Shown one piece after another: positions 1 through 29,337 of a stretch of 29,337 nucleotides of DNA. The notes beneath the pieces were generated by a model, which saw only the letters and a list, made by a program, of their open reading frames with translations, was not told the origin of the DNA and did no database searches. Origin of the DNA: a virus (Duplodnaviria; Caudoviricetes). The stretch lies in IMG/VR virus record IMGVR_UViG_3300017735_000067, positions 1 through 29,337 of that record, one strand, 5' to 3'. How positions within the stretch are numbered: the stretch's first letter is position 1; each line of letters starts with the position of its first letter. The translations under genes were made by a program, and so were the position numbers.

Positions 1-135
1 AAAATCAAACAGGACTTTTACTTTTTCTGTAAGAGCTTCTAGGTTGTAATGCATCCTAGCTAGCACGATAATTAGTGTAATAATACCAATTAAAACTGGC
101 GTGATAGAGGATATGATTTGCAAAAATTCATTCAT
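1..135 (-). CDS. Small membrane protein, truncated by window edge (lysis module)
   Basis: Read by hand: ATG at 135 overlaps the upstream TGA (ATGA); MNEFLQIISSITPVLIGIITLIIVLARMHYNLEALTEKVKVLFDF..., one TM helix, no stop before position 1. Confidence 0.65.
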   Translation of the reverse strand, partial: MNEFLQIISSITPVLIGIITLIIVLARMHYNLEALTEKVKVLFDF

Positions 136-530
136 TTAACTTGGGACGAACCAAAGTAAAAGCCCACGATTGCTAAGGCGGTCTGCCTAATTTCTGGTAA
201 AATAACAAAGCCCTGCACAGTGTCCCATTTAACGCCCTTAAATAGCCCTAGAAAACCGTTTGTTTCTCTAGCTACACTTACCCCTACGTCAGTCCACGCA
301 AAGACAAATGGGGCTATTACAATGGCAAAGACGGTGGATACAACAAGGAACCTACGAACCAATACACCACCACTGCGTTTAGCCGCGGCATCCGCTGAGA
401 TATCCGCTGTTTGCTGGGACGCTATCATACGCTCAAACTGCCGAGCTTGACTTTCCATCTGAGTGCCAATGAGTTTCATTACGAAGCCACTGATTCCTCC
501 TCCGAGCATTGCTAATAGTTCTGGGGTCAT
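132..530 (-). CDS. Putative holin-like membrane protein
   Basis: 132 aa with hydrophobic segments and a C-terminal AIVGFYFGSS motif typical of 3TM phage holin-like proteins; downstream of the tail fibre. Confidence 0.6.
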   Translation of the reverse strand: MTPELLAMLGGGISGFVMKLIGTQMESQARQFERMIASQQTADISADAAAKRSGGVLVRRFLVVSTVFAIVIAPFVFAWTDVGVSVARETNGFLGLFKGVKWDTVQGFVILPEIRQTALAIVGFYFGSSQVK

Positions 531-694
531 TATTTCTTTCTAAGTTCTTTAATTACCCTGACTGCGGATGCAGTCATATAAATAAAGGTAGCTAGACCCA
601 CAAGGAATCCAAGCAATTCGTTTACAGGAGATAGTTCGATGGTGGCTATAAACCCCCCCGTTCCAATCGTAGATTTGTATATAATATCATTCAT
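530..694 (-). CDS. Small membrane protein (holin-like)
   Basis: Likely start MNDIIYK at 694; TM segment LLGFLVGLATFIYM and basic C-terminus; stop overlaps next start. Confidence 0.6.
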   Translation of the reverse strand: MNDIIYKSTIGTGGFIATIELSPVNELLGFLVGLATFIYMTASAVRVIKELRKK

Positions 695-708
695 TAAAAA
701 TATTTCCA

Positions 709-2694
709 TTAACCTAATTCGTTCCACTGAGTTCCATCGTATCCATAAAATTTGTTAACTCCTGTGCTGTTGTCAAAAATAATCATACCAGCAGAGGGCG
801 AAGATGGGTAGTTGGCACTTCCATCAAAGGACCCAGTTTTTGTATATCCATCAATTGTGACATCTCCATTCCATGAAACATTTCCACTTACGCTTAACGA
901 TCCGCAATCAAGGCTTCCCTGAATTTCAACATTGTCTTCAAATGTAGCTTGACCACCGCATTCAATAGAGCTACTTGTTGACAAACTAACTGACTCAATT
1001 TCTCCGTCAGATATAATGTTTGATACGTTATATAAGTTTCCAAATGTATCTGTTTGAAAGTTTCCATTAGATGCACTTAAAGTTCCGTCAATTTGAGCAT
1101 TATTCATCTCCGTCCTTGGAGATTCCATTCTAACGTAATTGTTGTCTTTGTCTATACATATTACGTCAGATGTAGCCGAGCTATCCGTGTGAGTTAATTT
1201 AAACTTCCCAAAATCTGTATCTCCAGAACTACCATACATTCCCATCTGTATGGTTGGAGTATTATTTCCAGAATGCTCAAAAATTAATCCATCGTTAGAA
1301 GTCCTAGAGTCTTTGAATACTAATTTCTTATTGGCTCCAATATTCGTGTCGCTGTATATCTTTACTAAATTAGTCTCAAACCCCGATCGATTAAATCCAA
1401 CATCAATTTGGTCGGCTTCAAGTCTTACCCTTGATCCCTGAGAGGTGTTTCCCAAAAATTTTATATGACCCTTTTCGTCGCCCCCAGAAAATTGTTGAAT
1501 TACAAAATCATTGCTGTTTTGCCCTAGATAACGCATCAAAATCTCGTCATCAGCGGAAGATGCTCTTTGAAGTCTAACTGCACCGCTTTTAAAGTAGCAA
1601 TCCTCTTTTATCAAACTTGTAGTTGATTGAGAAAGAGTCATTCCACCTCTAGAAAGTTTAACGCTATTAGAATTATTATTTTCAAATAATAAGTCTGTGC
1701 TATTAATTTGAACCTCTCCAATTGTTCCAGTAGTTGCTAATATTTCAGGACAGTCAATTGATTGGTCTACGGAAAGCTCTCCAGAGACAGTAACATCCCC
1801 AGACAAAGCTCCATCTCCAGAAAAAGAAAGGTCTCCAGTTATACTAGCATCTCCATTTACTTGAAGATCGCCCGAAATACTTGTGTCCGCAAAAGCACCT
1901 GTTCCTCCCAAGTAATTGCTAGCATAAAGGTCTCCAGAAACATTTACGTCCCCTGAAACATCTAAGTCTACTGAAGGGGTAGTTTTATTGATGCCAATGA
2001 AATTATTAGCGGAATCAACTTTTAGTGCATTTGTATTTATCGTTAAGTCCCCAGTAAAATTTGGTGAATCCAATGGAGCCTTGGTAGCTATGTTTGTTGC
2101 GTTGGTAGCTATATTTGTATTGGCAGTAGTTATATTTGTATTAGCAGTAGCTATATCCGTTGTGTTGGTAGCTATATCCGTAGCATTGGTAGCTATATCC
2201 GTAGCATTTGTAGCTATATCCGTGGCATTTGTAGCTATGTTTGTGTTGGCGGTTGCTATATCTGTAGCATTAGTTGCTATACTTGTTGCGTTAGTAGCAA
2301 TGTTCGTGTTAGCTGTGCCAATGTCAGTAGCATTTGTAGCAATGTTTGTTGCATTAGTGGCAATGTTTGTTACGTTACTAGCTATATTTGTTGCATTTGT
2401 AGCTATATTTGTTACGTTACTAGCTATATCCGCTGTGTTGTCCGAAATGGCAGTTGCTTGTTCTGTCGTTATGCCAACCTTGTTAGTGTTAACCGCAATA
2501 GCTTCAGCCTGTGATGTTGTTATACCAACTTTAGCCGTGTTAAGTGCAATGGCACTTGCGTTAGTAGCTATGTCCGCGGTGTTCGTATCCGTGTTGCTCT
2601 TAATTGTATTTACGCCCAAAAATGCATTTACCTCTGCTTTTGTGGATTTGCGGAGGATTTCATCAATGTCCGAGGATACTTTAATATTTGACAT
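709..2694 (-). CDS. Tail fibre / spike protein with coiled-coil shaft
   Basis: 661 aa; N-terminal heptad repeats (IATNATN/D), KAPLDSPNFTG fibre motif, Gly-rich beta repeats (GDLxVxG), C-terminal FYGYDGTQW motif. Confidence 0.8.
   Translation of the reverse strand: MSNIKVSSDIDEILRKSTKAEVNAFLGVNTIKSNTDTNTADIATNASAIALNTAKVGITTSQAEAIAVNTNKVGITTEQATAISDNTADIASNVTNIATNATNIASNVTNIATNATNIATNATDIGTANTNIATNATSIATNATDIATANTNIATNATDIATNATDIATNATDIATNTTDIATANTNITTANTNIATNATNIATKAPLDSPNFTGDLTINTNALKVDSANNFIGINKTTPSVDLDVSGDVNVSGDLYASNYLGGTGAFADTSISGDLQVNGDASITGDLSFSGDGALSGDVTVSGELSVDQSIDCPEILATTGTIGEVQINSTDLLFENNNSNSVKLSRGGMTLSQSTTSLIKEDCYFKSGAVRLQRASSADDEILMRYLGQNSNDFVIQQFSGGDEKGHIKFLGNTSQGSRVRLEADQIDVGFNRSGFETNLVKIYSDTNIGANKKLVFKDSRTSNDGLIFEHSGNNTPTIQMGMYGSSGDTDFGKFKLTHTDSSATSDVICIDKDNNYVRMESPRTEMNNAQIDGTLSASNGNFQTDTFGNLYNVSNIISDGEIESVSLSTSSSIECGGQATFEDNVEIQGSLDCGSLSVSGNVSWNGDVTIDGYTKTGSFDGSANYPSSPSAGMIIFDNSTGVNKFYGYDGTQWNELG
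2085..2440 (-). repeat. 21-bp (7-aa) degenerate tandem repeat within the fibre gene
   Basis: About 16 consecutive I-A-T-N-x-T-N/D heptads in the translation. Confidence 0.9.
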
Positions 2695-2704
2695 AGCTAA
2701 TTAC

Positions 2705-2779
2705 TTATGGGGTTACGTTCTGGGATACCACAACAGTAGTATCACTAACTGACATACCTAGTGCTAGAGACATTTGCAT
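2705..2779 (-). CDS. 24-aa micro-ORF (MQMSLALGMSVSDTTVVVSQNVTP)
   Basis: ATG at 2779, TAA at 2707-2705; almost exactly fills the gap between flanking genes. Confidence 0.5.
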   Translation of the reverse strand: MQMSLALGMSVSDTTVVVSQNVTP

Positions 2780-2783
2780 GGGA

Positions 2784-3044
2784 CTAAGCGTTGTATGCTT
2801 CGATTGATGAAGTTGCTCCAGTTACTGTAATGCTTGTGAAGTTTCCGTAGCTGGTGTAGCCAGCGGGAAGAGTTCCAACAAGATCACTTGCGTCTTCTTT
2901 GTTTGAGCAAGTAATAGCTGACAATGTAGCTCCTCTGGGACCAGCAACGATAATTGCAAAATTACCCTCGACTGCCGCTCCAGCAGTAATTACTCTGCTA
3001 CCACGCTTGCCTAGACTTTGTTCTGTGAATGCGGGTGTTGACAT
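2784..3044 (-). CDS. Small beta-rich putative virion protein
   Basis: 86 aa; LPAGYTSYGNFTSITV...AY pattern; position in the structural operon. Confidence 0.7.
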   Translation of the reverse strand: MSTPAFTEQSLGKRGSRVITAGAAVEGNFAIIVAGPRGATLSAITCSNKEDASDLVGTLPAGYTSYGNFTSITVTGATSSIEAYNA

Positions 3045-3046
3045 AA

Positions 3047-3772
3047 TTATATGATTGTTTGGTTGTAGTTGTTTCGCACACTTTTTACAATATACGAGTT
3101 TGCGATATTTTGATCGGAAATTTTAGCTAGCTCATCTTCAAGAACTGAATTAACCAGAGCCAAGGATAGTTGAAAGCTTGAGTCACTTGCGTTTTGCTCA
3201 ACACTGCGTTGCCAAGTGTAAGCCGCATAGTGAGCCATGTATGCCATAAACTCCTCGGGTATTGTTGTATTGCCCCCCTGCTGTTTTCCTAGTTTTAAAT
3301 TCAGTGTTTTTTTGTAAGTTACGAATGCAGTTGGGTTACTTGATGAACTGCTGGAACCTGAATCTGGTTGCAAATAAAATGAATCCCCGTCCTGAGATTC
3401 ATATAAGTCCAGCAATTCGGAGGATGTCTTGCCAGAACCCCCAGTTAATGTTGCTCCTTGAGAATTTACAACAAATTTATAATCACCGCCCCTCGCCTCC
3501 TTGGGGTTGTTTTTGTAAATCCTTAAAAACGTGTCAATGGAATCCTTGCCGTCCTGCGTTCTGGATATTTGATTTTTATTATCTACTTCGCGTTCATCGC
3601 CAATAACCAAATAGCGTTCCCAGTAATTTGTAGCCCTGTGTGCTTTATTAGCCGCATAATTCCAAAGGGAAATAAGTCTAGCGTAGCTAGCAGAAGTGCT
3701 TGCGTATTCTCTTCCAATTAACGCAAAAGTTAAATCCCTGAGTTCTTGTATCGTTGAATTCTGAAGAGCCAT
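3047..3772 (-). CDS. Putative head-tail adaptor / tail tubular protein
   Basis: 241 aa, two genes downstream of the capsid; C-terminal IPEEFMAYMAHYAAY helix typical of adaptors. Confidence 0.55.
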   Translation of the reverse strand: MALQNSTIQELRDLTFALIGREYASTSASYARLISLWNYAANKAHRATNYWERYLVIGDEREVDNKNQISRTQDGKDSIDTFLRIYKNNPKEARGGDYKFVVNSQGATLTGGSGKTSSELLDLYESQDGDSFYLQPDSGSSSSSSNPTAFVTYKKTLNLKLGKQQGGNTTIPEEFMAYMAHYAAYTWQRSVEQNASDSSFQLSLALVNSVLEDELAKISDQNIANSYIVKSVRNNYNQTII

Positions 3773-4077
3773 TATAATTTACTTGCCGCCATGCCGTTGG
3801 GCATAAGGACTTTGTTGTTTAAATACTTCATGAACTCATCGTCATTAGAAAAGCCCACTCCGTATTTTTTATTCATAGCGTAGTATTCATTCATTGGCAC
3901 GCTACCAATGTGTTTGCCAAAGATAGGGTGATCTTTGCCCTTGAAATTGTTTGCTGATTTCCGAGCTAATCTAATCCTCTGCTCTTGGGCTTTGGGATTA
4001 AATATTTCTTTGGACTTAGCGTTAAGAATCTTAAATTGATTCTCAATGAGTTCTTCTTCTGATGGTAGTTCTGGCAT
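3772..4077 (-). CDS. Hypothetical protein downstream of capsid
   Basis: True start probably MPELPSEEE at 4077, just after the terminator; stop overlaps next ATG. Confidence 0.7.
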   Translation of the reverse strand: MPELPSEEELIENQFKILNAKSKEIFNPKAQEQRIRLARKSANNFKGKDHPIFGKHIGSVPMNEYYAMNKKYGVGFSNDDEFMKYLNNKVLMPNGMAASKL

Positions 4078-4080
4078 AAC

Positions 4081-4113
4081 AAAAAGGGTTGGGGGTATTA
4101 AACCCCCTAACCC
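4081..4113 (-). terminator. Rho-independent terminator after the major capsid gene
   Basis: Minus strand GGGTTAGGGGGT-loop-ACCCCCAACCC followed by TTTTT. Confidence 0.8.
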
Positions 4114-4129
4114 AGAATTGTCAATAGGA

Positions 4130-5143
4130 CTAAGCGACAGCGAAGTCCGTGATCTTACCGAGACCGTTGGGACCCTTACAGATAAGAGTTCCCATTGTGT
4201 CGATGTAGCCACGAGGACCTCCACCTTGGTCTTCAAGCATTGTTGAACCCATGCTCATTGCTTCCGCGAATCCAAGTAGGCTTGGGTCGAGGAGGTATGC
4301 ACGTTTTGCATCAAGGCACTTTGGATTGCCAGAGATGATCTTCACGATGCCATAAGGACCTTGGAAGATTTCAACATTGTAGTTGACTTCAGAACCATCA
4401 CCTTGGTTGAACTGAGTAGCAGTTGGCTGAACGCGAGTGAAACCATCAACGATTTCGTTGCGGACAGATGTTCCAGCAACAAGAACGTGGTCACCTTGCT
4501 CACCAGTTTCTTGGAAAATGCTTGTGAGCATATTGTTGAAACGGGCTTCAGTTAGGGCTTTAGCGTCATCGCCAGCCTCATCACCAATAATAGATGCACT
4601 TGGAGTCACAAAGTCCGAAGGAACGGCTTGAACGCCATCCGCAGTTGGGCTGTTGTTGATCCATTGACCTAGTCCACGAAACTCATTTGCAGTGCTTCCG
4701 TTGCCAGTAACAGCAACATTGTCCGAGCAAATTGACTTCTCAATGTCACGAAGGACTTGGGAAGCGGCTTTTTCTTCGGCTTCTTGGATGCGGACTGGAG
4801 TAACGGAGTCCATGATTTCTTGCTTCTTTGTAACAGCGAATGTTTCGCGGAAGTGTTGAAGGCGATTGCCCAAGCGAGCTAGCTTAGTGAACTGACCGTC
4901 AAAGCCAGTAGCACTATCTACGTCTACACCTTCAGCAACAGCATTGTCCGCAGTTGCATCACGAAGACCATCGACGGTCCATTCAACCAAGTCCGCAGTT
5001 GCGGCTTGCTTAGGAAGCATACCGTAAACGGGAGCTTGACGAGGAGCAAGAACAGTAGTTAGGTCTAACAACTGCTCGCGATTGCCTACATTGGAGCCTG
5101 TATCGGCTGAAGGTAGACCTGTGTATGTATTATCAAATGCCAT
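4130..5143 (-). CDS. Major capsid protein (DUF5309/SU10-like, HK97 fold)
   Basis: 337 aa; GNREQLLD...APRQAP...EWTVDGL and RLGNRLQHF motifs; after the scaffold and before a terminator. Confidence 0.85.
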   Translation of the reverse strand: MAFDNTYTGLPSADTGSNVGNREQLLDLTTVLAPRQAPVYGMLPKQAATADLVEWTVDGLRDATADNAVAEGVDVDSATGFDGQFTKLARLGNRLQHFRETFAVTKKQEIMDSVTPVRIQEAEEKAASQVLRDIEKSICSDNVAVTGNGSTANEFRGLGQWINNSPTADGVQAVPSDFVTPSASIIGDEAGDDAKALTEARFNNMLTSIFQETGEQGDHVLVAGTSVRNEIVDGFTRVQPTATQFNQGDGSEVNYNVEIFQGPYGIVKIISGNPKCLDAKRAYLLDPSLLGFAEAMSMGSTMLEDQGGGPRGYIDTMGTLICKGPNGLGKITDFAVA

Positions 5144-5177
5144 GATATTAATTTATTTTGAGTTAATTTGAGTTAAT

Positions 5178-6287
5178 TTATTTGTAACGAGAGTTAATTT
5201 GTAGTTGCCGTAATTGGCGAGCCGCAATAAGGTTTCCTTTACTAGCCGCTTCTTTCAACTTCTTAACATTGTTGGATTCCACTGTATTTCGTGAGTTAGT
5301 AGCTGTGCTACCACTTACTGCATTTCGTGGAACTTTTTTAGGAATAATGATTTTTTTCTTCCGAGTGACTTTTGGTTTAACCATGTTGGTTGCGGCATGA
5401 GCCAACTGATACTTCAGTTTAGCGGCTAATGCAGGAGCCATCTTGGAAACAATTGCCATGTCTTCAGAGCTAATCATTTTCTTGTATTCAAGCTGAGTTG
5501 GTGATTCGTCATCCCCGAGCCAAGTAAACTCATCTTGGGCTTTGGAAGATAATTCCTCTGCCTCTTTTTGAGCGTTAGCTAGTCGTTTTAAATACTTTCT
5601 CTGCTTAGGCAGATCATCGTATTTATCCTGTAGACTAGATATATATTGAACAACATCACTACGAGTGTATTCACCCCCGTTGTATTCAAATGTATCTTCG
5701 TCCCCAGCTAGCCAGCGTTGATAATAACGGATATTGTCCTTTGTTTCCTTTTCAATGCTTTCTAGTTCGTCTTCTGTAGTGACCGAAGCTAATGCATTTC
5801 TGGGAGCAATGACGGTATCCAAGCTACTTGATAAAGCGGCATTTTTACTATCTAACTCACTCTTGAGTTCCTTGATCTGAGAAGTCAGTTCCCCTATTCG
5901 TTTACCACTACCACTCCCCATTTTCTTTGCCAGCTCACCAAGTTTTTCTGGTGGTAGCACTTCCATGGCTTGTATAGCGATTTCCGAGCGAGAGTCATCA
6001 TCTATCTCATCCCAATCAATCTGTGAAAGAACGCCTTCGCCTTCCTCTACCTCTTCAGTAACTTCGCTGGTTTCCGTCTCCTCTGTTTCCTCCACTTCGG
6101 ATACTTCTTCCGTGGGTTCCTCTTCCTTGACTTCCTCTGGCTCTTCTACTGTTTCCAGTGTTGGAGTTAGCTTTTCCACTCGTGCTTTCCGAATATCTTC
6201 CAGCGTTTGCGGTTTGGCTTGTTCGACTGTCGATGCATCTTCTTCTTGGAGGGCTACATCGTTACCCTCAGTTGCGGTTTCATCCAT
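5178..6287 (-). CDS. Capsid scaffolding protein
   Basis: 369 aa; very acidic N-terminus, coiled coil, basic C-terminus; immediately upstream of the capsid gene. Confidence 0.75.
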   Translation of the reverse strand: MDETATEGNDVALQEEDASTVEQAKPQTLEDIRKARVEKLTPTLETVEEPEEVKEEEPTEEVSEVEETEETETSEVTEEVEEGEGVLSQIDWDEIDDDSRSEIAIQAMEVLPPEKLGELAKKMGSGSGKRIGELTSQIKELKSELDSKNAALSSSLDTVIAPRNALASVTTEDELESIEKETKDNIRYYQRWLAGDEDTFEYNGGEYTRSDVVQYISSLQDKYDDLPKQRKYLKRLANAQKEAEELSSKAQDEFTWLGDDESPTQLEYKKMISSEDMAIVSKMAPALAAKLKYQLAHAATNMVKPKVTRKKKIIIPKKVPRNAVSGSTATNSRNTVESNNVKKLKEAASKGNLIAARQLRQLQINSRYK

Positions 6288-6331
6288 AATACTGTTCTGC
6301 AGTTTTACGCCAAGCAGTGAGGCGAAAGTGT

Positions 6332-6340
6332 ATTATAGCA
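6332..6340 (-). promoter_or_regulatory. Extended -10 promoter (TGCTATAAT) for scaffold-capsid
   Basis: Perfect TGnTATAAT in intergenic DNA; identical 9-mer at 10495 and 13634. Confidence 0.7.
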
Positions 6341-6348
6341 AACTAATT

Positions 6349-6885
6349 TTAACGTCCGTATATACGTCTACGGGCTTCGTCGTAATCAGCTTGCGTGTAT
6401 GAGCTTTTATTGGAAACTGTATTGTTGGATGAACCCCCAGCGGCTTTTGCTCCTCCATATGCAGAAACTCCACTAATAGCGGACATCTGAACAAATTTAT
6501 TTTTAGCTATTTTTTTAGGATACCTTGAAATTTTACGGGTAATCGTATTTGTTTTACCAATTTTCCTAGCTAAAGATATAGCCCGACTTGATCCCAAGCC
6601 TCGCTCTTCGCGTGGGGTCAGTTTCTTTGTTTTGCCTTTAGTCTTGGGTTTGCTGGGAGTAGTAGCTGACCTAGCCTTCTTTGCACGACCTGCTTTATCC
6701 TGAACCGCCTTGATTTCCTTGGCTCTTGTAGCCGCACGTTTTGCCGCACGTTCCGCGTTTTTCTTGGCTTTTTCTTTTGCGACGCGTTCAGCCTTGCGTT
6801 TAGCCGCCTTTTTTACAAGTGCGGATGACGCTTTTCGCGATAATGCACTTCCAGCCGCGAGTATTCCCTTTCCTGCTACTGCCAT
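6349..6885 (-). CDS. Lys/Arg/Ala-rich basic protein
   Basis: 178 aa, histone-H1-like composition; head module. Confidence 0.75.
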   Translation of the reverse strand: MAVAGKGILAAGSALSRKASSALVKKAAKRKAERVAKEKAKKNAERAAKRAATRAKEIKAVQDKAGRAKKARSATTPSKPKTKGKTKKLTPREERGLGSSRAISLARKIGKTNTITRKISRYPKKIAKNKFVQMSAISGVSAYGGAKAAGGSSNNTVSNKSSYTQADYDEARRRIYGR

Positions 6886-6904
6886 AATATTATAGTGTTA
6901 ATTG

Positions 6905-7600
6905 TTATTTAGATTGAGAAGCCTTCCACTTCTTGTATTTACGTCTTTCTACTCCACCAAGTCTATTTATCTGAGCAGTATTCATGCGAGCATATTTGCT
7001 AGTTGGTTTTTTACCAGTGGGTGCGTTAACCTTTTTAATTGCTCCCTTTCGATCACGAATTATAGATGATCCAACTTCGACTTTAGTCTTTGGACCCGTA
7101 GTGGGTGTTCTGCGATTTCTTACAGTTGGAACACTTGCCATAGGTCTACCTGCTTTTTTGACTGGATTCTTGGTTGTCTTTTTCGTTGCGGTAGGTTTGG
7201 TAGGTGCTTTGGGTGCTTTGGGTGCTTTAGGTGCAGTGGGTGCGGGTCCTATTTTGCGATCATAGGGTTTTGGTGCAGTTGGAGCAGGCTTTCTGGGTTT
7301 TACGTTTCTGGCTCCCCCAGTTGCCTCAAAAGCAACATACGCTGGAGCCGCTACATAGCTTGAACGGACAATGGCTTTAGCTACGTCCCTTCTGGAATTA
7401 GCCGCGGCATCAACAGCTTTTGCCTTTGCCGACACGCTCATATCGCGAGTAAGAGTTGGCTTGGGCATAATCTTATTGTTAACCTTGCGAACCAACGCGG
7501 AGTCCACTTGTTGGAACTTGCTTACAGCTTTGTTAAATGCGGGTTTAGCGGCTCTCTTTGCCACATTAATCCCCATGGATGCTAATTTACCTAATATCAT
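6905..7600 (-). CDS. Lys/Ala/Pro-rich basic protein
   Basis: 231 aa with APKAPKAPKAP repeats. Confidence 0.75.
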   Translation of the reverse strand: MILGKLASMGINVAKRAAKPAFNKAVSKFQQVDSALVRKVNNKIMPKPTLTRDMSVSAKAKAVDAAANSRRDVAKAIVRSSYVAAPAYVAFEATGGARNVKPRKPAPTAPKPYDRKIGPAPTAPKAPKAPKAPTKPTATKKTTKNPVKKAGRPMASVPTVRNRRTPTTGPKTKVEVGSSIIRDRKGAIKKVNAPTGKKPTSKYARMNTAQINRLGGVERRKYKKWKASQSK

Positions 7601-7623
7601 AATTTTAAAGTTTTGAAATAAAT

Positions 7624-7632
7624 ATTATATCA
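7624..7632 (-). promoter_or_regulatory. Extended -10 promoter (TGATATAAT)
   Basis: TGnTATAAT in the intergenic gap upstream of the ATG at 7600. Confidence 0.55.
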
Positions 7633-7636
7633 CTAT

Positions 7637-7885
7637 CTATTTTTTCTTGTAGATTTTTTTCATGGTTTCTACTTCACCCTTGGCTGGTGGAGTTTTTGGA
7701 ATCCGACCGAGGGGGCTGGGCATGGTTTTCATGGAACCCATGGATTCTACGCCAGCCTTGGATGCCTTGCCAGCACCCCCAAGCATTCCCTGAGTTGTTT
7801 TTTGACCAGCTCCTCCAGAAATAAGTCGTATTCCTTTTTTTGCTAATTGATTTGCCGCGTATGATACTGCTTTTCCTATTGCCAT
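7637..7885 (-). CDS. Small basic protein (MAIGKAVSY...)
   Basis: ATG at 7885 overlaps the upstream TAA (TAATG); 82 aa, Lys/Gly-rich. Confidence 0.7.
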   Translation of the reverse strand: MAIGKAVSYAANQLAKKGIRLISGGAGQKTTQGMLGGAGKASKAGVESMGSMKTMPSPLGRIPKTPPAKGEVETMKKIYKKK

Positions 7886-8175
7886 TAGTATTTTCCTTTT
7901 CTTGATTTTGGTGATGATTTTTTGCTTCCTCCCTTGCCTGCCCAGAGTTTTGTGCAAGCCAAGTGTTTAGCTGTTCCTGATTTAGCGGTTGAGCATTTGT
8001 GCCTAGCCTTAAAACTTTTACGAGCGGCTGGAGAATAGTTATGACCATACCCAGATGCCCCAGCATGAACCAGCTTCTTTTTGCCCCCAGAGCAATAGAG
8101 CTTCATGATTTTTTTTCCAGCTCGCGTGCTTCTGCGGGTTTCTCCGCAACGCATACTTGATTTAGGACTAGCCAT
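7885..8175 (-). CDS. Small basic phage protein (RKSFKARHKC motif)
   Basis: 96 aa; KKLVHAG...RKSFKARHKC...C..W pattern that I recognise from phage hypotheticals. Confidence 0.75.
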   Translation of the reverse strand: MASPKSSMRCGETRRSTRAGKKIMKLYCSGGKKKLVHAGASGYGHNYSPAARKSFKARHKCSTAKSGTAKHLACTKLWAGKGGSKKSSPKSRKGKY

Positions 8176-8392
8176 CTTTTGGGGGTGTTAGGACTTTAAT
8201 GAGGTAATCGTCTTCGATCATTCCTCCAATAATTTTTGCGTCAGCTCTTTCAGTTGCATCCAGACTTTTTTCAAGTAGATGAAACTTCGTTTCCCTGCAT
8301 TCTTTAATAAATTGTAAAACGTATTCATATTGCTCATATTGTGATAAGAAGTTTACTGCTTCTGACAGGCTATCGGTTTTCTTTAATGACAT
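8168..8392 (-). CDS. Hypothetical protein after portal
   Basis: 74 aa, translationally coupled to the portal stop. Confidence 0.7.
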   Translation of the reverse strand: MSLKKTDSLSEAVNFLSQYEQYEYVLQFIKECRETKFHLLEKSLDATERADAKIIGGMIEDDYLIKVLTPPKDG

Positions 8393-10485
8393 TAGGATTC
8401 TCCTATGTTTTGAGTATCAACTGAACCCATCTTTGCGGGAGCAGTTCCAAGTCTTCCAATTTCAGCATTCTGTTGCTGAACAACTTGCTGTTGGTATTGT
8501 GCGGAGTAATTCTGTAAGTTAGCTAGGAAAGCTGGATCGCCTTGAAGTCTAGCTTGGATACCTTCTTGGCTGGTATATTCTTGAACAACCTGCATAGCTA
8601 TTTGACCACCATTGGGTCTAGCACCCACTGGAATGCCAGCATATATCTTAGTAAGGTCATCAGTTACATCCTTAACCATTTCCTCTTGTCCTTGACCTTC
8701 GGGCTGAATAATAACATCAGCGATACTTGGATCAATTGCATTAGCCGCCAATTGCTCCGCGGCTTGTAGATTAAAGGTATTGTTCGGAGAGTTTCTAGCC
8801 AGCTCAAGTATGGACTGTATCTTGGCTTTCATCATCTCTGGGTCTTGGTTTTGGACATCAAAGGATATGCAAACATCTATAACCTCGTCCTCTGGGGACT
8901 TGTAAATAACGAGTTCGTTTGGATAGCCAGTTACTCGAAAGAACTTTTCGTCGGGTCCAAAAACTAAGAACGATTTGTAAGCTAATTTTAAGATGCTTGA
9001 GCAGTGCGTAAGGAACTTGTCGATAAAGAACTGCTGACGTTGCTGACTTAGCTGACTTTGCTCATTTAGTCCTACCAAATCCATGGCTTCCTGTTGAACA
9101 TACTTTTCTAGCTGGCTAGCCGCGGAAGATGTATTGGGAACATTCATGTATTCAAACTTTTCGTTTGCACGAACACCAATCCAAGCACCCGCACCCATTT
9201 GTGCTGGTGGGCGACCCACTGGGTGTAGCAGGGGTGGTGCAACAGCCAAAGCCATTTGATCACTCCAACCATCCCTGAGTGTCTTCATTTGTTTTTGCGG
9301 ACCCCTGAGAAGATCGCTAAATGTATTTACATCGTATACTCGTTTGCCACCATTACTTAAACGGGTAAGAACAAAGGGGTATTCGTCATACCCAGACATA
9401 AGCTCATTGCTTAAATGACCCGTCGTTAGCCTTGGGTTCCATACTGTTAAATAAATTCCCTCGGAGTTGCTCTTGGTGTCAATGAGTCTGCGGTATGTGT
9501 AAACAACTTCAATTAAGTCCTTGGAGTCATTCATTCCAGACATCCCATAATTTGAACCCCCTCTGCTCTGAGAGGATTTCATTGAACTATATGTGGTCTG
9601 ATTCATTCCAGAGTAATCAAAACCCCTATGGTTTTCAATTAACTCCTCTGCTATTGACTTGTCCCACCCCTTGGTTTCCACACAATTTTCAATTTCTTGG
9701 GGTGTAAGGAATGCTCGCATATGCACTCTGGGTGAGCGTTGAATATCCGTAACATAGCTAGGAATAACAATATCAATATCAGAGAACTTTGATTCCACGA
9801 AGGGTCTTGAGACATCTTTCTTAGCTACTGGTATTTTTGCTACTCCAAAATCCCTTAGTTCTTTTAACGCGGACTTTGCTTTACGGGCATCCACATAATC
9901 GAACATATCCGTCATCATGGCGATTGTTTCATCATCTCGGTTTTCGTCAGCCAGCAACTCATATAGCTCTGGAGCTACTTCTTGAATTAGTTCTAAATTA
10001 AATTCTTCATCGTGAGTTCTGGACTTCATCTCCCAGTCCACGTAGGTAATTGCAATACCCTTCTCAAGCAAATTGTTAGCCGCGGTTTCGCACTCAGAAC
10101 GAAAGTCTCTTATATAGGACTTTTGCATATACTTTAAAAACGAGGAAATAACCCCAGCTTGCTTGATGTCAGAGGACTCCGTGGGATAAGCACGAATGTT
10201 ACTCTTGCTCAGTGCGTTCATCATTAGCCCCACGTATGTGGATATGCACTGCTCTATTAATCTTACCTCTGTGTCACACGCACCGTCCCAAGGAAACGCG
10301 TCTTCTCCGCTCTTAACCAGTTGGTTGTTTTTACCCAACCACTCTGCGTTTCTATTGTTGTAACTATCTTGGCACTGAGAAACATAAGCACTTAAATCCG
10401 TTACATCGGATTCATAATCACGCTTTAATTCGTTAATATCGGGCTTTGATGTGACGTAGTAGGCTTCTAGCTCTTTGTCTTCCAT
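8392..10485 (-). CDS. Portal protein
   Basis: 697 aa between terminase and scaffold; FPWDGA motif, YPFV, Gln-rich C-terminal helix as in P22-like portals. Confidence 0.8.
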   Translation of the reverse strand: MEDKELEAYYVTSKPDINELKRDYESDVTDLSAYVSQCQDSYNNRNAEWLGKNNQLVKSGEDAFPWDGACDTEVRLIEQCISTYVGLMMNALSKSNIRAYPTESSDIKQAGVISSFLKYMQKSYIRDFRSECETAANNLLEKGIAITYVDWEMKSRTHDEEFNLELIQEVAPELYELLADENRDDETIAMMTDMFDYVDARKAKSALKELRDFGVAKIPVAKKDVSRPFVESKFSDIDIVIPSYVTDIQRSPRVHMRAFLTPQEIENCVETKGWDKSIAEELIENHRGFDYSGMNQTTYSSMKSSQSRGGSNYGMSGMNDSKDLIEVVYTYRRLIDTKSNSEGIYLTVWNPRLTTGHLSNELMSGYDEYPFVLTRLSNGGKRVYDVNTFSDLLRGPQKQMKTLRDGWSDQMALAVAPPLLHPVGRPPAQMGAGAWIGVRANEKFEYMNVPNTSSAASQLEKYVQQEAMDLVGLNEQSQLSQQRQQFFIDKFLTHCSSILKLAYKSFLVFGPDEKFFRVTGYPNELVIYKSPEDEVIDVCISFDVQNQDPEMMKAKIQSILELARNSPNNTFNLQAAEQLAANAIDPSIADVIIQPEGQGQEEMVKDVTDDLTKIYAGIPVGARPNGGQIAMQVVQEYTSQEGIQARLQGDPAFLANLQNYSAQYQQQVVQQQNAEIGRLGTAPAKMGSVDTQNIGES

Positions 10486-10494
10486 AAATCGTTA

Positions 10495-10503
10495 ATTATA
10501 GCA
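10495..10503 (-). promoter_or_regulatory. Extended -10 promoter (TGCTATAAT), near-leaderless portal mRNA
   Basis: Ends 9 nt before the portal ATG; no Shine-Dalgarno. Confidence 0.7.
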
Positions 10504-10511
10504 GGTGCAAT

Positions 10512-10730
10512 TTATTTTTGTAGGCGAATTTTGATATTATTTAAAAATGTTGTATACCATTGGTAGTCCTTGGATATTATGTCCAAAAAATCATGCAAGG
10601 GAATTTCTTCGTATATATCATTATATACACGATACATTATTTCCCAGTCAATAAATGCTGATGAGTGACGACTAGCGAATCTCTTTAAGTCTTTGCTCTC
10701 GCTGGAACTCTCTATTGTAGATAATCTCAT
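10512..10730 (-). CDS. Hypothetical protein (start uncertain)
   Basis: 72-aa ORF filling the gap before the portal; overlaps the upstream gene by 59 nt. Confidence 0.5.
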   Translation of the reverse strand: MRLSTIESSSESKDLKRFASRHSSAFIDWEIMYRVYNDIYEEIPLHDFLDIISKDYQWYTTFLNNIKIRLQK

Positions 10731-11091
10731 GGCGGTAAAAGTTTTCGTCGTTCTTGTTAATAACCTGTGCCTTAAAAATTAGATTTCGTCTCATTATTCC
10801 ATTGTGCGTATGGGGAATAGACACCCTAACTTTTCTTACGGGTTTTTCAAGTAGTTTGCAAAACCAGAACAAGGGGTTCGGGGTGGGGTTCAACGCCTGA
10901 ACCCTAACAAACTGGGGTTCGATGATTGCATCATCTTGCTTATTAAAATACTCTTCAATTTTTGCTACACCAGAATCCGTTAGTTCTCTGGTTTTTGTGC
11001 AGTAATCTTCATCATTGCACACCTCTTTGCGTATTTTACCTATTTTGGGTGCAGTTACCCCGTATTTTTCTGCTAGTTCTTTTTGTTTCAT
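10672..11091 (-). CDS. Hypothetical protein with N-terminal helix-turn-helix
   Basis: MKQKELAEKYGVTAPKIGKIRK HTH pattern; coupled to the terL stop. Confidence 0.65.
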   Translation of the reverse strand: MKQKELAEKYGVTAPKIGKIRKEVCNDEDYCTKTRELTDSGVAKIEEYFNKQDDAIIEPQFVRVQALNPTPNPLFWFCKLLEKPVRKVRVSIPHTHNGIMRRNLIFKAQVINKNDENFYRHEIIYNREFQREQRLKEIR

Positions 11092-12740
11092 TAGTATCCT
11101 CCTGTTGATTTTACTTGTTGGAAGTCATAATCCGTGTAGTGAATTGGACCATCTCCAGCATTTGCCATTCTTAAATAGCGTATTAAGTCAAAGAAATCCT
11201 TGAGGGCTTCATCGGACTTTCCTTGTGCGTTGTAGTTAATAAGACTGTCTATTAGATTCTCGCAAGAATCGTGTATAAAGCATCGGGGCTTGTTTGCGGC
11301 ATCCAGTTCGTTATTGGGGTTATAGCTAAACCATTCGTCCAGTGCCTGTATACCTATCTGCTCCTGTCTTCCGTCCGAGGGAACAAAGTGGAAGTCGAAC
11401 TCCTCAAAGGAAGCAAATAAGTCCAAGTTGTTCTCATTCTCCCTAGCGAAGTATCTGGAGTCCCCTATGCGTTCAAATACCTCTATCCCTAACTCGTCCT
11501 CAATATCCGCAAAGAGTTCGCAGTATCCCTGAACGTCGTATCCTATCTTTTTGGAAGCTGGACCATACTTCCACTTCTCCCCGAACAATGCCCACTCTCC
11601 GTATTGCGACCTCTCTGGGAACTCCTTGGTTATATATATCTCTCCAAGTTCGTTTACTGCCGCCCACAAGGCACAGAAGTTCCTATTGCCCGCGGGATCA
11701 ACTACTTGGTAGTGAGTGTATTCATCGGTCGATACGTCTGGGAACGTCATCCCCACAGCGTTTTCCTCCTCGCCCAGCACTTGCACCTCAGTGGAAAATA
11801 GGGGTAGCAAAGAAGTAATACTCTTGACGGGGATTCCGTAGGCACGAACCATGATTTCCTCGTCTGGGCGACCAATTAGGTCCTTCTTGATACGCTCGTA
11901 TCCCCCAAAGGGGTTTTCGTCGGAGTGCAAGTAGACAACAGCGGCATCCCTAGATGGGGCATATTGAACGACGGGGACTTGCTCTCCCCGAAGGAGTTCT
12001 GCGGATTTGGTAGATATGGTTCTTGCGTTCTTTTGGTATTCAGCTACAAAGGGTGTAAAGCCGTCAATGGGTGTAAACCCCAGTAGCATCTTTGAATTCC
12101 TAGTAGCTAGGCGAAAGCGTAGTGTGTTTACGAGTGCCGCATCCCCCAGATACTCATCTAGCCAGCTACCTATGTTTAGCTCTGGGTTGTTCTTGAAGCC
12201 GAACTCAAAGCCCTCCAAGATAGTCTGATTGTTGGAGAACTGGGTGTATGTCTTGAAGTCCACTCTTGTTCTGGTGTCTGGAAAGATAAAGCTACTCCCC
12301 GTGAATCCATTCTGCATAGAGAAGTTTATATATCCCTCTATGCTCTTGGTTTTCTTTTTGAACTCCTTGGGCATCATTTCCCAAATTGCGGCTTGCTGAA
12401 CCTTAACGGAGGTGTCTGCATTCTGGCTGAAGCAAACGATGTGTCCGTCGGGATTGTTGGTAACGGCTTCCATTACTAGCTTTGCACACCCCGTGGTTTT
12501 CCCCGATCTATTTCCTCCTAGGGCTAGGACTTCGTTGTATTCATTTAGACCCCTCCTTATCCTCCCCCAGCCCTCTAGGTCAAACCCCTGACGCAAGGGG
12601 TCCTCCTGAGATGCCCGTATAAGCCCCTCACGCACCCTATGAAGCTCTTGCAGGGCTTTGGGGTCACTCTCCCCCAGAAGGACTATCTCCTCGTCTGTGG
12701 GGGCTTCTATTAGGGGGTGCGGGGTGAATGTTAGTTCCAT
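11091..12740 (-). CDS. terL: Terminase large subunit
   Basis: Walker A GGNRSGKT, Walker B SWLDE, coupling motif FTP, RNase H-like VDPA...DLIRY; likely start MELTFTPHP at 12740. Confidence 0.92.
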   Translation of the reverse strand: MELTFTPHPLIEAPTDEEIVLLGESDPKALQELHRVREGLIRASQEDPLRQGFDLEGWGRIRRGLNEYNEVLALGGNRSGKTTGCAKLVMEAVTNNPDGHIVCFSQNADTSVKVQQAAIWEMMPKEFKKKTKSIEGYINFSMQNGFTGSSFIFPDTRTRVDFKTYTQFSNNQTILEGFEFGFKNNPELNIGSWLDEYLGDAALVNTLRFRLATRNSKMLLGFTPIDGFTPFVAEYQKNARTISTKSAELLRGEQVPVVQYAPSRDAAVVYLHSDENPFGGYERIKKDLIGRPDEEIMVRAYGIPVKSITSLLPLFSTEVQVLGEEENAVGMTFPDVSTDEYTHYQVVDPAGNRNFCALWAAVNELGEIYITKEFPERSQYGEWALFGEKWKYGPASKKIGYDVQGYCELFADIEDELGIEVFERIGDSRYFARENENNLDLFASFEEFDFHFVPSDGRQEQIGIQALDEWFSYNPNNELDAANKPRCFIHDSCENLIDSLINYNAQGKSDEALKDFFDLIRYLRMANAGDGPIHYTDYDFQQVKSTGGY

Positions 12741-12934
12741 TATTCTTCGTCCCAAATTACTTCTACATTGTCGTCCCTAAAATCCAAGGATGCCTCCCTG
12801 AGCAACATCCTAGCTACGGATACCGTCGTGTATTCGGATTGCACTTCGCCCGCCTCGTCCAGAACAACTATTAGATAGTTGGGGTAGTATTCCCCAAGTA
12901 TCTCCTTTAGCTTATCAAGAATCTCCTGATCCAA
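12740..12934 (-). CDS. Small acidic hypothetical protein
   Basis: 64 aa, TTG start; stop overlaps the terL ATG. Confidence 0.6.
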   Translation of the reverse strand: MDQEILDKLKEILGEYYPNYLIVVLDEAGEVQSEYTTVSVARMLLREASLDFRDDNVEVIWDEE

Positions 12935-13520
12935 GGGAATCCTCCTCTTCTACTACTTGGGCTTCTATAGCTCCCTCCTTTATTTGCTCTATACGCTTTC
13001 TAGCGGCATTTAGGGTATCTTGGTAGTCCTCCGCTGTGTATATATTCTTTACATCAACCACCTGAGAAGCCTCGCCCCTAGCGGTCATAGCTTGTCTCTG
13101 GGAGTTTGCCTTGGCTATTGATATCTCTTTTAGGTCTCTGAACTCTGGTTCATAGCCACCTTCCAGCTTTACTCTGAGGGCATCAATCATATCTTCTTCT
13201 AGGGATTCTAGGTTAAGATAGCTCCTAGCGGCTAATTGCCCTCCTAGCTCGCGGAAGGAGTTTGTGTGATCCGAGTAGTCCGATAATACAGCTACGACAG
13301 TAGTCCTAGGTATGCTGTGCCTGCGGATCATGTTCGTCTGCGAACAGCCCAGTGCGTGTAGATAAAGTATCTTAGCTACCTTCTCTGGATTGTGCCTAGA
13401 TAGGCTCTTGATCTTGGATGCTTCTTTCTCACGCTGGATAGTCACAATAGCATTAGAGATGCTTTGCATCAACTCGTCCTTCTCGTCACCCTGTTTCAAT
13501 TCTGCAACTGGCTCTTCCAT
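12915..13520 (-). CDS. Putative terminase small subunit
   Basis: 201 aa; HTH-like segment (LGCSQTNMIRRHSIPRTTV), helical core; first gene of the packaging operon. Confidence 0.55.
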   Translation of the reverse strand: MEEPVAELKQGDEKDELMQSISNAIVTIQREKEASKIKSLSRHNPEKVAKILYLHALGCSQTNMIRRHSIPRTTVVAVLSDYSDHTNSFRELGGQLAARSYLNLESLEEDMIDALRVKLEGGYEPEFRDLKEISIAKANSQRQAMTARGEASQVVDVKNIYTAEDYQDTLNAARKRIEQIKEGAIEAQVVEEEDSLGSGDS

Positions 13521-13529
13521 ACCCTATTT

Positions 13530-13620
13530 CATTTTTGCAATAACCCATTGCAATTCTGCAATAACCCATTGCAATTTTGCAACACCTATACCATTATACA
13601 TACATTATATATATAATTAT
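13530..13620 (+). repeat. Three 21-bp-period iteron-like repeats plus AT-rich tract (origin-like copy A)
   Basis: CATTTTTGCAA 13530, CAATTCTGCAA 13551, CAATTTTGCAA 13572, then CACCTATACCATTA and a TA-rich run. Confidence 0.75.
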
Positions 13621-13633
13621 AAGGGTGATAATG

Positions 13634-13642
13634 ATTATAGCA
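13634..13642 (-). promoter_or_regulatory. Extended -10 promoter (TGCTATAAT) for the packaging operon
   Basis: Same 9-mer as 6332 and 10495, upstream of the putative terS. Confidence 0.65.
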
Positions 13643-13800
13643 CCCGAGAATTTGATTTCAATGTCATTCATGAACTGTGCTTATGACCTCTGGGCTTTGG
13701 GTTGTCAAGCTAAACCCAATCGGAATGTCAATTTTTTTATGGGGTTGTTTATATATATATAGAAATTCTGTCGCAACTTTTTGCAGACCCCCTCCTCCCC

Positions 13801-14083
13801 ATGTATCCAGATTTCCACTACAAACTGACGTAAGTCGTTGGTATACAGCTACTATGGACACATCTGAGCCTAGCTAACCTAGCTAATCTAGCTAAGTCAT
13901 TGGTTATCAGTTACTTGTGTTACATATGAGGTAGTAAAATGTTTCTCCTTATGGAAATGTATCAAGAATCCCACTACAAACACCCGTATTAGTGGTATCA
14001 CTTTGGGCTAAGTTTCTAGCTAATCTTCTAGCTACCCTTCTAGCTCGTTTCATAAGTCGTTGACTATCAATACTATGGACAAC
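13801..14083. repeat. Repeat-rich non-coding control region (possible genome terminus)
   Basis: 25-bp repeat 13801/13957 (22/25 identical); TAAGTCRTTG motif at 13831, 13893, 14053; CTAGCTAAN x3 at 13870; TTCTAGCT x3 at 12-bp period from 14014; TACTATGGACA at 13850 and 14071. Confidence 0.8.
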
Positions 14084-14125
14084 ACTAGGATAACAGGGTC
14101 ATGGTGAGAAAGGATGCGAATATGC

Positions 14126-14154
14126 TTGTGCCATGCTGGTATCTGCTTTAAAAT
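14126..14154 (+). promoter_or_regulatory. Sigma70-type early promoter
   Basis: TTGTGC-17 nt-TAAAAT; predicted start near 14161, followed by boxA-like CGTTCTTTTCCA. Confidence 0.55.
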
Positions 14155-14175
14155 GGTGGCTCGTTCTTTTCCAGT

Positions 14176-14432
14176 CTCGCCCAGTAATGAGCCAGACAGA
14201 GTTAGCTAAAGCTAGCTACTTCGCCAGCCAGCGTTACCGCTGAGTAACATTATCCGATATCTCGACATGGAGAGATGGGGATTAGTTGCCAGCCAGCTGG
14301 GTGAGCCAAGCACAATGACTCCATGCAGTTACCGCTCCACTTTGATCATCCCTTGATGTATGTGCCAGCAGACTCAGAGCCAGTGACATCGATCACTGAG
14401 CTAGGTTATAAGTTGCCAGTTGGATCGGCAAC
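14176..14432 (+). ncRNA. Candidate structured leader / small RNA
   Basis: 9-bp long-range helix 14176-84 with 14297-305; hairpins at 14201-16, 14233-48, 14259-76, 14381-98, 14412-32; no convincing ORF. Confidence 0.4.
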
Positions 14433-14439
14433 GAGACGA

Positions 14440-14487
14440 GACCGAAACGCGAAAGCGTCCAGTGCTATCTGCACTGCTGATGAGGTC
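14440..14487 (+). ncRNA. Hammerhead ribozyme HH1 (type II)
   Basis: GACC-GAAA-CGC(gaaa)GCG-TC^-CAGTGC(tatct)GCACTG-CTGATGA-GGTC; full core, three perfect stems, GUC cleavage after 14459. Confidence 0.95.
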
Positions 14488-14526
14488 AGAACACCTCGTA
14501 TCAATAAACCAAATACAAAAATAGAT

Positions 14527-14796
14527 ATGAAAAACAAAAGCGACAACAACACCTACGCAGTCATCACCCGTGAAAGCATCTTCGTCGAAGCTCCATGTGA
14601 GACTACTTACTTCAAGAATCTACTGGATGCAGAAAGATTCATGGCTAGATACTTAGCACGACCAAGAGAAGTCGAGCAGTGCCAGCTGGTCAAAGTAATG
14701 CAGTGGCACGAGCAAGATGAAAACTGCACTGAATACGATGATGCGGTAAGAAGAGTTCAATCTCTTCGCGACCGCAGACCAGTGCATCACTTCTAG
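14527..14796 (+). CDS. Early hypothetical protein (cassette 1, 89 aa)
   Basis: Starts MKNKSDNN at the ATG of the conserved leader; TAG overlaps the first base of HH2. Confidence 0.8.
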   Translation: MKNKSDNNTYAVITRESIFVEAPCETTYFKNLLDAERFMARYLARPREVEQCQLVKVMQWHEQDENCTEYDDAVRRVQSLRDRRPVHHF

Positions 14797-14847
14797 ATCG
14801 AAACACCCTCATGGGTGTCTGACGGTATCTCCGTCACTGACGAGATC
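14796..14847 (+). ncRNA. Hammerhead ribozyme HH2 (type II)
   Basis: GATC-GAAA-CACCC(tcat)GGGTG-TC^-TGACGG(tatct)CCGTCA-CTGACGA-GATC; cleavage after 14819. Confidence 0.95.
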
Positions 14848-14877
14848 AGTATCAATAAACCAAATACAAAAATAGAT

Positions 14878-15270
14878 ATGAAAAATAAATGCGAACCAAC
14901 AATAGATCTCAATTATAAATACAAAGCCACAGAAGCTGAGATACTTCGTATGTGGCTTAGGAATAATAAAGATGTGGATAAGGAAGACTTAGCTAAGGTA
15001 GTTAAAGCAAATGTCGTAGTGCTACATAGGTTAGTTACTTTCTATGATGGCTCACCGAATGCGATTGTTCGTAGATGGCGTAAGCATGGTGACTTCTTAG
15101 TAGCGGAGTATACACCACCAGTCACTCAATCATATGAGGTCACTGCTACCGTTACATTGATAGTGGATGCCACTGATGAACGCGATGCCATGCAGAAAGC
15201 AGACGAAGAGTTTGAGTCCAGAGACTTATGCTGTGAGATGCCATGGGAAGCAAAGCTAGATCATCCATAA
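14878..15270 (+). CDS. Early hypothetical protein (cassette 2, 130 aa)
   Basis: Starts MKNKCEPT at the leader ATG; TAA ends 2 nt before HH3; C-terminal VDATDERDAMQKA motif. Confidence 0.8.
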   Translation: MKNKCEPTIDLNYKYKATEAEILRMWLRNNKDVDKEDLAKVVKANVVVLHRLVTFYDGSPNAIVRRWRKHGDFLVAEYTPPVTQSYEVTATVTLIVDATDERDAMQKADEEFESRDLCCEMPWEAKLDHP

Positions 15271-15272
15271 CA

Positions 15273-15324
15273 GGTCGAAACTCTCTACGGAGAGTCTGGC
15301 GGTATCTCCGTCACTGATGAGACC
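15273..15324 (+). ncRNA. Hammerhead ribozyme HH3 (type II)
   Basis: GGTC-GAAA-CTCTC(tacg)GAGAG-TC^-TGGCGG(tatct)CCGTCA-CTGATGA-GACC; one G-U pair in stem I; cleavage after 15296. Confidence 0.95.
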
Positions 15325-15357
15325 ATCAGTATCAATAATACAAATACAAAAATAGAT

Positions 15358-16674
15358 ATGAATAATAACGACAAACTAAAGACATGGCTCCGCAAGAATC
15401 CTAACAGATCAACGCTGAGTGCAAACGCGACAGACATAGCTTGTGCAGGCAAGCCACAGCTAGAGAAGTGGGTGATCGAATTGGGTGGTGATCCAGAGAT
15501 GATCTACAATACAGAATACACAAAGACATCGGCATCAGCTCCAGTAGCTACACCAGTAGCTAGCACTGGCGTATCGGATGCGGATAGAATCAAGATACTA
15601 CAGGATATGTTCGGTAGTAGTAGTGACAATCTTGATACAGATAAAGTAGAGCAGATCGTGCGATCCGTAGTGGATGCCGAAATCCTACCCACCATCGATC
15701 AACTGAAGGATGATGTTAAAGAGTTGGCTCCGCTAGCTAGCACACTGAAAGAGATCGCTGACATCATGAAGACAACCACATCGTCAAGATTGCCAATAGC
15801 TACGGCAGTAGCCAGCGGTAACAATCCAATGCTGGAGATTCTGCAACCATACTACACTGCTGGCGAAACTTGCTCAGTGCCAGTATGCATCTCTGCTCCA
15901 CCATCCTATGGTAAAAGCTACAGTGCTGAAATCCTTGGCAAGCAATACGAGACATTCGTCCAGCATGGATGCAATGGATCGGAGGATGAGTTTGCATCTC
16001 TGCAAGGTGGCTTCCAGCCAGACGGCAAGTCTGGTGGATGGAAAGTAGTAGACGGAAAGTTAGCACAGGCAGTGCGATCAGCGAGTGAGGGTAACAATAC
16101 GTTATTCTTTTTCGACGAAGCATTCCGAATGCATCCAGAGACCGCTGAAAATCTTCTACAGTTTCTGGCTCCGCAACCAGACGAAGATGGCGATGATGTA
16201 TACCAGCTATACACCAAGCACAGCGATGGCAGTAACCTAGAGTTACTGCAATGCAAGGCAGACAAGTTGCACATCATATGTGCGACCAATCTCTGCGAGG
16301 TCGAACCACCAGAAGCACTGATGTCTCGCTTCTTAATAAAACACGTTCAATACGAAACAAAGATGATTGAACACATCGGTGAATCAGTAGCTAAGAAGTT
16401 TGGCATAGCTAATCCAGAAAACTTAGCGAAGCTATTCGCTAAAGCCATGGGCGAGTCTCGCAAGATGCGAGCCAATGGTCAGCTACTCGTGCCACTTTGC
16501 ATTCGCACACTTAGACGGGGATGCATGAAGGCAACGGATGCCACTGACGAAAGTGTTCTCAAGTGGATCAGAGACGAAGGCATGGATGCCTTGAAGATGT
16601 GGAACTCAGACACTGGTGATGTTACCGAAGACAGTGAGTCTGGTGTTAGGGAACTAGCTAAGATTCTTAGCTAA
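15358..16674 (+). CDS. MoxR/CobS-like AAA+ ATPase
   Basis: Walker A APPSYGKS, Walker B LFFFDE, VDG.L..AV, sensor-1 ATN, ALMSRF arginine finger, sensor-2 IRTL. Confidence 0.88.
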   Translation: MNNNDKLKTWLRKNPNRSTLSANATDIACAGKPQLEKWVIELGGDPEMIYNTEYTKTSASAPVATPVASTGVSDADRIKILQDMFGSSSDNLDTDKVEQIVRSVVDAEILPTIDQLKDDVKELAPLASTLKEIADIMKTTTSSRLPIATAVASGNNPMLEILQPYYTAGETCSVPVCISAPPSYGKSYSAEILGKQYETFVQHGCNGSEDEFASLQGGFQPDGKSGGWKVVDGKLAQAVRSASEGNNTLFFFDEAFRMHPETAENLLQFLAPQPDEDGDDVYQLYTKHSDGSNLELLQCKADKLHIICATNLCEVEPPEALMSRFLIKHVQYETKMIEHIGESVAKKFGIANPENLAKLFAKAMGESRKMRANGQLLVPLCIRTLRRGCMKATDATDESVLKWIRDEGMDALKMWNSDTGDVTEDSESGVRELAKILS

Positions 16675-16702
16675 CGTATCAACAAATCAAATACACATAG
16701 AT

Positions 16703-18226
16703 ATGAATATGCTAGATACCATAACTAAAGCGTATCGCTTTTGTAAGCGTAACGTAACCGCTACCCAGAAGGGTGGCGTTCTAACACGAATGAAGATAGC
16801 TACTGGCAGACGATATAAGTTTGATGTCGATGCCAGTGTTAACACTGCAAACTGGTGTTATAACAATCGTCTCAATCGACATGAGATAAAATGCGGAACA
16901 TCATTGGATCGTATCTGTAATGCTGATACAAAGTCATCTCCGAAAAAGATGAAGGAGTTTATCCAGCAGATCATCCGACATGAGACTGAGCATGGCATCC
17001 AGACTGATCGCACTAATGTGGTCGGCACTTGGTGTAAGGATCATGGCATCCCATTCAGATTGTATAATCTGTTTGAAGACTGTCGCATCGAATACAACAG
17101 TGCTATCCGTAAGGATGGCGATGGTGCGTTCCGCTGGGTTAAATACCAAGATGTGGATACCAGCTATAACCTAGCTAGCTCACTACTATGGGCAATCAAG
17201 ATCAATGAAGCTGGTATTAAAAAGTCAGCTAGTGCATATGTGCCAGATTGGACGGGATCAGAGTATATGATCTACGCTGGTAAGAGACGTAAGACTCGTC
17301 TCATCGTGCTGGCTTTTTATCGCAGGATAATAGCTACCACTTGTTCGATGAACCTAATGCCAATCTGTCTTGAGTGGATAGAGTTATTCGGCAAAGAGGT
17401 TCCGCCATCCATGGGCGATGATACCATCAATGGTGAGCTTGATCCCAATTCACCAGAGGGTGAGGAAGTCGATGAGACTTCCCAAGTCGAAGTCGATGAC
17501 ACTAACCCAAACCAAGATAGGCAGAGTAGCTGGTGGGATCAAAAGACAAAGCCAATCAACGATCACCAGATATCAAGGATAGCTAGGGCGATGAATTCCA
17601 TCGTTACCAAAGCTAAGTCCACCAAGAATAAGCTATCCACCATGGGTAGTAAAATCTCAGTGGATCATATCATACAGGGAAGCGAGAGATCGTTTCTAAA
17701 ACGCGGTCGCACGAGAGGTAAGCGTAGAGTAACGCTCATTGTGGATACCAGTGGGTCGATGGAAAACACATGGAATGTTCATGGCGGTAGGGAATTCGTG
17801 TTAGCTTTCAGACAGCTAGCTAGGAAAAACCTAATCGATCTGGACATCCTATTGACTCAAGTCGATTGCACACGGAGTGCGGTATCCAAACGTATCGATA
17901 AAACTGATACAGATGAGTGGATCAACAACCTAGACTGCCAAGGATGTGGCGAGGGTGTTATGCAATGCATCAAACGGTTCCTACCGATGATCAAGAAAAG
18001 CACGACATCGATCATATTCACTGATGCGTATCTAACGGATGATGACATCGATACCCAGTTTTATCGCAACTTGGGTCTCAACATGATCGCATCATACATC
18101 GAACCCAATGACTGGGCGGTAGGTGGTGGTCGCAAAAGGATGGATCAGCACTTCGCCAGAAGTGTCATCGCGACCAACGCTACTGATCTAGCTAGAAGGT
18201 TAATGCGTGAAATCCTCAAGGACTAA
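16703..18226 (+). CDS. CobT-like vWA-domain protein with N-terminal HExxH motif
   Basis: RHETEH and NLFEDCRIE; MIDAS motif VDTSGSM ... IIFTD; adjacent to the AAA+ gene. Confidence 0.85.
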   Translation: MNMLDTITKAYRFCKRNVTATQKGGVLTRMKIATGRRYKFDVDASVNTANWCYNNRLNRHEIKCGTSLDRICNADTKSSPKKMKEFIQQIIRHETEHGIQTDRTNVVGTWCKDHGIPFRLYNLFEDCRIEYNSAIRKDGDGAFRWVKYQDVDTSYNLASSLLWAIKINEAGIKKSASAYVPDWTGSEYMIYAGKRRKTRLIVLAFYRRIIATTCSMNLMPICLEWIELFGKEVPPSMGDDTINGELDPNSPEGEEVDETSQVEVDDTNPNQDRQSSWWDQKTKPINDHQISRIARAMNSIVTKAKSTKNKLSTMGSKISVDHIIQGSERSFLKRGRTRGKRRVTLIVDTSGSMENTWNVHGGREFVLAFRQLARKNLIDLDILLTQVDCTRSAVSKRIDKTDTDEWINNLDCQGCGEGVMQCIKRFLPMIKKSTTSIIFTDAYLTDDDIDTQFYRNLGLNMIASYIEPNDWAVGGGRKRMDQHFARSVIATNATDLARRLMREILKD

Positions 18227-18230
18227 TACG

Positions 18231-18662
18231 ATGATCAGAAACCTAGAAGTCATCCTATACGTAGTCATACTGCTCGCGGCAGTAATCATCAGCGAAGCAC
18301 AAACACCATCGGAGATCGTCACAGCTACCATCATACTGGAAGCTGGTGGCGAATACTCTGAGGGTGCGATGCAAGCGGTATACGAAGTGATCGCCAATCG
18401 ATCAGCTAACCGCCAGCTAGCACTGAGTGAGGTCTGCCTGCAGGCATCCCAGTTTGCTTGCTGGAGCGACAAAGACGTAGCTAGCCAGATAGCTAAAGCC
18501 AAGTCTCACCCTAGATGGGGTGAGGCTTTTGTTATAACCCTGTATCCGAAAACCAACTACACTAACGGAGCAGATCACTACCATGCGGATCATGTCGATC
18601 CCTACTGGAATAAACACATGAAGGTGACCGCCATCATTGGTCGGCACATCTTCTACAAATAG
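18231..18662 (+). CDS. SleB/Hydrolase_2-like cell wall hydrolase
   Basis: N-terminal signal/TM; LEAGGE, VIANR, QFACW, GADHYHA, PYW, IGRHIFY motifs. Confidence 0.88.
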   Translation: MIRNLEVILYVVILLAAVIISEAQTPSEIVTATIILEAGGEYSEGAMQAVYEVIANRSANRQLALSEVCLQASQFACWSDKDVASQIAKAKSHPRWGEAFVITLYPKTNYTNGADHYHADHVDPYWNKHMKVTAIIGRHIFYK

Positions 18663-18673
18663 AAAGATAAATC

Positions 18674-18940
18674 ATGGCTAATAAAGAGATAACAATAGAG
18701 AGATGCCAGTATGGTGGCTGGAGCGTATACGAGTTTGATGTATACCCAAGGTCATCCGTGCTAGCTGGTCAGACACGTAAGCGTCACATCAATAGCTACG
18801 AAAAGCTGGAGGAAGCTGAGAAGCACTATCCCCAAGCGGACGTAGGTTGCAGGGATGCACACAATTCATTCGACCATCTGCCAGATGGGGATGACATGGA
18901 AGCGTTTGAGCGGGAATGCTTGAGACGCGAACAATACTAG
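18674..18940 (+). CDS. Hypothetical early protein
   Basis: 88 aa, YPRSSVLAGQ motif; last gene before the terminator. Confidence 0.75.
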   Translation: MANKEITIERCQYGGWSVYEFDVYPRSSVLAGQTRKRHINSYEKLEEAEKHYPQADVGCRDAHNSFDHLPDGDDMEAFERECLRREQY

Positions 18941-18955
18941 CTAGCTAGCTAGCCA

Positions 18956-18987
18956 AGCTCACACTCTTCGGGGTGTGGGCTTTTTTT
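18956..18987 (+). terminator. Rho-independent terminator ending the early operon
   Basis: AGCTCACACTC-TTCG-GGGTGTGGGCT plus T run; cUUCGg tetraloop. Confidence 0.9.
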
Positions 18988-19177
18988 ATGCCCGCACACA
19001 AAAAATTTCAGGGCGGGAATTTACTATGGACAACCCTCTATCCTAGCTACCCCATCAATTCTAAATCAAAACGACTCCTAGCCCCCATGATCCCCCAAAT
19101 CTTTGTGCATACGCAGGGTAAAAACGACTATGGACAACCCTCGCTCCTATATATATTGAAGTTTTTAAATTAGGTGC

Positions 19178-19206
19178 TTGACACCCTGTTGCATAACTGC
19201 AAACCT
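19178..19206 (+). promoter_or_regulatory. Possible promoter of the replication operon
   Basis: Perfect TTGACA at 19178; weak -10 (TGC-AAACCT) at 17-nt spacing. Confidence 0.4.
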
Positions 19207-19260
19207 ACGCTCATAGATCAGCACGAAGCTATCTAATAAAACATAACAAAAGGAGACAAA

Positions 19261-19704
19261 ATGCGAAAGCTAAAAACATATAGAGTATTACTATCAACCC
19301 TCTACGGAGAGTGGGTGACAGTGCAAGCCGAGAATGAAGACGAAGCAATGGACAGAGCCTCAGAGGGTTACCACAATGGGGTGGAGGACTCCGAGGTCAT
19401 CAACTCCGATATAGCTGGGGAGGTTGAGTTAATTGATGAGGAACCCTATAGCACAGAGCAAGTTTTGGATTTCATCAGAGATCACTGCATCCAGTGGGAG
19501 ATGATTGGTCATCCTTCAGAGGGCGATGCTCGCATTGAGTTCCATAACTACGAGAATGCTACTAAGTTCTGCGACTATCCCTACGATGATCGCAACTCTC
19601 TAATGGAGGGCATCTGGTTTATAATGGATATGCACTACCAGCAAGAAGACTACTACGCTCAAGACGCAAAAACGCAAAAGTTATATCCCAATGCTGATGT
19701 TTAA
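19261..19704 (+). CDS. Acidic hypothetical protein
   Basis: 147 aa; AAGGAG Shine-Dalgarno; VTVQAENEDEAMDRA motif. Confidence 0.8.
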   Translation: MRKLKTYRVLLSTLYGEWVTVQAENEDEAMDRASEGYHNGVEDSEVINSDIAGEVELIDEEPYSTEQVLDFIRDHCIQWEMIGHPSEGDARIEFHNYENATKFCDYPYDDRNSLMEGIWFIMDMHYQQEDYYAQDAKTQKLYPNADV

Positions 19705-20131
19705 CGAGAGTCATGCTTCCAAGTATGGATTGAAGGAAGCTATCATTCTGCATAAGGTAATCTTCTATGTCCTTATCAATAAGAAGGATGGGAGAAACTT
19801 GCACGGAGGGAAGCACTGGACGTTCAACTCAAGAGAGGGTTGGCGTTCAGTATTCCCCTTCCTTTCGGATATGCAGATATGGAGATCACTGAAGAATCTA
19901 GAGAAGCACGAGGCACTTATTAGTGACTCATTTAACCGCAGGGCGTATGACAAAACTCGTTGGTATACCCTTTCCAATAAGCTAAATATTGAAGTTAGCA
20001 AAAGTAGTTACTGGTCAAAAGCCATTTGCAAATCTGCAAAGAGCTATAACAAAATTGAAAAGACCGATAACAAAATTGAAACACCAATACCATTAGATAA
20101 TAATATTATACAAGAAATTAAACCCTATTAA
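19691..20131 (+). CDS. Phage replication initiator-like protein (winged helix)
   Basis: KYGLKEAIIL, WTFNS...W...FPFLS, FNRRAYDKTRWY and TPIP motifs; internal iterons; DnaB downstream. Confidence 0.7.
   Translation: MLMFNESHASKYGLKEAIILHKVIFYVLINKKDGRNLHGGKHWTFNSREGWRSVFPFLSDMQIWRSLKNLEKHEALISDSFNRRAYDKTRWYTLSNKLNIEVSKSSYWSKAICKSAKSYNKIEKTDNKIETPIPLDNNIIQEIKPY
20029..20120 (+). repeat. Three 21-bp-period iterons plus AT-rich tract (origin-like copy B)
   Basis: CAAATCTGCAA 20029, CAAAATTGAAA 20050 and 20071, then CACCAATACCATTA and AT-rich DNA, inside the initiator gene. Confidence 0.7.
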
Positions 20132-20133
20132 TT

Positions 20134-20895
20134 ATGAGTCATTTTTATAACTGCGATGAAACCGAACCCTTCCTTACGGAAGCCAGCACACCACCCCAAG
20201 CCAGAAAGATAGGTGCATATCCATCTGTCACTACAGTTATGGGTATCGTTAAAGAACCATTCCTTGACGGAATTTGGTCACCAGAACAATACATCCGATT
20301 AGCCAGAGAGTTTCCCAATGCTAGCCAACGGGACATCGAAAGACTCAAGTATGGAATGCGTGTGTCTCCAGTGGACGGAAAAGAAATAACTTCCTCGGAG
20401 TTTGGAACCACTGTTCATGCTAGACTTGAGGATCATACGAATTCTATTATAGCTACAAGATCACCAGCTAAGATGGATTCCGAGTGGGATGCTTGGGCTG
20501 AACCCTTCTTGAAGCACATAAAGGATAAGGATATTGAACCCGTAGCTAGCGAGCTTATAGCTTGGGACGATGAGATAAAAGTAGCTGGTTCCGTGGACTT
20601 CATTGGCAGGTTACCAGACGGAAAATATTACATGGCTGATTACAAGTGCAGGGACTGCAAGGGTAAGGGCGGTAAATTCTATGAGAAGAAGGACTGCACC
20701 CAGCTAGCTATTGAAAGTTGGATGCTAGCTAGGATGTGGGACTTAGAGTATCTACCTACCATTGTTAGCGTTTGCATTGATGTTGGAACCCAGAAGCATT
20801 TTCACAAGGAGTGGACTTGGAAGCAAATGCAGAAGGGTATCGAAAGATTCAAGCTAACTGCTGAACTCTACTGGATGGACTTCATGAACCCCTAG
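20134..20895 (+). CDS. PD-(D/E)XK exonuclease
   Basis: YPSVTTV, GTTVHARLE, AGSVD...DYK, QLA motifs. Confidence 0.85.
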   Translation: MSHFYNCDETEPFLTEASTPPQARKIGAYPSVTTVMGIVKEPFLDGIWSPEQYIRLAREFPNASQRDIERLKYGMRVSPVDGKEITSSEFGTTVHARLEDHTNSIIATRSPAKMDSEWDAWAEPFLKHIKDKDIEPVASELIAWDDEIKVAGSVDFIGRLPDGKYYMADYKCRDCKGKGGKFYEKKDCTQLAIESWMLARMWDLEYLPTIVSVCIDVGTQKHFHKEWTWKQMQKGIERFKLTAELYWMDFMNP

Positions 20896-20899
20896 CTGT

Positions 20900-21175
20900 A
20901 TGAAGGCGTATCTATTCACATACAAACATCTGGACGACGATTCAAATACAACATACTGTTGTTGGAAAATAGCTAAGGATGAAAACACTGCGTTCAAATT
21001 CGCATTTGGTAAAAGTAAAAAGAGAAATCAAAATACATTAACAACCAAGCGTGGAATGAGGATTCACGTATTAAACACCGAAGAACATGACGTATCTAAA
21101 ATATTCCCAGTTAGCTCAATACCGAAAAAAGAACCTGCCGAAAGAGTGTCCGATAATGAAAACTGGATGCTTTAA
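20900..21175 (+). CDS. Hypothetical protein
   Basis: 91 aa in operon; overlaps the next gene. Confidence 0.6.
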   Translation: MKAYLFTYKHLDDDSNTTYCCWKIAKDENTAFKFAFGKSKKRNQNTLTTKRGMRIHVLNTEEHDVSKIFPVSSIPKKEPAERVSDNENWML

Positions 21176-21530
21176 TCCCTGCGTGGATCACGATCACAAA
21201 ACTGGCATGGTCAGAGGCGTGGTATCCATGGAGGGCAACACATTCTTGGGGCGTGTAGAAAATAGCTTCCGAAGATTTGGGACAAGCTCCTCCGAGAGTC
21301 TACCAACTATACTCAGAAACATGGCTAATTACTTGGAAAAAGAATGCACAAATGTTCTTCATCCAGTGGGTCTCAAACAATTATCTGGACGATTTAGTCG
21401 CTTAGTCGTTCATGATCAAGTGTTTGCATTAAAGAAGCTAGGAGCAAAAAAAAGTGAAATAAAAGCTTGCACTAACTCAAAACAACGCACAGTCTTATAC
21501 CGTAAACTTATTACAAACTATGGAAAATAA
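21087..21530 (+). CDS. Recombination endonuclease VII-like protein
   Basis: VDHDHKTGMVRG...NTFLGRVEN matches the T4 gp49 catalytic pattern. Confidence 0.85.
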   Translation: MTYLKYSQLAQYRKKNLPKECPIMKTGCFNPCVDHDHKTGMVRGVVSMEGNTFLGRVENSFRRFGTSSSESLPTILRNMANYLEKECTNVLHPVGLKQLSGRFSRLVVHDQVFALKKLGAKKSEIKACTNSKQRTVLYRKLITNYGK

Positions 21531-21972
21531 AAACATACTATCGGAAATACAAACCGAACTCAAAGCCCCCAAGGGGCAACGCAATAACTTCGGCAACTAC
21601 AATTATCGTAGTGCTGAAGATATTTTAGAGGCTGTAAAGCCCCTGCTTAAAAAGCACAACTGTGCATTGGTGTCCAACGACGAAATGGTAGAACTCTCTG
21701 GTCGAGTATATGTTAAGACGACAGTTATTCTGGCGTTTGAAAATACTCCATTCGCTAGTGCTACCGCTTTTGCTCGTGAGGCTCTTACTAAAAAAGGTAT
21801 GGACGAAGCCCAGATTACTGGATCAGCTAGCTCGTATTCAAAAAAGTATGCCTTGAACTCCCTGCTGGCTATCGATGATACCAAGGATGCGGACTTCACC
21901 AATAAGCACGGCAAAGACTCTCCAGCTACTTCCACGAAGGCGGTAGCTAAAACTAAATCCGAACTAATATAG
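21520..21972 (+). CDS. erf: ERF-family single-strand annealing protein
   Basis: LKAPKGQRNNFGNYNYRSAEDILEAVKP and QITGSASSYSKKYAL motifs. Confidence 0.9.
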   Translation: MENKNILSEIQTELKAPKGQRNNFGNYNYRSAEDILEAVKPLLKKHNCALVSNDEMVELSGRVYVKTTVILAFENTPFASATAFAREALTKKGMDEAQITGSASSYSKKYALNSLLAIDDTKDADFTNKHGKDSPATSTKAVAKTKSELI

Positions 21973-21986
21973 GAGATATATAAAGT

Positions 21987-22205
21987 ATGCAAGAATACGA
22001 TAATACCAATAAGGGTGCGATGTTTAAAAACGATCGCAAACAAACTGAAACTCACCCAGACTTAGGTGGGACAATCAATGTAGAGGGCAAAGACTTTTAC
22101 ATTAATGCTTGGAAAAAGGAATCCAAGAAGGGCGTGCCTTTCTATTCCCTATCCGTTAAGGAAAAGGTGGCGAAGGAAGCTGTCGCTACCGAAGCACCTT
22201 TCTAG
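21987..22205 (+). CDS. Small ssDNA-binding-like protein
   Basis: GAMFKN..K....HPDLGG.I...G......AW pattern, C-terminal APF; follows ERF. Confidence 0.7.
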   Translation: MQEYDNTNKGAMFKNDRKQTETHPDLGGTINVEGKDFYINAWKKESKKGVPFYSLSVKEKVAKEAVATEAPF

Positions 22206-22229
22206 CACTAGCTAGCTACTAAGCCCCAG

Positions 22230-22275
22230 TGGGAGTTAGGAGGTTTTCATATCCCCTCCTAGCTCCCATTTTTTT
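22230..22275 (+). terminator. Rho-independent terminator
   Basis: TGGGAGTTAGGAGG / CCTCCTAGCTCCCA 14-bp stem plus T7. Confidence 0.85.
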
Positions 22276-22309
22276 AACTACAATTAAAATTAAAATAGAA
22301 AGAATAAAA

Positions 22310-22666
22310 ATGAAAAATAAAGAATCGATACTTCCCTCCAGCGGATCGATGACTAACTTCTCTACTGGTGCAGTAAGAGATGCAATGCAGGGCAAAGGAT
22401 TTCCCTCGCTGATTCCCACATGTGCTTTAACTTCCCTAGCTAAACGCTTTGAGGATGGTGCAACAAAGTATGGCAGAGATAACTGGAAGAAAGGAATTCC
22501 GCTATCTAGATACTGCGATGCCGCGAATCGCCACCTCTGGGCATTGATGGAGGGACGCACGGACGAAGATCATTTCGGTGCAGTCATGTGGAACATAGCC
22601 TGTTGGCAAAAAACAAAAAGAATGATTGACAGTCACCTGCTTCCAGAAGAACTTAACGACCTTTAA
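22310..22666 (+). CDS. dATP/dGTP diphosphohydrolase-like protein (DUF5664)
   Basis: FSTGAVRD, GATKYGRDNWKKG, ANRHL, DEDH...WN motifs; start MKNKES at 22310. Confidence 0.8.
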   Translation: MKNKESILPSSGSMTNFSTGAVRDAMQGKGFPSLIPTCALTSLAKRFEDGATKYGRDNWKKGIPLSRYCDAANRHLWALMEGRTDEDHFGAVMWNIACWQKTKRMIDSHLLPEELNDL

Positions 22667-22685
22667 TTCAACCCAAATAATAAAA

Positions 22686-23021
22686 ATGGATTACATCGAC
22701 AAATATAAAAAGAACTACCGCAAGGCTTTTGACAGAGAATTCAGCGAGCCAGAAGACAAAAAGATATCAGAGGAGTTTGTAGCTAAAGCTCGCAAAGACA
22801 TCCAATGGGGTAAGGACAATGGTCTTATCCAAGAGATGTGTATGGAGGACTACATAAAAACTCAGACTAGATTCAAGGGAACTGTTACGGATAAAATTCG
22901 CAAAACAGTTATTGATTCAAGTGGATTGATCCCAGAACAGCTATTAGCTGACTACTATGGACTTTCCGTTTGCACTATATCTAAAATCAAAAAAGCTCAT
23001 AGGGAATCCCTAGCTAGCTAG
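22686..23021 (+). CDS. Hypothetical protein with C-terminal HTH
   Basis: Start MDYIDKY at 22686; LADYYGLSVCTISKIKK. Confidence 0.7.
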   Translation: MDYIDKYKKNYRKAFDREFSEPEDKKISEEFVAKARKDIQWGKDNGLIQEMCMEDYIKTQTRFKGTVTDKIRKTVIDSSGLIPEQLLADYYGLSVCTISKIKKAHRESLAS

Positions 23022-23023
23022 TC

Positions 23024-24337
23024 ATGGAAGATATCCATGCTCCAGAGGCAGAATCCTCTGTGATAGCCAGTTGCTTGACTGAGGACAACGCGGATGTCTT
23101 TGACGAGATATCTAGGACAATAACCAAGGGTGATTTTTATGACTACAAGAATTCTATAATTTTTGACTGCATTGGTCGCATTATTAATTCTGGTCAAGAA
23201 CCCAACGAAGTTACTCTAACCGAAGAACTCCGAAAGATAAACGAACTGGAGAACGTAGGTGGTCTTCCTCATATCTTTGAGATAATGAGAAGCCCCTGCA
23301 CTTCCATGACTGGATTGACTGCATCCAAAATTGTTCGCGACAAGAGTCGTGCTAGACAATTGAATAGGATGTATAAGCTCAAGCTAGAAAACTTGAAGGA
23401 GGGTCTGGACTTAGCTGACATAACTTCCAGCACGGAATCCGAACTCCGCAAGATCATGGCTGATAGCGGTGAGTCTAACACCTTGGAGATTGCATCCAAG
23501 GAACTCAAGGAGAGGCTTCATAGCATTCTAGATGGGACTTATGTAGCTAACAAAATACCCACGGGCATCGGTCACTTGGACGAGAAGCTAGACGAGGGGG
23601 GTATTGGCAGGGGCGAGGTTTGCGTAATCGCGGCTCCAACTTCCTGCGGAAAATCCCAGCTAGCTCTGAATCTCGTTCTCCGTGCGAGTATCGTTGATAG
23701 CATCCCTAGCTTAATCTTTAGCTTTGAGATGCCAGCTAACCAGCTAGCTAAGAGAATAACCCAGACTGCTTCCGCGGTCAATCTTAGACGCTATGTTGAT
23801 AAAGTGGCAACTCCCAATGAGATAAAGGCAGTTGATGAGGCTATAGATAAGGTCGGCAAGGCTCCTATATATACGGAACACTATGTCAGAAATATCGATG
23901 ATCTCCGATCCAAGGCTCGCATGATGAAACGCAAGCACGACATCAAGGTTATCGTTGTTGACTATCTTCAGCTTATTCCGTTTGACTCCAAGCTCAGTAA
24001 GCACGAAGGTATATCTCAAGCCTCGCACGGCATCAAGCAAATGGCTATGGAGTTGGACGTAACAGTTATACTTCTAGCTCAAATCAATAGGACTGGAGCC
24101 ATGCGTGAGACTGGACTTGTCCTATACGACCTAAAGGATTCTGGAGATATTGAGAATGATGCGGACATCGTGCTTCTTATGTATCCTCACGGTGGAGATG
24201 TCGATACCTGTAGAGAAACGGGGAGCGACGGATCGTCGTATCTAAGGATGGATTACAACGTAGCTAAAAATCGCGAAGGAGAGCGTGACCTAAAGGGTCA
24301 TTTCAAATTCTTAAACCACATTGGAAGATTCCAATAA
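23024..24337 (+). CDS. dnaB: Replicative DNA helicase DnaB
   Basis: EAESSVIA N-domain, AAPTSCGKS, FSFEM, VVDYLQL, LAQINR, DLKDSGDIENDAD, AKNREG. Confidence 0.96.
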   Translation: MEDIHAPEAESSVIASCLTEDNADVFDEISRTITKGDFYDYKNSIIFDCIGRIINSGQEPNEVTLTEELRKINELENVGGLPHIFEIMRSPCTSMTGLTASKIVRDKSRARQLNRMYKLKLENLKEGLDLADITSSTESELRKIMADSGESNTLEIASKELKERLHSILDGTYVANKIPTGIGHLDEKLDEGGIGRGEVCVIAAPTSCGKSQLALNLVLRASIVDSIPSLIFSFEMPANQLAKRITQTASAVNLRRYVDKVATPNEIKAVDEAIDKVGKAPIYTEHYVRNIDDLRSKARMMKRKHDIKVIVVDYLQLIPFDSKLSKHEGISQASHGIKQMAMELDVTVILLAQINRTGAMRETGLVLYDLKDSGDIENDADIVLLMYPHGGDVDTCRETGSDGSSYLRMDYNVAKNREGERDLKGHFKFLNHIGRFQ

Positions 24338-24367
24338 TTCACACAAACCAACAATAAATAAAATAAT

Positions 24368-24565
24368 ATGTCACAAAAAGACTCAGCAATGCTATTCAAA
24401 CCAGACACCGAACAGGTTCTAGTAAGGGGACTCAACGCAATGACCAAGGCTTGCGATGCCCTAACAAAACAAAACGAAAGTCTCAATCACGATATTGAGA
24501 AGATGAAAAACAAGATAGCTAGGTTGCAGGAACGCATCCTCACTAATGACTCTGAGAAGGAGTAG
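24368..24565 (+). CDS. Small coiled-coil protein
   Basis: 65 aa heptad pattern; A-rich leader. Confidence 0.7.
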   Translation: MSQKDSAMLFKPDTEQVLVRGLNAMTKACDALTKQNESLNHDIEKMKNKIARLQERILTNDSEKE

Positions 24566-24604
24566 CCAAAAACTTGACAAACTCCACGAATTTTAAACAA
24601 TTTG

Positions 24605-24613
24605 TGTTATAAT
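24605..24613 (+). promoter_or_regulatory. Extended -10 promoter (TGTTATAAT), near-leaderless HNH mRNA
   Basis: Ends 8 nt before the ATG at 24622; a separate TTGACA lies at 24574. Confidence 0.6.
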
Positions 24614-24621
24614 TCTAATCT

Positions 24622-24846
24622 ATGCCTAGAAACTACAGAAAAGAATACGATAATTACCAGAGCAAACCAGAGCAAAGAAAACGTAATGACGCACGAAAAA
24701 AATCAAGACGCAAGATGGTTAAAGCCGTTGGCAAGTCAAAACTCCGTGGCAAGGACGTTGATCACAAGGATCGCAACCCTCGTAATACCTCTCGTAAAAA
24801 CCTGCGTATTCAAACAAAGAAGAAAAATCGTTCTAGGAATAAATAA
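24622..24846 (+). CDS. Small basic HNH-like protein
   Basis: DVDHKDRNPRN...NL.......NR HNH/HNN pattern. Confidence 0.75.
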   Translation: MPRNYRKEYDNYQSKPEQRKRNDARKKSRRKMVKAVGKSKLRGKDVDHKDRNPRNTSRKNLRIQTKKKNRSRNK

Positions 24847-24930
24847 TTTATTGGTAAGCCAGCTAAGTAATTTCTGGCGGGTGGGTGCGTGTCGCTTTCC
24901 CCCCTTATTGATTCCAGTAAAACAAATAGT

Positions 24931-24968
24931 CTCTCCACCTTTTAACGAGGGTGGGGAGCTTTATTTTT
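24931..24968 (+). terminator. Rho-independent terminator
   Basis: CTCTCCACCTTT / GAGGGTGGGGAG stem followed by a T-rich tail. Confidence 0.65.
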
Positions 24969-24974
24969 AATACT

Positions 24975-25511
24975 ATGGACTGGACTAAGGGCAAAGATTG
25001 GACAAAAGATGGCTCTTGGGACAGGGGTCAAAAGACCGAACACGGAAGATTTTTGCGAGTTCTATCTATAATAGATAGCAACCCTAAGTCCTCCACTAGA
25101 GAAGAGCAGTTCGATCACATTGACTGGCACACTTCTATTGGGACAGTGGATGTTAAGGCTAGGAAAAAGATGTCCAGAAGTGGTAAGCTACAGGACGAAT
25201 ATATGTGGGTCGAATTTAGAAACACCTGCGGAAGAGATGGGTGGTTGTTCGGCAAGCAGGACTGGGTGGCATTTGAGATGCAGGACGGATTTAATTTCGT
25301 AAAAACCAAGGATTTGCTAAAGCTAGCTAATGAGCTTTGTGACACAAAAACATTTGTAAGCACTGCGAGGGACGCACTCTATAAGGCATACCAGCGAAAG
25401 CACACGGATGATGTTATATCCATGATAAAGTTTTCGGACTTGAATAGGATTCCGCATCTCTTTATTAAGGACGCGGACATTGATCCCGTGGACTCCAACT
25501 GCTTTATCTGA
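24975..25511 (+). CDS. PD-(D/E)XK restriction-endonuclease-like phage protein
   Basis: HID...VDVKA, WVEFRN..G..GWL.G..D..AFE pattern; start MDWTKG at 24975. Confidence 0.7.
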   Translation: MDWTKGKDWTKDGSWDRGQKTEHGRFLRVLSIIDSNPKSSTREEQFDHIDWHTSIGTVDVKARKKMSRSGKLQDEYMWVEFRNTCGRDGWLFGKQDWVAFEMQDGFNFVKTKDLLKLANELCDTKTFVSTARDALYKAYQRKHTDDVISMIKFSDLNRIPHLFIKDADIDPVDSNCFI

Positions 25512-25513
25512 GC

Positions 25514-28500
25514 TTAATCCCTGAGCCTAGATAATTTTTCTTCGACCTCTACGCCCTTGCCCCCTTGCCAGTAATAAATCTTTCCAACTAGTGGGAAGTA
25601 TTTAGCACTACGCATTTCGGAGATGGTATTTAAATCCCCAATATCCTTGGTTATGTCATTGACGATACCAAACTGTGGGGGAGCTACGAAACTTATAAGA
25701 GCGTCTCCTACCCCCTGATTTCTAGCTACAACGGCGGTATACTTGGTTACACCGAACATTCTGAGTAGTGTATTCCACATGAAATCCTCCTCGTCTATCT
25801 CTCGGTTGAATAGGATTGCCTTGAGAACATCTGCGGAACCATTAGCTAGAGCCGAAAAGGCAAGTATCCTCACCATATTTACGGAAGCACCCGCTATTCT
25901 TTTGGGGTCTTTATTGACGATGCCCTCAGTTAGCTCGACGTAAGTTTTTTCCCGCAGGAAATTAAACTGTTTAATAGTGTAGGATTTTAAGCTGTATAGG
26001 ATACGCAGATTTGGGTTCGCGGCATAATTTTCTGGCATTTCTGTCAGAGATATGGGAGCTACGTCAGCTAGCTCATTATATAAAGCCTCCACGACTAGGT
26101 CGCTTTTTACTCCATTCTTGAGGTCTGCGATTGTTTTGTAAGCGTCGTCCCCCTGAGTTCTTTTGAGTCTAGCTAGCGTCTTCTTATACTTGTTGGTATT
26201 CTGACCAGCCTTAGCTCCCCGCGTAAGAACCTTGTATGCGGCATTGATATTTGTATTCTTAGCTAGCCTATCCATGGCTGTCAGTCCAGTTAACCTGAAG
26301 ACTGTCCGCACGCTGTTCGCAAACATACCTGCACCCTGCTCGTTTTCGATGGATACCATGTCCTTAGCTAGACCCAAGTCCTCAATGGTAAATTCTTTTC
26401 TGCCCATTACGGACTCAATCGTTGGAATTAATCCATTCTGAACCATTGTGAAGTAGAAATCACCTAGCTGAGTAAGAGCAGACCCTGGATTTCCCATGGT
26501 AGCTAGGTAGCCAGCGTTCTTTACACCCTTTACAAATCCATACTGACGACCGTGTTGACCGAATCTAGCGGCAACTGCTCCCTGAATAACCTCTATCTGG
26601 TCTTGGCGTAGTCGTCCCTGTTTAGCTAGACCATCCATTACTTCGCCCAGCCTGCCAGAAACCGCCTCTGCTCCCTGAGTTTTTCCAGATGCCGCATCCC
26701 CAATTAACTTCTTGGTCTCTATGGCGTTAACCATTTTTTCAAGGTAGCTATCAAGAGCTAGCTCTGGTGAAGCGTAGTAACCCAACTGGTCGAGTCCAAT
26801 AAGGGAGATGCGTCGTTCTTTAATATTGCTAGGATCGTTTACTCCTCCGCGATATAGCTTTGACCTAGCTAGCTTTTCATACATCATCTGGCGTTCTGTT
26901 CCCGAAAGCGTTTGACCAGTCATGTTTTCATACCTGCGTATCTCCTGATCAACAATGCCAGTGGGCATACCAAAGGACTTCTTTAGACCCTCTAAGTCCT
27001 GCACGAGCCTAGGGAAGTAGTTGTCAATGAAGTTGGAGTCCAGTCCCAGCGTTTGATACTCTTCCTTAATTGTATTTAGAATGGTTCTAACTTGCCTGTA
27101 GTTGTCTACCATTCCGTATTGCTGGAGTATAGCCATGCCCTCGTCGGACAATCCTCGGATCATTTCCTCCTCTGTAGCTATCTGCTCTGCACTGCGGTCG
27201 AATCGACCCGTGTTTTTCTGATATCGTATATCTGATTCGCTTGAGCTATACGCCCCAGTGTTAGCTGTAGCGGACTTTATCATGTTGGGGGCAAACACAG
27301 CTAGCGTTTCGTGTTCTGCGTCTGAACCCTTTGCAGATGCCTCCTCGGACAAGAGCATTGTGTCATAGCCCTTGGTCTTCAAGAAGTCCACCATGGGCTT
27401 GTTTTCATAAACAGTCCAGTTGCCAACCCTGTATCTACCTTGACGTATTAATTCGTTGGTTGCGTCCACCTCGCTTTGTATTCCAGTTTTTTGGGCTTGT
27501 TCTAAAACAAAGTCCTCCGCCATTTGGAAATCAACTCTGGGATCAAATATTTTTTTAGAATTTAAATACACTGGGTATATGGCTGTATCAATAACAGAAT
27601 CGCTCATCCTAGATTTTCTGGGATGCTTCTCATACATTTCTTCGTAGTATGGACTTACACCTCCAGCTGTAGTGTCTTCTTCTCTTTGGACACGATTCCA
27701 GTCTACGGAACGCTCCCACGCCTTATCCTCCTCGCGTTCTCTGGCTCTTCTTTCTTCCCTTTGCTTGATTCCAGCTGGGCTTTTCCTGTCTCGTATTCCA
27801 CCAGTTCCCCTGACCCAGTTTTCTGCAAACTCTGGGTTAGTGCTAAAGAAAATAAGACCCTCTGACCTAGCTGATTTAAATGAAGTTATGTCGTCCTGCT
27901 TGCTTCCATGATAAAGAACCATTGCCTCGCCATCCTCATGCTTTAGCACCCCATCCCCAAACCACTTTCTAAATGCTTGAGTTCCACGAACCTTCTGGTT
28001 CTTTCGGATTCTCTTAGCACCCCTCGCCATTTGTTCTGCGGTAGCTGGCTTTTTATTTCTTTCTATGGCATCCGCTACTTGCTCTGGGGTGGGTGTTCTA
28101 AATTGTTTTCCCTTAAAGGTCATTGCACCAGTGGCTCCCCCAGTCAGCTTAGAAGTATTTAAACCATATCCCTTAGCTACGGATTCCGCTGTTTCCATGT
28201 CTGGTATTGTAACTACACCTTTCTTGGTCGCGTCTCCTATCTTCTTTGCGGTTCCTTTTTTTCCATAAAGATATTCCTCATATGATTGACGTTTTAGCTC
28301 ATTTAGAAAGTCCGTGTTCATTACGTCTTCTAAATTAACTTTGATGTCTGGAGTTCCCAAAAATTCACCAGCTATACCATACTCATAAGTGTTGTGTATT
28401 CCCGCTGTTTTTTCAGCAGTATAATTTCCGTTGGGTTTAAATGCCGCGTATATATCACGCAAACCAAATTCATTGTGCGTTAAATGTGCATCAACAAGAT

Positions 28501-29337
28501 CAGCGTTGCTGGGCATGAGTTCCTCTAAAATTTTTCTAACGGAATTTGAATTCGTTGAATTCAATCGTTTCTTCATGCTTTCCATGAAGATTCTTTTGAC
28601 GGTTCCATCCGAATTATTTATAACTGTATCGGGGTCAGAATACTGATTGAGAAATTTGTTTGCCATTGCTCTATCTAAGCTCTGAGCATCTTTTTTAGCT
28701 AGGATAGTTTTTGCAAACTTTTCTACACTTCCGTATTTTGATATAATATTATCGTAGAATATTGTAGCTGGAACCTTGTTGAAATAGTGCATTGTTTCTG
28801 GGTCTCCAGAAAAAATCATAACAACATCGGACTTACTTGCGGCTTGAACCGCCCCAGCCTGAGTGCTTGACCACACATAATCCTTGGCTTTGCCTTTTTT
28901 GTTTTTAGCAAAACCCAAACCAGCATCCAAGAAGTATTTCTTTCCGCTTACTGGGCTAGTATAATCGCCAATCCCCATCTGATCAGCACCCCAAAAAGTT
29001 ACAGTTAAATTGTTAGTAACAATATCGTCCAGTAGTGCCAGCATATCAAAGGAATCACTGCTATCTACGTTAGAATTCTTTCTGGGCTTTAGATCAAAGT
29101 CCACCCTAGGAGCCTGAGTTAAATCCTTTATCTGTAGCTTAGAACCCCTTATGGGTGCTGATATCGGACCCCCTATGCCATCCTTGGTGTCCCTGCTAAC
29201 CCCTTCGGTAAGAGCCTCTGTTTCCCCAGAAAAACGGGCAAAGGCATTCAACTGTTCAATAACCTCGGCATCCGTTTCCGCTTGCTTAAATGCACCCTGC
29301 ATTCCCAGTGCTTGCATTACTTGGTTAATCCACACCT
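25514..29337 (-). CDS. Giant virion/ejection (polyvalent) protein with ADP-ribosyltransferase-like domain; 5' end outside the window
   Basis: More than 1270 aa open to the edge; FRKWFGD...YHGS...FFS...A...YPVYL...GYD...VF.PN.IKS segment; helical C-terminal region. Confidence 0.75.
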   Translation of the reverse strand, partial: VWINQVMQALGMQGAFKQAETDAEVIEQLNAFARFSGETEALTEGVSRDTKDGIGGPISAPIRGSKLQIKDLTQAPRVDFDLKPRKNSNVDSSDSFDMLALLDDIVTNNLTVTFWGADQMGIGDYTSPVSGKKYFLDAGLGFAKNKKGKAKDYVWSSTQAGAVQAASKSDVVMIFSGDPETMHYFNKVPATIFYDNIISKYGSVEKFAKTILAKKDAQSLDRAMANKFLNQYSDPDTVINNSDGTVKRIFMESMKKRLNSTNSNSVRKILEELMPSNADLVDAHLTHNEFGLRDIYAAFKPNGNYTAEKTAGIHNTYEYGIAGEFLGTPDIKVNLEDVMNTDFLNELKRQSYEEYLYGKKGTAKKIGDATKKGVVTIPDMETAESVAKGYGLNTSKLTGGATGAMTFKGKQFRTPTPEQVADAIERNKKPATAEQMARGAKRIRKNQKVRGTQAFRKWFGDGVLKHEDGEAMVLYHGSKQDDITSFKSARSEGLIFFSTNPEFAENWVRGTGGIRDRKSPAGIKQREERRAREREEDKAWERSVDWNRVQREEDTTAGGVSPYYEEMYEKHPRKSRMSDSVIDTAIYPVYLNSKKIFDPRVDFQMAEDFVLEQAQKTGIQSEVDATNELIRQGRYRVGNWTVYENKPMVDFLKTKGYDTMLLSEEASAKGSDAEHETLAVFAPNMIKSATANTGAYSSSESDIRYQKNTGRFDRSAEQIATEEEMIRGLSDEGMAILQQYGMVDNYRQVRTILNTIKEEYQTLGLDSNFIDNYFPRLVQDLEGLKKSFGMPTGIVDQEIRRYENMTGQTLSGTERQMMYEKLARSKLYRGGVNDPSNIKERRISLIGLDQLGYYASPELALDSYLEKMVNAIETKKLIGDAASGKTQGAEAVSGRLGEVMDGLAKQGRLRQDQIEVIQGAVAARFGQHGRQYGFVKGVKNAGYLATMGNPGSALTQLGDFYFTMVQNGLIPTIESVMGRKEFTIEDLGLAKDMVSIENEQGAGMFANSVRTVFRLTGLTAMDRLAKNTNINAAYKVLTRGAKAGQNTNKYKKTLARLKRTQGDDAYKTIADLKNGVKSDLVVEALYNELADVAPISLTEMPENYAANPNLRILYSLKSYTIKQFNFLREKTYVELTEGIVNKDPKRIAGASVNMVRILAFSALANGSADVLKAILFNREIDEEDFMWNTLLRMFGVTKYTAVVARNQGVGDALISFVAPPQFGIVNDITKDIGDLNTISEMRSAKYFPLVGKIYYWQGGKGVEVEEKLSRLRD

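Follow-up and report, generated by a model that had tools for sequence, protein, structure and literature searches.

Three compact type II hammerhead ribozymes punctuate a predicted operon in the 29,337-nt stretch of viral DNA analyzed here (the window), and they probably cut its transcript. In the reading that best explains our data as a whole, which we hold with somewhat better than even confidence, units made of a gene, a ribozyme and a leader would serve as natural insulators, the ribozyme tails would lock the cut, and the first ribozyme (HH1) would set the end of a structured 5′ RNA.

We scanned both strands of the window with a descriptor covering all three hammerhead permutations. It returned exactly three matches, all of type II and all on the plus strand (Table 1), compared to 0.003 matches per shuffle for each hammerhead type in 300 dinucleotide shuffles of the window; an earlier note on this DNA had claimed three complete hammerheads at the same sites. 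The CUGANGA and GAAA segments and the NUH triplet are in register in the three copies. They are surrounded by a stem I of 6 bp (CAGTGC/GCACTG, TGACGG/CCGTCA and TGGCGG/CCGTCA in HH1, HH2 and HH3, respectively), a stem II of 4 bp (GACC/GGTC, GATC/GATC and GGTC/GACC) and a stem III of 3, 5 and 5 bp beyond an A-U pair (CGC/GCG, CACCC/GGGTG and CTCTC/GAGAG), all of which the earlier note had read in the same way. The three helices covary, and the pair types of stems I and II varied over 168 copies, which were picked for pairing so that they show variety and not frequency. Loops close stems I and III while stem II is open, which is the type II arrangement as defined in section 6 of PMC3088659. The minimum free energy structure of each isolated element computed with ViennaRNA is the hammerhead three-way junction.

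The earlier note had proposed a comparison with Rfam Hammerhead_II. In a 1-kb scan HH2 matched RF02276, its 27.6 bits falling short of the gathering score of 37; neither HH1 nor HH3 was among the RF02276 matches, and a scan of the whole window at E ≤ 1 contained no hammerhead match. HH2 spans the whole model and the common order is stem II, GAAA, stem III, GUC, stem I, CUGANGA and stem II, whereas the window copies depart from the consensus by their 4-bp stem II, their 5-nt loop I and the absence of an AGCC tail. A second subtype in the clade of related loci shows the consensus pairing of a GGCU loop with an AGCC tail. As the compact copies of the window score below the Rfam threshold, standard annotation can miss such copies.

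Judged by their sequence, the window hammerheads are members of a compact, pseudoknot-free subtype with a fixed geometry, in which a 6-bp stem I is followed by U and a 4-bp stem II is preceded by A. We compared 168 distinct compact copies taken from viral contigs: position 1.7 is U in 167 of them, and 167 have the A before stem II; for the 158 copies from loci where neither letter was in the search pattern, the figure is 157 in both cases. When a U located 7 nt past the cleavage site pairs with an A that flanks stem II, the contact has been described as raising activity (PMC9217987). A14439 and U14466 of HH1 occupy the positions of this putative contact of stem I with stem II, and all window copies carry the letters of the U1.7 trans-Hoogsteen contact of full-activity hammerheads, which they may form in three dimensions. 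Among the 158 copies, a pseudoknot of at least four pairs between loop I and the tail is not enriched within 12 nt (8 observed, 9.0 expected) or within 45 nt (39 observed, 35.9 expected). In 90 of 117 copies an upstream stop codon ends at −6 to 0 relative to stem II, compared with 2–10 in six equal control windows, and the contact A sits inside the stop codon in 39 of the 117. About 1,900 stored viral stretches fit the compact pattern, an estimate that includes chance matches, and a first pattern scan had yielded few true hammerheads, 24 in 13 of 123 sequences. We rejected a pairing of loop I (UAUCU) with AGAUA at the next start codon, which is possible in all three window copies: AGAUA also occurs in 9 of 13 pseudoknot-type leaders without this loop and is missing from 12 of 28 leaders that have it, the VWA gene has the same leader ending without a ribozyme, and across the class loop I pairs with the tail no more often than chance predicts.

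A survey of related phages for the same array, suggested in the earlier note, showed that the AAA gene is immediately preceded by a type II hammerhead in all 38 clade loci examined, even where there is no accessory gene, with zero to two small cassette genes from eight unrelated families between ribozymes. Loss of core nucleotides in close relatives, which that note had counted against its reading, was not seen: all 45 distinct copies from the clade retain CUGANGA and GUH. Of these, 32 are compact and 13 of the pseudoknot type, and both kinds occupy the same positions; this replacement of one structural subtype by the other indicates that activity, namely cutting, is kept and not sequence. Several ribozymes flank single, variable genes in a phage operon, as in clustered prophage hammerheads, and units of gene, ribozyme and leader have been gained, lost and exchanged among relatives. 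The leader is a 55-nt direct repeat, and in locus L001, which is devoid of ORF1 and HH2, the deletion join falls inside it. For the question of why such genomes carry ribozymes, the clade offers natural controls: a slot can hold either of two subtypes, zero to two genes are interchangeable, and tail and core covary. The syntenic phage C75C1, which provides the best capsid match (37.5%), has no hammerhead and no match to our covariance model of the 5′ RNA (R1), so the layout is dispensable in the wider phage group; 4 of 25 loci fetched via a neighbouring DNA motif extend more than 1 kb downstream with no hammerhead.

The score of the predicted promoter lies below the threshold of the scan tool, from whose list it is absent, and the same position averages 8.2/12 in 20 distinct clade upstream regions against 5.5 (maximum 6.2) in 200 shuffles. 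Transcription would start near 14161–14163, and the labels ‘early’ and ‘first transcript’ are suggested by two things only, the gene order and this predicted promoter. ORF1 and ORF2 have no Pfam or PHROG family and no usable Atlas match, and relatives of the AAA ATPase were not found in prokaryote genomes or annotated phages. HH2 and HH3 begin at or within 2 nt of the upstream stop codon, as previously claimed: HH2 stem II opens with the final G of the ORF1 TAG, and ORF2 ends 2 nt before HH3. A long frame running from ATG 14323 through HH1 into ORF1 is kept only in the nearest relatives and broken by 1-nt indels in L284, and we do not consider it a gene.

Table 1. Features of the hammerhead operon, in window positions
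Feature	Position	Strand	Remarks
Predicted sigma-70-type promoter (TTGTGC, 17 nt, TAAAAT)	14126–14154	+	8/12 consensus matches
Structured non-coding 5′ RNA, ~297 nt	14163–14459	+	starts GUUCUUU, ends at predicted HH1 cut
Loop 1 (GACAUGGA) of long covarying hairpin	14264–14271	+	predicted to pair with loop 2
Loop 2 (CCAUGC)	14321–14326	+	predicted kissing partner of loop 1
Stem with internal loop	14338–14364	+	k-turn position in relatives
HH1, compact type II hammerhead	14440–14487	+	GUC cut predicted after 14459; descriptor, ViennaRNA fold
HH1 alternative hairpin	14480–14498	+	tail ACCUCG pairs with core end and stem II 3′ strand
A-rich leader repeat ending AGAUAUG, no Shine-Dalgarno	14494–14529	+	repeat family D1; copies at 14845, 15325
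ORF1, 89 aa, no family	14527–14796	+	cassette family C; absent from locus L001
HH2, compact type II hammerhead	14796–14847	+	GUC cut predicted after 14819; overlaps ORF1 stop codon
ORF2, 130 aa, no family	14878–15270	+	cassette family D
HH3, compact type II hammerhead	15273–15324	+	GUC cut predicted after 15296; descriptor, fold
AAA ATPase (PF00004, E 1.9e-5)	15358–16674	+	first gene of fixed downstream block
VWA-like gene	16703–18226		after AAA gene
Cell-wall hydrolase	18207–18662		after VWA-like gene
Intrinsic-terminator-like hairpin and U run	18955–18989	+	predicted operon end

We propose that one predicted 4.8-kb transcript is likely cut into a ~300-nt folded RNA, two single-gene mRNAs of 360 and 477 nt, the sizes given in the earlier note and in agreement with the predicted cut sites, and a ~3.7-kb block headed by the AAA gene. 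A hammerhead cut 3′ of NUH yields a 2′,3′-cyclic phosphate and a 5′-OH. After each cut the upstream piece would thus end in the stem III hairpin, and the downstream mRNA would always receive the same start, comprising a 5′-OH, two hairpins and the A-rich leader, whatever gene lies upstream. With such a standard start, accessory genes could be swapped without altering the expression of their neighbours, and each unit of gene, ribozyme and leader would act as a natural insulator. The idea of a transcript cut into gene-sized pieces is thereby retained from the earlier note as a probable one, given the anatomy, the intact cores and the precedent of Perreault 2011; a plain leader and an assured complete cutting are not.

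Indeed, complete constitutive cutting is not a given. The 3′ tail of each window hammerhead is predicted to be able to pair back onto the catalytic core, and other phages show compensatory changes in this pairing. Upon addition of 10–20 nt of 3′ tail, the predicted stem II probability is 0.00–0.21 in all three copies, and nearest-neighbour energies prefer the inactive tail hairpin to stem II in three of three full-context folds. Since the tail hairpin outcompetes stem II in these predictions, the RNAs may cut only partly, and cleavage may be partial or locked. The anti-core hairpin of HH2 is weak and extends to 14849, and that of HH3 (CUGAUG:CAUCAG) extends to 15329. The HH3 tail hairpin is an inverted repeat at the DNA level as well. 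Such a hairpin is possible in 32 of 32 compact clade copies, through three sequence solutions. Outside the clade, 21 of 159 copies have a RUCAG tail (2.3 expected), the purine of which matches core position 7 (C:G 11, U:A 8, other 2; Fisher p 4e-4, with relatedness not corrected), and a second route, in which stem II ends UC and is followed by AG, accounts for 19/32 against 22/127. Tail hairpins overall are in small excess in the non-clade copies (74 observed versus 62.4 expected of 159), about three quarters of which are without such tails. Most likely, the tail hairpin arises once the cut has been made, which it would lock by preventing re-ligation while adding a second 5′ hairpin.

The same observations could also describe conditional switches gated by translation. 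A ribosome terminating at the upstream stop would mask GAAA and the 5′ strand of stem II during synthesis of the 3′ half, the core would then be held inactive by the tail hairpin, and cleavage would take place mainly when the upstream gene is untranslated. The position of stop codons relative to stem II and the contact A, the excess of RUCAG tails with their matched purine, the second tail route and the hairpin potential of every compact clade copy agree with such gating. We nevertheless judge it unlikely, as genome compaction would give tight stop spacing too, HH1 has a tail but no conserved upstream gene, most non-clade copies are without such tails and the overall excess is small, pseudoknot-type copies fill the same slots, and a post-cleavage lock accounts for the same pairing. 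Cutting might instead lower expression, short and unequal half-lives producing a brief pulse of accessory genes; degradation follows cleavage of glmS, and differing stabilities after processing have been proposed for phage-linked ribozymes (PMC6765202). The hairpins predicted on both new ends, the ribozyme retained before the conserved AAA gene with or without an accessory gene, and the increased output reported in some cases for RiboJ-type ends (PMC9964548) make this quite improbable. Finally, the direct repeat in the leader, the L001 deletion that joins within it and the inverted repeat at HH3 would suit elements that act mainly as DNA repeats in the shuffling of cassettes, or that are hitch-hiking relics, with incidental RNA cleavage. 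We give this reading very little credence, because the stems vary freely but stay paired, G-U pairs included, the clade cores are intact, and two subtypes of different sequence interchange, which recombination substrates would not need.

The 5′ piece, described as a leader RNA in the earlier note, is non-coding, conserved and structured, and its helices covary. No gene precedes HH1, and this ribozyme likely gives the 5′ piece a defined 3′ end. Its fold z is −3.65 in the window, with values near zero or positive in much of its largest lineage, and the window copy shows many 1-nt indels relative to L284. Of the 38 clade loci, 32 contain a counterpart and six are cut short; the counterparts form a mosaic of seven lineages with ~60% mutual identity. 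In an alignment of nine related sequences, from which the structure was itself derived, 16 of 36 pairs have two-sided changes and 98.4% of cells are paired (0 of 500 shuffles); in the apical stem of the loop 1 hairpin 4 of 4 pairs have two-sided changes, and the loop 1–loop 2 helix is paired in 9 of 9 sequences with one compensatory pair. The standard k-turn pattern (C helix, 3-nt bulge, tandem G·A and A·G, NC helix, as defined in PMC8191799) is found in 16 of 29 distinct clade leaders, compared with 2.3% of shuffles, but not in the window copy or its lineage. Model R1 matches 14220–14373, the window copy being a training member.

Whether the 5′ region has a job of its own divides the evidence. 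It may be no more than a structured 5′ UTR or a regulatory leader, thrown away once HH1 has cut; this is a serious possibility, although we lean against it. The modules are mosaic and lineage-specific, no helix joins the two ends across the clade, and R1 has a strong match in only 1 of 74 other hammerhead loci, L074, which shares a contig with clade locus L276. The length is nonetheless kept at 242–363 nt, the loop-to-downstream pairing is preserved via compensatory changes, the k-turn and pentaloop modules covary, and a leader could not act in cis on translation once cut off. No Rfam family matched this RNA at E ≤ 1 in the window or in eight relatives, and a pattern scan gave 17 stretches, five of them from the clade and twelve without hammerhead or GUUCUUU, which we took as chance matches. 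A helix joining the RNA ends, at −5.3 kcal/mol in the window's lineage and elsewhere mostly no better than internal 14-mers, was rejected as a family feature. Pairing with the mini-tmRNA of relatives found no support, with a longest match of 7 nt in three of three. A candidate CsrA-type GGA site in loop 1 is single and reads GAA in L267 and L303. A more speculative scheme, which we find doubtful, makes HH1 the maturation nuclease of a ~300-nt phage RNA, the first product of the operon, which would use a CAUGG kissing loop, and a k-turn in many relatives, for its folding and would act in trans on the host, for instance as a decoy for proteins or a scaffold that assembles itself. The hammerheads further downstream would be gated by stop codon and anti-core hairpin and cut only where ribosomes are absent. 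If stable, the 5′ RNA would be a new phage non-coding RNA with a 3′ end made by a ribozyme.

The early polycistron of phage T7 is processed by host RNase III into gene-sized mRNAs with 5′ phosphates; the predicted outcome in the window is alike in its gene-sized mRNAs from an early polycistron and unlike in the host enzyme and the 5′ phosphates. PeSL elements of T4-type phages are likewise repeated intergenic cassettes tied to gene shuffling, but they are promoters and not ribozymes. The name RAGATH refers to ribozyme-associated genes, in whose vicinity such orphan RNAs lie. RAGATH-type motifs, of which RAGATH-18 contains a k-turn (PMC8191799), resemble the 5′ RNA as structured non-coding RNAs of ribozyme-rich phage regions, with a k-turn in many members, whereas the 5′ RNA matches no Rfam family and lies immediately next to a hammerhead whose cut would define its 3′ end.

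The role of self-cleaving ribozymes in bacterial and phage genomes is still called open (PMC6765202, PMC10085705). The layout of hammerheads between phage operon genes is not new, and its publication by Perreault in 2011 removes the novelty that had been assumed for the processing idea (PMC3088659). That study describes triple hammerheads around single prophage genes in Clostridium scindens, Azorhizobium caulinodans and Agrobacterium tumefaciens, with cleavage by three tandem arrays in vitro and by one in E. coli. Its arrays and the window have in common that an operon holds several hammerheads, each serving one gene or short block, that the genes vary, and that processing into single-gene mRNAs is proposed. 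Its type II consensus uses a pseudoknot between loop I and the 3′ tail, in contrast to the window copies. The stop-codon placement (‘stop codon’ occurs 0 times in its main text), the anti-core tail and the predicted release of a structured 5′ RNA are window features that its main sections do not contain, although its supplementary alignments may hold such copies. RiboJ, an engineered combination of the sTRSV hammerhead and a hairpin, standardizes 5′ ends in the fashion proposed here: behind the hammerhead cut come a hairpin and a leader, and the 5′ end does not depend on upstream sequence (PMC9964548). This resemblance is a functional likeness and not membership: the extra hairpin of RiboJ is separate from the core, whereas the predicted second hairpin of the window is built from the core, and its unit recurs between genes that are natural. 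The abundant compact subtype would constitute a ready set of ~50-nt natural insulator parts.

A descriptor for hammerhead types I–III, run on both strands of the whole window, returned three matches, HH1, HH2 and HH3, all type II and all on the plus strand, against a chance level of 0.003 matches per shuffle (300 dinucleotide shuffles). The hammerhead junction is the predicted fold of each of the three elements in isolation, and these concordant data confirm that the window carries three real type II hammerheads, as the earlier note had claimed. With Rfam, a 1-kb scan detected HH2 alone, below threshold (27.6 versus 37 bits), whereas HH1 and HH3 went undetected and a scan of the whole window recovered none of the three.

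The record is that of a tailed phage and is 76% complete by the tool's estimate. Its terminase and major capsid genes lie on the minus strand, and the plus-strand genes comprise, in order, two small genes of no assigned function (ORF1 and ORF2), an AAA ATPase, a VWA-like gene, a cell-wall hydrolase and replication genes; we infer from this gene order that the operon is early. Most genes start behind an A-rich leader that lacks a Shine-Dalgarno motif. The promoter-like position scores a mean of 8.2 in 20 distinct sequences of the clade (phage loci related through the AAA protein) versus 5.5 in shuffles. A 26-nt repeat with TTGCA-N4/5-TGCAA inverted character, kept in relatives, has three copies preceding the leftward gene and one overlying the second rightward promoter, and looks like a set of operator sites of one regulator. 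Each rightward promoter is preceded by copies of a 16-nt repeat (ACTATGGACAAC core), which also occurs in relatives and is a possible activator or repressor site. The large minus-strand protein is a polyvalent-type phage protein.

Features of the window and of related loci
Feature	Position	Strand	Remarks
26-nt repeat	13482-13561; 19177-19202		
16-nt repeat	13850; 14071; 19022; 19126		
Promoter-like site	14126-14154	+	8/12 consensus score; absent from scan tool's list
HH1	14440-14487	+	predicted cut after 14459
HH2	14796-14847	+	predicted cut after 14819
HH3	15273-15324	+	predicted cut after 15296
Weaker terminator-like hairpin	18501-18528		inside hydrolase gene
Terminator-like hairpin and U run	ends ~18989	+	predicted
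Large protein	25514-29335	-	truncated by window end; ART-PolyVal ADP-ribosyltransferase domains, PF18760, E 2e-13
Mini-tmRNA	L276:7946-8011; L003:4679-4744; L257:8684-8750		RF00023
Mini-tmRNA	L259; L260; L262; L270		by pattern

Relatives collected via the AAA protein comprised 26 viral and 33 metagenome loci. The window, 20 of the viral and 17 of the metagenome loci make up the 38 clade loci, some near-identical, after exclusion of the window's own record, apparent contig duplicates and loci in which the AAA start was cut or less than ~90 nt of upstream sequence was available. All 38 carry a type II hammerhead immediately 5' of the AAA gene, with one to three hammerheads per locus and zero to two small genes, from eight unrelated families, between ribozymes; one locus (L001) lacks ORF1 and HH2, the junction falling in the repeated leader. 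Core bases, whose loss in relatives the earlier note had treated as decisive against it, are retained: CUGANGA is intact in 45 of 45 distinct clade copies (triplets GUC in 30, GUA in 14 and GUU in 1). Thirty-two copies are compact like those of the window, and 13, with stem II short or absent and loop I pairing with an AGCC tail, match the pseudoknot form of the published type II consensus. Because the two subtypes substitute for each other in the same slots with their cores intact, the comparison indicates that cutting, rather than sequence, is what the clade conserves. The syntenic phage C75C1, the best capsid match, has no hammerhead, and among 25 loci retrieved through a motif that neighbours the array 17 have a hammerhead, four have none despite more than 1 kb downstream and four are too short; C75C1 and these four hammerhead-free loci count against generality of the array.

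Four loci (L335, L338, L345, L349) have the conserved leftward-promoter motif without leader RNA or hammerhead after it, L338 being a second copy on the contig of L341. The ribozyme-flanked cassette of family F (L270, L282) encodes a membrane-like protein of ~92 aa, hydrophobic and rich in glycine. Relatives carry, behind the second rightward promoter, a 65–67-nt mini-tmRNA with the tRNA-like domain only (RF00023, 53–59 bits), undetected by ARAGORN; its pattern occurs in 7 of 38 loci, many being too short to reach that place. The window gave no tmRNA match, and the matching place holds just a short hairpin (~19215-19235).

Extrapolating from 5 of 64 parts scanned, we estimate that ~1,900 viral-contig stretches match the compact pattern, which held stem I to a length of 17 nt; the count is therefore no measure of the compact share among all type II hammerheads. 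A U seven bases past the cut and an A immediately before stem II are each present in 167 of the 168 distinct copies passing the stem filter, and each in 157 of the 158 from pattern-scan loci, where neither letter was in the pattern. According to the part of PMC9217987 consulted, these are the partners of the trans-Hoogsteen contact of highly active hammerheads. Loop I:tail pseudoknots are no commoner than chance in compact copies. The original work on the trans-Hoogsteen contact is said to be a minimal-ribozyme study. Among the 117 copies with sufficient flanking sequence, 90 have an upstream ORF stop that ends no more than six bases from stem II (six control windows give 2–10), and a long ORF starts within 90 nt downstream in 157 of 164, mostly at 10–40 nt. 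Of 133 loci, with overlapping ones scored separately, 42 contain at least two copies. Long runs, with up to nine per fetched locus, lie on unrelated viral contigs (L056, L128, L151-L153, L173, L188-L190).

When folded in context, all three window ribozymes prefer pairing of the 3' tail with the core or the stem II strand, and the probability of stem II drops from 0.96, 0.43 and 0.96 to 0.00–0.21, with energies that omit tertiary contacts. This fold is possible in all 32 compact clade copies, which are related sequences. Outside the clade, RUCAG falls within the next 5 nt in 21 of 159 copies versus 2.3 expected, its purine matching core position 7 in 19 of the 21 (p 4e-4, uncorrected for relatedness), and the total tail-pairing excess is modest (74 observed versus 62.4 expected). 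We read the competing tail as a putative lock on the cut product; the rival explanation makes it a translation-gated brake on cleavage. A more novel reading of the whole array, in which a ribozyme-matured phage RNA is combined with gated cleavage, seems rather unlikely.

Upstream of the HH1 cut lies a non-coding 5' RNA region. GUUCUUU occurs 223–343 nt upstream of the first ribozyme's GAAA in 32 of 38 loci, the other six being cut short. The window's 5' RNA folds better than shuffles (z -3.65); over 29 distinct leaders z ranges from -4.4 to +1.7, and not all lineages beat shuffles. Nine of the 29 were picked as the group structurally nearest to the window; their RNAalifold consensus has 31 pairs, of which 15 show two-sided changes, and a predicted loop–loop helix pairs CAUGG with CCAUG (CAUGA with UCAUG in two of the nine). 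Structure and helix together leave 98.4% of cells paired, a level reached by none of 500 shuffles. Since the structure derives from the same nine-sequence alignment, and the nine represent about three lineages at 80% identity, this covariation is support rather than proof. In a second lineage the pseudoknot is shorter; 9 of 10 aligned rows hold it, in three versions that differ by compensatory changes, and the tenth has a gap. The standard k-turn pattern, as defined in the part of PMC8191799 consulted, is present in 16 of 29 leaders versus 2.3% of shuffles, with covarying helices, and a GC-N/pentaloop hairpin in 20 of 29; the window's own leader has neither. A covariance model of the nine leaders matched five non-training clade loci at the same place (27–35 bits); of 74 other hammerhead loci it matched only one, which sits on a clade contig, and it did not match C75C1. 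Rfam gave no match to the region in the window or eight relatives. We found no description of this RNA in the literature searched, outside which most subscription journals and supplementary motif lists lie, and its novelty is not proven. In the window's lineage, 14160-14169, at the leader 5' end, can pair with 14431-14440, at the edge of HH1, a pairing that takes in the contact A as well as the base that opens stem II; most other lineages lack it.

Starting from the observed motifs, positions, conservation and cassette exchange, we propose that a predicted ~4.8-kb transcript would be cut into pieces of ~300, 360, 477 and ~3,700 nt. Stem III would stay with the upstream piece, and stem I and the tail hairpin would go to the downstream piece; by this type II geometry each mRNA would gain the same 5'-OH start regardless of upstream sequence. 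5'-OH ends resist RNase E-type decay. Cutting into four pieces with a standard 5'-OH start on each mRNA is, on the sequence evidence, the probable outcome.

As an array it belongs to a known kind, of which it is a good example. What makes this variant worth a bench test is its compact subtype with a covarying self-blocking tail, the swapping of ribozymes inside a single clade, and the structured RNA at the 5' end. In the parts of the sources consulted, clustered hammerheads flank single prophage genes, processing into single-gene mRNAs was proposed, and cleavage was demonstrated in vitro for three arrays and in E. coli for one (Perreault 2011, PMC3088659); the purpose of such ribozymes is described as unresolved (Weinberg 2019, PMC6765202; Eckert 2023, PMC10085705), and the consulted portions of PMC12192606 and PMC5737381 hold nothing specific bearing on the array. 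PMC13725137 (consulted in part) reports translation initiation driven by ribozymes in RNA viruses of fungi and plants, which is a different setting. RiboJ, engineered to give a standard 5' start (PMC9964548, likewise), resembles the array in this predicted effect.
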